Below, one piece after another: positions 1 through 64,000 of a DNA stretch of 64,000 bases (positions are counted from its first letter, which is position 1; the number at the start of each line of letters is the position of its first letter). The DNA lies in the sequence record NC_054917.1, one strand, 5' to 3'. The notes under the pieces were generated by a model, which ran no database searches, was not told the origin of the DNA, and saw only the letters and a list, made by a program, of their open reading frames with translations. The stretch is from Escherichia phage vB_EcoM_G50. The translations under genes and the position numbers were made by a program.

Positions 1-10
1 AGGATTAAAA

Positions 11-1990
11 ATGACTTTATTATCTCCGGGCATTGAGCTCAAAGAAACTACGGTTCAAAGCACCGTGGTTAATAACTCTACTGGTACAGCAGCTTTGGCC
101 GGTAAATTCCAGTGGGGTCCTGCTTTTCAGATTAAACAGGTTACAAATGAAGTAGATTTAGTTAATACTTTTGGTCAACCTACAGCTGAAACTGCTGATT
201 ATTTTATGTCTGCAATGAATTTCTTACAATATGGAAATGATTTACGAGTTGTGCGCGCTGTCGATAGAGATACCGCTAAAAACTCATCTCCGATTGCTGG
301 TAATATTGAATACACTATTTCTACCCCAGGTAGTAACTACGCGGTTGGAGATAAAATCACAGTTAAGTATGTTTCAGAAGACATTGAAACGGAAGGTAAA
401 ATTACCGAAGTAGATGCTGATGGAAAAATTAAGAAAATTAATATTCCTACCGCAAAAATTATCGCTAAAGCGAAAGAAGTCGGTGAATATCCAGCATTAG
501 GTTCTAACTGGACCGCGGAAATTTCTTCGTCTTCCTCTGGTTTAGCTGCAGTAATAACTCTTGGAAAAATTATTACTGATTCTGGTATTTTATTAGCTGA
601 AATTGAAAATGCTGAAGCTGCCATGACAGCGGTTGAATTTCAAACAAATCTTGAAAAATATGGAATTCCAGGAGTAGTAGCTCTTTATCCAGGTGAATTG
701 GGCGATAAAATCGAAATTGAAATCGTATCTAAAGCTGACTACGCAAAAGGTGCTTCTGCATTACTCCCAATTTATCCAGGTGGCGGAACACGCGCATCTA
801 CTGCCAAAGCAGTGTTTGGATATGGACCACAAACTGATTCACAATACGCTATTATAGTTCGTCGCAATGATGCTATTGTTCAAAGCGTTGTTCTTTCAAC
901 AAAGCGTGGTGAAAAAGATATTTACGATAGTAACATCTATATTGATGACTTTTTCGCAAAAGGTGGTTCAGAATATATTTTCGCAACTGCACAAAACTGG
1001 CCAGAAGGCTTCTCTGGAATTTTAACTCTGTCTGGCGGATTATCATCAAATGCTGAAGTAACAGCAGGAGATTTGATGGAAGCTTGGGACTTCTTTGCTG
1101 ACCGTGAATCCGTTGATGTTCAGTTGTTTATTGCTGGCTCTTGTGCCGGTGAATCTTTAGAAACAGCATCTACTGTCCAAAAACATGTTGTTTCAATCGG
1201 GGATGCTCGCCAAGATTGCTTAGTATTGTGCTCACCACCGCGTGAAACTGTAGTTGGAATTCCTGTAACTCGTGCTGTTGATAACTTAGTCAATTGGAGA
1301 ACTGCAGCAGGTTCATACACTGATAATAACTTTAATATCAGTTCAACCTACGCAGCAATTGATGGTAACTACAAATATCAGTATGACAAATATAATGATG
1401 TAAATCGCTGGGTTCCATTAGCAGCTGATATTGCTGGTTTATGTGCAAGAACCGATAACGTTTCTCAGACTTGGATGTCTCCAGCTGGTTATAATCGCGG
1501 CCAGATTCTTAACGTTATTAAACTTGCTATTGAAACTCGCCAGGCGCAGCGCGATCGTTTATACCAAGAAGCTATCAACCCGGTAACCGGTACAGGTGGT
1601 GATGGTTACGTATTGTATGGTGATAAAACAGCTACTTCTGTTCCTTCTCCATTTGATCGTATTAACGTTCGTCGTCTGTTTAATATGTTGAAAACGAATA
1701 TCGGACGTAGTTCAAAATATCGTTTGTTCGAATTAAACAACGCATTTACTCGTTCATCATTCCGCACAGAAACTGCCCAATACTTACAGGGAATTAAAGC
1801 TCTCGGTGGAATTTATGAATATCGTGTAGTTTGCGATACAACAAATAACACTCCGTCAGTAATTGATAGAAATGAGTTTGTTGCAACATTCTACATCCAA
1901 CCGGCGCGCAGTATAAATTATATTACTTTGAATTTCGTCGCAACTGCTACTGGTGCAGATTTCGATGAGTTAACTGGTCTTGCAGGTTAA
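11..1990 (+). CDS. 18: Tail sheath protein gp18
   Basis: 659-aa ORF; N-terminus MTLLSPGIELKETTVQ recognised as T4 gp18; same length as T4; followed by 19-20 synteny. Confidence 0.95.
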   Translation: MTLLSPGIELKETTVQSTVVNNSTGTAALAGKFQWGPAFQIKQVTNEVDLVNTFGQPTAETADYFMSAMNFLQYGNDLRVVRAVDRDTAKNSSPIAGNIEYTISTPGSNYAVGDKITVKYVSEDIETEGKITEVDADGKIKKINIPTAKIIAKAKEVGEYPALGSNWTAEISSSSSGLAAVITLGKIITDSGILLAEIENAEAAMTAVEFQTNLEKYGIPGVVALYPGELGDKIEIEIVSKADYAKGASALLPIYPGGGTRASTAKAVFGYGPQTDSQYAIIVRRNDAIVQSVVLSTKRGEKDIYDSNIYIDDFFAKGGSEYIFATAQNWPEGFSGILTLSGGLSSNAEVTAGDLMEAWDFFADRESVDVQLFIAGSCAGESLETASTVQKHVVSIGDARQDCLVLCSPPRETVVGIPVTRAVDNLVNWRTAAGSYTDNNFNISSTYAAIDGNYKYQYDKYNDVNRWVPLAADIAGLCARTDNVSQTWMSPAGYNRGQILNVIKLAIETRQAQRDRLYQEAINPVTGTGGDGYVLYGDKTATSVPSPFDRINVRRLFNMLKTNIGRSSKYRLFELNNAFTRSSFRTETAQYLQGIKALGGIYEYRVVCDTTNNTPSVIDRNEFVATFYIQPARSINYITLNFVATATGADFDELTGLAG

Positions 1991-2006
1991 TACGGTGCAT
2001 TCTAAA

Positions 2007-2024
2007 GGCCTGTTTCGGCAGGCC
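2007..2024 (+). terminator. Hairpin after gene 18
   Basis: GGCCTG-loop-CAGGCC stem directly after stop; no clean U-tract. Confidence 0.3.
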
Positions 2025-2025
2025 A

Positions 2026-2033
2026 TATAAATA
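2026..2033 (+). promoter_or_regulatory. T4-type late promoter motif TATAAATA (gene 19, distal)
   Basis: exact TATAAATA following post-gene-18 hairpin. Confidence 0.5.
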
Positions 2034-2084
2034 CACTATATCCTTAATTCTTTAATTCTATATGCCCTAGGTTAAACATAGGGA

Positions 2085-2092
2085 TATAAATA
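2085..2092 (+). promoter_or_regulatory. T4-type late promoter motif TATAAATA (gene 19, proximal)
   Basis: exact TATAAATA 15 bp upstream of ATG. Confidence 0.5.
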
Positions 2093-2106
2093 CTACAGAG
2101 GCTAAT

Positions 2107-2598
2107 ATGTTTGTAGATGATGTAACACGAGCGTTTGAATCTGGTGATTTTGCTCGACCTAACTTATTCCAAGTAGAAATTTCTTATCTTGGACAAAATT
2201 TTACGTTTCAATGTAAAGCCACTGCTTTACCAGCTGGTATTGTAGAAAAAATTCCAGTCGGATTTATGAACCGTAAAATTAACGTAGCAGGCGATCGTAC
2301 ATTCGATGACTGGACTGTTACAGTAATGAACGATGAGGCACATGATGCACGCCAGAAGTTTGTTGATTGGCAAAGCATTGCTGCTGGGCAAGGGAACGAA
2401 ATTACTGGTGGAAAACCAGCAGAGTATAAAAAGAGCGCTGTTGTTCGCCAATATGCTCGTGACGCTAAAACTGTAACAAAAGAAGTCGAAATTAAAGGCC
2501 TGTGGCCTACTAACGTGGGTGAACTTCAATTAGATTGGGATTCAAACAATGAAATCCAAACCTTTGAAGTAACTCTCGCTCTCGATTATTGGGAATAA
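2107..2598 (+). CDS. 19: Tail tube protein gp19
   Basis: 163 aa, same length and N-terminus as T4 gp19; two TATAAATA motifs upstream. Confidence 0.95.
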   Translation: MFVDDVTRAFESGDFARPNLFQVEISYLGQNFTFQCKATALPAGIVEKIPVGFMNRKINVAGDRTFDDWTVTVMNDEAHDARQKFVDWQSIAAGQGNEITGGKPAEYKKSAVVRQYARDAKTVTKEVEIKGLWPTNVGELQLDWDSNNEIQTFEVTLALDYWE

Positions 2599-2630
2599 AA
2601 TGAATGGGGAGAAATCCCCATCCTGCTTAA

Positions 2631-4255
<1,625 letters not shown>

Positions 4256-4256
<1 letters not shown>

Positions 4257-4501
4257 TGGAAGGTTTAATTGAAGCTATTAAATCAAACGACCTCGTAGCC
4301 GCTCGTAAATTATTTGCTGAAGCCATGGCTGCAAGAACGATTGATTTAATTAAAGAAGAAAAAATCGCTATCGCTCGTAATTTCTTAATCGAAGGTGAAG
4401 AACCTGAAGACGAGGATGATGAAGACGAAGATGGTGATGATAAAGACGACAAAAAAGACAAAGACTCTGACGAAGATGACGAAGACGAGGATGATGAATA
4501 A
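4256..4501 (+). CDS. 67: Prohead core protein gp67 with poly-acidic C-terminal tail
   Basis: 80-aa ORF abutting gene 20; D/E-rich tail ([12 protein letters not shown]...) typical of T4 gp67. Confidence 0.88.
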
Positions 4502-4926
4502 TGCTTCTGATCCCTGAAACTCATGAATTAGTTCTCGAGAATGTCGAAGCACTTATTCCTGAAGCACAGGGTCGCTTTGACGAATTGTCTTCTGCTTTAA
4601 ATAAAGACGATATAAATACAATTGTCGAGAATATGCTTGATGATGAAACTGATTTAGCAGTTGCATTAGCTTCTATTAATGAAAATATGCCGTTAAATGA
4701 ATTCATTGTTAAGCATGTTTCAGCTCGTGGTGAAATTACACGTACTAAAGACCGCAAAACACGCGAACGTAATGCATTTCAAACCACTGGGCTGTCTAAA
4801 GCAAAACGTAGACAAATTGCTCGCAAAGCTACCAAAACGAAGATTGCCAATCCAGCAGGTCAATCTCGTGCTCAGCGTAAGCGTAAAAAAGCTCTTAAAC
4901 GCCGTAAAGCATTAGGATTAAGCTAA
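4501..4926 (+). CDS. 68: Prohead core protein gp68
   Basis: 141 aa, position between 67 and 21 as in T4; basic K/R-rich C-terminus. Confidence 0.88.
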
Positions 4927-5564
4927 TGAATGAACCCCAATTACTAATTGAAACTTGGGGTCAACCTGGCGAAATTATTGATGGTGTGCCAATGCTTGAA
5001 TCCCACGATGGAAAAGACTTAGGTTTAAAACCGGGTTTATACATCGAAGGAATATTCATGCAAGCAGAAGTCGTCAATAGAAATAAACGTCTTTATCCAA
5101 AACGCATATTAGAAAAAGCGGTAAAAGACTATATTAATGAGCAAGTTTTAACTAAACAAGCTCTCGGAGAATTAAATCATCCTCCACGCGCTAATGTTGA
5201 CCCGATGCAAGCCGCTATCATTATAGAAGATATGTGGTGGAAAGGAAATGACGTATACGGACGAGCTCGTGTTATTGAAGGTGACCACGGTCCTGGAGAT
5301 AAATTAGCAGCTAATATTCGTGCCGGATGGATTCCAGGAGTTTCTTCTCGTGGATTAGGTTCATTGACTGACACAAATAAAGGTTATCGTATCGTAAACG
5401 AAGGATTCAAATTAACTGTAGGTGTTGATGCAGTATGGGGTCCAAGTGCTCCAGATGCATGGGTAACTCCTAAGGAAATTACCGAATCACAGACGGCGGA
5501 AGCCGATACAAGTGCCGATGACGCCTATATGGCTCTCGCAGAGGCCATGAAAAAAGCGTTATAA
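4926..5564 (+). CDS. 21: Prohead core scaffold protein and protease gp21
   Basis: 212 aa; sequence recognised as T4 prohead protease; overlapping start with gene 68 stop. Confidence 0.94.
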   Translation: MNEPQLLIETWGQPGEIIDGVPMLESHDGKDLGLKPGLYIEGIFMQAEVVNRNKRLYPKRILEKAVKDYINEQVLTKQALGELNHPPRANVDPMQAAIIIEDMWWKGNDVYGRARVIEGDHGPGDKLAANIRAGWIPGVSSRGLGSLTDTNKGYRIVNEGFKLTVGVDAVWGPSAPDAWVTPKEITESQTAEADTSADDAYMALAEAMKKAL

Positions 5565-5567
5565 ATA
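5560..5567 (+). promoter_or_regulatory. Late promoter motif TATAAATA (gene 22)
   Basis: exact motif overlapping gene 21 stop. Confidence 0.55.
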
Positions 5568-5594
5568 TTATTATCTAAACAACAGGACTACAAA

Positions 5595-6404
5595 ATGCTT
5601 AAAGAACAACTGATTGCTGAAGCGCAAAAAATTGATGCTTCCGTTGCTCTTGATAGTATTTTCGAATCAGTTAATATTTCTCCGGAAGCAAAAGAAACTT
5701 TCGGCACTGTATTCGAAGCTACCGTCAAGCAGCACGCCGTTAAATTAGCTGAATCTCATATCGCTAAAATTGCTGAAAAAGCAGAAGAAGAAGTAGAAAA
5801 AAATAAAGAAGAAGCCGAAGAAAAAGCTGAGAAGAAAATCGCTGAGCAAGCTTCTAAATTCATCGACCATCTTGCGAAAGAATGGCTCGCTGAAAATAAA
5901 TTAGCAGTTGATAAAGGCATCAAAGCCGAACTGTTTGAATCCATGCTTGGTGGATTAAAAGAGCTCTTTGTTGAACACAACGTTGTTGTTCCAGAAGAAT
6001 CAGTTGATGTTGTGGCTGAAATGGAAGAAGAGCTGCAAGAACATAAAGAAGAATCAGCTCGTCTGTTCGAAGAACTCAATATGCGCGACGCATATATCAA
6101 TTATGTGCAGCGTGAAGTGGCATTGAGCGAAAGTACTAAAGATCTGACTGAGTCTCAAAAAGAAAAAGTCTCTGCTCTGGTCGAAGGTATGGATTATTCA
6201 GATGAATTCTCAAATAAATTGAGTGCCATCGTAGAAATGGTGAAGAAGTCTAATAAAGATGAAAGCACTATTACTGAGGGTATAAATACTCCTGATACTG
6301 AAGCAGCCGGACTGAATTTCGTCACTGAAGCTGTAGAAGATAAAACTGCACCTGGTGCAGAAGATATTGTAAGTGTATATGCGAAAGTCGCATCTCGTTT
6401 CTAA
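5595..6404 (+). CDS. 22: Prohead core scaffold protein gp22
   Basis: 269 aa, E/K-rich coiled-coil-like scaffold; T4 length and position. Confidence 0.9.
   Translation: MLKEQLIAEAQKIDASVALDSIFESVNISPEAKETFGTVFEATVKQHAVKLAESHIAKIAEKAEEEVEKNKEEAEEKAEKKIAEQASKFIDHLAKEWLAENKLAVDKGIKAELFESMLGGLKELFVEHNVVVPEESVDVVAEMEEELQEHKEESARLFEELNMRDAYINYVQREVALSESTKDLTESQKEKVSALVEGMDYSDEFSNKLSAIVEMVKKSNKDESTITEGINTPDTEAAGLNFVTEAVEDKTAPGAEDIVSVYAKVASRF
6281..6288 (+). promoter_or_regulatory. Late promoter motif TATAAATA (gene 23)
   Basis: exact motif within 3' end of gene 22, about 135 bp upstream of gene 23. Confidence 0.55.
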
Positions 6405-6422
6405 TTTTAAAGGTTAACACAA

Positions 6423-7988
6423 ATGACTATCAAAACTAAAGCTGAACTTTTGAACAAATGGAAGCCATTACTGGAAGGTGAAGGTTTACCGGAAATTGCT
6501 AATAGCAAACAAGCGATTATCGCTAAAATCTTTGAAAACCAGGAAAAAGATTTCCAGACAGCTCCAGAGTACAAAGACGAAAAAATTGCTCAGGCATTTG
6601 GTTCTTTCTTAACAGAAGCTGAAATCGGTGGTGACCACGGTTACAATGCTACTAACATCGCTGCCGGTCAGACTTCTGGTGCAGTAACTCAGATTGGCCC
6701 AGCTGTTATGGGTATGGTACGTCGTGCTATTCCTAACCTGATTGCTTTCGATATTTGTGGTGTTCAGCCGATGAACAGCCCGACCGGTCAGGTATTCGCA
6801 CTGCGCGCAGTATATGGTAAAGACCCAATCGCTGCCGGTGCTAAAGAAGCATTCCACCCAATGTATGGTCCAGATGCAATGTTCTCTGGTCAGGGTGCTG
6901 CTAAGAAATTCGCTGCTTTGAAAGCAAGTGATACTCTTGAAGTTGGAACTATTTACACCCACTTCTTCCAGGACACTGGTACTGTGTATCTGCAAGCTAC
7001 AGAAGCTAAGCAAATTGATACTAGTGCAACTGACGCAGCTAAATTAGATGCTGAAATTAAGAAACAAATGGAAGCTGGTGTACTGGTAGAAATCGCTGAA
7101 GGTATGGCTACTTCTATCGCTGAACTCCAGGAAAGTTTCAACGGTTCTACCGATAACCCATGGAATGAAATGGGCTTCCGTATCGATAAACAAGTTATCG
7201 AAGCTAAATCTCGCCAGCTGAAAGCTGCTTACTCTATCGAATTAGCACAAGACCTCCGCGCTGTTCACGGTATGGATGCTGATGCTGAACTGTCTGGTAT
7301 TCTGGCTACCGAAATCATGCTGGAAATCAACCGCGAAGTTGTTGATTGGATTAACTACTCAGCCCAGGTTGGTAAATCTGGTATGACCCTGACTCCGGGT
7401 TCTAAAGCTGGTGTATTTGACTTCCAGGATCCGATTGATATTCGTGGTGCTCGCTGGGCGGGTGAATCCTTTAAAGCTCTGTTGTTCCAGATTGACAAAG
7501 AAGCAGTTGAAATTGCTCGTCAGACCGGTCGTGGTGAAGGTAACTTCATTATCGCTTCCCGTAACGTAGTTAACGTTCTGGCTTCAGTTGATACTGGCAT
7601 TTCTTATGCTGCACAGGGTCTGGCTACCGGCTTTAACACTGATACTACCAAGTCAGTATTTGCTGGTGTTCTGGGTGGTAAATACCGTGTATATATCGAC
7701 CAGTATGCTAAACAGGATTATTTCACCGTAGGTTATAAAGGTCCGAACGAAATGGATGCAGGTATTTACTATGCTCCATATGTAGCTCTGACTCCGCTGC
7801 GTGGTTCCGATCCGAAGAACTTCCAACCAGTAATGGGATTCAAAACTCGTTACGGTATCGGTATCAACCCATTTGCAGAATCCGCTGCTCAGGCTCCGGC
7901 TTCTCGCATCCAGAGCGGTATGCCTTCTATTCTGAATAGCCTTGGTAAAAACGCTTACTTCCGCCGTGTATATGTTAAAGGTATCTAA
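6423..7988 (+). CDS. 23: Major capsid protein gp23
   Basis: 521 aa; recognised T4 gp23 sequence; strong codon usage; TATAAATA about 135 bp upstream inside gene 22. Confidence 0.97.
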   Translation: MTIKTKAELLNKWKPLLEGEGLPEIANSKQAIIAKIFENQEKDFQTAPEYKDEKIAQAFGSFLTEAEIGGDHGYNATNIAAGQTSGAVTQIGPAVMGMVRRAIPNLIAFDICGVQPMNSPTGQVFALRAVYGKDPIAAGAKEAFHPMYGPDAMFSGQGAAKKFAALKASDTLEVGTIYTHFFQDTGTVYLQATEAKQIDTSATDAAKLDAEIKKQMEAGVLVEIAEGMATSIAELQESFNGSTDNPWNEMGFRIDKQVIEAKSRQLKAAYSIELAQDLRAVHGMDADAELSGILATEIMLEINREVVDWINYSAQVGKSGMTLTPGSKAGVFDFQDPIDIRGARWAGESFKALLFQIDKEAVEIARQTGRGEGNFIIASRNVVNVLASVDTGISYAAQGLATGFNTDTTKSVFAGVLGGKYRVYIDQYAKQDYFTVGYKGPNEMDAGIYYAPYVALTPLRGSDPKNFQPVMGFKTRYGIGINPFAESAAQAPASRIQSGMPSILNSLGKNAYFRRVYVKGI

Positions 7989-8002
7989 TCTTTGACGATT
8001 TA

Positions 8003-8033
8003 AGGGACCTTCGGGTCCCTTTAGTTGTTTTTA
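8003..8033 (+). terminator. Intrinsic terminator after gene 23 (UUCG tetraloop)
   Basis: AGGGACC-TTCG-GGTCCCT followed by T-rich run. Confidence 0.6.
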
Positions 8034-8036
8034 TGG

Positions 8037-8044
8037 TATAAATA
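8037..8044 (+). promoter_or_regulatory. Late promoter motif TATAAATA (gene 24)
   Basis: exact motif directly after gene 23 terminator. Confidence 0.55.
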
Positions 8045-8071
8045 AATCATATAAACCAAAAGGAAAGCGCA

Positions 8072-9355
8072 ATGGCTAAAATCAACGAACTTCTGCGCGA
8101 ATCAACCACAACGAATAGCAACTCAATCGGTCGCCCAAATCTCGTTGCTTTGACTCGCGCTACCACTAAATTAATATATTCTGACATTGTAGCAACACAA
8201 AGAACTAATCAACCTGTTGCTGCTTTTTATGGTATCAAATACCTTAACCCAGACAACGAATTTACGTTTAAAACTGGTGCTACTTACGCTGGCGAAGCTG
8301 GGTACGTAGACCGAGAACAAATCACAGAATTAACAGAAGAGTCTAAATTAACTCTCAATAAAGGCGATTTATTCAAATATAATAATATCGTTTATAAAGT
8401 ATTAGAAGATACACCATTTGCTGATATTGAAGAAAGCGATTTAGAATTAGCTCTTCAGATTGCAATTGTTCTTTTAAAGGTTCGTCTATTTTCTGATGCA
8501 GCATCAACAAGCAAATTTGAAAGCTCTGATAGCGAAATTGCGGATGCTAGATTCCAGATTAATAAATGGCAAACCGCAGTTAAATCTCGTAAACTTAAAA
8601 CTGGCATTACAGTTGAATTAGCACAAGATTTAGAAGCAAATGGATTCGATGCTCCTAATTTCTTGGAAGATTTGCTTGCAACTGAAATGGCGGATGAAAT
8701 CAATAAAGATATTCTGCAATCTTTGATTACAGTATCAAAACGCTATAAAGTTACAGGAATTACTGATACTGGATTCATTGATTTGAGTTATGCATCTGCA
8801 CCTGAAGCTGGTCGTTCATTATACCGAATGGTGTGTGAAATGGTTTCGCATATCCAAAAAGAATCAACTTATACTGCAACGTTCTGTGTTGCTTCAGCTC
8901 GTGCCGCTGCGATTCTTGCTGCATCAGGTTGGTTAAAACATAAACCAGAAGATGATAAATATCTTTCACAAAATGCCTATGGGTTCTTAGCTAATGGTTT
9001 ACCGCTTTATTGCGATACTAACAGCCCATTAGATTATGTAATCGTTGGCGTAGTAGAAAATATTGGTGAAAAAGAAATTGTCGGATCAATTTTCTATGCT
9101 CCGTATACAGAAGGTCTTGACTTAGATGACCCTGAACATGTAGGTGCATTTAAAGTTGTAGTTGATCCAGAAAGCTTACAACCATCTATCGGTTTATTGG
9201 TTAGATATGCTTTATCTGCAAATCCTTACACTGTAGCAAAAGATGAAAAAGAAGCAAGAATAATTGATGGTGGAGACATGGATAAAATGGCGGGTCGTTC
9301 AGATTTGTCTGTTTTATTAGGTGTTAAATTACCAAAAATTATCGTTGATGAATAA
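8072..9355 (+). CDS. 24: Head vertex protein gp24
   Basis: 427 aa, gp23 paralog at T4 position; late promoter motif and terminator hairpin flank it. Confidence 0.93.
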   Translation: MAKINELLRESTTTNSNSIGRPNLVALTRATTKLIYSDIVATQRTNQPVAAFYGIKYLNPDNEFTFKTGATYAGEAGYVDREQITELTEESKLTLNKGDLFKYNNIVYKVLEDTPFADIEESDLELALQIAIVLLKVRLFSDAASTSKFESSDSEIADARFQINKWQTAVKSRKLKTGITVELAQDLEANGFDAPNFLEDLLATEMADEINKDILQSLITVSKRYKVTGITDTGFIDLSYASAPEAGRSLYRMVCEMVSHIQKESTYTATFCVASARAAAILAASGWLKHKPEDDKYLSQNAYGFLANGLPLYCDTNSPLDYVIVGVVENIGEKEIVGSIFYAPYTEGLDLDDPEHVGAFKVVVDPESLQPSIGLLVRYALSANPYTVAKDEKEARIIDGGDMDKMAGRSDLSVLLGVKLPKIIVDE

Positions 9356-9360
9356 AACAA

Positions 9361-9383
9361 AGGGACCAAAAGGTCCCTTTTTA
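9361..9383. terminator. Bidirectional terminator between gene 24 and rnlB
   Basis: AGGGACC-AAAA-GGTCCCT with T-run on plus strand and A-run upstream. Confidence 0.6.
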
Positions 9384-9384
9384 T

Positions 9385-10389
9385 TTAACTTACCAATTCA
9401 ATCCAAGCCGGACGAAGTACATCTTGTACCATTTTAACTAATTCCTTTTTAATCAAAGAAGGATTATCTGCTTGAGTTAGAGTAATACCTTCACGAGAAG
9501 TTTCTTCCAAAATATCTTGAACAGTTAGTCCCATCACCTTTCCAAAATCTTTTGGACCAATTTCGCCAATTTTAGAAATAACGTTATTTACCCGGTTCAG
9601 TGTAACGTAGCAAGCTAAAATTCCCAGCAATTTATTATCAGCTTCTGACAGCTCAACTTTAGCTTTAATAGGCTTATCAGACTTTTTCTTTTCGCTAAAT
9701 TTAGAGTTCTTGCATTTAATAGCTACACGATTGCCATTAGGCATCCAAGAAGGATAACAAGGTTTCAATACATAACCTTCAGCGGTAAATACTTCGCCTT
9801 TTGCTTCGGCATTCCAGACGCATTTATTTGCATCAACTAATCCAGCATGGTCTACTGTAAAATTATAATCTTGGACGACAGAATCTAAATCATTTGGCAA
9901 TTTAATAAGCTCTTCAAATTTACCGCGACCTAAAAGTGGAGCCATTTTAAATTTAAATGTATTACAGAATGATTCCATCATATAATCATCGACATAAGTC
10001 ACATCACCACTTTCGGTAGTAACAATAATGTCAAATACATAAAAATCTTTATCACCATAATCGACATTCTTCTGAATGCCAGGTCCAGCAAATTCGCCAA
10101 AGACTTGATAAGATACAACTGCCGAAGTTTCCATAATATCTTGTACTGCTTTAATGGAATCAGCGTAATTCTTTAGAATAATTTCATACCCAAAGAAATC
10201 TTCAGCAGGAAGAATCGGTCCAGTACGTTTAGCACAAGTTGCTTTATCGCGTTCAATAATCAGTGAGAAATTTGTGCCATGAATCTTTTCACGAGCTACC
10301 CATTCGCCGCCAGTCAATCCTAAACTGTAAAGTTTTTCAATGAATTTAGAATTGTAATGATTTTCAAGACTGCTATACTTTTTAAACAT
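9385..10389 (-). CDS. rnlB: RNA ligase 2 (RnlB)
   Basis: 334 aa; nucleotidyltransferase lysine motif KIHGTN; matches T4 Rnl2 length and position (24.1). Confidence 0.9.
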
Positions 10390-10398
10390 AATTAATCC

Positions 10399-10677
10399 TC
10401 AAAATGTAATTTCTAACCAATCACCATCACGCTGATCACTATTGACTTTAAAGCTAAATCCTTCTTTTCTCAGCCAATCACCAATTTCTTCAGTAATCAA
10501 TTTATCGCGAGCAGTACAATAATAACTAAAATATGTTTTACCTTGTTCAGCTGCTTTATTAGCAAGTTCCGAAAAATCTTTAATAAAACACTCTAGCTTG
10601 AACTGCTTACTTTTAAGTGCTTTTTCGCGTAATTGATTAGCAAAAGATTCATTTTCATAAAGATCATACTGTTCCAT
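10399..10677 (-). CDS. Hypothetical protein (T4 24.2 position)
   Basis: 92-aa ORF in operon with rnlB; positional equivalence only. Confidence 0.6.
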   Translation of the reverse strand: MEQYDLYENESFANQLREKALKSKQFKLECFIKDFSELANKAAEQGKTYFSYYCTARDKLITEEIGDWLRKEGFSFKVNSDQRDGDWLEITF

Positions 10678-10879
10678 TTTTCACCTTTTTATTGATATGT
10701 CTTTTTCTATAGACAACTTTTTCTCGAGTCTCAAATTTATTCTTAGCAGTCATAGCTCGAGCCCATAATACAGCCACTTCTTTCGCCTGTAAATTCAATT
10801 CACGAGCAATTTCAATGAATGACTTTCCAGACTCATGGAGTGTAAACACCACAACCTCAGTTCTCATAATCAATCTCAT
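10664..10879 (-). CDS. Hypothetical small basic protein with HTH-like segment (T4 24.3 position)
   Basis: 71-aa ORF; segment SGKSFIEIARELNLQAKEVAVLWARA resembles a helix-turn-helix. Confidence 0.55.
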   Translation of the reverse strand: MRLIMRTEVVVFTLHESGKSFIEIARELNLQAKEVAVLWARAMTAKNKFETREKVVYRKRHINKKVKNGTV

Positions 10880-10947
10880 GTTATCGAGTTGGTGCCATTA
10901 TATACATCGTTTTCTGATTGTGTTTTGTGTGCTTTCAAAATGAAGAA

Positions 10948-10963
10948 AGGGGCCGAAGCCCCT
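10948..10963 (-). terminator. Terminator hairpin after hoc
   Basis: GGGGCTTCGGCCCC on minus strand followed by U-rich tract. Confidence 0.5.
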
Positions 10964-10967
10964 GAGA

Positions 10968-12128
10968 TTATGGATAGGTATAGATGATACCAGTTTCTAA
11001 AGCAGTTTTATGAATGATGTATCCATTACGCGATTCTTGAACATCAACTTCTGGATAGTCTTTCATCATCTTCTGAAGAGTGTAACGATGCAGGTAGTAT
11101 TTACTATCTGGATCTTCAGTTTTCCAATCTTTACCTTCTTCAGTCATTTTTTGGATTTCATCCATAACCCACCAACCGCACCAGATATAAGCTGAAGTAC
11201 GATGTGGAAGAGGATGAACATAAGGCAATTCACCTTCCGGTTCCGGAGCAACTTTATCAGTTACCTGAACTTGACCTTCTGCTGTAATAGTTTTGCTATC
11301 ATAATCAGTGGCAGTAACAGTTGCAGTAACTTCAATGGTTTGACTTCCAATAGATGATGTATCAACGGTGTATACATTAGTTGACCCTTCTACAGGAGAA
11401 GAATCTTTCTTCCATGAATACGTAATTTGTGCTTCTTCTGGAGCATCCGTAACGTTAGCAGTAAATGTAGCCGAAGCATCTTGCTGAACATTAATAGAAG
11501 GAGGAGTCAATGTAACCTGTGGATTCATTGTCTTTTTATTAACCGTTAATGATACTTCATTAGAAGTAACTTCCTTTTCATTATCTTCATTAGAAGTAAC
11601 TTCCTTTTCATTATAATTTTCTGCAGTTACTTGGGCTACACACTTAATTGTTTTAACTCCGCTTGTGGAAGGAGTGTAATTGAATGTAGCAGAAGTTGCT
11701 TCGCCTACAGGAGAACCGTCAACGTACCATTGATACGTAGCAGTTGCGCCAGATGGCTGTGAAGCTAAGGCAGCAGTAAATTCAACGGCTGTTCCGATTA
11801 CTCCTTCTGGAGGACTATTAGGAGTTACAGCTAAGGTAGTTGTTTGTGTCTTATTTTGAACTGTGATAGTTGTAGTAGCTTCTGCTGTTTCAGCATCAGT
11901 ATCTGGGACTGGGTTTGTTGCAACTACTTTAATAGTCTTTTGACCGGCAGGTCCTTTTAATACATAATTAAAAGTTGCTTCAGCTCCATCTTGTGGAAAA
12001 TCATCTACAGTCCAAGCATATGTAATAGGTCCATCTCCAGTTTGACCACTGGGTGTAGCAGTAAACTGCTTAGTTTCATCAATAACCCCTGTCGGTGTTT
12101 TAGGAGTTATATCAACTGTAAAAGCCAT
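10968..12128 (-). CDS. hoc: Highly immunogenic outer capsid protein Hoc (Ig-like domains), variant with 10-aa tandem duplication
   Basis: 386 aa versus 376 in T4 as recalled; Ig-like repeats; C-terminal capsid-binding region YVHPLPHR...IIYTYP recognised. Confidence 0.9.
   Translation of the reverse strand: MAFTVDITPKTPTGVIDETKQFTATPSGQTGDGPITYAWTVDDFPQDGAEATFNYVLKGPAGQKTIKVVATNPVPDTDAETAEATTTITVQNKTQTTTLAVTPNSPPEGVIGTAVEFTAALASQPSGATATYQWYVDGSPVGEATSATFNYTPSTSGVKTIKCVAQVTAENYNEKEVTSNEDNEKEVTSNEVSLTVNKKTMNPQVTLTPPSINVQQDASATFTANVTDAPEEAQITYSWKKDSSPVEGSTNVYTVDTSSIGSQTIEVTATVTATDYDSKTITAEGQVQVTDKVAPEPEGELPYVHPLPHRTSAYIWCGWWVMDEIQKMTEEGKDWKTEDPDSKYYLHRYTLQKMMKDYPEVDVQESRNGYIIHKTALETGIIYTYP
11555..11614. 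repeat. Perfect 30-bp tandem duplication inside hoc
   Basis: cttcattagaagtaacttccttttcattat x2, in frame (10 aa each). Confidence 0.9.
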
Positions 12129-12137
12129 AAGTTATCC

Positions 12138-12818
12138 TTATTTTAATGTTACGAAAGAAGAATTGCGTGTTTCACGAATTAAAACTGATCCGTCGCGGTT
12201 AATGTAATAAATTAAGCTAAATAAAGTTTGGTGTGCTGACGCATGTTCAAAACTAGTTGGGTGAGATTTCCAATCCGGAGTTTCAGCAATCCATTGATAA
12301 ATCCACCAAGGAACAGTGCAGAATCCTGGATTTTTTCCAATCAGCTGAAGATTTGGGCTAAAGTTTTCCGGAAGAGTAAATACAGACAGCTTTTCAGATT
12401 CAATAATCTCAGCTACAGCCTGCTCGAATTTTTCTTCAACAAAAGGAGTATCTTCAATCAAAACATCGGTATTTTCAGGAATTTTATCCGTTTCTACTAC
12501 TTCAATTTTAATGTCAGATTTAACCGGAGAATCAATCAGAAGTGCTGCCTCTGGATTGACTTCTTCATCGTCATATTTTAATCCGTCTGCAGCATCAGCA
12601 GCATCAATTAAGTCTTTAATAGATAACCCATCAGTCTCTGGCATAGGTTCACTAGCGAGCTGCTGGAGGGCTTCTTCAATATCAACAACGATATTATCAA
12701 AAGATTTATTCTTTTTGACTTTTATACCAAACTGTTCAGCATATTCAGCTAATTTAGCCTTAGCTTCTTTATTATCATCAAGAGCCTTCAGCTCTGCAAT
12801 ATAATCTTTATCTATCAT
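12138..12818 (-). CDS. inh: Inhibitor of prohead protease (Inh)
   Basis: 226 aa, T4 length and position immediately upstream of hoc. Confidence 0.82.
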   Translation of the reverse strand: MIDKDYIAELKALDDNKEAKAKLAEYAEQFGIKVKKNKSFDNIVVDIEEALQQLASEPMPETDGLSIKDLIDAADAADGLKYDDEEVNPEAALLIDSPVKSDIKIEVVETDKIPENTDVLIEDTPFVEEKFEQAVAEIIESEKLSVFTLPENFSPNLQLIGKNPGFCTVPWWIYQWIAETPDWKSHPTSFEHASAHQTLFSLIYYINRDGSVLIRETRNSSFVTLK

Positions 12819-12831
12819 AATATTTCCTCAG

Positions 12832-12839
12832 TATAAATA
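12832..12839 (+). promoter_or_regulatory. Late promoter motif TATAAATA (uvsW)
   Basis: exact motif 30 bp upstream of uvsW ATG. Confidence 0.5.
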
Positions 12840-12868
12840 TAGATATATTTATTACATGGTATTTAGAC

Positions 12869-14380
12869 ATGACTGACATTAAAGTACATTTTTATGATTT
12901 TAGTCACGTGAGAATTGATTGTGAAGAAAGTACATTTCATGAACTCCGTGATTTCTTTAGCTTTGAAGCTGATGGATATCGTTTTAATCCGAAATACAAA
13001 TATGGTCACTGGGATGGACGAATCCGTCTTTTAGATTATAATCGCCTTCTTCCGTTTGGCTTAGTCGGGCAAATTAAAAAGTTCTGTGATAACTTTGGCT
13101 ATAAAGCCTGGATTGACCCACAAATTAACGAAAAAGAAGAATTATCAAGAAAAGATTTTGATGAATGGCTTTCTAAATTAGAAATCTATTCAGGAAATAA
13201 AAGAATTGAACCGCATTGGTATCAAAAAGACGCAGTGTTCGAAGGGTTAGTTAATCGTCGTAGAATTCTTAATCTTCCAACATCCGCAGGTAAATCTTTA
13301 ATTCAAGCTTTGCTTGCACGTTATTATTTGGAAAATTATGAAGGTAAAATTCTTATCATTGTTCCAACAACTGCTCTGACAACTCAGATGGCTGATGACT
13401 TTGTTGATTATCGTTTATTCAGTCATGCAATGATAAAGAAAATTGGCGGCGGAGCATCAAAAGATGATAAATATAAAAATGATGCACCGGTAATTGTTGG
13501 TACATGGCAAACTGTAGTAAAACAACCAAAAGAATGGTTCTCACAGTTTGGAATGATGATGAATGATGAATGCCATCTTGCTACAGGAAAAAGTATTTCA
13601 TCTATCATATCAGGTTTAAATAACTGCATGTTCAAATTCGGTTTGTCTGGTTCATTACGTGATGGCAAAGCCAATATCATGCAGTATGTTGGAATGTTTG
13701 GTGAAATATTTAAGCCAGTAACGACTTCTAAATTAATGGAAGATGGACAAGTAACTGAGCTAAAAATTAATAGTATTTTTCTTCGCTATCCCGATGAGTT
13801 CACTACTAAATTAAAGGGAAAAACTTACCAAGAAGAAATAAAAATTATTACTGGGCTCAGTAAAAGAAATAAATGGATCGCTAAATTAGCTATTAAACTT
13901 GCGCAAAAAGATGAAAACGCTTTTGTCATGTTTAAACACGTATCGCACGGTAAAGCTATTTTCGATTTAATTAAAAATGAATACGATAAAGTTTATTACG
14001 TATCAGGGGAAGTTGATACCGAAACTCGAAACATAATGAAAACCTTAGCTGAAAACGGTAAAGGAATAATTATAGTAGCTAGTTATGGTGTATTTTCTAC
14101 TGGTATTTCAGTTAAAAATCTGCATCATGTTGTTTTAGCGCACGGTGTTAAATCTAAAATTATTGTATTGCAAACAATAGGTCGTGTATTACGTAAGCAT
14201 GGTTCTAAAACAATCGCAACGGTCTGGGACCTCATTGATGATTGCGGTGTTAAGCCAAAATCTGCTAATACAAAAAAGAAATATGTTCATTTGAACTATC
14301 TTTTAAAACACGGCATTGATCGTATTCAGCGCTACGCAGATGAAAAATTTAATTACGTAATGAAAACAGTTAATTTATAA
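12869..14380 (+). CDS. uvsW: UvsW RNA-DNA and DNA-DNA helicase
   Basis: 503 aa; SF2 helicase Walker A-like LPTSAGKS and DEAH-like MNDECH motifs; T4 position. Confidence 0.92.
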   Translation: MTDIKVHFYDFSHVRIDCEESTFHELRDFFSFEADGYRFNPKYKYGHWDGRIRLLDYNRLLPFGLVGQIKKFCDNFGYKAWIDPQINEKEELSRKDFDEWLSKLEIYSGNKRIEPHWYQKDAVFEGLVNRRRILNLPTSAGKSLIQALLARYYLENYEGKILIIVPTTALTTQMADDFVDYRLFSHAMIKKIGGGASKDDKYKNDAPVIVGTWQTVVKQPKEWFSQFGMMMNDECHLATGKSISSIISGLNNCMFKFGLSGSLRDGKANIMQYVGMFGEIFKPVTTSKLMEDGQVTELKINSIFLRYPDEFTTKLKGKTYQEEIKIITGLSKRNKWIAKLAIKLAQKDENAFVMFKHVSHGKAIFDLIKNEYDKVYYVSGEVDTETRNIMKTLAENGKGIIIVASYGVFSTGISVKNLHHVVLAHGVKSKIIVLQTIGRVLRKHGSKTIATVWDLIDDCGVKPKSANTKKKYVHLNYLLKHGIDRIQRYADEKFNYVMKTVNL

Positions 14381-14405
14381 GGGCTTCGGCCCTTTGGAGA
14401 AAAAG

Positions 14406-14636
14406 ATGTTACTAGAATTTAAACAATTTCTTTATGAAGCTTCTATTGATGAATTTATGGGTAAAATTGCCTCTTGTCAAACATTAGAAGGTCTAGAAGA
14501 ACTTGAAGCTTATTATAAGAAAAGAGTTAAAGAAACTGAATTAAAAGATACTGATGACATCTCCGTGAGAGATGCTTTGGCAGGAAAAAGAGCTGAATTA
14601 GAAGATTCAGACGATGAAGTAGAAGAAAGCTTTTAA
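14406..14636 (+). CDS. uvsW.1: UvsW.1 small acidic protein
   Basis: 76 aa from ATG 14406 (track ORF starts upstream at 14394); RBS ggaga 5-9 nt upstream; T4 length. Confidence 0.6.
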   Translation: MLLEFKQFLYEASIDEFMGKIASCQTLEGLEELEAYYKKRVKETELKDTDDISVRDALAGKRAELEDSDDEVEESF

Positions 14637-14691
14637 ATTAAAAAAGGCCCAACCAAAAAGGAAGGGCCAAAACTATAGACTAAAGGTCACA

Positions 14692-14859
14692 CTATAGCAA
14701 AAGTTGCGTTTCATTTAATTGTTCTTCCGAACTTTCTGAAACTGGTAGTTCTTTGATGTAATTATAGCAAGGCCCAGGATGTACAGGACCTTTGTCTGTT
14801 TCAACAACCAATGCAGAATCGATTGGAGTTTTACAGACAACACAAATCTTATCTGACAT
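14692..14859 (-). CDS. Small Cys-containing protein (T4 uvsY.-2 position)
   Basis: 55-aa ORF below the track cutoff, found by manual translation (MSDKICVVCKTPIDS...GPCYNY...); fills gap downstream of uvsY.-1. Confidence 0.4.
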   Translation of the reverse strand: MSDKICVVCKTPIDSALVVETDKGPVHPGPCYNYIKELPVSESSEEQLNETQLLL

Positions 14860-14887
14860 GATTGTCTCCTCTAAATTATATATCTAT

Positions 14888-15112
14888 TTATATAACTCTC
14901 ATATGCATATCAATGCCCATATCTTTAGAATAAAAATATTCATCAAGATATCCGGCAAATTTTCCTTTAATATAAAGGACATCTTCACCGCATGGGTGGT
15001 CGGCCAGGATACGAATATCCTGACGCTTGAGATTATACTTTTTCATTAAGAATTGAATTTCCGTTTCGAATTCTTCTTCATAATTAAAAGCATCATCAAT
15101 GCTATATTTCAT
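14888..15112 (-). CDS. uvsY.-1: Hypothetical protein UvsY.-1
   Basis: 74 aa, stop/start overlap with uvsY; T4 position and length. Confidence 0.7.
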   Translation of the reverse strand: MKYSIDDAFNYEEEFETEIQFLMKKYNLKRQDIRILADHPCGEDVLYIKGKFAGYLDEYFYSKDMGIDMHMRVI

Positions 15113-15525
15113 TATTTTCCAGCCTCAAATGCTCGCATGTCTTGAATATGCTTGATAGCAAATCCACGTGATTTAATAGCATCAAGAGCTCCGCTACAGA
15201 AATCCAATAAAATTCCCCAATATTGTAATGAAGTATCAACTTTTAAAACATCCTTATCAGCTGATAGAACTGTCTTCATTTCTGATTTCTCATAACGATC
15301 CATACTAAATTCATCACCATCTCCTCGTCCCGAGTAGTAGTCTAATTTAGCTTTAAGAGCAACTTTTTTCTGTGCGTCAATTCTAAGCATTTCCTTTTTA
15401 ATACTTGAATGCTTATTGAGCCATTTACTATATAACATCACATTATTAGCTGCTTCATACTGTAATTTAGTCGAATCTATAAACACATCTTTCTTCAATT
15501 CTTCTTGAAGATCTTCTAATCTCAT
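15112..15525 (-). CDS. uvsY: UvsY recombination mediator protein
   Basis: 137 aa recognised as T4 UvsY; MotA-box middle promoter upstream. Confidence 0.92.
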   Translation of the reverse strand: MRLEDLQEELKKDVFIDSTKLQYEAANNVMLYSKWLNKHSSIKKEMLRIDAQKKVALKAKLDYYSGRGDGDEFSMDRYEKSEMKTVLSADKDVLKVDTSLQYWGILLDFCSGALDAIKSRGFAIKHIQDMRAFEAGK

Positions 15526-15563
15526 ATTGTTCTCTATTCAATTGTTATTGGATGGACTTAGAT

Positions 15564-15592
15564 TCATTATACCACGTTTACACGTGAAGCAT
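15564..15592 (-). promoter_or_regulatory. Middle promoter (MotA box) for uvsY
   Basis: minus-strand AATGCTTCA, 13-nt spacer, TATAAT. Confidence 0.45.
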
Positions 15593-15990
15593 TATACTCT
15601 ATTACTGGAAGCCAGTTGTAGTTTTATCTGCTCAATATCATCAGGGTTATCGATGACCGAAAAGCGTATTTCTACTATCAGAGTATAATCATCATAAACT
15701 GGTATTACATTAACTGCTAATTTATCAATACGTGGCTCGTAGTTTCTTACTGCGCTTTCAATGTTACGCTCAACAGTATCAGCAGTAAGAGGAGTCATAT
15801 TCTCAAAAAGCTGATCAGATAAATCACATCCAAATTCCGGGTCAAATGGTCTCGACCCTTTTCTAGTTGTAATAATTCCCAAAAGGCTATTTTTAATTGA
15901 CCTTAATCCAAGGGATCTAGAAACATCTTTGTCCCAATCCATTTTCATTTCTGGGTCAATGTCAGAATAAAGCTTATTAATATTTGCCAT
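15592..15990 (-). CDS. 25: Baseplate wedge subunit gp25
   Basis: 132 aa recognised as T4 gp25. Confidence 0.93.
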   Translation of the reverse strand: MANINKLYSDIDPEMKMDWDKDVSRSLGLRSIKNSLLGIITTRKGSRPFDPEFGCDLSDQLFENMTPLTADTVERNIESAVRNYEPRIDKLAVNVIPVYDDYTLIVEIRFSVIDNPDDIEQIKLQLASSNRV

Positions 15991-16616
15991 TACAATAGCT
16001 CAAAGAATTCTTTGAGTCCTCTTATTACATGAGCGTGAGTTTTTCCACACTCTGGACATTTAATTGGAACAGCCAAATAAACAGTAGGCTTTAAAAGCAT
16101 ATCTTTTATAGCTACAATATCTGACTCTGTGATGATAGAATATAAATCTTCCAACTCTTTTTCATTTAAGTCTTCAATTGGAATGCTTTCCCCGTTAGCA
16201 TGAATCGTTTCTATACATGATACTATCATGTGGGCTATATTTTTATCATCAAAAATTTTAGGGTAATGGAACTTAATTTTAATGTCACCCAGTGTATACC
16301 AGAGGTCTTCTGGTGCATCTATTTGTGTATGTAATAGATTTATATGGGTTGGTATTTCAGTTCCACAGGTGCACTTCCAGGAGTTTTCGTGATTAACTTC
16401 TCCAAGAGAATGCGCCCATAAATGAATCAGCAGTAGTTCTGATTCTTGGCGGTTTAAATCTTTTGCATTTGTACAGTCTTTGATTAGCTTTTTAACGATC
16501 TCTTCTACTGAACCGTTCTTTTTAGCAGTAATAAGTTCTAGATATTCTTTAAGAGTAAATGCGCGACAGTTGATTATTTTAGAACCAACTCTCACGTCAA
16601 ATTTGTATTCATACAT
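15990..16616 (-). CDS. 26: Baseplate hub subunit gp26
   Basis: 208 aa; T4 length; divergent from gene 51 with shared late promoter region. Confidence 0.9.
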
Positions 16617-16637
16617 ATTTAGCTCCTTTATTTATCA

Positions 16638-16645
16638 TATTTATA
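16638..16645 (-). promoter_or_regulatory. Late promoter motif (gene 26), overlapping divergent partner
   Basis: TATTTATA on plus strand = TATAAATA on minus. Confidence 0.45.
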
Positions 16646-16649
16646 AATA
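16642..16649 (+). promoter_or_regulatory. Late promoter motif TATAAATA (gene 51)
   Basis: exact motif 18 bp upstream of ATG. Confidence 0.5.
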
Positions 16650-16666
16650 GAATAAAAGGAGCATCT

Positions 16667-17416
16667 ATGGCAAACATTATTCGTTGTAAATTACCAGATG
16701 GTGTTCATCGTTTTAAACCATTTACGGTAGAAGATTATCGAGATTTTTTGTTAGTTCGAAACGATATAGAACATCGGTCACCACAAGAACAAAAAGAAAT
16801 AATTGCTGATTTAATTGCTGATTATTTTGGAGACTATCCGAAGACTTGGCAACCATTTATATTTTTGCAGGTATTTGTAGGGTCAATAGGTAAAACTAAA
16901 GTACCGGTCACATTTGTATGTCCAAAATGTAAAAAAGAAAAGACAGTTCCATTTGAAATATATCAAAAAGAATTAAAGGAACCTGTTTTTGATGTAGCTA
17001 ATGTTAAAATTAAATTAAAGTTTCCTTCTGAGTTTTATGAAAATAAAGCAAAGATGATTACTGAAAATATTCATTCTGTTCAAGTAGATGAAATATGGTA
17101 TGATTGGAAGGAAATTAGTGAATCAAGTCAAATAGAACTTGTTGACGCCATCGAGATAGAAACATTAGAAAAAATTCTCGATGCAATGAATCCTATTAAT
17201 TTAACGCTACACATGTCATGCTGTGATAAGTATGTAAAAAAATACACTGATATAGTAGATGTGTTTAAGCTATTAGTTAACCCAGATGAGATATTTACTT
17301 TTTATCAAATTAATCACACACTCGTAAAAAGTAATTATAGTTTAAATTCAATAATGAAAATGATTCCTGCCGAGCGCGGATTCGTATTAAAACTGATTGA
17401 GAAGGATAAACAATAA
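16667..17416 (+). CDS. 51: Baseplate hub assembly catalyst gp51
   Basis: 249 aa; T4 length and position. Confidence 0.9.
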
Positions 17417-18591
17417 TGAGTATGTTGCAACGCCCAGGATATCCAAATCTCAGCGTTAAATTGTTTGATAGCTACGACGCTTGGAGTAATAATAGATTTG
17501 TTGAATTAGCTGCTACTATTACCACATTAACTATGCGGGATTCTCTTTATGGTCGAAATGAAGGAATGCTGCAGTTTTATGATTCTAAAAACATCCATAC
17601 AAAAATGGATGGAAATGAAATAATTCAGATTTCTGTAGCTAATGCAAACGATATTAATAATGTTAAAACAAGAATTTATGGATGTAAGCATTTTTCCGTG
17701 TCAGTAGATTCAAAGGGTGATAACATCATTGCTATTGAATTGGGAACTATTCATTCTATAGAAAATCTTAAATTTGGCAGACCGTTTTTCCCTGATGCAG
17801 GTGAATCTATAAAGGAAATGCTTGGTGTCATTTATCAAGACCGTACGCTATTGACTCCACCTATAAATGCTATAAATGCTTATGTTCCTGATATTCCGTG
17901 GACTAGTACATTTGAAAACTATTTGTCATATGTCAGAGAAGTTGCTCTAGCTGTAGGAAGTGACAAATTTGTGTTTGTGTGGCAAGACATCATGGGAGTT
18001 AACATGATGGACTATGATATGATGATAAATCAAGAACCGTATCCAATGATTGTCGGTGAGCCATCTTTAATAGGTCAATTCATCCAAGAATTAAAATATC
18101 CATTAGCATATGATTTCGTTTGGTTGACTAAATCGAATCCTCACAAACGCGACCCAATGAAAAACGCTACCATCTACGCGCATTCATTTTTAGATTCTTC
18201 ATTGCCAATGATTACTACAGGAAAAGGCGAAAACTCTATTGTAGTGTCAAGGTCAGGTGCTTATTCTGAAATGACTTATAGGAATGGATATGAAGAAGCT
18301 ATTCGTCTTCAAACTATGGCGCAATACGATGGCTATGCTAAATGTTCTACTGTCGGTAATTTTAACTTGACTCCTGGCGTTAAAATTATTTTTAATGATA
18401 GTAAAAACCAATTTAAAACAGAATTTTACGTTGATGAAGTCATCCATGAATTATCAAATAATAATTCAGTAACTCATCTATATATGTTCACTAATGCAAC
18501 GAAACTGGAAACAATAGACCCAGTTAAGGTTAAAAATGAATTTAAATCTGATACTACCACTGAAGAAAGTAGTTCTTCCAATAAGCAATAA
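17416..18591 (+). CDS. 27: Baseplate hub subunit gp27
   Basis: 391 aa; T4 length; overlaps start of gene 28. Confidence 0.93.
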
Positions 18592-19069
18592 AGAAGTTTC
18601 TATTCCTAAAATGGGTCTTAAACACTATAACATTTTAAAAGATGTTAAAGGTCCTGATGAAAATTTAAAACTTCTTATTGATTCTATTTGTCCGAATTTA
18701 TCACCGGCAGAAGTTGATTTCGTTTCTATTCATTTATTGGAATTTAATGGAAAGATTAAATCTCGCAAAGAAATAGATGGTTATACTTATGACATTAATG
18801 ATGTTTATGTATGCCAAAGATTGGAATTTCAATACCAAGGAAATACATTTTATTTTAGACCTCCTGGAAAATTTGAACAATTTTTAACGGTGAGCGATAT
18901 GTTATCCAAATGCTTGCTTAAGGTCAATGATGAAGTTAAAGAAATTAATTTTCTTGAGATGCCAGCATTCGTTTTAAAATGGGCAAATGATATTTTTACA
19001 ACTTTAGCAATTCCTGGCCCTAATGGTCCAATAACCGGAATTGGCAATATTATTGGATTATTTGAATGA
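18536..19069 (+). CDS. 28: Baseplate hub distal subunit gp28
   Basis: 177 aa, T4 length; out-of-frame overlap with 27 end as in T4. Confidence 0.88.
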
Positions 19070-20838
19070 AAAAGCCACAAGAAATGCAAACGATGCGTAG
19101 AAAAGTTATTTCAGATAATAAACCAACACAGGAAGCGGCTAAATCCGCTTCTAACACTTTATCTGGACTTAACGATATATCTACGAAATTGGATGATGCT
19201 CAAGCTGCTTCTGAATTAATTGCTCAAACTGTCGAAGAAAAATCGAATGAAATAATTGGAGCAATTGACAACGTAGAAAGCGCAGTGAGTGATACTACTG
19301 CCGGTTCTGAGTTAATTGCTGAAACTGTCGAAATTGGCAATAATATTAATAAAGAAATCGGTGAATCACTCGGGAGCAAATTAGATAAATTAACAAGTTT
19401 ACTAGAACAAAAAATTCAGACAGCCGGAATTCAACAAACAGGAACTAGTTTAGCTACGGTTGAAAGCGCTATTCCTGTTAAAGTTGTTGAGGATGATACA
19501 GCTGAATCTGTGGGTCCTTTATTACCGGCTCCTGAAGCAGTTAATAATGATCCTGATGCTGATTTTTTCCCTACCCCTCAGCCAGTTGAACCTAAACAAG
19601 AATCGCCAGAAGAAAAACAGAAAAAAGACGCATTTAACTTAAAATTATCTCAAGCTTTAGATAAATTAACAAAGACTGTTGATTTCGGATTTAAGAAATC
19701 TATTTCAATTACTGATAAAATATCAAGCATGCTATTTAAGTATACCGTCAGTGCTGCTATTGAAGCTGCTAAAATGACTGCAATGATATTGGCTGTTGTT
19801 GTTGGAATAGATCTGCTGATGGTTCACTTTAAATATTGGTCAGATAAATTTTCGCAGGCTTGGGATTTGTTTAGTTCAAACTTTACTAAATTCTCTAGCG
19901 AAACCGGAACATGGGGTCCTTTATTACAGAGCATCTTTAGTTCTATTGATGAAATTAAAAAATTCTGGGAAGAGGGAGATTGGGGCGGTTTGACGGTAGC
20001 TATTGTAGAAGGGCTTGGAAAGGTTCTTTATAATTTAGGTGAACTTATTCAATTAGGTATGGCTAAATTATCTGCGGCAATTCTTCGAGTCATTCCTGGT
20101 ATGAAGGATACTGCTGATGAAGTAGAAGGAAGAGCACTAGAAAATTTCCAAAATTCTACTGGAGCATCTCTCAATAAAGAAGACCAGGAAAAAGTTGCAA
20201 ATTATCAAGATAAACGAATGAACGGAGACCTTGGTCCGATAGCAAAAGGATTAGATAAAATTGCTAATTGGAAAACTCGTGCATCTAACTGGATTCGTGG
20301 CGTTGATAATAAAGAAGCACTAACTACCGACGAAGAACGCGCAGCAGAAGAAGAAAAATTAAAGCAACTTTCACCAGAAGAAAGAAAAAATGCTTTAATG
20401 AAGGCTAATGAAGCTCGGGCCGCGATGATTCGTTTTGAAAAATATGCTGATTCAGCTGATATGAGTAAAGACTCAACGGTTAAATCAGTTGAAGCTGCCT
20501 ATGAAGACCTTAAAAAACGGATGGATGACCCGGATTTAAATAATTCACCGGCAGTTAAAAAAGAACTTGCTGCTAGATTTTCTAAAATTGATGCTACTTA
20601 TCAAGAGCTCAAGAAAAATCAGCCTAATGCCAAACCTGAAACTTCTGCTAAATCGCCAGAAGCAAAACAAGTCCAGGTAATAGAAAAGAACAAAGCACAG
20701 CAAGCTCCTGTTCAACAAGCATCTCCTTCGATCAATAATACTAATAACGTTGTTAAGAAAAATACTGTCGTTCATAATATGACACCCGTAACGAGCACGA
20801 CTGCTCCTGGTGTATTTGATGCGACTGGAGTTAATTAA
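19066..20838 (+). CDS. 29: Baseplate hub subunit and tail length determinator gp29
   Basis: 590 aa; T4 length and position. Confidence 0.93.
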   Translation: MKKPQEMQTMRRKVISDNKPTQEAAKSASNTLSGLNDISTKLDDAQAASELIAQTVEEKSNEIIGAIDNVESAVSDTTAGSELIAETVEIGNNINKEIGESLGSKLDKLTSLLEQKIQTAGIQQTGTSLATVESAIPVKVVEDDTAESVGPLLPAPEAVNNDPDADFFPTPQPVEPKQESPEEKQKKDAFNLKLSQALDKLTKTVDFGFKKSISITDKISSMLFKYTVSAAIEAAKMTAMILAVVVGIDLLMVHFKYWSDKFSQAWDLFSSNFTKFSSETGTWGPLLQSIFSSIDEIKKFWEEGDWGGLTVAIVEGLGKVLYNLGELIQLGMAKLSAAILRVIPGMKDTADEVEGRALENFQNSTGASLNKEDQEKVANYQDKRMNGDLGPIAKGLDKIANWKTRASNWIRGVDNKEALTTDEERAAEEEKLKQLSPEERKNALMKANEARAAMIRFEKYADSADMSKDSTVKSVEAAYEDLKKRMDDPDLNNSPAVKKELAARFSKIDATYQELKKNQPNAKPETSAKSPEAKQVQVIEKNKAQQAPVQQASPSINNTNNVVKKNTVVHNMTPVTSTTAPGVFDATGVN

Positions 20839-20846
20839 GGAATAAT

Positions 20847-21941
20847 ATGGCAATTGTTAAAGAAATAACTGCTGATTTAATTAAAAAGTCCGGTGAGAAA
20901 ATTTCAGCCGGACAGAGTACTAAATCAGAAGTAGCAACTAAAACATACACTGCCCAGTTTCCAACTGGGCGTGCTAGTGGTAATGACACTACAGGGGACT
21001 TCCAGGTAACAGATCTATATAAGAATGGATTATTATTTACTGCATACAATATGTCATCTAGGGATTCTGGAAGTCTTAGATCGATGAGATCTAACTACTC
21101 TTCTTCATCTTCGAGTATTTTAAGTACAGCTAGAAACACTATTAGTAGTACAGTATCAAAACTATCAAATGGATTAATATCAAACAATAATTCAGGAACA
21201 ATAAGTAAAGCTCCTGTGGCAAATATTCTTTTACCGAGATCTAAATCTGATGTTGATACATCATCACATAGATTTAATGATGTTCAAGAAAGTCTTATCA
21301 GCAGAGGCGGAGGTACTGCTACTGGCGTGTTAAGTAATATTGCTTCAACTGCAGTATTTGGTGCGCTAGAAAGTATAACACAAGGTATAATGGCTGATAA
21401 TAATGAACAGATTTATACGACAGCCAGAAGTATGTATGGCGGTGCTGAGAATAGAACTAAAGTGTTTACATGGGATTTGACTCCACGTTCAACAGAAGAT
21501 TTAATGGCTATTATTAATATCTATCAATATTTTAACTATTTTTCTTATGGTGAAACGGGTAAATCTCAATATGCTGCTGAAATAAAGGGGTATTTAGATG
21601 ATTGGTATCGTTCTACGTTAATTGAACCTTTATCTCCGGAAGACGCGGCTAAAAATAAAACACTATTTGAGAAAATGACATCGAGTTTAACTAACGTTCT
21701 AGTAGTTTCAAACCCGACAATTTGGATGGTGAAAAACTTTGGTGCAACATCTAAGTTTGATGGAAAAACGGAAATATTTGGCCCATGCCAAATACAGAGC
21801 ATCAGATTTGATAAAACACCTAATGGTAACTTTAACGGATTAGCTATTGCTCCAAACCTCCCTAGTACATTTACTCTTGAGATTACTATGAGAGAAATTA
21901 TCACGTTAAACCGTGCTTCTTTATATGCGGGGACTTTTTAA
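20847..21941 (+). CDS. 48: Baseplate tail tube cap gp48
   Basis: 364 aa; T4 length and position. Confidence 0.92.
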   Translation: MAIVKEITADLIKKSGEKISAGQSTKSEVATKTYTAQFPTGRASGNDTTGDFQVTDLYKNGLLFTAYNMSSRDSGSLRSMRSNYSSSSSSILSTARNTISSTVSKLSNGLISNNNSGTISKAPVANILLPRSKSDVDTSSHRFNDVQESLISRGGGTATGVLSNIASTAVFGALESITQGIMADNNEQIYTTARSMYGGAENRTKVFTWDLTPRSTEDLMAIINIYQYFNYFSYGETGKSQYAAEIKGYLDDWYRSTLIEPLSPEDAAKNKTLFEKMTSSLTNVLVVSNPTIWMVKNFGATSKFDGKTEIFGPCQIQSIRFDKTPNGNFNGLAIAPNLPSTFTLEITMREIITLNRASLYAGTF

Positions 21942-22906
21942 TGTATTCTTTAGAGGAATTTAATAATCAAGCAATAAACGCAGATTTCCAACGTAATAAT
22001 ATGTTTAGCTGCGTTTTTGCGACAACTCCATCAACTAAAAGCTCTTCGTTGATAAGTTCAATTAGCAACTTTTCTTATAATAACTTGGGCCTAAATTCAG
22101 ATTGGTTAGGATTAACTCAAGGCGATATTAATCAGGGAATTACCACGCTAATTACTGCTGGCACACAAAAACTGATAAGAAAATCAGGGGTTAGTAAATA
22201 TCTTATTGGTGCCATGAGTCAACGCACAGTTCAAAGTTTATTGGGCTCATTTACAGTTGGTACATATTTAATTGATTTCTTTAATATGGCATATAACTCA
22301 TCTGGATTGATGATATACTCTGTAAAAATGCCAGAGAATAGATTATCCTATGAAACTGACTGGAACTATAATTCTCCTAATATTCGTATAACTGGGAGAG
22401 AATTAGACCCTTTGGTTATTTCATTTAGAATGGATTCAGAAGCTTGTAACTATCGTGCAATGCAAGACTGGGTTAACGCTGTTCAAGACCCAGTAACTGG
22501 ATTGCGTGCTTTGCCGCAAGATGTCGAGGCAGATATTCAGGTTAATCTTCATGCTCGTAATGGATTACCTCATACTGCTGTGATGTTCACTGGATGCATT
22601 CCAGTGTCAGTGAGTGCTCCTGAGTTATCATATGATGGAGATAACCAAATAACTACATTTGATGTTACTTTTGCGTATAGAGTCATGCAGGCTGGGTCAG
22701 TTGATAGACAAGCTGCGCTTGAATGGCTTGAATCTGCTGCTATAAATGGCATTCAAAGCGTTCTCGGAAATAGTGGAGGTGTTACTGGACTATCTAATTC
22801 GCTTTCACGACTTAGTAGATTAGGAGGAACTGCGGGAAGCATTTCAAACATTAATACTATGACGGGAATTGTCAACTCGCAAAGTAAAATATTAGGAGCA
22901 ATATAA
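21941..22906 (+). CDS. 54: Baseplate tail tube initiator gp54
   Basis: 321-aa ORF (T4 320); followed by strong hairpin terminator. Confidence 0.92.
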   Translation: MYSLEEFNNQAINADFQRNNMFSCVFATTPSTKSSSLISSISNFSYNNLGLNSDWLGLTQGDINQGITTLITAGTQKLIRKSGVSKYLIGAMSQRTVQSLLGSFTVGTYLIDFFNMAYNSSGLMIYSVKMPENRLSYETDWNYNSPNIRITGRELDPLVISFRMDSEACNYRAMQDWVNAVQDPVTGLRALPQDVEADIQVNLHARNGLPHTAVMFTGCIPVSVSAPELSYDGDNQITTFDVTFAYRVMQAGSVDRQAALEWLESAAINGIQSVLGNSGGVTGLSNSLSRLSRLGGTAGSISNINTMTGIVNSQSKILGAI

Positions 22907-22910
22907 CAAT

Positions 22911-22936
22911 GGGGACCGAAAGGTCCCCATATTTTT
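22911..22936. terminator. Terminator between gene 54 and minus-strand early block
   Basis: GGGGACC-GAAA-GGTCCCC followed by ATATTTTTATTT. Confidence 0.6.
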
Positions 22937-23225
22937 ATTTACGGAATGAAATAAAAGCAGCAACTGAAGCAACTAAACTGTCTTCAATATAAACTTCAAT
23001 TTTTACCGGAGCTTCTGACTCAAATTTACCTGTTACTACACCTTGGAAAATACTTTCAGTCTGCTCTGGCTTTGAAAAATTTTCAGAAGGAAAAATTCCG
23101 AACTTTTTATCTGTTCCAAAAATTTTGATAAATTCATCGTAAACTGCTTCATTAAAAGCATTATCAGCAGGAATAACGCCTTCAACTACAAGTTCTTGAC
23201 CTAAAAAGCGTAAAGAAGATTTCAT
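22935..23225 (-). CDS. Hypothetical early protein downstream of the alt genes
   Basis: 96-aa ORF with consensus sigma70-type early promoter and SD gagga 7 nt upstream of ATG. Confidence 0.6.
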   Translation of the reverse strand: MKSSLRFLGQELVVEGVIPADNAFNEAVYDEFIKIFGTDKKFGIFPSENFSKPEQTESIFQGVVTGKFESEAPVKIEVYIEDSLVASVAAFISFRK

Positions 23226-23254
23226 TTTGTGTTCCTCATGTTATGTAAGTAAAA

Positions 23255-23288
23255 TTATTATAACACAACACGAGGGACTTGTAAACTA
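23255..23288 (-). promoter_or_regulatory. Early promoter (sigma70-type, extended -10)
   Basis: minus-strand GTTTACA, 17 nt, TGTTATAAT. Confidence 0.6.
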
Positions 23289-25343
23289 CATTTTGAACTT
23301 TTTAGACATTCCGTTGATGTTAACCAAAGAAGCCAAGATTTGAGAAACTTCGTTTTCCTCTTCTTTTGATTCTTCTACAAGGAATTGATTAAATCCAGCC
23401 ATTGGACGAACTTCACCAGTTTCCATCAGATGATCGCCATCATATACCGATTCTTCTAATTGTTCAGAAGGAGGAACGATTGTGCCTTCGATTAAATACT
23501 TGTTATAAGCAGTTTCTTTCATCATGTACGTGCTCACTTTATTAATCTTCAGCAAAATTCCACGCGGTAAAATAACTTCAGCTTCTGATGGAAATCCTGA
23601 TAAATGACCTGGAACGATAACTTTGATTCGCTCAGCTCCTTTTATTACCATACCTACGCTAGTTTCAGCATCTTCATTAGCATATGCGGAATGACTACCC
23701 GTATGCATTAAATCTTCAGCATCAACTGAACCTTCTCCTTCACCAGAAAATACTGCACTGGAATCATCTAGGGCCATATAGTTTTTACCATACTCACCGA
23801 AGATATTTGGTTTAAGCGATGTGGATACGAAGTTCTTGAAATAGAACATTTTATTTTCAATATTATGACGTAAAGTTTTAAAGGTAACTTCTTGTCCACG
23901 GTAAAGTGTAGTTCCTGGAGGAAGAACTGATCCTTTGGCAAAGGCAGAATCCATTGTCTCGATGTGTTTAATAGCTCGTTCCATGTATTCTTCACGGGTA
24001 GAATCTGGTTTACCCAAGAGGAACGAGTTCATTTCAACATATGAATCTGCACAATAATCTTCAATTACATCGGACTCAGCCTGAGTTAATCCTTTTGGGG
24101 GTACTTCAGTACTTGCATATTCATACGCTTGAGAAGCAGACTCATTAATCAATTTATAAATGCCATTCATGACAAATTGAATAATAGCTACCTTTTCATC
24201 TGGCGTGGCTTTAGAACCTTTAACTAAATCATTGACAATTTTCTTAATAACATCAAAGCTATTAGAAATATTAATGTCAGCGAGATCGCTTAAAATTTTA
24301 TCAGTTTTATAATCAAAAAATTCTTTATTCTTTAAATATTCCTGAGAACCTTGATATGTTATATCGCTCTGTAACTTGATAGATGGATCACGTAAACGTG
24401 CATGAGCCAATGCAATATGATTTCGGAAGCTTTCTAATTCATAATCGCTAGATTTAAAACGAGAAGCACTTCTCATACCACCGATAGCTCCTTTGCTGAA
24501 GTTTGAACCAACCTGAATAACGCCAGAGTTCATTGGTCCTTCTGCTTTATATACCGGAACTTTAGATTCAAACTCTTGATATTTCTTAGCAGCGAAGCTA
24601 TCACCCTGAAGTGAAGCATCGACAGTAGAATATTGAGCTTGTGCTGCTAATCGACGACTAATTTTAGTTTTCTGAATAACAGCTTGATCCGTACGCTTAT
24701 CATTTTCTAAAGCAATAGAAGCAGCAACAGCAACAGCTTTAGGAACAGCATTACCTGTTTTAACGTCTACATAAACATCACCAACCTTTGATTCAACCTT
24801 TGTGAATAACTCAGTTGAAATAGGAGGTACACCTGGAATGTCTTCTAAATTGGCATTTTTACGGTAAACCATAATATATGTGTACTTTTTATCGTAATCC
24901 CAGATTTCCTTTAAAAGAACATATCGACCTGCTCCTTTAGTACGCACTAAACGATCGGCAATAACTTGCATTTGACGAGCTGCACCGTTTGTTTTACTCT
25001 TTAATACGCGGAATAGGCATGCGTCAATTTTGTACTGTTTCATTGTCTGAAGAGCAGTATCAAAAACCGCATTAATGACACCAATTGGATTTCCACCTAA
25101 GTTTTTAAGTTTAACTAATGATAGTTTCTCATTAACGCCTATCATTACGATATGCATCATTTTATCGCCTGGCTTAACGTTTTTATTTGTATCACCGCCA
25201 GAGGTGTATGTACAAAATCTAAATCCAGGAAGCACACTTTCTTCACCGGCTTGAATAGCAAAAATTTGAGGTATTTTATGCTTAGGATTTAAGTTAACAA
25301 CCGGCGCCGAAGCGCCGTCAAATAATTCTGTAATAAGTTCCAT
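23286..25343 (-). CDS. Alt-like ADP-ribosyltransferase, second tandem paralog
   Basis: 685 aa; N-terminal third clearly homologous to adjacent Alt (MELITELFD...); C-terminal ART-like signature LYRGQ, FVSTSL, EAEVILPRG; starts 4 nt after alt stop. Confidence 0.8.
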   Translation of the reverse strand: MELITELFDGASAPVVNLNPKHKIPQIFAIQAGEESVLPGFRFCTYTSGGDTNKNVKPGDKMMHIVMIGVNEKLSLVKLKNLGGNPIGVINAVFDTALQTMKQYKIDACLFRVLKSKTNGAARQMQVIADRLVRTKGAGRYVLLKEIWDYDKKYTYIMVYRKNANLEDIPGVPPISTELFTKVESKVGDVYVDVKTGNAVPKAVAVAASIALENDKRTDQAVIQKTKISRRLAAQAQYSTVDASLQGDSFAAKKYQEFESKVPVYKAEGPMNSGVIQVGSNFSKGAIGGMRSASRFKSSDYELESFRNHIALAHARLRDPSIKLQSDITYQGSQEYLKNKEFFDYKTDKILSDLADINISNSFDVIKKIVNDLVKGSKATPDEKVAIIQFVMNGIYKLINESASQAYEYASTEVPPKGLTQAESDVIEDYCADSYVEMNSFLLGKPDSTREEYMERAIKHIETMDSAFAKGSVLPPGTTLYRGQEVTFKTLRHNIENKMFYFKNFVSTSLKPNIFGEYGKNYMALDDSSAVFSGEGEGSVDAEDLMHTGSHSAYANEDAETSVGMVIKGAERIKVIVPGHLSGFPSEAEVILPRGILLKINKVSTYMMKETAYNKYLIEGTIVPPSEQLEESVYDGDHLMETGEVRPMAGFNQFLVEESKEEENEVSQILASLVNINGMSKKFKM

Positions 25344-25346
25344 GAT

Positions 25347-27440
25347 TTATCCTTGAACGAACTTGTAAGGCATGTTTGTAATATCTATGCAAGACGCAAT
25401 AATTCCAAGAGATGATTCTACTTTCTGTTTAACATTTGATGAAACAAACGATGCAAAGTCAACTCTGTCTTCTATTTCAATATCATCTGTCATTGCAACT
25501 ACTTCACCGGTTTCCATTAGACGGTCACCGTCATAAATGACTGATTCGGTGAGCTCTTCTGTAGTCATAACTTCAGCTTGAATGAGTTTTGTATTATTAG
25601 ATGTTGTTCCGTCATTATTAGAAGCATCAGTTATTTTATTAACTTTGACCATCAATCCGCGTGGTAGAATAACTTCAGCTTCTGTTGCTATTCCGAGACT
25701 TCCTGGATATACAACATTAACTTTATGAGCTCCATCAATTGCCCATCCTATTTGAACTTTAACGTATTCAGGATTTTCTTTATACGCTCTTATTTCGTTT
25801 GGATTAATAGTTATTCCTTCTTCATTTTTATCAACTGTTAATTCATTACGAGCTTCTGGTTCTAAAAGACCAATACCAGCATGCGTAATTCCAAAACGTC
25901 CAAAAATGATAGGAGTTAAAGAAGTAGATACAAAATTTCTGAAATAGAACACTTTATTTTTAACTAGCGCTTCGTATATAGGAGCAGTCATACTTTGAGC
26001 ACGATAAACTGTAATGCCTTCTGGTATACGGTCACCATTTTCAAAAGCTGAATCTAAATTATTTATCGCAGATTCAATTTCTTTTTCACTCATTACATCA
26101 TATCGTTCTGGATTGTAGCGGCCTAAAAGAAGATTATTGATGTCAGTATATCCTGATCCACAATACTCTCTAATGCCGCGCTTTTGTGATGGAGTATATT
26201 TAGAACCATCACGGGCAATAGTAATATCAATCATTGGACCTGCACCAATTCCAGAAAAGCTATAAATCATTCGTTTGAGGAATTTAGTTTTTGCTGCGTT
26301 CCAGGAATTTTTAGTTATTTCTTCCCAGACTTCATCTGGCTGTCCTTTACGGGTTTTATTATGTTTATCAAGCCAATTATCTTTATATTCTTCAAAGAAT
26401 TGATTAACAGCTGCTGCGTATTTCTCTAAACATTTTATTGAAGTGGTTGGTTCATTTTTAATCGCATTAAGAATTACATCTTTAATTTTTTCAGAAACTT
26501 CATTAACCTCACTTTTTGAAAAGAATTTATAGTCATAGTGAAGTTCATCTGCGGTTCCTTCGGCAATGATTTTTGCTGCCTTAGTTTTAGAAGCTAATGA
26601 ATTAATTCCAAGCTTCATTTCTTCTGCTTCGGGAATTAAAGGAGCTGTAGCAGGTTTATTGAAATTAGCTGCGGTAGATTCATATTTCTGGAATAATTCA
26701 CTTTCAAATCTAGAAGATTCCAATGACTGACTTTGCGCAATTGCTCTACGGGAAATTTTAACTTTAACGATTACAGCTTGGTCAGAACGTTTATCGTTTT
26801 CTTGCGCAATAGATGCCGCAATTGCCTCATTTTTAGTTACTTGAGCTCCAGTATCTTTATTGATATAAACATCGCCGACTTTCGATTCAACTTTAGTAAA
26901 GAGCTCGGTACTAATTTCCGGAACTCCTGGAATGTCTTCTAGTGATACATTTTTGCGATGTATAAGAATATATGCATACTTTTTATCGTAATCCCAGAGT
27001 TCCTTAAGAAGGACGTATCTGCCACCTGAACGACTGCGGATAAGTCTATCAGCAATAACTTGAATTTGTCGAGCTTGACCAGCAGTTTTAGACTTAAGAA
27101 TACGAAGCATACAGGCATCAATTTTATACTGACGCATCGTTTGCATCGCAACAGTAAAAACTGAATTGATGTAATTAATTGGGCTTGGACCGAGACCTTT
27201 CAATTTAGCAATTGAACCTTTAGCAGTTAATGTAAAAGGAACAATGTGCATCATTTTATCGCCCATCTTTAGATCACGGTTAGTATCACCTCCAGATGTA
27301 TAGGTACATAAACGAAAGCCTGGTTGTTCAATTGCGTCATCAACATGAACTGAAAAAATTTGCGGTATTTTCTTCTTTGGATTTAAGTTTGTAATCGGAA
27401 GAGTAGTATCTTCGTCAAATAATTCTGTAATGAGTTCCAT
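25347..27440 (-). CDS. alt: Alt ADP-ribosyltransferase (packaged RNAP-modifying enzyme)
   Basis: 697 aa from second ATG (MELITELFDEDTTLPITNL... recognised as T4 Alt; first ATG at 27443 has too-short SD spacing); ART signature VYRAQ, FVSTSL, EAEVILPRG; TATAAATA late promoter upstream. Confidence 0.87.
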   Translation of the reverse strand: MELITELFDEDTTLPITNLNPKKKIPQIFSVHVDDAIEQPGFRLCTYTSGGDTNRDLKMGDKMMHIVPFTLTAKGSIAKLKGLGPSPINYINSVFTVAMQTMRQYKIDACMLRILKSKTAGQARQIQVIADRLIRSRSGGRYVLLKELWDYDKKYAYILIHRKNVSLEDIPGVPEISTELFTKVESKVGDVYINKDTGAQVTKNEAIAASIAQENDKRSDQAVIVKVKISRRAIAQSQSLESSRFESELFQKYESTAANFNKPATAPLIPEAEEMKLGINSLASKTKAAKIIAEGTADELHYDYKFFSKSEVNEVSEKIKDVILNAIKNEPTTSIKCLEKYAAAVNQFFEEYKDNWLDKHNKTRKGQPDEVWEEITKNSWNAAKTKFLKRMIYSFSGIGAGPMIDITIARDGSKYTPSQKRGIREYCGSGYTDINNLLLGRYNPERYDVMSEKEIESAINNLDSAFENGDRIPEGITVYRAQSMTAPIYEALVKNKVFYFRNFVSTSLTPIIFGRFGITHAGIGLLEPEARNELTVDKNEEGITINPNEIRAYKENPEYVKVQIGWAIDGAHKVNVVYPGSLGIATEAEVILPRGLMVKVNKITDASNNDGTTSNNTKLIQAEVMTTEELTESVIYDGDRLMETGEVVAMTDDIEIEDRVDFASFVSSNVKQKVESSLGIIASCIDITNMPYKFVQG

Positions 27441-27463
27441 CATATCCTCTCTAGTGTTTATTC

Positions 27464-27471
27464 TATTTATA
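27464..27471 (-). promoter_or_regulatory. Late promoter motif (alt)
   Basis: TATAAATA on minus strand about 20 bp upstream of alt start, consistent with Alt being a packaged late protein. Confidence 0.5.
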
Positions 27472-27476
27472 AAATT

Positions 27477-27494
27477 AAAGGCCCGAAGGCCTTT
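27477..27494 (-). terminator. Hairpin between ligase operon and alt
   Basis: AAAGGCC-CGAA-GGCCTTT perfect palindrome; UUCG loop on minus strand. Confidence 0.4.
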
Positions 27495-27681
27495 AATAAT
27501 CTAATGGTAAGAGAGTACGATATATTTCAAACTTTGGACCTTTTTCATAGGCATCAAATGTTTCTGTGAATTTATTATAAGCATATGCATCTATAAATTC
27601 AATCATAATTTGTGATACAGAAGTAGAAACATCTCCACCTTCTTTTTGAGCAACGACAATTGTTTCTAAGTAAGCTTTCAT
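27493..27681 (-). CDS. Hypothetical protein between ligase and alt
   Basis: 62-aa ORF, overlaps gene 30 stop by 4 nt. Confidence 0.5.
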   Translation of the reverse strand: MKAYLETIVVAQKEGGDVSTSVSQIMIEFIDAYAYNKFTETFDAYEKGPKFEIYRTLLPLDY

Positions 27682-29141
27682 AGACCAGTTACCTCATGAA
27701 AATCACCAAATACATCCTCGAATGTATTAGCTTTAGTTTTATCTTCACGTAAACGAATCGCAATCGGAAGAAATAATTTAACGTAATCAGTGCGGCCATC
27801 AGATTTTAACCAACCGTTGCATTCGCACTCTAGAATTTTTCCAATATAATAATTTTGGTTTTCCATAATGCGAGTACGGTCAAGTTCATGCGATTTTACA
27901 CCGGCTTTATCTTTTAAGCCTGAACCTGCATTTACTTTAATTTTTCCACACTCTGATTCAAGAATAAATCCACCAGCTTTAGTAGGGTCTTTACGGTGAG
28001 GATAAATTCCTACAATTTTTAAATCAACATCAATTACTTCTTTAAATTTATAGAGATTTTTTGAACGAGCATTTTCCCACAATCCGTCGGTATTTTTGAG
28101 AATAATACCTTCAAAACCTTGGTCAATATATTTTTTATAAATTACCTTAGCTTCATCTAGGTTATTTACTACTTGGTTTTCAATTAAAATTACTTTATCA
28201 TATCCTGATGTCATTTGTTCTAGTTTAGAAAAACGTACATCATATTTTAAACGAAACGCCGGAAGACCGTATATTTCTACCAACGGGACATAATCCCAGA
28301 CCTGAAACTTCATGCATTTGGCTTCTTTTTCGGAAATGGTTCCTTTTAAGGATTTATTAGCGATTCCATTAGAAGTAGTACGAGATTCCGCTACTTCGGC
28401 GAATTCTTTAGCTTTACTAATTTCAGGATAAGCATCAAAAAGAAAATCTAGGCCTTCTGGTTCCTTTTTAACTTGCTCATGGTATACCAATTCGCCATCA
28501 ATTAACACACCTTCTGGATGAATCTGGCGGGCTTCAGCAGTCATTTTGATTAATTCTTCCTTAAGAAGATCTAATCCTAGATATTCATTACCAGCTCGTG
28601 ATAAAAGACGAACATCATCTAATTCATCACCTCGAACTTCAGCAAAACACCGAGATCCATCTGCTTTTAACTGTGCAAAAGCTGGAAACTTGATATTCTT
28701 ACTAATGCCTTTTTCATCATAAGAACTTGCCAGCATTTGAGGTTGTTCAGGAATTAAACCTGGCCAAACTTTGTTTGCAATAGATACTGAAGCACCGCAT
28801 TCAAGGTCTCGCATCATCACTCGACGCAAAACTTCAACATCATCCTTTTTACCATCGGTGATATATCCAGTCAATTCCTCAATTGCAGCATTTCCAGTCA
28901 ATTTCCGAGTAGCTAACGTGAATTCAATGAAGTCAAGCATATCGGTAATAGTCAGCATTCCAAAACTCTGGGTAGCAATACCAGGTTTAGGCCATTTCTT
29001 TATATAATACTGTAACCCACGAGAATAAGTCAGACGATATACCCGTTTAAGCAATTCATTATCTTTATTCTTTTCAAGAATTGCTTGCTTCTGCTTAGTT
29101 GATCCAATAGATGCTATTTCATTCAGAATTTTAAGAATCAT
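27678..29141 (-). CDS. 30: ATP-dependent DNA ligase gp30
   Basis: 487 aa, T4 length; adenylation lysine motif region (AQLKADGSR) and recognised N-terminus MILKILNEIASIGS. Confidence 0.95.
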   Translation of the reverse strand: MILKILNEIASIGSTKQKQAILEKNKDNELLKRVYRLTYSRGLQYYIKKWPKPGIATQSFGMLTITDMLDFIEFTLATRKLTGNAAIEELTGYITDGKKDDVEVLRRVMMRDLECGASVSIANKVWPGLIPEQPQMLASSYDEKGISKNIKFPAFAQLKADGSRCFAEVRGDELDDVRLLSRAGNEYLGLDLLKEELIKMTAEARQIHPEGVLIDGELVYHEQVKKEPEGLDFLFDAYPEISKAKEFAEVAESRTTSNGIANKSLKGTISEKEAKCMKFQVWDYVPLVEIYGLPAFRLKYDVRFSKLEQMTSGYDKVILIENQVVNNLDEAKVIYKKYIDQGFEGIILKNTDGLWENARSKNLYKFKEVIDVDLKIVGIYPHRKDPTKAGGFILESECGKIKVNAGSGLKDKAGVKSHELDRTRIMENQNYYIGKILECECNGWLKSDGRTDYVKLFLPIAIRLREDKTKANTFEDVFGDFHEVTGL

Positions 29142-29407
29142 TGTTCATCCTTCAGAGTTTGATTTACAGCTCTATTATAAATCAATTCATCATTAAGCTC
29201 AGGCAAAGACTTATGATATGTAGTTCTAACTTTATTTCCTTGCATCCAGTGCTTGACATAAATGAAACCTTGCTCTACACATTTTTTAAAAATTCGTTCG
29301 TCTTTTTGAGCTCGGAATTCTGGATTGCATCTAAAAAATTGATTTACGTGACCGTAATCACGTGTAGTATTACCTTCATTTTCATAAATAGTGTGAACGA
29401 CAAACAT
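29138..29407 (-). CDS. 30.1: Hypothetical protein (T4 30.1 position)
   Basis: 89-aa ORF overlapping ligase start; positional. Confidence 0.55.
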   Translation of the reverse strand: MFVVHTIYENEGNTTRDYGHVNQFFRCNPEFRAQKDERIFKKCVEQGFIYVKHWMQGNKVRTTYHKSLPELNDELIYNRAVNQTLKDEQ

Positions 29408-30270
29408 TAGAATGCTCCTTGGAAAATATTATCACCACTAGTAAATCTATTAAAATACCCTGCATCGCCAGGCTTGGTATAACTCCACGTATGGAATGGA
29501 TTCATATGATATGGGTGTGTATAATATGGATTATATGGATGTGTATAATATGGATTATACGGATTAAATCCAGGAGTTCTCCAGGTAGTGTTCCAACGAA
29601 AAGAATCGTTTTTAACCATCTTCTCAATTACATCTTTTATAGCTTTTTCACTATCAAAACTTTCTTTATTTTCCTTTGGTGAAAAAAGCTTATTTTCTAC
29701 ATCATTCCATGTATAAACTCGCTGAGCGGTTTTTGGAATATTGTCACGCTCTCCTCGCGCCATCCAATAAACAGGAACATTTAATATTTCACTCGCATGA
29801 TCGCAATGGTGAGCGAGATCGTCAATGTAACAAATTACGTTATATTTCTCTTTTGCCTTTTTGAACAACTCTTCTTTTGAAGAATCATGACCACACATCA
29901 TTACTTCTGAGAAGGCACCAGGAAAAAGAGCATTCAAATTAAATTGACGATTCAACAGAGCGTCAATAGAATCACCCAATGCTGTAACAGCTACAAAATT
30001 ATAATCTTCTTTTAATTTGTTAATTACACACAGGGCATCTTTATACGGAGACAAATAACGAATAAAATCTGAACGATTGTATTTTTCAATTAACTTGACG
30101 CCAAGTTCTTCATCACAATTAAAGAGTTTACCTGGAGAAATAAATTTCTCATCTTGGATCATTTTTAAAATATGTTCTAACGGAAGATTATATTTCTGAG
30201 CAAAATAAGGAAGGCCTGATTGCCAGCTTAAACATACTCCATCAATATCAGTTAAAATAGTAGGCTTCAT
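29407..30270 (-). CDS. 30.2: HAD-like hydrolase candidate with Tyr/Pro-rich repeat tail (T4 30.2 position)
   Basis: 287 aa; N-terminal ILTDIDGV resembles HAD motif I (DxDGx), later YIDD; C-terminal NPYYTHPY tandem repeat. Confidence 0.65.
   Translation of the reverse strand: MKPTILTDIDGVCLSWQSGLPYFAQKYNLPLEHILKMIQDEKFISPGKLFNCDEELGVKLIEKYNRSDFIRYLSPYKDALCVINKLKEDYNFVAVTALGDSIDALLNRQFNLNALFPGAFSEVMMCGHDSSKEELFKKAKEKYNVICYIDDLAHHCDHASEILNVPVYWMARGERDNIPKTAQRVYTWNDVENKLFSPKENKESFDSEKAIKDVIEKMVKNDSFRWNTTWRTPGFNPYNPYYTHPYNPYYTHPYHMNPFHTWSYTKPGDAGYFNRFTSGDNIFQGAF
29512..29559. repeat. 24-bp tandem repeat (2 copies, 2 mismatches) at 3' end of 30.2
   Basis: tgg(g/a)tgtgtataatatggattata x2; encodes NPYYTHPY repeat. 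Confidence 0.85.
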
Positions 30271-30731
30271 AGAGAGTCTCTTAATAGATTTAACACATCA
30301 ATAAATTCAGCTTCGGTTAGTATTGTATCATCTTTTGTTAGACCACTAGCCATGCTGTGCTTCAAAACTTTTCCTTTCGAGGCTTGTAATGCATCGCGAA
30401 AGCCCTTGTTTTGGAACGCTGCTTCAAAATATGCATTTGTGTATAATTCTTTCCATGCTTCGGAATATCTTGAAAACGGAGTTCCAAGCCAGAACAACGT
30501 GCCACGGTCCTGAGCTCTTGCATAAGACCTTCCAGCTTGTTGGGCGGCAAGCCCGGATAACCCAAATATACGACGCTGTTGTTCAACATTTTTCACCTTG
30601 CATCCTTGGAGGAATCCTTCGAGACCTCCAAATTGGATACCATCCATAACAAAAGGCCATTGGGCGAAATTACTTAATGCACATGATGGCCATCTAAAAT
30701 TGCTTCTAATCTCTAACTCAGACATTTTCAA
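30267..30731 (-). CDS. 30.3: NADAR (YbiA/DUF1768)-like protein (T4 30.3 position)
   Basis: 154 aa; pattern ALSNF...DGIQFGGLEGFLQGCK matches the conserved core of NADAR/YbiA-family proteins as I recall them. Confidence 0.65.
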   Translation of the reverse strand: MKMSELEIRSNFRWPSCALSNFAQWPFVMDGIQFGGLEGFLQGCKVKNVEQQRRIFGLSGLAAQQAGRSYARAQDRGTLFWLGTPFSRYSEAWKELYTNAYFEAAFQNKGFRDALQASKGKVLKHSMASGLTKDDTILTEAEFIDVLNLLRDSL

Positions 30732-30924
30732 TACTTATAATTTCAACATCAGCCCAATGACCATAGCAAGGAAGACGAAATTCAACTGGCCAGTTAGGGT
30801 CCTTTTCTAATATAATAGACTGAACTTGTGGCTCTTCATGTTCATCGGTATACGGACCTTTATACGTTACTTTATATGTGACCTTAATGTACTGAATTCC
30901 AAAAATCTTATTAATTATATTCAT
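30718..30924 (-). CDS. Hypothetical protein (30.x region)
   Basis: 68-aa ORF in tight operon array. Confidence 0.5.
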   Translation of the reverse strand: MNIINKIFGIQYIKVTYKVTYKGPYTDEHEEPQVQSIILEKDPNWPVEFRLPCYGHWADVEIISIENV

Positions 30925-31118
30925 ATTAATTCCTTTAATCCATAGATAGGAGATAATTCATCACCCATACGAAGGTCTTCATTTCCATCTACCCAGGAAA
31001 CAATATAAGCCTCTTTTATTTGAATACCACTCCATTTAAATGGAGGTAGAACCTTAGAAATTAATCCAGGTATACCAACTCCCTTTAATTCAACAGTTTG
31101 ACCTAAAAAGAATTTCAT
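30921..31118 (-). CDS. Hypothetical protein (30.x region)
   Basis: 65-aa ORF, stop/start overlaps with neighbours. Confidence 0.5.
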   Translation of the reverse strand: MKFFLGQTVELKGVGIPGLISKVLPPFKWSGIQIKEAYIVSWVDGNEDLRMGDELSPIYGLKELI

Positions 31119-31405
31119 TAAAACCTCATCTGAAAACCGTGCGATTTAACATTACCGCCGCCAATATCAGAAATATTAATTTCGCGCGCAATTGAAGGGT
31201 CAATGTCAATTTCACGATTGAGTTTAGTAATAGCTAGAGTATCACGCCCATTTACAGTACGGAACTCTAAAGGGCAGACTACATTAACGTAGTTTTTAAT
31301 TGATTCACTGGTAGGTTGCAAATGAGCAGGAAGGTCTTTAGGTGCCTTAGAGAAAACCACTTCACAGAAATTTTTGCGGGTATCAAAATAAGTAGTCATA
31401 AACAT
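31118..31405 (-). CDS. Hypothetical protein (30.x region)
   Basis: 95-aa ORF preceded by SD gagga. Confidence 0.55.
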   Translation of the reverse strand: MFMTTYFDTRKNFCEVVFSKAPKDLPAHLQPTSESIKNYVNVVCPLEFRTVNGRDTLAITKLNREIDIDPSIAREINISDIGGGNVKSHGFQMRF

Positions 31406-31421
31406 AGTATTTTCCTCAGTA

Positions 31422-31445
31422 AGGGGCCGAAGCCCCTCATTTTAT
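31422..31445 (+). terminator. Plus-strand-oriented hairpin plus T-run inside minus-strand gene block
   Basis: GGGGCC-GAAG-CCCC followed by TCATTTTATTTT on plus strand. Confidence 0.4.
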
Positions 31446-31446
31446 T

Positions 31447-31812
31447 TTAAATATCAAATTCGTTAAGAACTACATCAAAGATCGCTTCAAGATGCTCAGG
31501 TTTAGCTCTGTTACTCAGAATATGACGAATCCAAGTTTTAACCAGAAGCTTACGATTGACGCCATTCCAGCAAGGATGAGTACCTAAATCGCGTTGACGG
31601 AAATCATCATCTAATGCGATTTTAAAAGAAGAACCTTCTTTCGTGATTGAAACCGTGATGCCATTTTCAAATCGCATATAAACGTAGTTAGGAGTCATAT
31701 ACTGTTCAATTTCGCATACTGATCCATTTTGATGTTTCCAAAGGCAGATAGTATCAATAGAACCTGCAATACCATTAGAAACATATTTACGTTCAAAGTT
31801 GATGTAGTTCAT
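31447..31812 (-). CDS. Hypothetical protein (30.x region)
   Basis: 121-aa ORF. Confidence 0.6.
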   Translation of the reverse strand: MNYINFERKYVSNGIAGSIDTICLWKHQNGSVCEIEQYMTPNYVYMRFENGITVSITKEGSSFKIALDDDFRQRDLGTHPCWNGVNRKLLVKTWIRHILSNRAKPEHLEAIFDVVLNEFDI

Positions 31813-31880
31813 TTTTATTCTCCGAGATGTTTAATTGCGGTACAGGTATATAATATCATATCCTGTACCAAAGTAAACAA

Positions 31881-32213
31881 TTATTTTACTACTTTCCAAT
31901 GTTGCATGTCAAGTTTACCAACTTTTTTCATCTTCTCAATTAAGCGTTCGGCACGTTGGCGGGCTGTAACATAATACCATTCACCCAATTCATTTTGTTC
32001 AATTTTTCCAACGATTACTGTATTCAATTCATAAATCCAACCAGTAAAGAAATTATGAACTTGAATTGTAAAGGTGAAATCTGTTCCCATACCTTCTGTT
32101 GTTTCTACTTCAATAATATCACCTTCAACTGCCATTAAGAACCACATAGTTTCATCATATTTACCATTGAAGCATTTAGTTTTAACTGTAGCGTTCAGAT
32201 TAATCGTTTTCAT
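31881..32213 (-). CDS. Hypothetical protein (30.x region)
   Basis: 110-aa ORF with early promoter-like sequence upstream. Confidence 0.6.
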   Translation of the reverse strand: MKTINLNATVKTKCFNGKYDETMWFLMAVEGDIIEVETTEGMGTDFTFTIQVHNFFTGWIYELNTVIVGKIEQNELGEWYYVTARQRAERLIEKMKKVGKLDMQHWKVVK

Positions 32214-32239
32214 TTTATTCTCCTTTGTTTGTGTAAGAT

Positions 32240-32273
32240 AATACTATCACAAAGGAACTATACTGTAAACAAC
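32240..32273 (-). promoter_or_regulatory. Early promoter-like sequence
   Basis: minus-strand GTTTACA, 17 nt, TGATAGTAT. Confidence 0.45.
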
Positions 32274-32323
32274 TTTATGCAATCTTTGGAAAATAAAAAA
32301 GGACTCCCGAAGGAGTCCTCAAC

Positions 32324-32500
32324 TTATGCTTTCTGCTTACCAAAACGAGAAGCATCATCTCGAAGAACCGCACGTGCTCGGCGCATGATCTTCTCAACAG
32401 TTTGATTGATACGAGAGTTCGACCCACGCTTGTAACCAGCGCGTTTAGAATCACCAACTTTCTTTTCAACTGCTTTCTTTGCTTTAGCTTGTTTTGCCAT
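32324..32500 (-). CDS. Small highly basic protein (possible nucleic-acid binding)
   Basis: 58 aa from ATG 32500 (MAKQAKAKKAVEKK...); track ORF extends upstream through a hairpin so the shorter start is preferred; K/R about 30 percent. Confidence 0.5.
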   Translation of the reverse strand: MAKQAKAKKAVEKKVGDSKRAGYKRGSNSRINQTVEKIMRRARAVLRDDASRFGKQKA

Positions 32501-32694
32501 TATAAATTCTCTTTTAAATGAAAATGCAGGACTTATTGGCATTGCCTGCGAAAGCCCTCAAGGGGTACTTAGGTTTTGAATATTTACCGACAGGATAACC
32601 ATAAACCTCGTCAACATTCAAGAGGTACACCGTAAAACAAAGTTCGACGGCTCCTCGTTTTAACTTCACACTAAGGCAGTGACTCTCCAATAAA

Positions 32695-32943
32695 TTACTT
32701 CAGTGTTACCACAAAGTGACGAACTGCTTTTCGTGCAGCAGAAGCCAGAGGCTTAGCATACTTAAGTTCATCTTTTTCCTGAAGCTCAGCGGCTAATGCA
32801 GTTTGAGCAGGATTCAGATGTTTGAAATAACGCAGGATTTCAAGAGCTTCGGCTTCAACATCAATAGATGCGCCATAGTTTTCGTGACCATTATTCCATG
32901 CGTTTCGTTGCAGTTCAAGAGCGTGTTGTAATTGTTTAATCAT
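32695..32943 (-). CDS. rIII: rIII lysis inhibition accessory protein
   Basis: 82 aa, T4 length, position upstream of 30.x and downstream of gene 31. Confidence 0.82.
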   Translation of the reverse strand: MIKQLQHALELQRNAWNNGHENYGASIDVEAEALEILRYFKHLNPAQTALAAELQEKDELKYAKPLASAARKAVRHFVVTLK

Positions 32944-33082
32944 TTAAAAATTCTCGTTAGAGATTAAAACTCGGTAGTCACGTTCTTCTGAATTTCATCT
33001 TCTTTCGACAGATCTCTCAGTTGTAGACTACCACATAGAATTGTTCGGTTAACTTATTATTCCGACACCCAATTCATATTAT

Positions 33083-33090
33083 TATTTATA
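33083..33090 (-). promoter_or_regulatory. Late promoter motif (rIII)
   Basis: TATAAATA on minus strand in 31-rIII intergenic region. Confidence 0.4.
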
Positions 33091-33426
33091 TCACTTATAA
33101 AGACACGGAATAGCTTTATAGTGACAGGTTACGAATTTTTGTTTAATTTCTTTTGGCTGCTTAAGACCCAGAGCTACAAAAGGATGAGGAACGTTTCGAA
33201 TTTGACCAACTGGAAGAGAAGTCAAATCACCAACTTCGCAGAAACCTTCAGGAACATCAGGACCAACAGAGTGAACTACACACAGTTCAGGAACTTCACC
33301 TTGGACACGTTTACCAATAATAAGTCCTGATTCTGTAACTTCTTCATCACCGGCTTGCGCAGGTTCAGAAACTAAAATAACATATTCACCGACAGCACGA
33401 ATTGGTAGCTGTTGTACTTCAGACAT
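33091..33426 (-). CDS. 31: Co-chaperonin gp31 (GroES-like, capsid folding)
   Basis: 111 aa; recognised T4 gp31 sequence and length. Confidence 0.93.
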
Positions 33427-33482
33427 CGTTTTTCCTTTTTGTTAACAGATGAATTAATAATAACAAATAATTCTTAAAGCAT

Positions 33483-33791
33483 TTATTTACCAATAAATTG
33501 AAGCAAATGCTCAACTTTCATACCATTAACGGAAATCAATTTGTCAATAGAAAAACCTCGCCATGCACCAAGCTCAACATCAAATACTGGAATCATATCA
33601 GTAGATTCTTTCCGAGTAGATTCAGTCAATTTACCGGTTTGCATAGTTGGCATAAAGTCAGCATCACGAGTGCCTTTCATAGTACGAATAGTACCATCAG
33701 ACTTTTCAAAAACCACGTTTGAAATACCCATGGACAATTTAGTTTTCAAAATTTCACGAATTGCTACTTTCTGTTCAGTTGTCAGTTTCAT
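33483..33791 (-). CDS. 31.1: Hypothetical protein (T4 31.1 position)
   Basis: 102-aa ORF. Confidence 0.6.
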   Translation of the reverse strand: MKLTTEQKVAIREILKTKLSMGISNVVFEKSDGTIRTMKGTRDADFMPTMQTGKLTESTRKESTDMIPVFDVELGAWRGFSIDKLISVNGMKVEHLLQFIGK

Positions 33792-34028
33792 TTATTTACC
33801 TATTACAGTTTTAATATGAGTTGTTCCACGTTCTTTAAGAGTGGAAAGCAATTTTTGGCATTTTTCTAAATCAGATTTCCAACTATACGGCCTATCAATA
33901 CAAACCCATTCTGACTTATAATACTGTTTCCATTTAGAGAAAAAATATTTCTTATACTCTACAGCAAATGAAATGTTCTCGTTAGAATAAGAACTAATTG
34001 CTGTGAGCTGTACCAAACGAAATTTCAT
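33792..34028 (-). CDS. 31.2: Hypothetical protein (T4 31.2 position)
   Basis: 78-aa ORF abutting cd. Confidence 0.55.
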   Translation of the reverse strand: MKFRLVQLTAISSYSNENISFAVEYKKYFFSKWKQYYKSEWVCIDRPYSWKSDLEKCQKLLSTLKERGTTHIKTVIGK

Positions 34029-34609
34029 TATTCACCACAGAATTCGTTGATATTTTCCCAATTTAACTTATTTAAGTTTTTCTTAGGAACATTAAACACT
34101 TCAATACCCGCATTTCGCAGAATATCATCCCAGCCAGGTTTATTTTTATCGTATGTTTCGCAATAAACCAGCTTTTTAATTCCAGATTGAGCTATCGCTT
34201 TTGCACAATCTGGGCAAGGAGAAAGTGTTACATACATAGTAGCACCTTCAATTGAAGAACCATTTCGCGCAGCAAACAAAATCGCATTTAGTTCAGCATG
34301 AATTTCATTTTTAGACGACCACTCAGAGTGAGCACTACGATATTCTTTCGCCAAGACAAAACGATCAGTTGAACCAAATGATACACATTCAGGCTTATGA
34401 CCTTGAATGATAGTATGTTTAGGCTTATTTAGCAACCAACCTTGCTCAACAGCATAATCGCAGCAATTCACACCCCCGGCAGGTGAACCATTATATCCGG
34501 TAGAAATAATACGTCCATTCTTTTCAATTACCGCTCCTACCTTCCAGGAGCAACATTTTGATTCTTGTGATACTAAATATGCAATTTGAAGTACTGTACT
34601 CGCTTTCAT
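34028..34609 (-). CDS. cd: dCMP deaminase
   Basis: 193 aa; zinc-binding deaminase motifs HAELNA and PCPDCAKAI. Confidence 0.94.
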   Translation of the reverse strand: MKASTVLQIAYLVSQESKCCSWKVGAVIEKNGRIISTGYNGSPAGGVNCCDYAVEQGWLLNKPKHTIIQGHKPECVSFGSTDRFVLAKEYRSAHSEWSSKNEIHAELNAILFAARNGSSIEGATMYVTLSPCPDCAKAIAQSGIKKLVYCETYDKNKPGWDDILRNAGIEVFNVPKKNLNKLNWENINEFCGE

Positions 34610-34944
34610 TTCATAATCACCAGATAAGCAGATTTAGCAGTTTCAACACGATAAATTTCGTGACGAAGTTTAGTTATACTTTTAATAACAGAACTAATTA
34701 TATTCTGCCCATCTTTAAAGCGGTTTTTCTTATCAATAAAAATTGCACCAACCATCTTTTTGTGAAGCTCAACAGGATACTTCGTCACAATAATAGCATC
34801 ATACACAGAAGGATGAATACTGTTCACCAGAGTATCGTTCATTAAAGTTATTCTAATGAACTGTGCTGTTTCAGAATCAAGCGCTCTATGATCGCCAGTA
34901 TCATTTTCAAGACAATTATCAATTATATCAGTTAAATTCATCAT
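34606..34944 (-). CDS. Hypothetical protein (cd.1 position)
   Basis: 112-aa ORF, overlap with cd start. Confidence 0.6.
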   Translation of the reverse strand: MMNLTDIIDNCLENDTGDHRALDSETAQFIRITLMNDTLVNSIHPSVYDAIIVTKYPVELHKKMVGAIFIDKKNRFKDGQNIISSVIKSITKLRHEIYRVETAKSAYLVIMK

Positions 34945-35177
34945 AGTACGCCATACACCCTTTGTGCTTCAACTAATCCATCAAAATCCAGTTTAAGATG
35001 TGTTATTTGGTCACCATCACCTGGATTCACAATTACTAATACTGAACGAGGAGTTTCGGTAATGACACGAACCGATGTTTCAGGAAATCGTTCAGAAACC
35101 TTATTTACCAATTCCTGAGCAAATAGTTTAACTTTTTCTTGGAATTCTTTAGTAGTAATTGGTTTTTCACTTAGCAT
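34941..35177 (-). CDS. Hypothetical protein (cd.2 position)
   Basis: 78-aa ORF. Confidence 0.55.
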   Translation of the reverse strand: MLSEKPITTKEFQEKVKLFAQELVNKVSERFPETSVRVITETPRSVLVIVNPGDGDQITHLKLDFDGLVEAQRVYGVL

Positions 35178-35698
35178 GTTGATCCCAGCTCCTTACTTTC
35201 AACGTTTTTAACTAATTTGACAGAAACTAATTCGGCATCTTGGGTAATCATTACCGGGCCTTCTTCATACTCTTCAAGATATTCTAGAGCTTTCTTTTTA
35301 GCTTCTTCCTTCGTATCAGTTTGAGCATAGATATAAAACATACAACCAGTAATACCTACTACTTTCCACTTAATTTCTTTATCAGTTTTAATTTCAAATT
35401 TACTGATAGAGTCATCTTTTTGAACTTCTTCGAAAAAATAATATTCTGACATATAAGTAATTGAAAATAGCGGGCTTTCTTTATAAGATTCGCCCATTAC
35501 ATCAACAGCTTTATACCAGCAATCGTCAATTTCGCGTTTAATGCTAATAACATTTTTCGCAGGATCTATTTTTACTTTAAATGAATTTTCCCCAATAAAC
35601 TGAGCAATTCGTTTATTAGCCCCACAAGTTTCATTAAAAATATCTTTATATCCAGCTTTAAAGCGATAAACCTTATCTTCTTCAAACCATTCGCTCAT
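35171..35698 (-). CDS. Hypothetical protein (cd.3 position)
   Basis: 175-aa ORF with early promoter-like sequence upstream. Confidence 0.6.
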   Translation of the reverse strand: MSEWFEEDKVYRFKAGYKDIFNETCGANKRIAQFIGENSFKVKIDPAKNVISIKREIDDCWYKAVDVMGESYKESPLFSITYMSEYYFFEEVQKDDSISKFEIKTDKEIKWKVVGITGCMFYIYAQTDTKEEAKKKALEYLEEYEEGPVMITQDAELVSVKLVKNVESKELGSTC

Positions 35699-35726
35699 TT
35701 CAATTTCCTCATTTGTTTTGGTAGAG

Positions 35727-35760
35727 CTATAATATCACAACTCTACCGTAAAGTAAACTA
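35727..35760 (-). promoter_or_regulatory. Early promoter-like sequence
   Basis: minus-strand GTTTAC, 18 nt, TGATATTAT. Confidence 0.4.
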
Positions 35761-36036
35761 TTAAATTGCTTTGAATTCTGATGTCTGTGATTCAAAGCGA
35801 ATATCGCCTTTGATGACTAGCTCAGCATCAAGACCGAATACGACAATAATATGAGCAGAACCTGGATACAGAGTAATTGCAATAGAATCTACCTGGTCTG
35901 GAAGCAAAGTATTCAATACATGAGTCACTTGAGCATGAATTCGAAGCTCAGCTGCATTATCAAGCTTTTCAAACATATTATTAGCAATAATTTGGCTAAA
36001 CACTACTTCTACGATTTTAGAGTAAGTCGGAAACAT
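35761..36036 (-). CDS. Hypothetical protein (cd.4 position)
   Basis: 91-aa ORF. Confidence 0.55.
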   Translation of the reverse strand: MFPTYSKIVEVVFSQIIANNMFEKLDNAAELRIHAQVTHVLNTLLPDQVDSIAITLYPGSAHIIVVFGLDAELVIKGDIRFESQTSEFKAI

Positions 36037-36038
36037 AT

Positions 36039-36239
36039 TTACCTCACATAATTTTCTTCAAGCCAATTAATAACATCCAAAGCGTTATCAAAAATTGAAC
36101 CATCTACTTTGTCTTCTGTTTCATAATCAAGAACATCTAAGCCTACTCTTCCGTCAACAATAGGCCATAAACAAAATAGATATTTCTTTTCTTTTTCAAT
36201 CTTATCGCAAAGACGATAAATCTTTTCTATGTTATTCAT
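36039..36239 (-). CDS. Hypothetical protein (cd.5 position)
   Basis: 66-aa ORF. Confidence 0.5.
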   Translation of the reverse strand: MNNIEKIYRLCDKIEKEKKYLFCLWPIVDGRVGLDVLDYETEDKVDGSIFDNALDVINWLEENYVR

Positions 36240-36428
36240 AAGTTTTCCATGGTAAAGGCAGTTTAGTTTTCTTTACTGTTAGTTCAACATCAGGATTCTT
36301 TTCTCTTAATTTAAGGCATTCCTCCCAAGCTCTGATTTCACTAGTGAATACACAAAATTGTCCATTACTAGTACCAACTAAACCACTATTTACAATAACA
36401 ATAGACCAAGTTTCATGATGCCACGCCA

Positions 36429-36429
<1 letters not shown>
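36232..36429 (-). CDS. Hypothetical protein (extra ORF between pseT and cd.x)
   Basis: 65-aa ORF; W- and C-containing; sixth ORF where I recall five in T4. Confidence 0.45.
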
Positions 36430-37632
<1,203 letters not shown>

Positions 37633-37636
<4 letters not shown>

Positions 37637-37869
37637 TTATTTTTCTCAACTAATGATTGAATATAATCATGCAGGTCTTTAGATGCTTTACCCCACTTAT
37701 TTTGATATTCATTTTTAAGATTAGCACGTGATTGAGCTAATAAAACATCATTGGTTGGAGGTAAAGATTCTAATCGTTGAATCTGGCGTCCATAAATCAT
37801 TGCAGCCATCTCGGATTCATAAATCAATCCTTTGAGATGTTCAAATTGATGCCATGAAATCATTTGCAT
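37633..37869 (-). CDS. Hypothetical protein (pseT.1 region)
   Basis: 78-aa ORF. Confidence 0.5.
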
Positions 37870-38159
37870 TTATCCTCTTTTAACTCTTGGCGATAATAAC
37901 ATATCATAGTTTTTTGGTCATGTACATATCGTTTTACATCATTAAGCCAAATACGAAATTCCTGGGAATCTTCGAATGGCATACCGACCCAAGCTTTACC
38001 ATCAATAACTTTAACTTGCCAGGATAGTTTAGCTTCATCATATGACTTTATCTGCACAGGCCAATTAGGATGAACTGTTTCTTTCTTTACTTCTAGAGGC
38101 TTTGTCGAACAACCAACTAGAAGACCAATAGATAATATTACTGCTGATAGTTTAATCAT
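37860..38159 (-). CDS. pseT.2: Outer-membrane spanin lipoprotein (o-spanin)
   Basis: 99 aa; lipoprotein signal with lipobox LVGC (MIKLSAVILSIGLLVGCS); adjacent to i-spanin candidate. Confidence 0.68.
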   Translation of the reverse strand: MIKLSAVILSIGLLVGCSTKPLEVKKETVHPNWPVQIKSYDEAKLSWQVKVIDGKAWVGMPFEDSQEFRIWLNDVKRYVHDQKTMICYYRQELKEDKCK

Positions 38160-38509
38160 TTAGAAAGGTCCTGGATGTCTTCTGCGAACTTGTTGAAGGA
38201 GTTGTTGATTTGTTTTTCAACCAATCCTGGCTTATGAGCCACCACATCCGCCTTCTTTGCGTCTTTGCGCAGTTTTTCATTTTCACGCTCAATAGCAGCA
38301 ATTGCCTCACGATTTTTATTATTCATCGCATCAATATAATTATACTGAATTCGCAAATTATCTAATGCTAAAGCGTTTTCATTGGCCGTTTTTGTAATTT
38401 CTACAACAGACGTTTCTAATCTTTCAATTTTACTTTTTAAAATTAAAGAAGTTCCGCCCAATGCAATTACAATTAATAGCAAGCCTGCTGTCGTATTACT
38501 TAATTGCAT
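38156..38509 (-). CDS. pseT.3: Inner-membrane spanin (i-spanin)
   Basis: 117 aa; N-terminal TM helix then charged coiled-coil-like periplasmic domain. Confidence 0.68.
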   Translation of the reverse strand: MQLSNTTAGLLLIVIALGGTSLILKSKIERLETSVVEITKTANENALALDNLRIQYNYIDAMNNKNREAIAAIERENEKLRKDAKKADVVAHKPGLVEKQINNSFNKFAEDIQDLSK

Positions 38510-39003
38510 AAAGTTTTAATAACCTCTATAATATCGTCTTGAGAAAGACCGTTAATTAAAATATGATGTTCAGCAGGAGATTTAGAAATTTTAAAGCATG
38601 CCTCAACATCTTCTGCCATATCCGATGCGCTACGATTTGGATTACTAATTCCAAGACGATGTTTTCCCGTTAAAGGATTAACGATGATATAGCATTTACA
38701 GTTGTTAATATGAACATTAGGTTGAGTCTGATTAATGAACACATCACAATCATATTTCGCAAGCTGATTTTCTAAAAAGACTTTCATCTCCTCAACTGCA
38801 TCAGGAAGCATATCACGAGCTTGCTCAAGACGACGATTTCGATATTCTTTAATGGTCGTTTTCCGCTTGACTTGCTTAGCTAAATCTTTCTTAAGATCGG
38901 TGATATATCCAACTCGACGATTTCCTTTAAATACAGAAATACCATCTGTAGTATCACCGTATGCTTCAACGACCATTTCAGTAGTAATAAGCTGTAAATC
39001 CAT
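38500..39003 (-). CDS. alc: Alc, inhibitor of host transcription on cytosine-containing DNA
   Basis: 167 aa from second ATG; T4 length and position next to rnlA; early promoter upstream. Confidence 0.8.
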   Translation of the reverse strand: MDLQLITTEMVVEAYGDTTDGISVFKGNRRVGYITDLKKDLAKQVKRKTTIKEYRNRRLEQARDMLPDAVEEMKVFLENQLAKYDCDVFINQTQPNVHINNCKCYIIVNPLTGKHRLGISNPNRSASDMAEDVEACFKISKSPAEHHILINGLSQDDIIEVIKTLCN

Positions 39004-39032
39004 CATAAAGTCCTCATGTTATGTCAGTAAGA

Positions 39033-39066
39033 CTACTGTAACACAACACGAGGGACTTGTAAACAG
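39033..39066 (-). promoter_or_regulatory. Early promoter upstream of alc, near-identical copy of the 23255-23288 element
   Basis: minus-strand GTTTACA, identical 17-nt spacer AGTCCCTCGTGTTGTGT, then TACAGT. Confidence 0.5.
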
Positions 39067-39067
39067 C

Positions 39068-40655
<1,588 letters not shown>

Positions 40656-40662
40656 AATAAAA

Positions 40663-40676
40663 TGGGCCTTGCGGCC
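40663..40676 (-). terminator. Hairpin after nrdB
   Basis: GGGCC-loop-GGCCC followed on minus strand by AUUUUAUUAU. Confidence 0.45.
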
Positions 40677-40682
40677 CACTCC

Positions 40683-41861
40683 TTAAAAATATTTTTTAAA
40701 ACTCATCATAACTTTATCATCAACATCATTATCAATCTGTGCAACAAGATAAGATGACAGTTCTACTTCTTGTGGCGCGGATTGAACATTATCAGAATTA
40801 AGATATTCACGAATCCAAGGATATGGGTGTTTAACCGGAGCATCGGTAATTGGGCATGGAAGACCACACTGTTTCATACGAGATACAGTTAAGTAATCAA
40901 TAAAGCTCCACATGCTATTTGTATTTAATCCAGGAACATCGCCATCTTTAAATAAATGAACTGCCCAATCTTTTTCTTGGCGGTTAACTTCCATGAAAAT
41001 ATCAACTGCTTCTTGTTCACACTCTTGAGCAATTTTAACCCATTCATCGCCATCAGTGCCAAGTTGAAGTTGACGAATAATATATTGGGTGCCTTTAAGG
41101 TGAAGCTGCTCATCACGTGCAATGAACTTCATAATCTTGGCATTACCTTCCATGATTTCCATGTTCTTATGGAAGTTAAAGGTACACGCGAAAGATACAT
41201 AAAAACGAATAGCTTCTAAGGCATTAATAACGTGCAAACAGAGGTAAAGAGATTTCATTAGCTCACGCTTCCAATATGTCTCATGCTCAATAGCATCTTC
41301 AATAACGTCTTCGTCTGCATTAATTTCTTTTTGGTATTCGATATCAGCTTTAGCGTTTTCCCAATAACGAGTTTTAATCAGAACATCATCATAATAACGT
41401 CCAATGGATTCAGCACGTTTCATAATAGCTTCATCTAATACAATTTCATCAAATACCTTCGATGGATCAGTATAAAGATTTCGCATGATATGTGTATATG
41501 AACGGCTGTGAATAGTTTCACTAAAAGTCCATGTAGCAACCCATGTATCAAGGCTTGGGTCTGAAATTAATGACATAAGTACAGCAGACGGTGCACGACC
41601 CTGAATGCTATCCAAAAGTGATTGATACTTCAGGTTATTAGTAAAAATATTTTGCTGATACTGAGGAAGCTTATTAAACTGTGCAGCATCCATCATTAAG
41701 TTTACTTCTTCAGGACGCCAGAAAAATGATAATTGCTTTTCGGTCAAATCTTCAAAAACTTTATGGCGTTGAATATCATAACGCGCAATACCAAGACCTG
41801 AACCAAAAAACATAGGTTCTTTTAAAACATCAACTGGATTTGTATTAAAAACTGTAGACAT
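40683..41861 (-). CDS. nrdB: Ribonucleotide reductase beta subunit NrdB (uninterrupted, no intron)
   Basis: 392 aa from ATG 41861 (MSTVFNTNPVDVL...); di-iron RNR small subunit; ATG overlaps stop of the upstream HNH gene. Confidence 0.93.
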   Translation of the reverse strand: MSTVFNTNPVDVLKEPMFFGSGLGIARYDIQRHKVFEDLTEKQLSFFWRPEEVNLMMDAAQFNKLPQYQQNIFTNNLKYQSLLDSIQGRAPSAVLMSLISDPSLDTWVATWTFSETIHSRSYTHIMRNLYTDPSKVFDEIVLDEAIMKRAESIGRYYDDVLIKTRYWENAKADIEYQKEINADEDVIEDAIEHETYWKRELMKSLYLCLHVINALEAIRFYVSFACTFNFHKNMEIMEGNAKIMKFIARDEQLHLKGTQYIIRQLQLGTDGDEWVKIAQECEQEAVDIFMEVNRQEKDWAVHLFKDGDVPGLNTNSMWSFIDYLTVSRMKQCGLPCPITDAPVKHPYPWIREYLNSDNVQSAPQEVELSSYLVAQIDNDVDDKVMMSFKKYF

Positions 41862-42592
41862 TAATTTTTCCTCTTTAAAATTCTGCCGTGTTTCCAACCT
41901 GGCGGTATAATATCATCTTTACCTATAAGCGTGCATTCACTTCCATTATTAATCCATTTCTTACCGCGGATTCCTTTATAATCTCTTGGTTTTATTTTGT
42001 CAAACTTTGCATCAAGTTGATATGACCATCTAAATCCATAAGCATATTGAAATTTACCCTCGGCACAATATTTGATATTTGACCCGTTTCCATTAACTGA
42101 CCGGGACGCTGCCGCAATAGAGTGAAAGGTTTCTATGAAATCCCCATCTAATGAGAATTTATGTATTTCTACAGATGGGCACGCATATCTATTCACGTTA
42201 GATACATGCTGTTTAGTTTCGTTTTTATGATGCTTGCCTAGCATCCCTTTAGGATGAGGATTATTTTTCCAATATTTCTTAAAGAACTCAGAATTAGCTT
42301 TAGCAAATAATTTTCTGTGTAAGCTGTACAATCTGTTATTAATTCTATTGCCAGCTTTATCTGTTGCCATTAACGTTAACGCAGAGGCAAGACCAAAATG
42401 GCCTTCATTTATCTTACATAGTAATAGATGAGCTATAAAATGTTCTCTGGCTGTTAATTCAACTAAATTTTCCTTATCATCAGAACCTCCCATACATTTA
42501 GGGATTATATGATGTGTCTCTTTATATTCTAGTAAAGATTCCCGAGCCTGAGCTCGGGAAATTAGGTCGTTATAGATTTTTTGATAATTCAT
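41861..42592 (-). CDS. mobE: HNH homing endonuclease (MobE-like) between nrdA and nrdB
   Basis: 243 aa; HNH motif HHIIPKCMGGSDDKENLVELTAREHFIAH; inserted between the two RNR genes. Confidence 0.8.
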   Translation of the reverse strand: MNYQKIYNDLISRAQARESLLEYKETHHIIPKCMGGSDDKENLVELTAREHFIAHLLLCKINEGHFGLASALTLMATDKAGNRINNRLYSLHRKLFAKANSEFFKKYWKNNPHPKGMLGKHHKNETKQHVSNVNRYACPSVEIHKFSLDGDFIETFHSIAAASRSVNGNGSNIKYCAEGKFQYAYGFRWSYQLDAKFDKIKPRDYKGIRGKKWINNGSECTLIGKDDIIPPGWKHGRILKRKN

Positions 42593-44856
42593 TACAATTT
42601 ACACGCTGCGCAATCATCGGCTTTTGGAGTTTCTATTTCATAATCATCAGTACCGGAACCATCACGAGTATTATGATAATAGAAGTTTTTAATGCCATAA
42701 TACCATCCGTATAGCATGTCATCAATCATTATTGACATTGGAACCTTTCCTTTTGGAAAAATCTGCGGGTCATAGTATGTATTCGCTGAAGCTGATTGAC
42801 ATACCCATTTCAGCATAATAGCTACCTGCGTAAGATAAGGTTTATTACCTTTCTTAGCTAATTTCCATGTATAATCATAGAGGTCTATGTTATGCTCAAT
42901 ATTGGGCACGACTTGATTAAAGGAGCCCTCTTTTGATTCTTTAACAGAGACTGGTCCACGTGGAGGCTCGATACCGTTTGTACTGTTAGAAACTTGGGAA
43001 GATGACTCACATGGCATAAGTGCTGATAATGTGCTATTACGGATGCCAAAGAGCTTAAGGTCTTCCCGCAGCGACGACCAGTCACAAACGTATTTTGGAG
43101 CTGCGATTTGGTCAATCTTTTTATTGTACCAGTCGATAGGTAATTCGCCTCGAGACCAACGAGTGTCTGAATAATATTCGCAAGGTCCTTTTTCTTTGGC
43201 GAGCTTAATGGATGCTTTAATGAGTCCATACTGTAATCTCTCAAATAGTTCATGTGTTAAATCGTTAGCATCTTCATAAGAAGCAAAGTTACTTGCCAGC
43301 CAAGCTGCATAGTTGGTAACACCTACACCGAGGTTACGACGCTTTTTAGCTTTTTCTGCTTCAGGAACTGGATATCCTTGATAATCCAAAAGATTATCAA
43401 GAGCACGAACTTGAACTTCTGCCAATTCATTAATTTTATCTTGGTCTTGCCAGTCAAAATTATCTAGTACGAATGCAGAGAGAGTACACAATCCAATTTC
43501 AGCATCAGGACTGTTCACATCATTTGTTGGAATAGCAATTTCACAGCACAAGTTACTCTGACGAATAGGTGCCTTTTCACGAATAAACGGAGTATAGTTA
43601 TTCGTATTATCAATGAACTGCACATAAATCCTTGCTGTTCCTGAACGTTCAGTCATGAGCAATTCAAATAGTTCACGAGCTTTAATACGCTTTTTGCGAA
43701 TATTAGGGTCTTTTTCTGCTGCTTCGTATAATTCACGGAAACGGTCTTGGTCTTTAAAATAAGAATAATAAAGCTCGCCACCCATTTCATGCGGGCTGAA
43801 CAAAGTAATGTAATCATTCTTTCCGAATCGTTCCATCATCAAATCATTCAGCTGAACACCATAATCCATATGACGAATGCGGTTTTCTTCTACGCCTTTG
43901 TTATTTTTCAAAACGAGAAGATTTTCAACTTCCAAATGCCAAATAGGATAATAAGCAGTAGCAGCGCCGCCACGAATTCCACCCTGTGAACATGATTTAA
44001 CAGCAGTCTGAAAATGTTTCCAAAAAGGAATAACACCGGTATGGCGTACTTCACCCATGCCAATCTTAGAACCTTCGGCACGAATCATACCAACGTTAAT
44101 ACCAATTCCAGCGCGTTTAGAGATATATTCAACAATTGAAGCAGAAGCCTTATTGATAGACTTCAGCGAATCACCTGCCTCAATAACAACACATGAACTA
44201 AACTGTCGAGTCGGAGTACGGCAACCAGCCATAATAGGAGTTGGCAATGAAATCTGTCGAGTAGATACTGCTTCATAAAAACGGATAACATGTTTTAGTC
44301 TATCAACAGGTTCATCTTGATGCAATGCCATTCCAATAGTCATAAATGCAAACTGTGGAGTTTCATAAATTTGACCAGTGGTTTTATCTTTAACTAGATA
44401 TTTTTCTTTTAATTGCATCGCCCCGGAATAAGTAAATTCCATATCCCGCTCATGCTTAATTTTTGATTCTAAAAATGTAATTTCTTCGGCAGAATATTTT
44501 GACAACAATTCAGGGTCGTATTTACCTTCATTTACACAGTAAGAAATATGATCAATAAATGAACGTGGTTCATACTGCCCATAAACATGCTTACGAAGAG
44601 CGAACATTAAACAGCGTGCAGCTACATATTGATAATCAGGCTCTTCAACTGAAATAGAATTCGCAGCAGCCTTAATGACAATGGTTTGAATGTCATCAGT
44701 TGTCATTCCATCACGGAGATATGATTTAATATTTTCATATAATTCATAAGGATCTACAGATGTTCCTTCAGCTGCCCAAGATAAAACTTTAATAATTTTT
44801 TGCGGGTCAAAGCTCTGAGAAACACCACTACTTTTGATAACATTAATTAATTGCAT
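42592..44856 (-). CDS. nrdA: Ribonucleotide reductase alpha subunit NrdA
   Basis: 754 aa, T4 length; class I RNR large subunit. Confidence 0.95.
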   Translation of the reverse strand: MQLINVIKSSGVSQSFDPQKIIKVLSWAAEGTSVDPYELYENIKSYLRDGMTTDDIQTIVIKAAANSISVEEPDYQYVAARCLMFALRKHVYGQYEPRSFIDHISYCVNEGKYDPELLSKYSAEEITFLESKIKHERDMEFTYSGAMQLKEKYLVKDKTTGQIYETPQFAFMTIGMALHQDEPVDRLKHVIRFYEAVSTRQISLPTPIMAGCRTPTRQFSSCVVIEAGDSLKSINKASASIVEYISKRAGIGINVGMIRAEGSKIGMGEVRHTGVIPFWKHFQTAVKSCSQGGIRGGAATAYYPIWHLEVENLLVLKNNKGVEENRIRHMDYGVQLNDLMMERFGKNDYITLFSPHEMGGELYYSYFKDQDRFRELYEAAEKDPNIRKKRIKARELFELLMTERSGTARIYVQFIDNTNNYTPFIREKAPIRQSNLCCEIAIPTNDVNSPDAEIGLCTLSAFVLDNFDWQDQDKINELAEVQVRALDNLLDYQGYPVPEAEKAKKRRNLGVGVTNYAAWLASNFASYEDANDLTHELFERLQYGLIKASIKLAKEKGPCEYYSDTRWSRGELPIDWYNKKIDQIAAPKYVCDWSSLREDLKLFGIRNSTLSALMPCESSSQVSNSTNGIEPPRGPVSVKESKEGSFNQVVPNIEHNIDLYDYTWKLAKKGNKPYLTQVAIMLKWVCQSASANTYYDPQIFPKGKVPMSIMIDDMLYGWYYGIKNFYYHNTRDGSGTDDYEIETPKADDCAACKL

Positions 44857-45173
44857 AAGTCCTCAACTTGAAAATCGTCTTTAAACAATCGGTTAACTAT
44901 ATGAGCTATTATATCACCATGACACGGCTTTGGTTTACATGTGCATCCTAGCCTCATTCCACGTAAAGGCTCTAAATGTGCTTTAGTTATTTCTCCGGAT
45001 TTAATTCGACGTATAAAATCTTTTTTGAATAATTCAATGGCAGCCTCCCGGCTGCCAGCATCTTTACCGACGTAATTTCCCCAAAATGTACCACGGTGAA
45101 TATTAACATCAAAGTCGGATTTATATTTATTCACTACCCGGCATAGACGGCCCGCGCGGTAATAGTTCGTCAT
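44847..45173 (-). CDS. Hypothetical Cys/His-containing protein (nrdA.1 position)
   Basis: 108-aa ORF; [11 protein letters not shown] motif. Confidence 0.6.
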
Positions 45174-45402
45174 ATTGTTTTTCCGTTAAAACAGTAATAT
45201 CATAATAACAATCTGAAGAAGTTTTAACTGTAGAAATTTTATTGTCAAAATACTCACGAGTCATTTTATGAGTATAATATTTTTTGCCATAAATGATAAT
45301 AGGCTGTTCTGGCCCTGGAACTTCTAACTCGCTTGGATTAGGAAGTGTAAAAAGAACAACACCAGAAGTATCCTTAAATCGTAAAATCATATATCCTCTC
45401 AA
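45127..45402 (-). CDS. Hypothetical protein (nrdA.2 position)
   Basis: 91-aa ORF. Confidence 0.55.
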
Positions 45403-45413
45403 TTAAATTAAAA

Positions 45414-46274
45414 TTACACCGCCATCTTTCCTTTCAAGACACCATGGGACTGATAATCTTTGAGAACGAAATCTCGTGCTGTCATATATTCAGTTAACCA
45501 ATACATTTGAGTTTCAGTATCGCATTGACTGAATCCATTAGGCCAATTAATACTAAGTTTGCATAGATCCATAGGAGTTCTATTTAATATCTCTTTGCAT
45601 TGCTCAATATGGTTAGAATAAATGTGTGTATTACCACCCGAGAATACCAAATCGCCCGGAACTAGTTCACACATATCAGCAACAATATGCAAAAGAGCAG
45701 CATAACTCGCGATGTTAAATGGAAGACCGAGGAAAACATCTACCGAACGTTGATACCATTGGAGGTCAAGGTATCCGTTACGCACATTAAACTGATAGAA
45801 CATATGACAAGGAGGTAATGCCATCTGCTTGAGTTCAGCTGGATTCCATGCCGACACAATTTGACGCCTATCGTTGGGAAATGTTTTAATACGATTAACA
45901 ACTTCTACAATTTGATCTACACCACCAAAATCACGCCACTGTTTTCCGTAAATTGGACCAAGTTCACCGCTATGATAACCTAAGTCTTTGGCCTGGTTTT
46001 CGTAGTTTTCATCCCAAATTGTTTTTCCTGCAATTAAAGATCCATGAGTACGTTGACGTAAATCATTTACGTTAGTACTTCCTGATAAGAACCACAATAA
46101 CTCAGAAATACATGCATTCCAGGCGAGCTTCTTAGTCGTTACTGCAGGAAAACCTTTAGTTAAATCCCAGCGTAATTTAGTACCGAACAAAGCAATTGTT
46201 CCTGTGCCTGTTCGGTCATCAGTTTCATAGCCATTTTCAAAAATGTCTTTAATTAAATCTTGGTATTGTTTCAT
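45414..46274 (-). CDS. td: Thymidylate synthase (uninterrupted, no intron)
   Basis: 286 aa continuous ORF; recognised T4 TS sequence; no intron unlike reference T4. Confidence 0.95.
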   Translation of the reverse strand: MKQYQDLIKDIFENGYETDDRTGTGTIALFGTKLRWDLTKGFPAVTTKKLAWNACISELLWFLSGSTNVNDLRQRTHGSLIAGKTIWDENYENQAKDLGYHSGELGPIYGKQWRDFGGVDQIVEVVNRIKTFPNDRRQIVSAWNPAELKQMALPPCHMFYQFNVRNGYLDLQWYQRSVDVFLGLPFNIASYAALLHIVADMCELVPGDLVFSGGNTHIYSNHIEQCKEILNRTPMDLCKLSINWPNGFSQCDTETQMYWLTEYMTARDFVLKDYQSHGVLKGKMAV

Positions 46275-46318
46275 TTAGTACCTTATATAAATTATAATAC
46301 ATTTTATGAAGCTAATAA

Positions 46319-46666
46319 TCAATACGGTTTAGCATCAAATTTTCTTTCAATTTCAGGCGTAAAATACAATTCTTTACCACGCTTGGAAAAGCGACCAATA
46401 ATATGATAATTATTCTCATCAAACGTGATATTGCCGATATCCATAGCTTTCAACCAAATATCGATATTTCTGTCAAGCTTTATATCAAAATTCCAATACG
46501 GAGAACTATTACCGAAAATACTACAAGCGGATTCAGTGAAACAACTGCTATAAATCTTGTCTTTAGGAACTACTAATTGATAGACGCCTTTAATAAACTG
46601 AGGACCCTGCCAATTTGGTTGTTTCGCGTCTTTTTCTAATAGAATAGGGTAATAATTAAAATTCAT
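46319..46666 (-). CDS. Hypothetical protein inserted between frd and td
   Basis: 115-aa ORF; no recognisable domain; not present at this junction in T4 as I recall it. Confidence 0.6.
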   Translation of the reverse strand: MNFNYYPILLEKDAKQPNWQGPQFIKGVYQLVVPKDKIYSSCFTESACSIFGNSSPYWNFDIKLDRNIDIWLKAMDIGNITFDENNYHIIGRFSKRGKELYFTPEIERKFDAKPY

Positions 46667-46685
46667 ATTTTCCGTCAGTGTTATT

Positions 46686-47512
<827 letters not shown>

Positions 47513-47520
47513 ATTATCTC

Positions 47521-47856
47521 CTAATATAAAGGATCGGGAACATATCCACTGGCTTTAATCATTTTGATTAACGTTAGCAGTCCTTTATTAACTGCTTGTG
47601 AGATTTCATTAAAAACTTCATCACTAAAAAGTTCTAGCACACCCTTCTGAACTTTTAATTTACAGCCAACAATTTCGTCATCGCCTATAGTAAATTCGTT
47701 TCCGCCAATTCCACCGAAAAACTTAATTACGCCAGTTAACTGTGTTCCACGAGAATATGGGTCGTGTGATAAAGTAATATGAGTCACCCCAGGTACAGTT
47801 TTAAATTGACAGCGGATGTTTACTTGAGCAATTCCAGTTACATGAATGTCAGACAT
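47521..47856 (-). CDS. Hypothetical protein (frd.2 position)
   Basis: 111-aa ORF. Confidence 0.55.
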   Translation of the reverse strand: MSDIHVTGIAQVNIRCQFKTVPGVTHITLSHDPYSRGTQLTGVIKFFGGIGGNEFTIGDDEIVGCKLKVQKGVLELFSDEVFNEISQAVNKGLLTLIKMIKASGYVPDPLY

Positions 47857-47866
47857 AATATTTTCC

Positions 47867-48109
47867 TCAAACAGACTTTTTCACAATTTTCCAATCAGCT
47901 TTAAACTGATCAACGTCAGAATGGTAAATCCAGAATCCTGCGCTTTCTCCATCCTCATAAAGAGGGCATCCATCGCATTCATCTTCCCATCCCATATCAC
48001 GCAAAAGACGTTCAGCTTTTTCAACAAGTTCAGAATCTTTACCGATGATATTAAAATACCATTTACCTCTAACTTCTGAATCTTTAATGCTCTGACGTTG
48101 TAATCTCAT
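47867..48109 (-). CDS. Hypothetical protein (frd.3 position)
   Basis: 80-aa ORF with early promoter-like sequence upstream. Confidence 0.55.
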   Translation of the reverse strand: MRLQRQSIKDSEVRGKWYFNIIGKDSELVEKAERLLRDMGWEDECDGCPLYEDGESAGFWIYHSDVDQFKADWKIVKKSV

Positions 48110-48132
48110 TTTATTCTCCTTAGTTGATAGGG

Positions 48133-48166
48133 TAATAGTATCACACTACTACCCTTCTGTAAACTA
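48133..48166 (-). promoter_or_regulatory. Early promoter-like sequence
   Basis: minus-strand GTTTACA, 17 nt, TGATACTAT. Confidence 0.45.
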
Positions 48167-48544
48167 CTTTTTGAAAGTTTTTCGCAAAAGTTCAATGATT
48201 TCGTCTACATTATTTTCGTCAACAATGCAGTGAATTTTTGTTACGCCAGAAACCTTGTCTTTGACTTCATCTTCTTCAGAAGTCGGTTCTTTATACTCAC
48301 GAAAACAATGAAATTCATCTTCGCAAATTTCTAAAAGTCTATCTTTGAGGTAAAAATGCTTTCCATTAGCACATTCAATATGTTTTACCGCTTTAAATCC
48401 ATTAGTAAAGAAAACTTCTTTAACTTCAAACCACCCGCCATTTTCTCGAATAATTTTAACTATTGACGCGTTGGATCGTGGGCTATAATTAATAAATGTA
48501 TCAATAAGTCTTGGAACAAGTTCATACTTTTTGCCAATATACAT
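48164..48544 (-). CDS. Hypothetical protein downstream of gene 32
   Basis: 126-aa ORF. Confidence 0.5.
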   Translation of the reverse strand: MYIGKKYELVPRLIDTFINYSPRSNASIVKIIRENGGWFEVKEVFFTNGFKAVKHIECANGKHFYLKDRLLEICEDEFHCFREYKEPTSEEDEVKDKVSGVTKIHCIVDENNVDEIIELLRKTFKK

Positions 48545-48588
48545 TACGTTTTCCTCATTTTAACGGGGCTGTAATAGCCCCTTGATAA

Positions 48589-48840
48589 TTATTGTTCAAT
48601 CAGTCCCATGTAAAATTCTGCATCTTCAGAATCCATGCCGTCACAATACTCATTAGCCATAAAGCGGGTGAGGTCTTCAAGAGGACCTTCAATGACAATA
48701 GAAAAATTGCAATAATTGGGATCATCGTGAATACTTGTGATACTAAGTTCAGGATAACGATTACGAATAATTTCTTCAATATATTCAAAATCAACGATGT
48801 CAATATCAACTTTAGCCATATTATTTTCCTCTTTAATCAT
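48589..48840 (-). CDS. Hypothetical acidic protein downstream of gene 32
   Basis: 83-aa ORF. Confidence 0.5.
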
Positions 48841-48923
48841 CAGCAGTATTGCCGATAGTTGTATAGTACCATAGTCCTTGATGTATGTAAACTGTTTTGT
48901 GAAAAAATTTTTGAAATAAAAAA

Positions 48924-48942
48924 GGGGACCTCTAGGGTCCCC
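48924..48942 (-). terminator. Terminator after gene 32
   Basis: GGGGACC-loop-GGTCCCC followed on minus strand by six-plus U. Confidence 0.6.
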
Positions 48943-48964
48943 AATTAATTAGTAATATAATCTA

Positions 48965-49873
48965 TTAAAGGTCATTCAAAAGGTCATCCAGGTCCGTGTC
49001 ATCAGCACTAGATGAACTGCCAGAGCTTGAGCTCATAAAATCGTCTTCAGTTTTTGTATTGAAGTCATCAACATTGAATGCATCCAAATCATCAGCAACT
49101 TTATCAGCTTTCTTAGCGGCAGTCGCTGCGGCACCACCCATAGCAGCAGTTCCCATAACTTGACTAAACTTAGTGCTCAGTTCTTCAAACGATTTGAATT
49201 TATCTTTAGAAGTCATTTCAGAAAGGTCAACCATTTGTTCGAACAGTTCTTTCTGGAAAGATTCATCATCAATGTTTGGAATCGCAGATTGATTCAGGAA
49301 TTTAGATTCGTCGTAGTTACTAAAACCAGAAACTTGTTTAACTTTCAGTACAAAGTTAGCACCTTCCCACGGACAAGTTACATCAACCGGAGTTTCACCC
49401 ATTTCAACATCAACTGCAATCATTGCATTGATTTTATCCCAGATTTTCTTACCGAAACGGTATTTAAATACTTTACCTTCATTTTCTGGAGCAGCTGGGT
49501 CTTTTACTACAAGAATGTTAGCCCAGTAAGAAGTTTTACGTTTAACAAGACCGTACTCTTTATTGTCAGTGTTATACAAATCATTTTTACTGATGTACTG
49601 GCATACTGGACAAGAATCGTAATCACCGTGGGTAGATGAACAGTTTTCAATATACCATTTACCATTTTTCTTGAAACCGTGATTTACAAGAATTGCGAAT
49701 GGTGCTTGTTCATCATTTTTAGACGGAAGAAAACGAATTACTGCTTGACCGTTACCCGCATTGTCGAGTTTCAGTTTCCACTCGCCTTTATCTTCAGAAG
49801 AAAAACCACCTTTATTTCCAGCCAGTTTAGCCATTTGTGCAGCGAGTTCAGCAGTAGATTTACGTTTAAACAT
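48965..49873 (-). CDS. 32: Single-stranded DNA-binding protein gp32
   Basis: 302-aa ORF; recognised T4 gp32 incl. zinc site and acidic C-terminus; autoregulatory leader upstream. Confidence 0.95.
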
Positions 49874-49905
49874 TTTTATTTCCTTTTTAATTTAATTAAC
49901 AGTTG

Positions 49906-49940
49906 GTGCTATGACGATGTATGACCTCATAGCTGGTCAG
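49906..49940 (-). promoter_or_regulatory. Gene 32 mRNA leader pseudoknot (translational autoregulation site)
   Basis: minus-strand RNA UGACC/GGUCA and GCUAUGA/UCAUAGC interleaved stems (H-type pseudoknot) followed by A/U-rich unstructured leader. Confidence 0.6.
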
Positions 49941-49945
49941 TGAGC

Positions 49946-49975
49946 TAATTATAATCTATTTATAATAAGCAATTA
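49946..49975 (-). promoter_or_regulatory. Gene 32 middle (MotA box) plus late promoter
   Basis: minus-strand ATTGCTTA box, 12-nt spacer, TATAAT; overlapping TATAAATA. Confidence 0.5.
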
Positions 49976-50626
49976 ATACTTGCAAGATTTCACAGTTTCA
50001 ATGAAAACACTTTTGGCTTTCTGTGAATCAATATTTAAAATTTTTCTATAAGCTTTTAACTTTATAGAATAATTATTCCAGACTAAATTATCAGTCTGTT
50101 CATCGTGTTTATCGATTATATTTAAAAACGAATCAAGCAAGATAAACGTCTCAAACGAAATTATATTCGATTGAAGTAGTTTAAAAATATAACTTGATTG
50201 AACTTTTGGATTATATTCAAAGATTTCTTTAAAAGCAGAAACTTCAACTTTTTTACTAAAATAGTAAATATTGCGAATATCTTCTTCAAACTTAAATTTA
50301 ATTTGCTTTAAGCGTCCGATATATTCACGATAAAACACAAGTGCATCAGCGTCAGAGATGTCACCAATCCAAGCATCCTGGTTAGCAACAAGATTGCTTA
50401 TAAAGATTAAAGCAAGTTCCTTTAATTTATATTTTTCTGATAACTTCTGGAAAAAATACTTATCCCTTCGCTTTTGATAAGCGGCATCAGACACCCGCAT
50501 GCACCAATTATACTTAATTACATCATACTTTCCATTCATATGTTGTTTTATCATTAAGTATAATTTATAAACTGATTTACCATCAATATATCTTTCACCA
50601 CCAGCAGGCATGCGGAGTTTAATCAT
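49973..50626 (-). CDS. 59: Helicase loader gp59
   Basis: 217 aa, T4 length. Confidence 0.92.
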   Translation of the reverse strand: MIKLRMPAGGERYIDGKSVYKLYLMIKQHMNGKYDVIKYNWCMRVSDAAYQKRRDKYFFQKLSEKYKLKELALIFISNLVANQDAWIGDISDADALVFYREYIGRLKQIKFKFEEDIRNIYYFSKKVEVSAFKEIFEYNPKVQSSYIFKLLQSNIISFETFILLDSFLNIIDKHDEQTDNLVWNNYSIKLKAYRKILNIDSQKAKSVFIETVKSCKY

Positions 50627-50961
50627 AATAGAAAATCTAATGTATTAGTTTTTTCACAACGAACAACAGAAGGACGTAAAAGATTTTCGTCAATAGCTTC
50701 TGACTGAATTTTTTCAATTATACCCGAAGGAATAAATTTAGCAAATTGAGTTTCAGGAATAGAATTTTCTTCCAAGAATGCTGTTGTAGCTTCAAGATAA
50801 CTCATTCCAAACTCTTCTACCATTTTTTCAATAATAAATCCATTTTCTTGACGATCAAGAAGCTTTGCTATTTCATCCTTTTCTTTCTTAATTGAAAGTT
50901 CTTTTTCTGAAAGACCGGTCTCATCGACCGGACGAATATCATTTAGAGAAAACTGTGTCAT
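50623..50961 (-). CDS. 33: Late transcription co-activator gp33
   Basis: 112 aa from ATG 50961 (MTQFSLNDIRP...). Confidence 0.88.
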   Translation of the reverse strand: MTQFSLNDIRPVDETGLSEKELSIKKEKDEIAKLLDRQENGFIIEKMVEEFGMSYLEATTAFLEENSIPETQFAKFIPSGIIEKIQSEAIDENLLRPSVVRCEKTNTLDFLL

Positions 50962-51208
50962 AAAGTTCAACTACCTCTTCGGTTTCAGCTTCAAACACAT
51001 CACGGTTATCTTTATGATACAAAGCTAATAGACGATTAAACATCTTACCATCAACGCCAAGTTCATCTTTAGCACGAATTCGAATATCTTTAATCAATTC
51101 ATTATAACCAGAAATTTTCAGTTTATGGTCAGATGCTTCTTTGATAAATTTGGCCAAGTCTTCGCCATGGATAGCTTCATCAAATTCAACCATTTCTTTT
51201 TTAGCCAT
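50939..51208 (-). CDS. dsbA: Double-stranded DNA-binding protein DsbA
   Basis: 89 aa, T4 length and position. Confidence 0.82.
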   Translation of the reverse strand: MAKKEMVEFDEAIHGEDLAKFIKEASDHKLKISGYNELIKDIRIRAKDELGVDGKMFNRLLALYHKDNRDVFEAETEEVVELYDTVFSK

Positions 51209-51216
51209 TATTCACC

Positions 51217-52134
51217 TCAAAATTCATTAATGCTATTAGTTAATTTAGAAAGACCCGCTTTTACAAAATATGAATAAATTTTGCCACGCGGTGGTAATTT
51301 ATATGAATTATAGTAATTCACAATGTTTGAAGCAATATTATCAGGAATATAATCAAAATCAATTAAAACTAAATTTTCTTTATAACGATTATATTCAGAT
51401 TCGGTAAGAAGCACCTTAGCTTGCTCACGGTCATTAGCAATAGCTTCAACAATAGAGGTTTTCATTGAAGGAGTTCGTTCACCTTCAACTCTTGTAAACC
51501 AAAAGTCAGATCGTACTTTAACTGAAGCAACGTTATCCTTTTTGTCGCCTTTAAGGATTTTAGTCATACAGTCAATTTCAGCAGAACCGCTTTTAATTTT
51601 AACCCATTTCTTGTGCATCGGTGACCATTGCTTAACATTTGGGTATTTGTGAAGTTGAGTAAAGTCACCATCCGATGAAATGATTAAAATCTTATGTCCT
51701 TCTAAAGAGAACTTTTTAACAAGAACAGCAATATGGTCATCTGCTTCATACTTATCAATATCCATAACAATGTATGGCATATAAGCTTTCAATTCATCTA
51801 TAACTTTATGACTGGATTCAAAATAACCTTCCCAATCCCAAGTAGATTCTTCTCGTGCTTTTCCACGGTTTTTCTTATAATAATAAGCAAAATCACGACG
51901 CCAGTATCCAGATTTCGCGTTATCGATACACAGTACAATTTTAGTGTATCCAAGAGTTTTTGCTTTTTTGACATTAAACTTAATTGAGTTCAATATCAAA
52001 TGACGAACCATTGATAAATTAATTTTTTCTTTATCTGGGAAGTTTACCAGAGCAGTTGAAAGCGCAATTTGACTAAAGTCAATTAAGCAGATTCCTTCTT
52101 TGTAATCTTCATCCAGCATCATTTCTAAATCCAT
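51217..52134 (-). CDS. rnh: RNase H (5'-3' exonuclease, FEN family)
   Basis: 305 aa from ATG 52134 (MDLEMMLDEDYKEG...). Confidence 0.93.
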   Translation of the reverse strand: MDLEMMLDEDYKEGICLIDFSQIALSTALVNFPDKEKINLSMVRHLILNSIKFNVKKAKTLGYTKIVLCIDNAKSGYWRRDFAYYYKKNRGKAREESTWDWEGYFESSHKVIDELKAYMPYIVMDIDKYEADDHIAVLVKKFSLEGHKILIISSDGDFTQLHKYPNVKQWSPMHKKWVKIKSGSAEIDCMTKILKGDKKDNVASVKVRSDFWFTRVEGERTPSMKTSIVEAIANDREQAKVLLTESEYNRYKENLVLIDFDYIPDNIASNIVNYYNSYKLPPRGKIYSYFVKAGLSKLTNSINEF

Positions 52135-52161
52135 ATGAACCTCGTTCAATTAGTGAGATTT

Positions 52162-52195
52162 CTATTATATACCATCCGAATCTTAAAGTAAACAA
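52162..52195 (-). promoter_or_regulatory. Early promoter-like sequence upstream of rnh
   Basis: minus-strand GTTTAC, 18 nt, TATAAT. Confidence 0.35.
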
Positions 52196-52196
52196 G

Positions 52197-52204
52197 TATA
52201 AATA
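52197..52204 (+). promoter_or_regulatory. Late promoter motif TATAAATA (gene 34)
   Basis: exact motif 35 bp upstream of ATG. Confidence 0.55.
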
Positions 52205-52238
52205 CTTATTATTGAAAACACAATAGGAGCCCGGGAGA

Positions 52239-55200
52239 ATGGCCGAGATTAAAAGAAAGTTCAGAGCAGAAGATGGTCTGGACGCAGGTGGCGATAAAAT
52301 AATCAACGTAGCTTTAGCTGATCGTACCGTAGGAACTGACGGTGTTAACGTTGATTACCTAATTCAAGAAAACACAGTTCAACAATACGATCCAACTCGT
52401 GGATATTTAAAAGATTTTGTAATCATTTATGATAACCGCTTTTGGGCTGCTATAAATGATATTCCAAAACCGGCAGGAACTTTTAATAGTGGACGCTGGA
52501 GAGCATTGCGTACTGATGCTAACTGGATCACAGTCTCATCTGGTTCATATCAATTAAAATCCGGTGAAGCTATTTCGGTTAACACTGCAGCTGGTAATGA
52601 TATTACATTTACTTTACCATCTTCCCCAATTGACGGTGATACTATCGTTCTCCAAGATATTGGAGGAAAACCTGGAGTTAACCAAGTTTTAATTGTAGCT
52701 CCAGTGCAAAGTATTGTAAACTTCAGAGGTGAACAAGTACGATCAGTACTAATGACTCATCCAAAATCACAGTTGGTTTTAATTTTTAGTAATCGTCTGT
52801 GGCAAATGTATGTTGCTGATTATAGTAGAGAAGCTGTAATTGCGACACCAGCGAATACTTATCAAGCGCAATCCAATGATTTTATCGTACGTAGATTTAC
52901 TTCTGCCGCACCGATTAATATTAAACTTCCGAGATTTGCTAATCACGGTGATATTATTAATTTCGTCGATTTGGACAAATTAAATCCACTTTATCATACA
53001 ATTGTCACAACATACGATGAAACTACTTCAGTACAAGAAGATGGAACTCATTCTATTGAAGGCCGTACATCAATTGACGGTTTCTTGATGTATGATGATA
53101 ATGAAAAATTGTGGAGATTGTTTGACGGGGACAGTAAAGCACGTTTACGTATTATAACGACTAATTCAAACATTCGTCCAAATGAAGAAGTTATGGTATT
53201 TGGTGCGAATAATGGAATAACTCAAACAATTGAACTCCAGCTTCCAACTAATATTTCTGTTGGTGATACTGTTAAAATTTCCATGAATTACATGAGAAAA
53301 GGACAAACAGTTAAAATCAAAGCTGCCGGTGAAGATAAAATTGCTTCTTCAGTTCAATTGCTGCAATTCCCAAAACGTTCAGAATATCCGCCTGAAGCTG
53401 AATGGGTGACTGTTCAAGAATTAGTTTTTAACGGTGAAACTAATTATGTTCCAGTTTTACAACTTGCTTATATAGAAGATTCTGACGGAAAATACTGGGT
53501 AGTACAGCAAAACGTTCCAACCGTAGAAAGAGTTGATTCTTTAAATGATTCTACTAGAGCGAGATTAGGCGTAATTGCTTTAGCTACACAAGCTCAAGCT
53601 AACGTCGATTTAGAAAATTCTCCGCAAAAAGAATTAGCAATTACACCAGAAACATTAGCTAACCGTACTGCTACAGAAACTCGCAGAGGTATCGCAAGAA
53701 TAGCAACAACTGCTCAAGTGAATCAGAACACCACATTCTCTTTTGCTGACGATATTATCATCACTCCTAAAAAGCTGAATGAAAGAACTGCTACAGAAAC
53801 TCGCAGAGGCGTTGCTGAAATTGCTACGCAACAGGAAACTAATGCAGGTACTGATGATACTACAATCATCACTCCTAAAAAGCTTCAAGCTCGACAAGGT
53901 TCTGAATCATTATCAGGTATTGTAACCTTTGTATCTACTACAGGAGCTACTCCAGCTTCTAGTCGTGAATTAAATGGTACAAACGTTTATAATAAAAACA
54001 CTAATAATTTAGTCGTTTCGCCTAAAGCTTTGGATCAGTATAAAGCTACTCCAACGCAACAAGGTGCAGTAATTTTAGCAGTTGAAAGTGAAGTAATTGC
54101 TGGACAAAGCCAAGAAGGATGGGCAAATGCGGTTGTAACGCCAGAAACGTTACACAAAAAGACATCGACTGATGGAAGAATTGGTTTAATTGAAATTGCT
54201 ACGCAAAGTGAAGTTAATACAGGAACTGATTATACTCGTGCAGTCACTCCTAAAACTTTAAATGACCGTATAGCAACTGAAAGTTTAAGTGGTATAGCTG
54301 AAATTGCTACGCAAGTTGAATTCGACGCAGGCGTCGACGATACTCGTATCTCTACACCATTAAAAATTAAAACCAGATTTAATAGTACTGATCGTACTTC
54401 TGTTGTTGCTCTATCTGGATTAGTTGAATCAGGAACTCTCTGGGACCATTATACCCTTAATATTCTTGAAGCAAATGAGACACAGCGTGGTACACTTCGT
54501 GTAGCTACACAAGTTGAAGCTGCTGCAGGAACATTAGATAATGTTTTAATAACTCCTAAAAAGCTTTTAGGTACTAAATCTACCGAATCGCAGGAAGGTG
54601 TTATTAAAGTTGCAACTCAGTCTGAAACTGTAACTGGAACGTCAGCAAATACTGCTGTATCTCCAAAAAATTTAAAATGGATTGTGCAGAGTGAACCTAC
54701 TTGGGCAGCTACTACTGCGATAAGAGGTTTTGTTAAAACTTCATCCGGTTCAATTACATTCGTTGGTAATGATACAGTTGGTTCTACACAGAGCTTAGAG
54801 CTATACGAGAAAAATAGCTATGCAGTATCACCGTACGAATTAAACCGTGTATTAGCAAATTATTTGCCGTTAAAAGCAAAAGCCGCTGACGCGAATTTAT
54901 TAGATGGTCTAGATTCATCCCAGTTCATTCGTAGGGATATTGCACAGACGGTTAATGGTTCACTAACCTTAACCCAACAAACGAATCTAAGTGCCCCTCT
55001 TGTATCATCTAGTACTGCTACGTTTGGTGGATCAGTTTCGGCAAATAGTACATTAACTATTTCTAATACTGGAACGGCAACTCGTCTGATTTTTGAGAAA
55101 GGACCTCAAACTGGAACTAACCCAGTACAGACGATGACTATCAGAGTTTGGGGAAATCAGTTTGGTGGCGGTTCAGATACAACACGTTCTACTGTATTTG

Positions 55201-56108
55201 AAGTTGGTGATGAAACGTCTAATCACTTTTATTCTCAACGTAATAAAGCTGGGAATATAACGTTTAGTATCAATGGTACTGTAATGCCGATAAATGTTAA
55301 CGCTTCAGGTTCTTTGAATGCGAATGGCGTTGCAACATTTGGTAGTTCAGTTACTGCTAATGGTGAATTCATCAGCAAGTCTGCAAATGCTTTTAGAGCA
55401 ATAAGTGGTAATTATGGATTCTTTATTCGCAATGATGCTGCTAACACCTATTTTATGCTCACTGCATCGGGTGATCAGACTGGCGGATTTAATGGATTAC
55501 GTCCTTTAGCTATTAATAATGCATCTGGTCAAGTAACGATTGGTGAAAGCTTAATCATTGCCAAAGGTGCTACTATAAATTCAGGTGGTTTAACTGTTAA
55601 CTCGAGAATTCGTTCTCAGGGCACTAAAACATCTGACTTATATACCCGTGCGCCAACATCTGATACCGTAGGATTCTGGTCAATTGACATTAATGATTCA
55701 GCTACTTATAATCAGTTCCCAGGTTATTTTAAAATGGTTGAAAAAACTAATGAAGTGACTGGACTTCCATACTTAGAACGTGGTGAAGAAGTTAAATCTC
55801 CTGGTACATTGACTCAGTTTGGTAACACACTTGATTCGCTTTACCAAGATTGGATTACTTATCCAACGACTCCAGAAGCGCGTACCACTCGCTGGACACG
55901 CACATGGCAGAAAACCAAAAACTCCTGGTCAAGTTTTGTTCAGGTATTTGATGGAGGTAACCCTCCTCAACCGTCTGATATCGGTGCTTTACCATCTGAT
56001 AATGCTACAATGGGGAATCTTACTATTCGTGATTTCTTACGAATTGGTAATGTTCGCATTATTCCTGACCCAGTGAATAAAACGGTTAAATTTGAATGGG
56101 TTGAATAA
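52239..56108 (+). CDS. 34: Long tail fiber proximal subunit gp34
   Basis: 1289 aa, T4 length; internal TPKKL/TATETRRG repeats; TATAAATA upstream. Confidence 0.95.
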   Translation: MAEIKRKFRAEDGLDAGGDKIINVALADRTVGTDGVNVDYLIQENTVQQYDPTRGYLKDFVIIYDNRFWAAINDIPKPAGTFNSGRWRALRTDANWITVSSGSYQLKSGEAISVNTAAGNDITFTLPSSPIDGDTIVLQDIGGKPGVNQVLIVAPVQSIVNFRGEQVRSVLMTHPKSQLVLIFSNRLWQMYVADYSREAVIATPANTYQAQSNDFIVRRFTSAAPINIKLPRFANHGDIINFVDLDKLNPLYHTIVTTYDETTSVQEDGTHSIEGRTSIDGFLMYDDNEKLWRLFDGDSKARLRIITTNSNIRPNEEVMVFGANNGITQTIELQLPTNISVGDTVKISMNYMRKGQTVKIKAAGEDKIASSVQLLQFPKRSEYPPEAEWVTVQELVFNGETNYVPVLQLAYIEDSDGKYWVVQQNVPTVERVDSLNDSTRARLGVIALATQAQANVDLENSPQKELAITPETLANRTATETRRGIARIATTAQVNQNTTFSFADDIIITPKKLNERTATETRRGVAEIATQQETNAGTDDTTIITPKKLQARQGSESLSGIVTFVSTTGATPASSRELNGTNVYNKNTNNLVVSPKALDQYKATPTQQGAVILAVESEVIAGQSQEGWANAVVTPETLHKKTSTDGRIGLIEIATQSEVNTGTDYTRAVTPKTLNDRIATESLSGIAEIATQVEFDAGVDDTRISTPLKIKTRFNSTDRTSVVALSGLVESGTLWDHYTLNILEANETQRGTLRVATQVEAAAGTLDNVLITPKKLLGTKSTESQEGVIKVATQSETVTGTSANTAVSPKNLKWIVQSEPTWAATTAIRGFVKTSSGSITFVGNDTVGSTQSLELYEKNSYAVSPYELNRVLANYLPLKAKAADANLLDGLDSSQFIRRDIAQTVNGSLTLTQQTNLSAPLVSSSTATFGGSVSANSTLTISNTGTATRLIFEKGPQTGTNPVQTMTIRVWGNQFGGGSDTTRSTVFEVGDETSNHFYSQRNKAGNITFSINGTVMPINVNASGSLNANGVATFGSSVTANGEFISKSANAFRAISGNYGFFIRNDAANTYFMLTASGDQTGGFNGLRPLAINNASGQVTIGESLIIAKGATINSGGLTVNSRIRSQGTKTSDLYTRAPTSDTVGFWSIDINDSATYNQFPGYFKMVEKTNEVTGLPYLERGEEVKSPGTLTQFGNTLDSLYQDWITYPTTPEARTTRWTRTWQKTKNSWSSFVQVFDGGNPPQPSDIGALPSDNATMGNLTIRDFLRIGNVRIIPDPVNKTVKFEWVE
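53667..53809. repeat. Intragenic direct repeats in gene 34
   Basis: 23-bp perfect repeat actgctacagaaactcgcagagg at 53667 and 53787, plus repeated atcatcactcctaaaaagct; encode repeated fibre motifs. Confidence 0.8.
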
Positions 56109-56116
56109 GAGGTATT

Positions 56117-57232
56117 ATGGAAAAATTTATGGCAGAGTTTGGACAAGGATACGTCCAAACGCCATTTTTATCGGAAAGTAATTCAGTAAGATATAAAATA
56201 AGTATAGCGGGTTCTTGCCCGCTTTCTACTGCAGGACCATACGTTAAATTTCAGGATAATCCTGTCGGAAATCAAACATTTAACGCAGGTCTTCATTTAA
56301 GAGTTTTTGACCCTTCCACAGGAGCATTAGTTGATAGTAAGTCATATGCTTTTTCGACTTCAAATGATACTACATCAGCTGCTTTTGTTAGTTTCATGAA
56401 TTCTTTGGCGAATAATAGACTTGTTGCTATATTAACTAGCGGAAAGGTTAATTTTCCTCCTGAAGTAGTATCTTGGCTAAGAGCCGCAGGAACGTCTGCT
56501 TTTCCATCTGATTCTATATTGTCAAGATTCGACGTATCATATGCTGCTTTTTACACTTCTTCTAAAAGAGCTATTGCATTAGAGCATGTTAAATTAAGTA
56601 ATAGAAAAAGCACAGATGATTATCAAACTATTTTAGATGTTGTATTTGACAGTTTAGAAGATGTTGGAGCTACCGGCTTTCCAAGAAGAACATATGAAAG
56701 CATCGAGCAATTTATGTCAGCAGTCGGTGGAACTAATAACGAAATTGCGCGATTGCCAACTTCAGCTGCCATAAGTAAATTATCTGACTATAATTTAATC
56801 CCTGGTGATGTTCTTTATCTTAAAGCACAGTTATATGCTGATGCCGATTTACTTGCGCTTGGAACCACAAATATATCTATCCGTTTTTATAACGCATCAA
56901 ATGGATATATTTCTTCAACACAAGCTGAGTTTACCGGACAAGCTGGGTCTTGGGAATTAAAGGAAGATTATGTAGTTGTTCCAGAAAACGCTGTGGGATT
57001 TACGATATATGCACAAAGAACTGCACAAGCTGGTCAAGGTGGCATGAGAAATTTAAGCTTTTCTGAAGTGTCAAGAAATGGAGGTATTTCGAAACCTGCT
57101 GAATTTGGCGTCAACGGCATTCGCGTTAATTATATCTGTGAATCTGCTTCACCTCCGGATATAATGGTACTTCCTACACAAGCATCGTCTAAAACTGGTA
57201 AAGTGTTTGGGCAAGAATTTAGAGAAGTATAA
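56117..57232 (+). CDS. 35: Long tail fiber hinge connector gp35
   Basis: 371 aa; position. Confidence 0.9.
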   Translation: MEKFMAEFGQGYVQTPFLSESNSVRYKISIAGSCPLSTAGPYVKFQDNPVGNQTFNAGLHLRVFDPSTGALVDSKSYAFSTSNDTTSAAFVSFMNSLANNRLVAILTSGKVNFPPEVVSWLRAAGTSAFPSDSILSRFDVSYAAFYTSSKRAIALEHVKLSNRKSTDDYQTILDVVFDSLEDVGATGFPRRTYESIEQFMSAVGGTNNEIARLPTSAAISKLSDYNLIPGDVLYLKAQLYADADLLALGTTNISIRFYNASNGYISSTQAEFTGQAGSWELKEDYVVVPENAVGFTIYAQRTAQAGQGGMRNLSFSEVSRNGGISKPAEFGVNGIRVNYICESASPPDIMVLPTQASSKTGKVFGQEFREV

Positions 57233-57237
57233 ATTGA

Positions 57238-57262
57238 GGGAGCCTTCGGGTTCCCTTTTTCT
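57238..57262 (+). terminator. Terminator after gene 35 (UUCG tetraloop)
   Basis: GGGAGCC-TTCG-GGTTCCC then TTTTTCTTT. Confidence 0.55.
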
Positions 57263-57263
57263 T

Positions 57264-57271
57264 TATAAATA
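57264..57271 (+). promoter_or_regulatory. Late promoter motif TATAAATA (gene 36)
   Basis: exact motif after gene 35 terminator. Confidence 0.55.
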
Positions 57272-57294
57272 CTATTAAAATAAAGGGGCATACA

Positions 57295-57960
57295 ATGGCT
57301 GATTTAAAAGTAGGTTCAACAACCGGAGGCTCTGTCATTTGGCATCAAGGAAATTTTCCATTGAATCCAGCCGGTGACGATGTACTCTATAAATCATTTA
57401 AAATATATTCAGAATACAATAAACCACAAGCTGCTGATAACGATTTCGTTTCTAAAGCTAATGGTGGTACTTATGCGTCAAAGGTAACATTTAACAGTGG
57501 CGTGCAAATACCATATGCTATAAACAACACAAACCAAAGCGGTATTTATCCTGGCAATGGTGATGCTGCTACTTTTGATACAGCAAATATTGATATTGTT
57601 TCATGGTATGGCATTGGTTTTAAATCATCGCAAGGATCTGCAGGTAGAACTGTTGTTGTTAACACTCGTACTGGTGATATCAGCACTAAGGGTGGTATTT
57701 ATGCAATCGGACCCGTCCGTTCTAACGTTACCGCTCCAGTTGCAGCAAATGATCTTACTAGAAAAGACTATGTTGATGGAGCAATAAATACTGTTACGGC
57801 AAATGCGAACTCTAGAGTGTTACGATCTGGTGACACTATGACGGGAAACTTAACCGCACCAAACTTTTTCTCGCAGAATCCTGCATCTCAACCTTCACAT
57901 GTTCCACGATTTGACCAAATCGTAATTAAGGATTCTGTTCAAGATTTCGGCTATTATTAA
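57295..57960 (+). CDS. 36: Long tail fiber distal connector gp36
   Basis: 221 aa, T4 length; late promoter upstream. Confidence 0.9.
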   Translation: MADLKVGSTTGGSVIWHQGNFPLNPAGDDVLYKSFKIYSEYNKPQAADNDFVSKANGGTYASKVTFNSGVQIPYAINNTNQSGIYPGNGDAATFDTANIDIVSWYGIGFKSSQGSAGRTVVVNTRTGDISTKGGIYAIGPVRSNVTAPVAANDLTRKDYVDGAINTVTANANSRVLRSGDTMTGNLTAPNFFSQNPASQPSHVPRFDQIVIKDSVQDFGYY

Positions 57961-57968
57961 GAGGACTT

Positions 57969-60900
57969 ATGGCTACTTTAAAACAAATACAATTTAAAAG
58001 AAGCAAAACCGCAGGTGCACGTCCTGCTGCTTCAGTATTAGCCGAAGGTGAATTGGCTATAAACTTAAAAGATAGAACAATTTTTACTAAAGATGATTCA
58101 GGAAATATCATTGACTTAAGCATTTCCGCTGGCGGTAATATCAGTGGTAATATCACTCAAACTGGTGATTATACACAGACTGGAAAATTTAATTTAATTG
58201 GTCCGCAAATTGTAGCAAGCGGTGGATATATTGAGTTTAATTATCGTACTACTGGAAGTGGGGTTTGGTCCGGTCAACACACTGCAAAAGCTCCAATTTT
58301 TGTAGATTTAAGCTCAGCTACTTCCACATCTGAATATAATCCTATAATTAAACAGCGCTTTAAAGACGGAACTTTTTCATTAGGTACTTTAGTTTCTGAA
58401 GGTTCGTTGAAGATTCATTATATTGATGAAACTGGTCAATCTAAATATTGGACATTTGCGCGCTCAGGTAATTTTCAAGTTGATTCTGGTAATTTATTAG
58501 TATCTGGTGGGTATTTAGTCGCTCAGAGTAATATTGAAACAAGAACAGGTTCTTTGATTGGTCCATCTGTTGTAACTAAAAATATTTCATTTGATACGAA
58601 AGCGTTTGGACAATACGATTCGCAGTCATTAGTTCAATATGTTTATCCTGGAACAGGCGAAGAAAATGGTATAAACTATCTTCGTAAAGTTCGAGCTAAA
58701 TCAGGTGGAACTATTTACCATGAAATTGCTTCTGCGCAGACTGGTAAGAATGATGAAATTTCTTGGTGGACCGGAAACTCGCTTACCACTAAATTAATGG
58801 GTCTTCGTAATGATGGCGCAATGGTATTACGTCGTTCACTTGCTATTGGCACAATTACCGCTGATGAAAATACTAACAACTATGGTTCTCCTACTCCAAT
58901 GGGAGAAAGATATATTGCTTTGGGTGATGCTGCAACCGGTTTAAAATATATTAAGCAAGGTGTTTATGATTTAGTAGGTAATTGGAATTCTGTTGCTTCT
59001 ATTACTCCTGATAGTTTCCGTAGTACTCGTAAAGCATTATTTGGACGTTCAGAAGATCAAGGCGGAACCTGGACAATGCCTGGAACGAACGCTGCTCTCT
59101 TGTCTGTTCAAACCCAGGCAGATGTGAATAACGCAGGCGATGGTCAAACCCACATTGGATATAATTCTGGCGGTAAATTTTCCCATTATTTCCGCGGTAA
59201 AGGCCAAACCAACATTAATACACAGGAAGGTATGGAAATTAACCCTGGTATTTTGAAATTGGTAACTGGCTCTAATAACGTACAGTTTTATGCTAATGGA
59301 ACAGTATCTTCAATACAAAGAATTAAATTTGATAACGGATTAGTTCTTACTGGTGCTAGACCTGACGGTATTCAACTTGACGCTCCTACATCAGCAGATG
59401 GCACTAAAACTATACTGTGGGCTGGTGGTACTCGCGCAGGTCAGAATAAAAGTTATGTATCTATTAAAGCGTGGGGTAATTCATTTAACGCATCTGGCGA
59501 TCGTGCTCGTGAAACAGTTTTTGAAGTGGCTGACGGGCAGGGATATTATTTTTATGCACAACGCACTACTCCTGCATCAGGTCAAACAGTAGGTCCGGTT
59601 AACTTTAAATTTAACGGAACTGTCGAAACAGGCCATATCATAGGCCTTGGAAATATAAGTGCCTCCGGTACAGGTTCTTTTGGTGGCAATGTTACCATGT
59701 CTAACGGTTTGTTTGTCCAAGGTGGTTCTTCTATTACTGGACAAGTTAAAATCGGCGGAACATCAGATGCATTAAGAATTTGGAATGCTGAATATGGTGC
59801 TATTTTCCGTCGTTCTGAAGATAAGTTTTATATTATTCCAACCCCACAGAATGCGGGTGAATCAGGCGGCATTTCTAATTTACGTCCGTTCTATATTGCA
59901 TTAAGTAATGGTAAAGTTTCCATGGATCATGATGTAGATATCGGCGGCGGTAGATTTAAAGTAGAAGTGGCTGGAACTACTTCTAATCAACGTATAACAC
60001 TAAATATGGCATCAGATGCTATTAGAATAAATGCTCCAACGCAAGAGTCTTCTAACTTCATCCAAGGACGTAAAGCAGATGTCCCAAAATGGTATTTGGG
60101 TATTGGCGATGGCGGAAACGTCGTTCGTATGCATAGTTACACTTACTCCCATGGTATTGCATTAAACTCTGATACTGTCGATATTACTAAGCCCCTTAAA
60201 ATTAATAATATTCGAATTGGTACAGATGGCAACATCACAGGTGGTACTGATAATTTTGCCAACTTAAATACAACGTTAAATCGTAAAGTTAATTCTGGAT
60301 TTATTACTTATGGAGCAACTGCTGGATGGTATAAGTTTGCAACAGTAACAATGCCACAATCCACTTCTACAGTCTTCTTTAAAATAGCCGGTGGTTCTGG
60401 ATTTAATAGCGGATTATTCACACAGTGCAATATTGCTGAAATTGTTTTACGTACTAGTAATGAAAGACCTGCTGACTTAAATGCTGTATTATACACAAGA
60501 ACAATTGCAGCTGCATTTAAAAATATTGCAGTTAATAACGTCTCTGGAGATACATATGACATTTATGTTTATGCCGGAACATATTGCAATCAATTAACTT
60601 GTGAATGGTCATGTACCGAAAATGCTGCTGTTAGCGTTATTGGTATTAACTCATCGACCCAATCACCTGTGGATGCTCTTCCAGATACAGCAGTTGATGG
60701 GCAAGTTGCTAATGTTCTTAATAACTTGGTTGATCGCGGCAAAGGTAAGCGTTATGAAGCCGATTCTGAAATAGCTATTAATAGCCAAACTGGTATTCGT
60801 ATTAGAAGCAACAGCGATAAAACTGGTTCTGTTGCTACAATGCTACGAAATGATGGCGGTAGTTTTTATATTCTGTTTACAGATAAAAATGCCACCGATG

Positions 60901-61724
60901 GCGAAGCGACTGTTAACGGTGAATGGAATAGTAAGCGTCCTTTCGCTATTAACTTAACAACCGGTGAAGTGATGATGAATAATGGCATAGCTGTTCGCAG
61001 CGCTGCTTTATTCTATAATAGCATAAACGTCAAAGATAATGGTTCTATTAACTTTGATAAATCAGGTGCTAACCCGAGAAATATGAGAATATTTCATGCT
61101 GGCGATGCTTCTCGCGGTAACCGTATTGAAATTGCCGATGAAACTAACTATATTGCTTACTTTGAAAAAGCTCCAGGTGGAGCTAACCGCTTTGTAGTAA
61201 ATAATGCTACTGTAGCTGGTGTTAACCAAATGAATTCATTTGGTATTAATATCAATAACGCACTTGGTGGAAATAGTATAGCATTTGGTGATAGCGATAC
61301 TGGTATTAAGCAAAATGGCGATGGATTATTAGACATATATGCGAACAGCGTACAAGTATTCCGTTTCCAAAACGGTGATTTGTACTCATACAAAAATATA
61401 AATGCTCCAAACGTTTATATTCGTTCTGATATTCGTTTAAAATCCAACTTTAAACCTATCGAAAATGCACTTGATAAAGTTGAAAAACTTAACGGTGTCA
61501 TTTACGATAAAGCTGAATACATTGGTGGAGAGGCAATTGAAACTGAAGCGGGTATTGTGGCTCAAACGCTACAAGACGTTTTACCAGAAGCTGTCCGTGA
61601 AACAGAAGACAGTAAGGGTAATAAAATACTCACTGTTTCTTCTCAAGCCCAGATTGCTCTTCTGGTTGAAGCTGTGAAAACACTTTCTGCTCGTGTAAAA
61701 GAACTTGAATCTAAACTTATGTAA
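57969..61724 (+). CDS. 37: Long tail fiber distal subunit gp37, T2-type with C-terminal intramolecular chaperone domain
   Basis: 1251 aa (T4 is 1026 as recalled); conserved N-terminus; C-terminal SDIRLKSN...LDKVEKLNGVIY resembles the autoproteolytic S74-type chaperone domain. Confidence 0.9.
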   Translation: MATLKQIQFKRSKTAGARPAASVLAEGELAINLKDRTIFTKDDSGNIIDLSISAGGNISGNITQTGDYTQTGKFNLIGPQIVASGGYIEFNYRTTGSGVWSGQHTAKAPIFVDLSSATSTSEYNPIIKQRFKDGTFSLGTLVSEGSLKIHYIDETGQSKYWTFARSGNFQVDSGNLLVSGGYLVAQSNIETRTGSLIGPSVVTKNISFDTKAFGQYDSQSLVQYVYPGTGEENGINYLRKVRAKSGGTIYHEIASAQTGKNDEISWWTGNSLTTKLMGLRNDGAMVLRRSLAIGTITADENTNNYGSPTPMGERYIALGDAATGLKYIKQGVYDLVGNWNSVASITPDSFRSTRKALFGRSEDQGGTWTMPGTNAALLSVQTQADVNNAGDGQTHIGYNSGGKFSHYFRGKGQTNINTQEGMEINPGILKLVTGSNNVQFYANGTVSSIQRIKFDNGLVLTGARPDGIQLDAPTSADGTKTILWAGGTRAGQNKSYVSIKAWGNSFNASGDRARETVFEVADGQGYYFYAQRTTPASGQTVGPVNFKFNGTVETGHIIGLGNISASGTGSFGGNVTMSNGLFVQGGSSITGQVKIGGTSDALRIWNAEYGAIFRRSEDKFYIIPTPQNAGESGGISNLRPFYIALSNGKVSMDHDVDIGGGRFKVEVAGTTSNQRITLNMASDAIRINAPTQESSNFIQGRKADVPKWYLGIGDGGNVVRMHSYTYSHGIALNSDTVDITKPLKINNIRIGTDGNITGGTDNFANLNTTLNRKVNSGFITYGATAGWYKFATVTMPQSTSTVFFKIAGGSGFNSGLFTQCNIAEIVLRTSNERPADLNAVLYTRTIAAAFKNIAVNNVSGDTYDIYVYAGTYCNQLTCEWSCTENAAVSVIGINSSTQSPVDALPDTAVDGQVANVLNNLVDRGKGKRYEADSEIAINSQTGIRIRSNSDKTGSVATMLRNDGGSFYILFTDKNATDGEATVNGEWNSKRPFAINLTTGEVMMNNGIAVRSAALFYNSINVKDNGSINFDKSGANPRNMRIFHAGDASRGNRIEIADETNYIAYFEKAPGGANRFVVNNATVAGVNQMNSFGININNALGGNSIAFGDSDTGIKQNGDGLLDIYANSVQVFRFQNGDLYSYKNINAPNVYIRSDIRLKSNFKPIENALDKVEKLNGVIYDKAEYIGGEAIETEAGIVAQTLQDVLPEAVRETEDSKGNKILTVSSQAQIALLVEAVKTLSARVKELESKLM

Positions 61725-61725
61725 A

Positions 61726-61753
61726 AGAGGGCTTCGGCCCTCTAAGGATTTTT
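61726..61753 (+). terminator. Hairpin/attenuator between genes 37 and 38 (UUCG tetraloop)
   Basis: AGAGGGC-TTCG-GCCCTCT then short T-run overlapping gene 38 RBS. Confidence 0.4.
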
Positions 61754-61754
61754 A

Positions 61755-62546
61755 ATGGCAATTGTAGGTGTTCCTGGCTGGATTGGCGAATCTGCCGTGA
61801 ATGAAACTGGACAACGTTGGATGGATGCTGCAATGAAAGCAGTTCGCGTTTCAGTTCCTGGTTGGATGAGCTCAATGGCTGGACAATCTAAAGAAGTATA
61901 TTACAGTATTGGTGCTAGCAATTCTTATAATAAAGACACGCTAATAAATTGGATAAAAGCCCAAGGAAGCACTCCTGTTGTTATTACAATTACAGGCAAT
62001 ATCGTTTCTTCATCGACAGGTCAACCATGCTTAGATTTTCCTAGCTCATTAACTAATGCATACGTTACCTTAAACATTAATAGTGGGGTTCATGTATTAG
62101 GTCGGGGAGGAAATGGCGGAAGTAACTCTGCTGGTAGAGCAGGCGGAACTGCAATAAATAACGGAATTGGAACTCGTTTAAGAATAAACAATAATGGTAT
62201 TATTGGCGGTGGCGGCGGTGGCGGCGCAGGCGCTAGATACAATCCTTTCCCTCAAATGGATATGATATTTGGCGGTGGCGGAGGTCGTCCATTTGGTGCA
62301 GCCGGTGCAGCTGGAGGCGGTGCCGCGGCAGCATCGGCTGGTACAATTTCTGCTCCTGGTAAAGGCACTGTTTCTGGGGTTCACCACGGAGGAGATGGTG
62401 GAGATTTGGGAGCTGCTGGCAAATCTTCATATATTCAAGGCGGTACTGGAGGAACTATTTACTCGGGTGGCGCTGCTGGTAAAGCTGTTACTGGAAACGC
62501 TCCAACTTGGACTAAAGTTGGTACAATATATGGTGCAAGGGTATAA
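61755..62546 (+). CDS. 38: Receptor-recognising adhesin gp38 (T2-type, glycine-rich motifs)
   Basis: 263 aa; poly-Gly blocks (GGGGGGAGAR, GGGGGRPFGAAGAAGGG) separating variable segments. Confidence 0.85.
   Translation: MAIVGVPGWIGESAVNETGQRWMDAAMKAVRVSVPGWMSSMAGQSKEVYYSIGASNSYNKDTLINWIKAQGSTPVVITITGNIVSSSTGQPCLDFPSSLTNAYVTLNINSGVHVLGRGGNGGSNSAGRAGGTAINNGIGTRLRINNNGIIGGGGGGGAGARYNPFPQMDMIFGGGGGRPFGAAGAAGGGAAAASAGTISAPGKGTVSGVHHGGDGGDLGAAGKSSYIQGGTGGTIYSGGAAGKAVTGNAPTWTKVGTIYGARV
62200..62345. repeat. GGY-codon simple repeats encoding glycine-rich motifs of gp38
   Basis: runs of ggcggtggcggcggtggcggc and related. Confidence 0.8.
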
Positions 62547-62577
62547 TTTTGAATAAATATCCTTAAAAGGAGGGTCT

Positions 62578-63234
62578 ATGGCAGCACCTAGAATATCATT
62601 TTCGCCCTCTGATATTCTGTTGGGTGTTCTAGATCGCTTGTTCAAAGATAACGCTACCGGGAAAGTTCTTGCTTCCCGGGTAGCTGTCGTAATTCTTTTG
62701 TTTATAATGGCGATTGTTTGGTATAGGGGAGATAGTTTCTTTGAGTACTATAAGCAATCAAAGTATGAAACATACAGTGAAATTATTGAAAAGGAAAGAA
62801 ATGCACGCTTTGAATCTGTCGCCCTGGAACAACTCCAGATAGTTCACATATCATCTGAGGCAGACTTTAGTGCGGTGTATTCTTTCCGCCCTAAAAACTT
62901 AAACTATTTTGTTGATATTATAGCATATGAAGGAAAATTACCTTCAACAATAAGTGAAAAATCACTTGGAGGATATCCTGTTGATAAAACTATGGATGAA
63001 TACACAGTTCATTTAAATGGACGTCATTATTATTCCAACTCAAAATTTGCTTTTTTACCAACTAAAAAGCCTACTCCCGAAATAAATTACATGTACAGTT
63101 GTCCATATTTTAATTTGGATAACATCTATGCTGGAACAATAACCATGTACTGGTATAGAAATGATCATATAAGTAATGACCGCCTTGAATCAATATGTTC
63201 TCAGGCGGCCAGAATATTAGGAAGGGCTAAATAA
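62578..63234 (+). CDS. t: Holin T
   Basis: 218 aa; single N-proximal TM (VAVVILLFIMAIVWY) and large periplasmic domain. Confidence 0.93.
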   Translation: MAAPRISFSPSDILLGVLDRLFKDNATGKVLASRVAVVILLFIMAIVWYRGDSFFEYYKQSKYETYSEIIEKERNARFESVALEQLQIVHISSEADFSAVYSFRPKNLNYFVDIIAYEGKLPSTISEKSLGGYPVDKTMDEYTVHLNGRHYYSNSKFAFLPTKKPTPEINYMYSCPYFNLDNIYAGTITMYWYRNDHISNDRLESICSQAARILGRAK

Positions 63235-63507
63235 TTATTTGTTTGTATACATCTCTAGATATCGATATACACCCTCAAAACCCTCGTTGAATTCGTCGAT
63301 GAGGGTTTTCTTATCTTCTTGAGTTAATTCAGAAACAATTTTACGGAATGAATTCTGATTTAACTTTCTACCTTCATGCGTTACTCCAATCTCATTCAGA
63401 AATGCAATAAAATTAGCACGATTCTCAACAATATCTTCTCTGGAAAATTTAATCAAAATAGACGCAACAGTAATAATTTCACGAACTGTATCAATGTTTT
63501 TATTCAT
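63235..63507 (-). CDS. asiA: Anti-sigma70 protein AsiA
   Basis: 90 aa; recognised T4 AsiA sequence. Confidence 0.93.
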   Translation of the reverse strand: MNKNIDTVREIITVASILIKFSREDIVENRANFIAFLNEIGVTHEGRKLNQNSFRKIVSELTQEDKKTLIDEFNEGFEGVYRYLEMYTNK

Positions 63508-63519
63508 TAACTATACCAC

Positions 63520-63672
63520 TCAATTAGTTGACTTTATTATAATATCATCAGACACTTGATTTGTAAACTGGTCTGTGTTATTTTCTTCAAAAATTTTTTC
63601 TACGAATTCTTTGAACGACTCACGTTCCTGAGCTACATTATGCTCGATTACCTTTTCAAGATTATGACTCAT
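63520..63672 (-). CDS. Small ORF between arn and asiA
   Basis: 50-aa ORF found by manual translation; ATGA overlap with arn stop; contains the asiA early promoter; not verified. Confidence 0.3.
   Translation of the reverse strand: MSHNLEKVIEHNVAQERESFKEFVEKIFEENNTDQFTNQVSDDIIIKSTN
63537..63568 (-). promoter_or_regulatory. Early promoter for asiA
   Basis: minus-strand GTTTACA, 17 nt, TGATATTAT. Confidence 0.5.
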
Positions 63673-63947
63673 TCGAAATAATCTTCAATTTCGTAATCAT
63701 GGACGTAAATCATTATAGTTTTTAATACATCATCAATACTTTTTCCTGGAGCTGGAATTACGTAAAAATATCCCGCCTTTGAGTTATCTTTATAAGTTCC
63801 AACCAAGAAATCATTATTCTCAAGATGTAGTTCTTCAACTAATTCATCGACAATTGAGTGGTATAAATTTGGTAGAAACTTATATAGCTTTTCTAGAATA
63901 TCAATTTTGATTGTATATTGAACCACAGATTGAGAATCAATAATCAT
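63669..63947 (-). CDS. arn: Probable Arn (anti-restriction nuclease, McrBC inhibitor)
   Basis: 92-aa acidic protein at the T4 arn position upstream of asiA; length matches. Confidence 0.5.
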   Translation of the reverse strand: MIIDSQSVVQYTIKIDILEKLYKFLPNLYHSIVDELVEELHLENNDFLVGTYKDNSKAGYFYVIPAPGKSIDDVLKTIMIYVHDYEIEDYFE

Positions 63948-64000
63948 AGACCTTCCCCTTATGTTTCTGTTTGCGATTAGATTCTTTAAACGCTTTCTTC

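Follow-up and report, generated by a model that had tools for sequence, protein, structure and literature searches.

In the 64,000-nt stretch of DNA that was analysed (the window; Escherichia phage vB_EcoM_G50, NC_054917.1), g38 lies directly downstream of g37, which ends at 61724, and upstream of the holin gene t (62578-63234), in the gene order g36-g37-g38-t-asiA that is also found in RB18-type relatives (Table 1). The g38 product has the sequence of the vB_EcoM_G50 gp38 record (QBO65119.1/YP_010070077.1), and in a phage collection without the G50 genome the best DNA match for 61000-63300 was RB18, at 96.9%. The late promoter motif ahead of gene 36 is the closest such motif upstream of g37-g38, with no further exact copy from 57271 to the end of g38. 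The intergenic hairpin between g37 and g38 is 100% conserved in six relatives and carries a terminator annotation in phage NR1; in its 71-nt context it folds no better than shuffled sequences (z = -0.74), even though its stem is fully paired and conserved. An Rfam scan of 61000-63600 for a hidden RNA element returned one sub-threshold chance match only. Minus-strand ORFs of 50-72 aa within g38 (62090-62645) were deemed, from their position, to be artefacts of the Gly/Ala-rich coding strand.

Table 1. Features of the g37-g38 region, in window coordinates. GRM, glycine-rich motif; HVS, variable segment.
Feature	Position (nt)	Strand	Residues (aa)	Basis or context
T4-type late promoter motif TATAAATA	57264-57271	+		31 nt upstream of gene 36
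Gene 37, long tail fibre distal subunit, 1251 aa	57969-61724	+		ORF list; PHROG; Pfam
Mature gp37 C-terminal tip, putative gp38 docking site	61282-61424	+	~1105-1152	Alignment to 6f45_A
Intramolecular chaperone/self-cleaving domain of gp37 (Peptidase_S74, ICA), 99 aa	61425-61721	+	1153-1251	PF13884; SDIRLK motif
Intergenic hairpin AGAGGGCUUCGGCCCUCU, 7-bp stem, UUCG loop	61726-61743	+		Between g37 stop and g38 ribosome-binding site
g38 ribosome-binding site AAGGA	61745-61749	+
Gene 38, T2-type tail-fibre tip adhesin, 263 aa	61755-62546	+		Pfam; PHROG; S16 gp38; AF2/Foldseek
gp38 N-terminal attachment domain, three short helices	61755-61880	+	1-42	Pfam Gp38_N residues 1-42
gp38 specificity domain, GRM1 to GRM5 with HVS1-HVS4	62100-62495	+		Alignments A1/A2 and T6 numbering (Trojet 2011)
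gp38 GRM1; GRM2; GRM3; GRM4; GRM5			116-122; 151-157; 173-181; 212-222; 238-247
gp38 HVS1; HVS2; HVS3; HVS4			123-150; 158-172; 182-211; 223-237

An earlier, sequence-only reading of this DNA had given gp37 as longer than its T4 counterpart (1026 aa) and had likened its end to an S74-type chaperone; the ORF and the T4 length, which was checked, agree with the former, and a full-model Pfam match, a dyad with the endoNF spacing and matches to the S16 tip and the MyRF ICA bear out the latter. gp37 matched PHROG 1699 ('long tail fiber protein distal subunit') at E 0 and the Pfam families gp37_trimer, Gp34_trimer and Peptidase_S74. Its BLASTP similarity to T4 gp37 (49% identity) is confined to residues 1-823; homology to the T4 protein covers the N-terminal ~820 aa, and the C-terminal part is T2/K3-like. 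The tip can be aligned with chain 6f45_A, the gp37 tip of S16 (E 3.6e-13), and from about residue 1105 to the C-terminus, the cleavage domain included (the last ~147 residues), the protein is identical to that of T2, with six nucleotide differences across 61282-61786.

gp37 ends in an S74/ICA-type domain. Peptidase_S74 (PF13884) matched residues 1153-1210 over profile positions 1-58 of 58 (E 2.7e-15, 56.8 bits, cut-off 22), and the domain also matched the MyRF ICA structure 7dc3 (E 0.0013). The SDIRLKSN motif begins at residue 1153 (nt 61425); position 61380, where the earlier reading had started the module, is codon 1138. The putative catalytic dyad, S1153/K1158, has a Ser-x4-Lys arrangement (S1153-D-I-R-L-K1158), is invariant across five aligned gp37 sequences and has the same spacing as S911/K916 of endoNF and S587/K592 of MyRF, in which both residues are indispensable and the cut falls N-terminal to the Ser (PMC8326128). 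Consistent with processing, PMC3157838 states that the C-terminus of T2/T6 gp37 is processed, with Drexler 1986 as the source. By analogy with these relatives and reports, the C-terminal folding domain of G50 gp37 probably cuts itself off, which would leave R1152 as the predicted final residue. The last ~27 residues of gp37 (SQAQIALLVEAVKTLSARVKELESKLM), judged by eye, have the look of an amphipathic helix.

Pfam PF05268 (GP38; E 2.2e-69, 234 bits, cut-off 25) and PF21721 (Gp38_N; E 7e-18, 64.7 bits, cut-off 25) jointly span residues 1-263 of gp38; as judged by profile scores, the Pfam support for the gp37 S74 and gp38 domains is far beyond chance. gp38 further matched PHROG 2056 ('tail fiber protein; host specificity'; E 8e-101), the solved S16 gp38 6f45_D (E 1.4e-46) and the PP01 gp38 structure (E 1e-29). 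Its AlphaFold (AF2) model (pLDDT 92.6, pTM 0.86) matched 6f45_D with TM 0.78/0.82 and 9v85 with TM 0.70-0.82 in Foldseek, and at E < 1 nothing in the PDB beyond the S16 and PP01 gp38 structures was retrieved. In the model, helices span residues 10-18, 23-29 and 38-41, and directly before each stands a conserved Trp (W9, W22 and W37, all invariant in alignment A1); S16 gp38 attaches via three Trp (PMC6851490). Taken together, the sequence and model matches support the view, already put forward in the earlier reading, that gp38 is a T2-type adhesin rather than a T4-type chaperone.

Gly accounts for 23% of gp38 and for 33% of its C-terminal part. The poly-Gly blocks noted earlier in the 263-aa protein are runs at residues 151-157, 173-177 and 187-189 (nt 62205-62225, 62271-62285 and 62313-62321), encoded mainly by GGC/GGT, with GGA twice. 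The direct repeat TTGGCGGTGGCGG occurs in two in-frame copies, 66 nt apart, that flank HVS2, and GC content is 0.57 over the specificity domain versus ~0.35 in the flanks. Alignment set the boundaries of GRM1-5 and HVS1-4, an assignment that the earlier reading had left to such a comparison, and alignments and per-segment identities placed the sites at which gp38 alleles differ in the segments between glycine-rich motifs, where it had expected them: across alleles the GRMs are 86-100% conserved, whereas identity in HVS2-4 falls to 0-50%.

Because G50 gp38 is 96% identical to gp38 of the BASEL phage Bas43 (TadeuszReichstein), whose receptor is Tsx by RB-TnSeq in BW25113 and BL21 (2026 preprint, Table S1; the receptor table of this preprint was used for the BASEL relatives), Tsx is the most likely receptor of this allele, as judged from relatives and the literature. 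Consistent with this, AV109 gp38 falls in the same 90% cluster as G50 gp38, and the AV109 paper groups AV109 with the Tsx-dependent AV114/AV115 (ECOR4). For RB18, the best DNA match, no receptor assignment was found in the literature searched. Eight differences separate G50 gp38 from that of Bas43, six of them in or beside HVS2-4 (H163N, Y211H, N214D, K228Q, V235I and H236Y), and these six leave some doubt on the Tsx call. The I235/Y236 pair in HVS4 is absent from all other gp38 alleles compared.

In the diversity sampled, exchange at this locus shows up chiefly at the specificity-domain flanks and in the conserved gp37 tip rather than between single loops at the Gly-codon runs. Among 127 gp38 representatives, which were picked by similarity to the query and are not an unbiased sample, HVS2-HVS4 are inherited as blocks, and the visible mosaic junctions lie at the specificity-domain flanks and in the conserved gp37 tip. 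In the Tsx phages Bas39, JK38 and NpS, the 5' and 3' ends of g38 are near-identical to those of G50 and the HVS cassette is different. On one metagenome contig, a g38 with the same nucleotide sequence (0/792 differences) follows a 1292-aa gp37 that differs strongly; the junction lies at about gp37 residues 1085-1138. We relied on protein clusters and retrieved loci, since tblastn of gp38 on the phage collection recovers too few C-terminal matches: its low-complexity filter hides the glycine-rich half of the protein.

With high confidence, we regard the observed domain identities, fold, dyad motif, allele relationships and mosaic junctions as best explained by the distal end of the long-tail-fibre operon of a Tequatrovirus, with a self-cleaving gp37 and gp38 as the tip adhesin; nothing that we found speaks against this architecture. 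gp37 would be produced as a 1251-aa precursor whose last 99 residues, an S74-type intramolecular chaperone, would aid fibre folding of the three chains and then cleave themselves off before Ser1153 via the Ser1153/Lys1158 dyad. By analogy with relatives and the literature, the exposed trimeric tip would be capped by one copy of gp38 (3:1), docked through W9, W22 and W37 of its three-helix N-terminal domain, and the C-terminal glycine-rich motifs would pack as a polyglycine-II sandwich. The loops of this sandwich (HVS1-4) would touch an outer-membrane protein, most likely the nucleoside channel Tsx; the Bas43 assignment and the S16 and PP01 structures point to such a position of gp38 at the fibre tip of the virion. 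Shifts in host range would come chiefly from recombination events in which the entire HVS cassette, or a unit of gp37 tip, chaperone domain and gp38, is replaced, and for which the conserved flanking DNA could supply the homology.

Two alternatives would alter this architecture. Were gp38 a T4-type assembly chaperone outside the virion, gp37 itself would bind the receptor, and several relatives do carry the annotation 'distal long tail fiber assembly catalyst'; that label was, however, carried over from T4, and the T4 RefSeq note itself calls the 'gp38' of the T2 subfamily the unrelated adhesin. The alignment with T4 gp38, on which the earlier reading had staked its T2-type assignment, gave only E = 49 in BLASTP, which refutes a T4-type identity. 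No match to the Pfam tail-fibre-assembly family was found in gp38 at E ≤ 0.01, the sequence and fold matches to the crystallised S16 and PP01 tip adhesins are strong, and gp37 is without the T4-type C-terminal needle domain, since its similarity to the T4 protein ends at about residue 823. A T4-type chaperone thus retains virtually no likelihood. It is also very unlikely that the mature fibre keeps the S74-like domain uncleaved, whether for its structure or for the docking of gp38. Cleavage of G50 gp37 is a prediction, and the homologous stretch is present in the sequence of the solved S16 construct; yet both residues of the Ser/Lys dyad are in place, the Pfam profile matches over its full length, and T2 gp37, which has the identical sequence here, reportedly undergoes C-terminal processing. 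Moreover, gp38 caps the base of gp37 in the S16 complex, so the residues downstream would have to be absent.

A self-cleaved gp37 capped by gp38 would still be compatible with another receptor, or with other routes of loop exchange. Through its substitutions relative to Bas43 the allele might use another porin or only particular Tsx variants, and receptor switches by one gp38 residue are on record: the single HVS3 substitution Q206L in RB51 gp38 is reported to switch OmpF to OmpW, and PST and T6 gp38 differ by a few residues (Trojet 2011). Against this, two independent phage sets with the same HVS set are reported to be Tsx-dependent (Bas43 in K-12/BL21 and the AV114/115 group in ECOR4), the substitutions are conservative, several are common to RB18 and SA20RB, and T6-type Tsx binders likewise have a Tyr where G50 has Y236; we consider a departure from ordinary Tsx use unlikely. 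A fuller version, in which the RB18/G50-type HVS set is a second Tsx solution, sequence-distinct from the T6 set, and the six substitutions may shift specificity to another porin or particular Tsx variants, strikes us as quite unlikely. The earlier reading had seen recombination sites for loop swapping in the GGY codon repeats. They remain plausible crossover points, an idea of Tetart 1998, but the inheritance of HVS2-HVS4 as sets and the position of the junctions leave chiefly loop-by-loop shuffling, with crossovers inside these runs, as a minority possibility. Short exact matches (14-20 nt) join divergent alleles at GRM3 and GRM5, the direct repeat flanks HVS2, rare natural chimeras (P0005 and P0007) combine a G50-type HVS3 with other HVS2 and HVS4, and such exchanges were reported by Tetart 1998, as cited elsewhere. 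On the other side, the 127 representatives gave 0 four-combination sets for HVS2/3, HVS3/4 and HVS2/4, whereas the pairing of N-terminal type with HVS set gave 20 and the two reassort freely; internal exchange occurred in 0/14 selected RB5 x RB32/33 recombinants (Trojet 2011), and the GRM DNA has no run of at least 14 nt in common with the T2 and Bas38 alleles, which are more distant. In a related, likewise quite unlikely reading, silent change or micro-conversion would be locally concentrated in the Gly/Ala codon runs. Seven RB18-type genes did show an enrichment of silent polymorphism in these runs (p = 0.0014); because the Bas39-type group did not repeat it (p = 0.44), we do not claim a silent-site hot spot.

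The locus is an ordinary, well-studied T2/T6-like receptor-recognition end of a long tail fibre, and nothing in its interpretation goes beyond textbooks and published work (Drexler 1986, Riede 1987, Tetart 1998, Trojet 2011, Dunne 2018). It opens no new question, because the architecture, processing, fold, GRM/HVS logic and the use of gp38 phylogeny to predict receptors have all been published. Its practical value lies in a probable receptor, Tsx, which indicates the resistance mutants to expect and informs the choice of phage cocktails, and in a further example of an exchangeable module of gp37 tip, chaperone domain and gp38 for host-range engineering.

Among known systems, the closest are the RB18-type phages (RB18, SA20RB, slur07, TB37, Kha5h, KIT06, AV109 and TadeuszReichstein/Bas43), whose gp38 is 95-98% identical with point differences only. 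T2 (MH751506) has the identical gp37 tip and chaperone domain at the protein level, the same architecture and processing literature, and nearly identical DNA in the first ~20 codons of g38; it differs in a 1341-aa gp37 with a longer shaft, unrelated immediately upstream of the tip, and in a distinct gp38 HVS set (0-16% identity in HVS2-4), and its receptors are FadL/OmpF. The T6-type gp38 of the Tsx binders T6, Bas39 and JK38 probably has the same receptor as that of G50. The Bas39/JK38 proteins are ~97% identical to it over the N-terminal 115 aa and 96% over the C-terminal 26 aa, whereas T6-type identity is 47% in HVS2, 53% in HVS3 and 27% in HVS4, so the G50 set would constitute a second, distinct Tsx-associated HVS solution. 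The S16 gp37(3)-gp38 complex (6F45) shares the three-helix Trp attachment domain, the beta-helix, the polyglycine sandwich, the GGGGGGG run found at residues 151-157 and the SD-R-K start of the chaperone domain, but its gp38 is 41% identical and has other HVS loops, another host and another receptor. The C-terminal chaperone of endoNF and the MyRF ICA share the Pfam family, the Ser-x4-Lys dyad and the C-terminal position behind a trimeric fibre; the G50 domain sits instead on a T-even fibre, not a tailspike or a transcription factor, and after release its cut end would be capped by a separate adhesin. T4 gp38 shares gene name and position only: its sequence is unrelated, the virion does not contain it, and in T4 the receptor-binding tip is part of gp37 itself.

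The final 12 kb of the window constitute the T-even long-tail-fibre operon, in which every gene could be named by Pfam and PHROGs. The interval 61380–62546 spans the last 114 codons of g37, which encodes the distal subunit of the long tail fibre, a 30-nt spacer and the whole of g38.

Genes of the long-tail-fibre operon
Gene	Coordinates	Strand	Product length	Basis
gp34	52239–56108		1289 aa	Pfam/PHROGs
gp35	56117–57232			Pfam/PHROGs
gp36	57295–57960			Pfam/PHROGs
gp37	57969–61724	+	1251 aa	Pfam/PHROGs
gp38	61755–62546	+	263 aa	Pfam/PHROGs
holin t	62578–63234			Pfam/PHROGs
asiA	63235–63507	minus		Pfam/PHROGs

The sequence-only reading took gp38 for a T2-type tip adhesin, and homology and modelling bear this out. 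The Pfam families GP38 (E = 2.2e-69) and Gp38_N (E = 7e-18) both match the protein, as do the crystallised adhesins of S16 (6f45_D, residues 8–261, E = 1.4e-46) and PP01 (9v85, E = 1e-29). A confident AlphaFold2 model built with 77 homologues as input (pLDDT 92.6, pTM 0.86) matched only S16 and PP01 gp38 in the PDB (TM 0.70–0.82), the next entry having E > 2. S16 gp38 docks on the gp37 trimer via three tryptophans (PMC6851490); their counterparts, W9, W22 and W37, are invariant in our gp38 alignment and stand at the starts of the three N-terminal helices of the model. The glycine blocks noticed earlier were located at residues 151–157, 173–177 and 187–189, encoded mostly by GGC and GGT. A T4-type, chaperone-only gp38 is ruled out, T4 gp38 being unrelated (BLASTP E = 49). 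GenBank records of relatives, including comparison loci L004 and L005, often call gp38 a 'distal long tail fiber assembly catalyst' or 'tail assembly protein'; because the function named is that of the unrelated T4 protein, such labelling is a propagated misannotation. Several ORFs of 50–95 aa overlap g38 on the minus strand and in the +2 frame (62090–62645), and look like composition by-products of a GC-rich (up to 0.57) Gly/Ala-coding stretch.

For gp37, the lengths first given (1251 aa, against 1026 aa in T4) are correct, and the resemblance of its end to an S74-type domain holds: residues 1153–1210, beginning with the SDIRLKSN motif (nt 61425), align with the full length of Pfam Peptidase_S74 ('chaperone of endosialidase'; E = 2.7e-15). 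The C-terminal 160 aa match the tip construct of S16 gp37 (6f45_A, E = 3.6e-13) and the intramolecular chaperone auto-cleavage domain of MyRF (7dc3, E = 0.0013). The catalytic dyad of such domains is a serine with a lysine five residues on (endoNF S911/K916, MyRF S587/K592); both are indispensable in endoNF and MyRF, which are cut just N-terminal to the serine (PMC8326128). The putative gp37 dyad, S1153/K1158, is invariant in five aligned gp37 sequences, and the predicted cleavage site, R1152|S1153, would yield a mature gp37 of residues 1–1152 and a released 99-residue chaperone. The last ~147 residues are identical to T2 gp37 (6 nucleotide mismatches across 61282–61786), and Trojet 2011 (PMC3157838), citing Drexler 1986, states that C-terminal proteolytic processing of T2 and T6 gp37 precedes gp38 capping. 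Given the retained dyad, this identity and the reported processing, there are strong grounds to infer that gp37 cleaves itself.

The T4 late-promoter motif TATAAATA, found 17 times in the window against 8.7 expected by chance, lies 42 nt upstream of the gp34 start (52197–52204) and 31 nt upstream of the gp36 start (57264–57271). Its absence from g36 to the end of g38 suggests that g36, g37 and g38 form a single late transcript. Past the g37 stop codon and ahead of AAGGA, the Shine–Dalgarno sequence of g38, sits a hairpin, AGAGGGCUUCGGCCCUCU (61726–61743), with a perfect 7-bp stem and a C(UUCG)G tetraloop, which is 100% conserved in RB18, SA20RB, Bas39, JK38, NpS and T2 and carries a terminator annotation in phage NR1. 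Because the T-run does not begin until 6 nt past the stem, the hairpin may serve for mRNA stabilisation or attenuation and not act as a full terminator. Elsewhere in the operon, residues 58–123 of the hinge protein gp35 match Pfam ILEI (PF15711, interleukin-like EMT inducer; E = 4.9e-8, over the curated cut-off), an unexpected domain name for a phage fibre hinge.

Sliding DNA comparison revealed a mosaic. Bas39, JK38 and NpS are 89–100% identical to the window over the first ~230 nt and last ~50 nt of g38 and only 44–80% across 62190–62470, and the divergence of JK38 and SA20RB is confined to 61280–61620. T2 is ~99% identical from 61282 to ~61820, that is, the gp37 tip, chaperone domain, spacer and first ~20 g38 codons, with both flanks unrelated or strongly diverged. 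A metagenome contig (Logan SRR30937726, 592–5292) carries a g38 with 0/792 nt differences behind a very different 1292-aa gp37, which is 10–70% identical to that of the window in many blocks and identical again from ~residue 1138, pointing to recent transfer of a tip-plus-adhesin module between fibre shafts. From this junction and the mosaic, the exchanged unit is either the gp37 tip, chaperone domain and gp38 together, or a cassette of hypervariable segments (HVS).

Within gp38, HVS1–4 alternate with glycine-rich motifs (GRM1–5), and the sequence-only reading proposed the GGY runs (62200–62345) as recombination sites for loop swapping, a published hypothesis (Tetart 1998). Among 127 gp38 cluster representatives, a sample selected for similarity to the query, N-terminal types combine freely with HVS sets (20 four-combination sets), with no such set for HVS2/HVS3, HVS3/HVS4 or HVS2/HVS4; the only exceptions are rare chimeras, among them two representatives that combine a window-type HVS3 with an HVS2 and HVS4 of other types. 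The 14 selected recombinants of Trojet 2011 (PMC3157838) fit this picture, since they lack exchange between GRM1 and GRM5. Crossover at GGY runs is possible but not the main pattern; in this similarity-picked sample, exchange seems block-wise rather than loop-wise. Common DNA runs of 14–20 nt with Bas39-type alleles occur at GRM3 and GRM5, and none of at least 14 nt is shared with T2 or Bas38. An in-frame direct repeat, TTGGCGGTGGCGG(C/A)GGT, flanks HVS2 (62203–62219 and 62269–62285, 66 nt apart); recombination or slippage between its copies would delete exactly GRM2 and HVS2, and T6 gp38 with deletions of this type is non-functional (PMC3157838). In seven equal-length RB18-type g38 genes (the window and L004, L005 and L008–L011), silent polymorphism is concentrated in the Gly/Ala codon runs (62205–62345, codons 151–197), with 19/25 Gly codons polymorphic inside runs versus 11/34 outside (p = 0.0014); the group of Bas39, JK38, NpS and NR1 showed no such enrichment (13/27 versus 12/32, p = 0.44).

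The window gp38 is identical to that of Escherichia phage vB_EcoM_G50 and falls in a 90% cluster of 81 that includes slur07, Kha5h, KIT06, AV109, vB_Eco_Geo and TadeuszReichstein (Bas43); in a phage collection without the G50 genome, RB18 is the best DNA match to 61000–63300 (96.9%). Genome-wide screens in BW25113 and BL21 named Tsx the primary receptor of Bas43, whose gp38 is 96% identical, and Kdo its LPS sugar (Table S1, bioRxiv 10.64898/2026.04.02.716166), and AV109 gp38 is close kin to that of AV114 and AV115, which require Tsx in ECOR4 (PMC10844046). On these grounds, the receptor is very probably Tsx. Some doubt stems from positions of the specificity domain that differ from Bas43: G128R (HVS1), H163N (HVS2), Y211H and N214D (HVS3/GRM4 edge) and K228Q, V235I and H236Y (HVS4); an eighth, S261A, lies C-terminal of GRM5. 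One substitution within an HVS can be enough to change the receptor: Q206L is reported to switch RB51 from OmpF to OmpW.

To known systems this analysis adds a high-confidence Tsx call, block-wise exchange and a precise position for the predicted cut, R1152|S1153. The tip module is real, was correctly interpreted from the start and is ordinary: T2-type adhesin, GRM/HVS design, gp37 processing, polyglycine sandwich and the use of gp38 phylogeny to predict receptors are all published (PMC3157838, PMC6851490, PMC12032242, PMC12892980, bioRxiv 10.64898/2026.04.02.716166), and the same gp38 protein is already deposited in GenBank. The HVS set of this gp38 is clearly distinct from that of the T6-type Tsx binders Bas39 and JK38, with identities of 47% in HVS2, 53% in HVS3 and 27% in HVS4.
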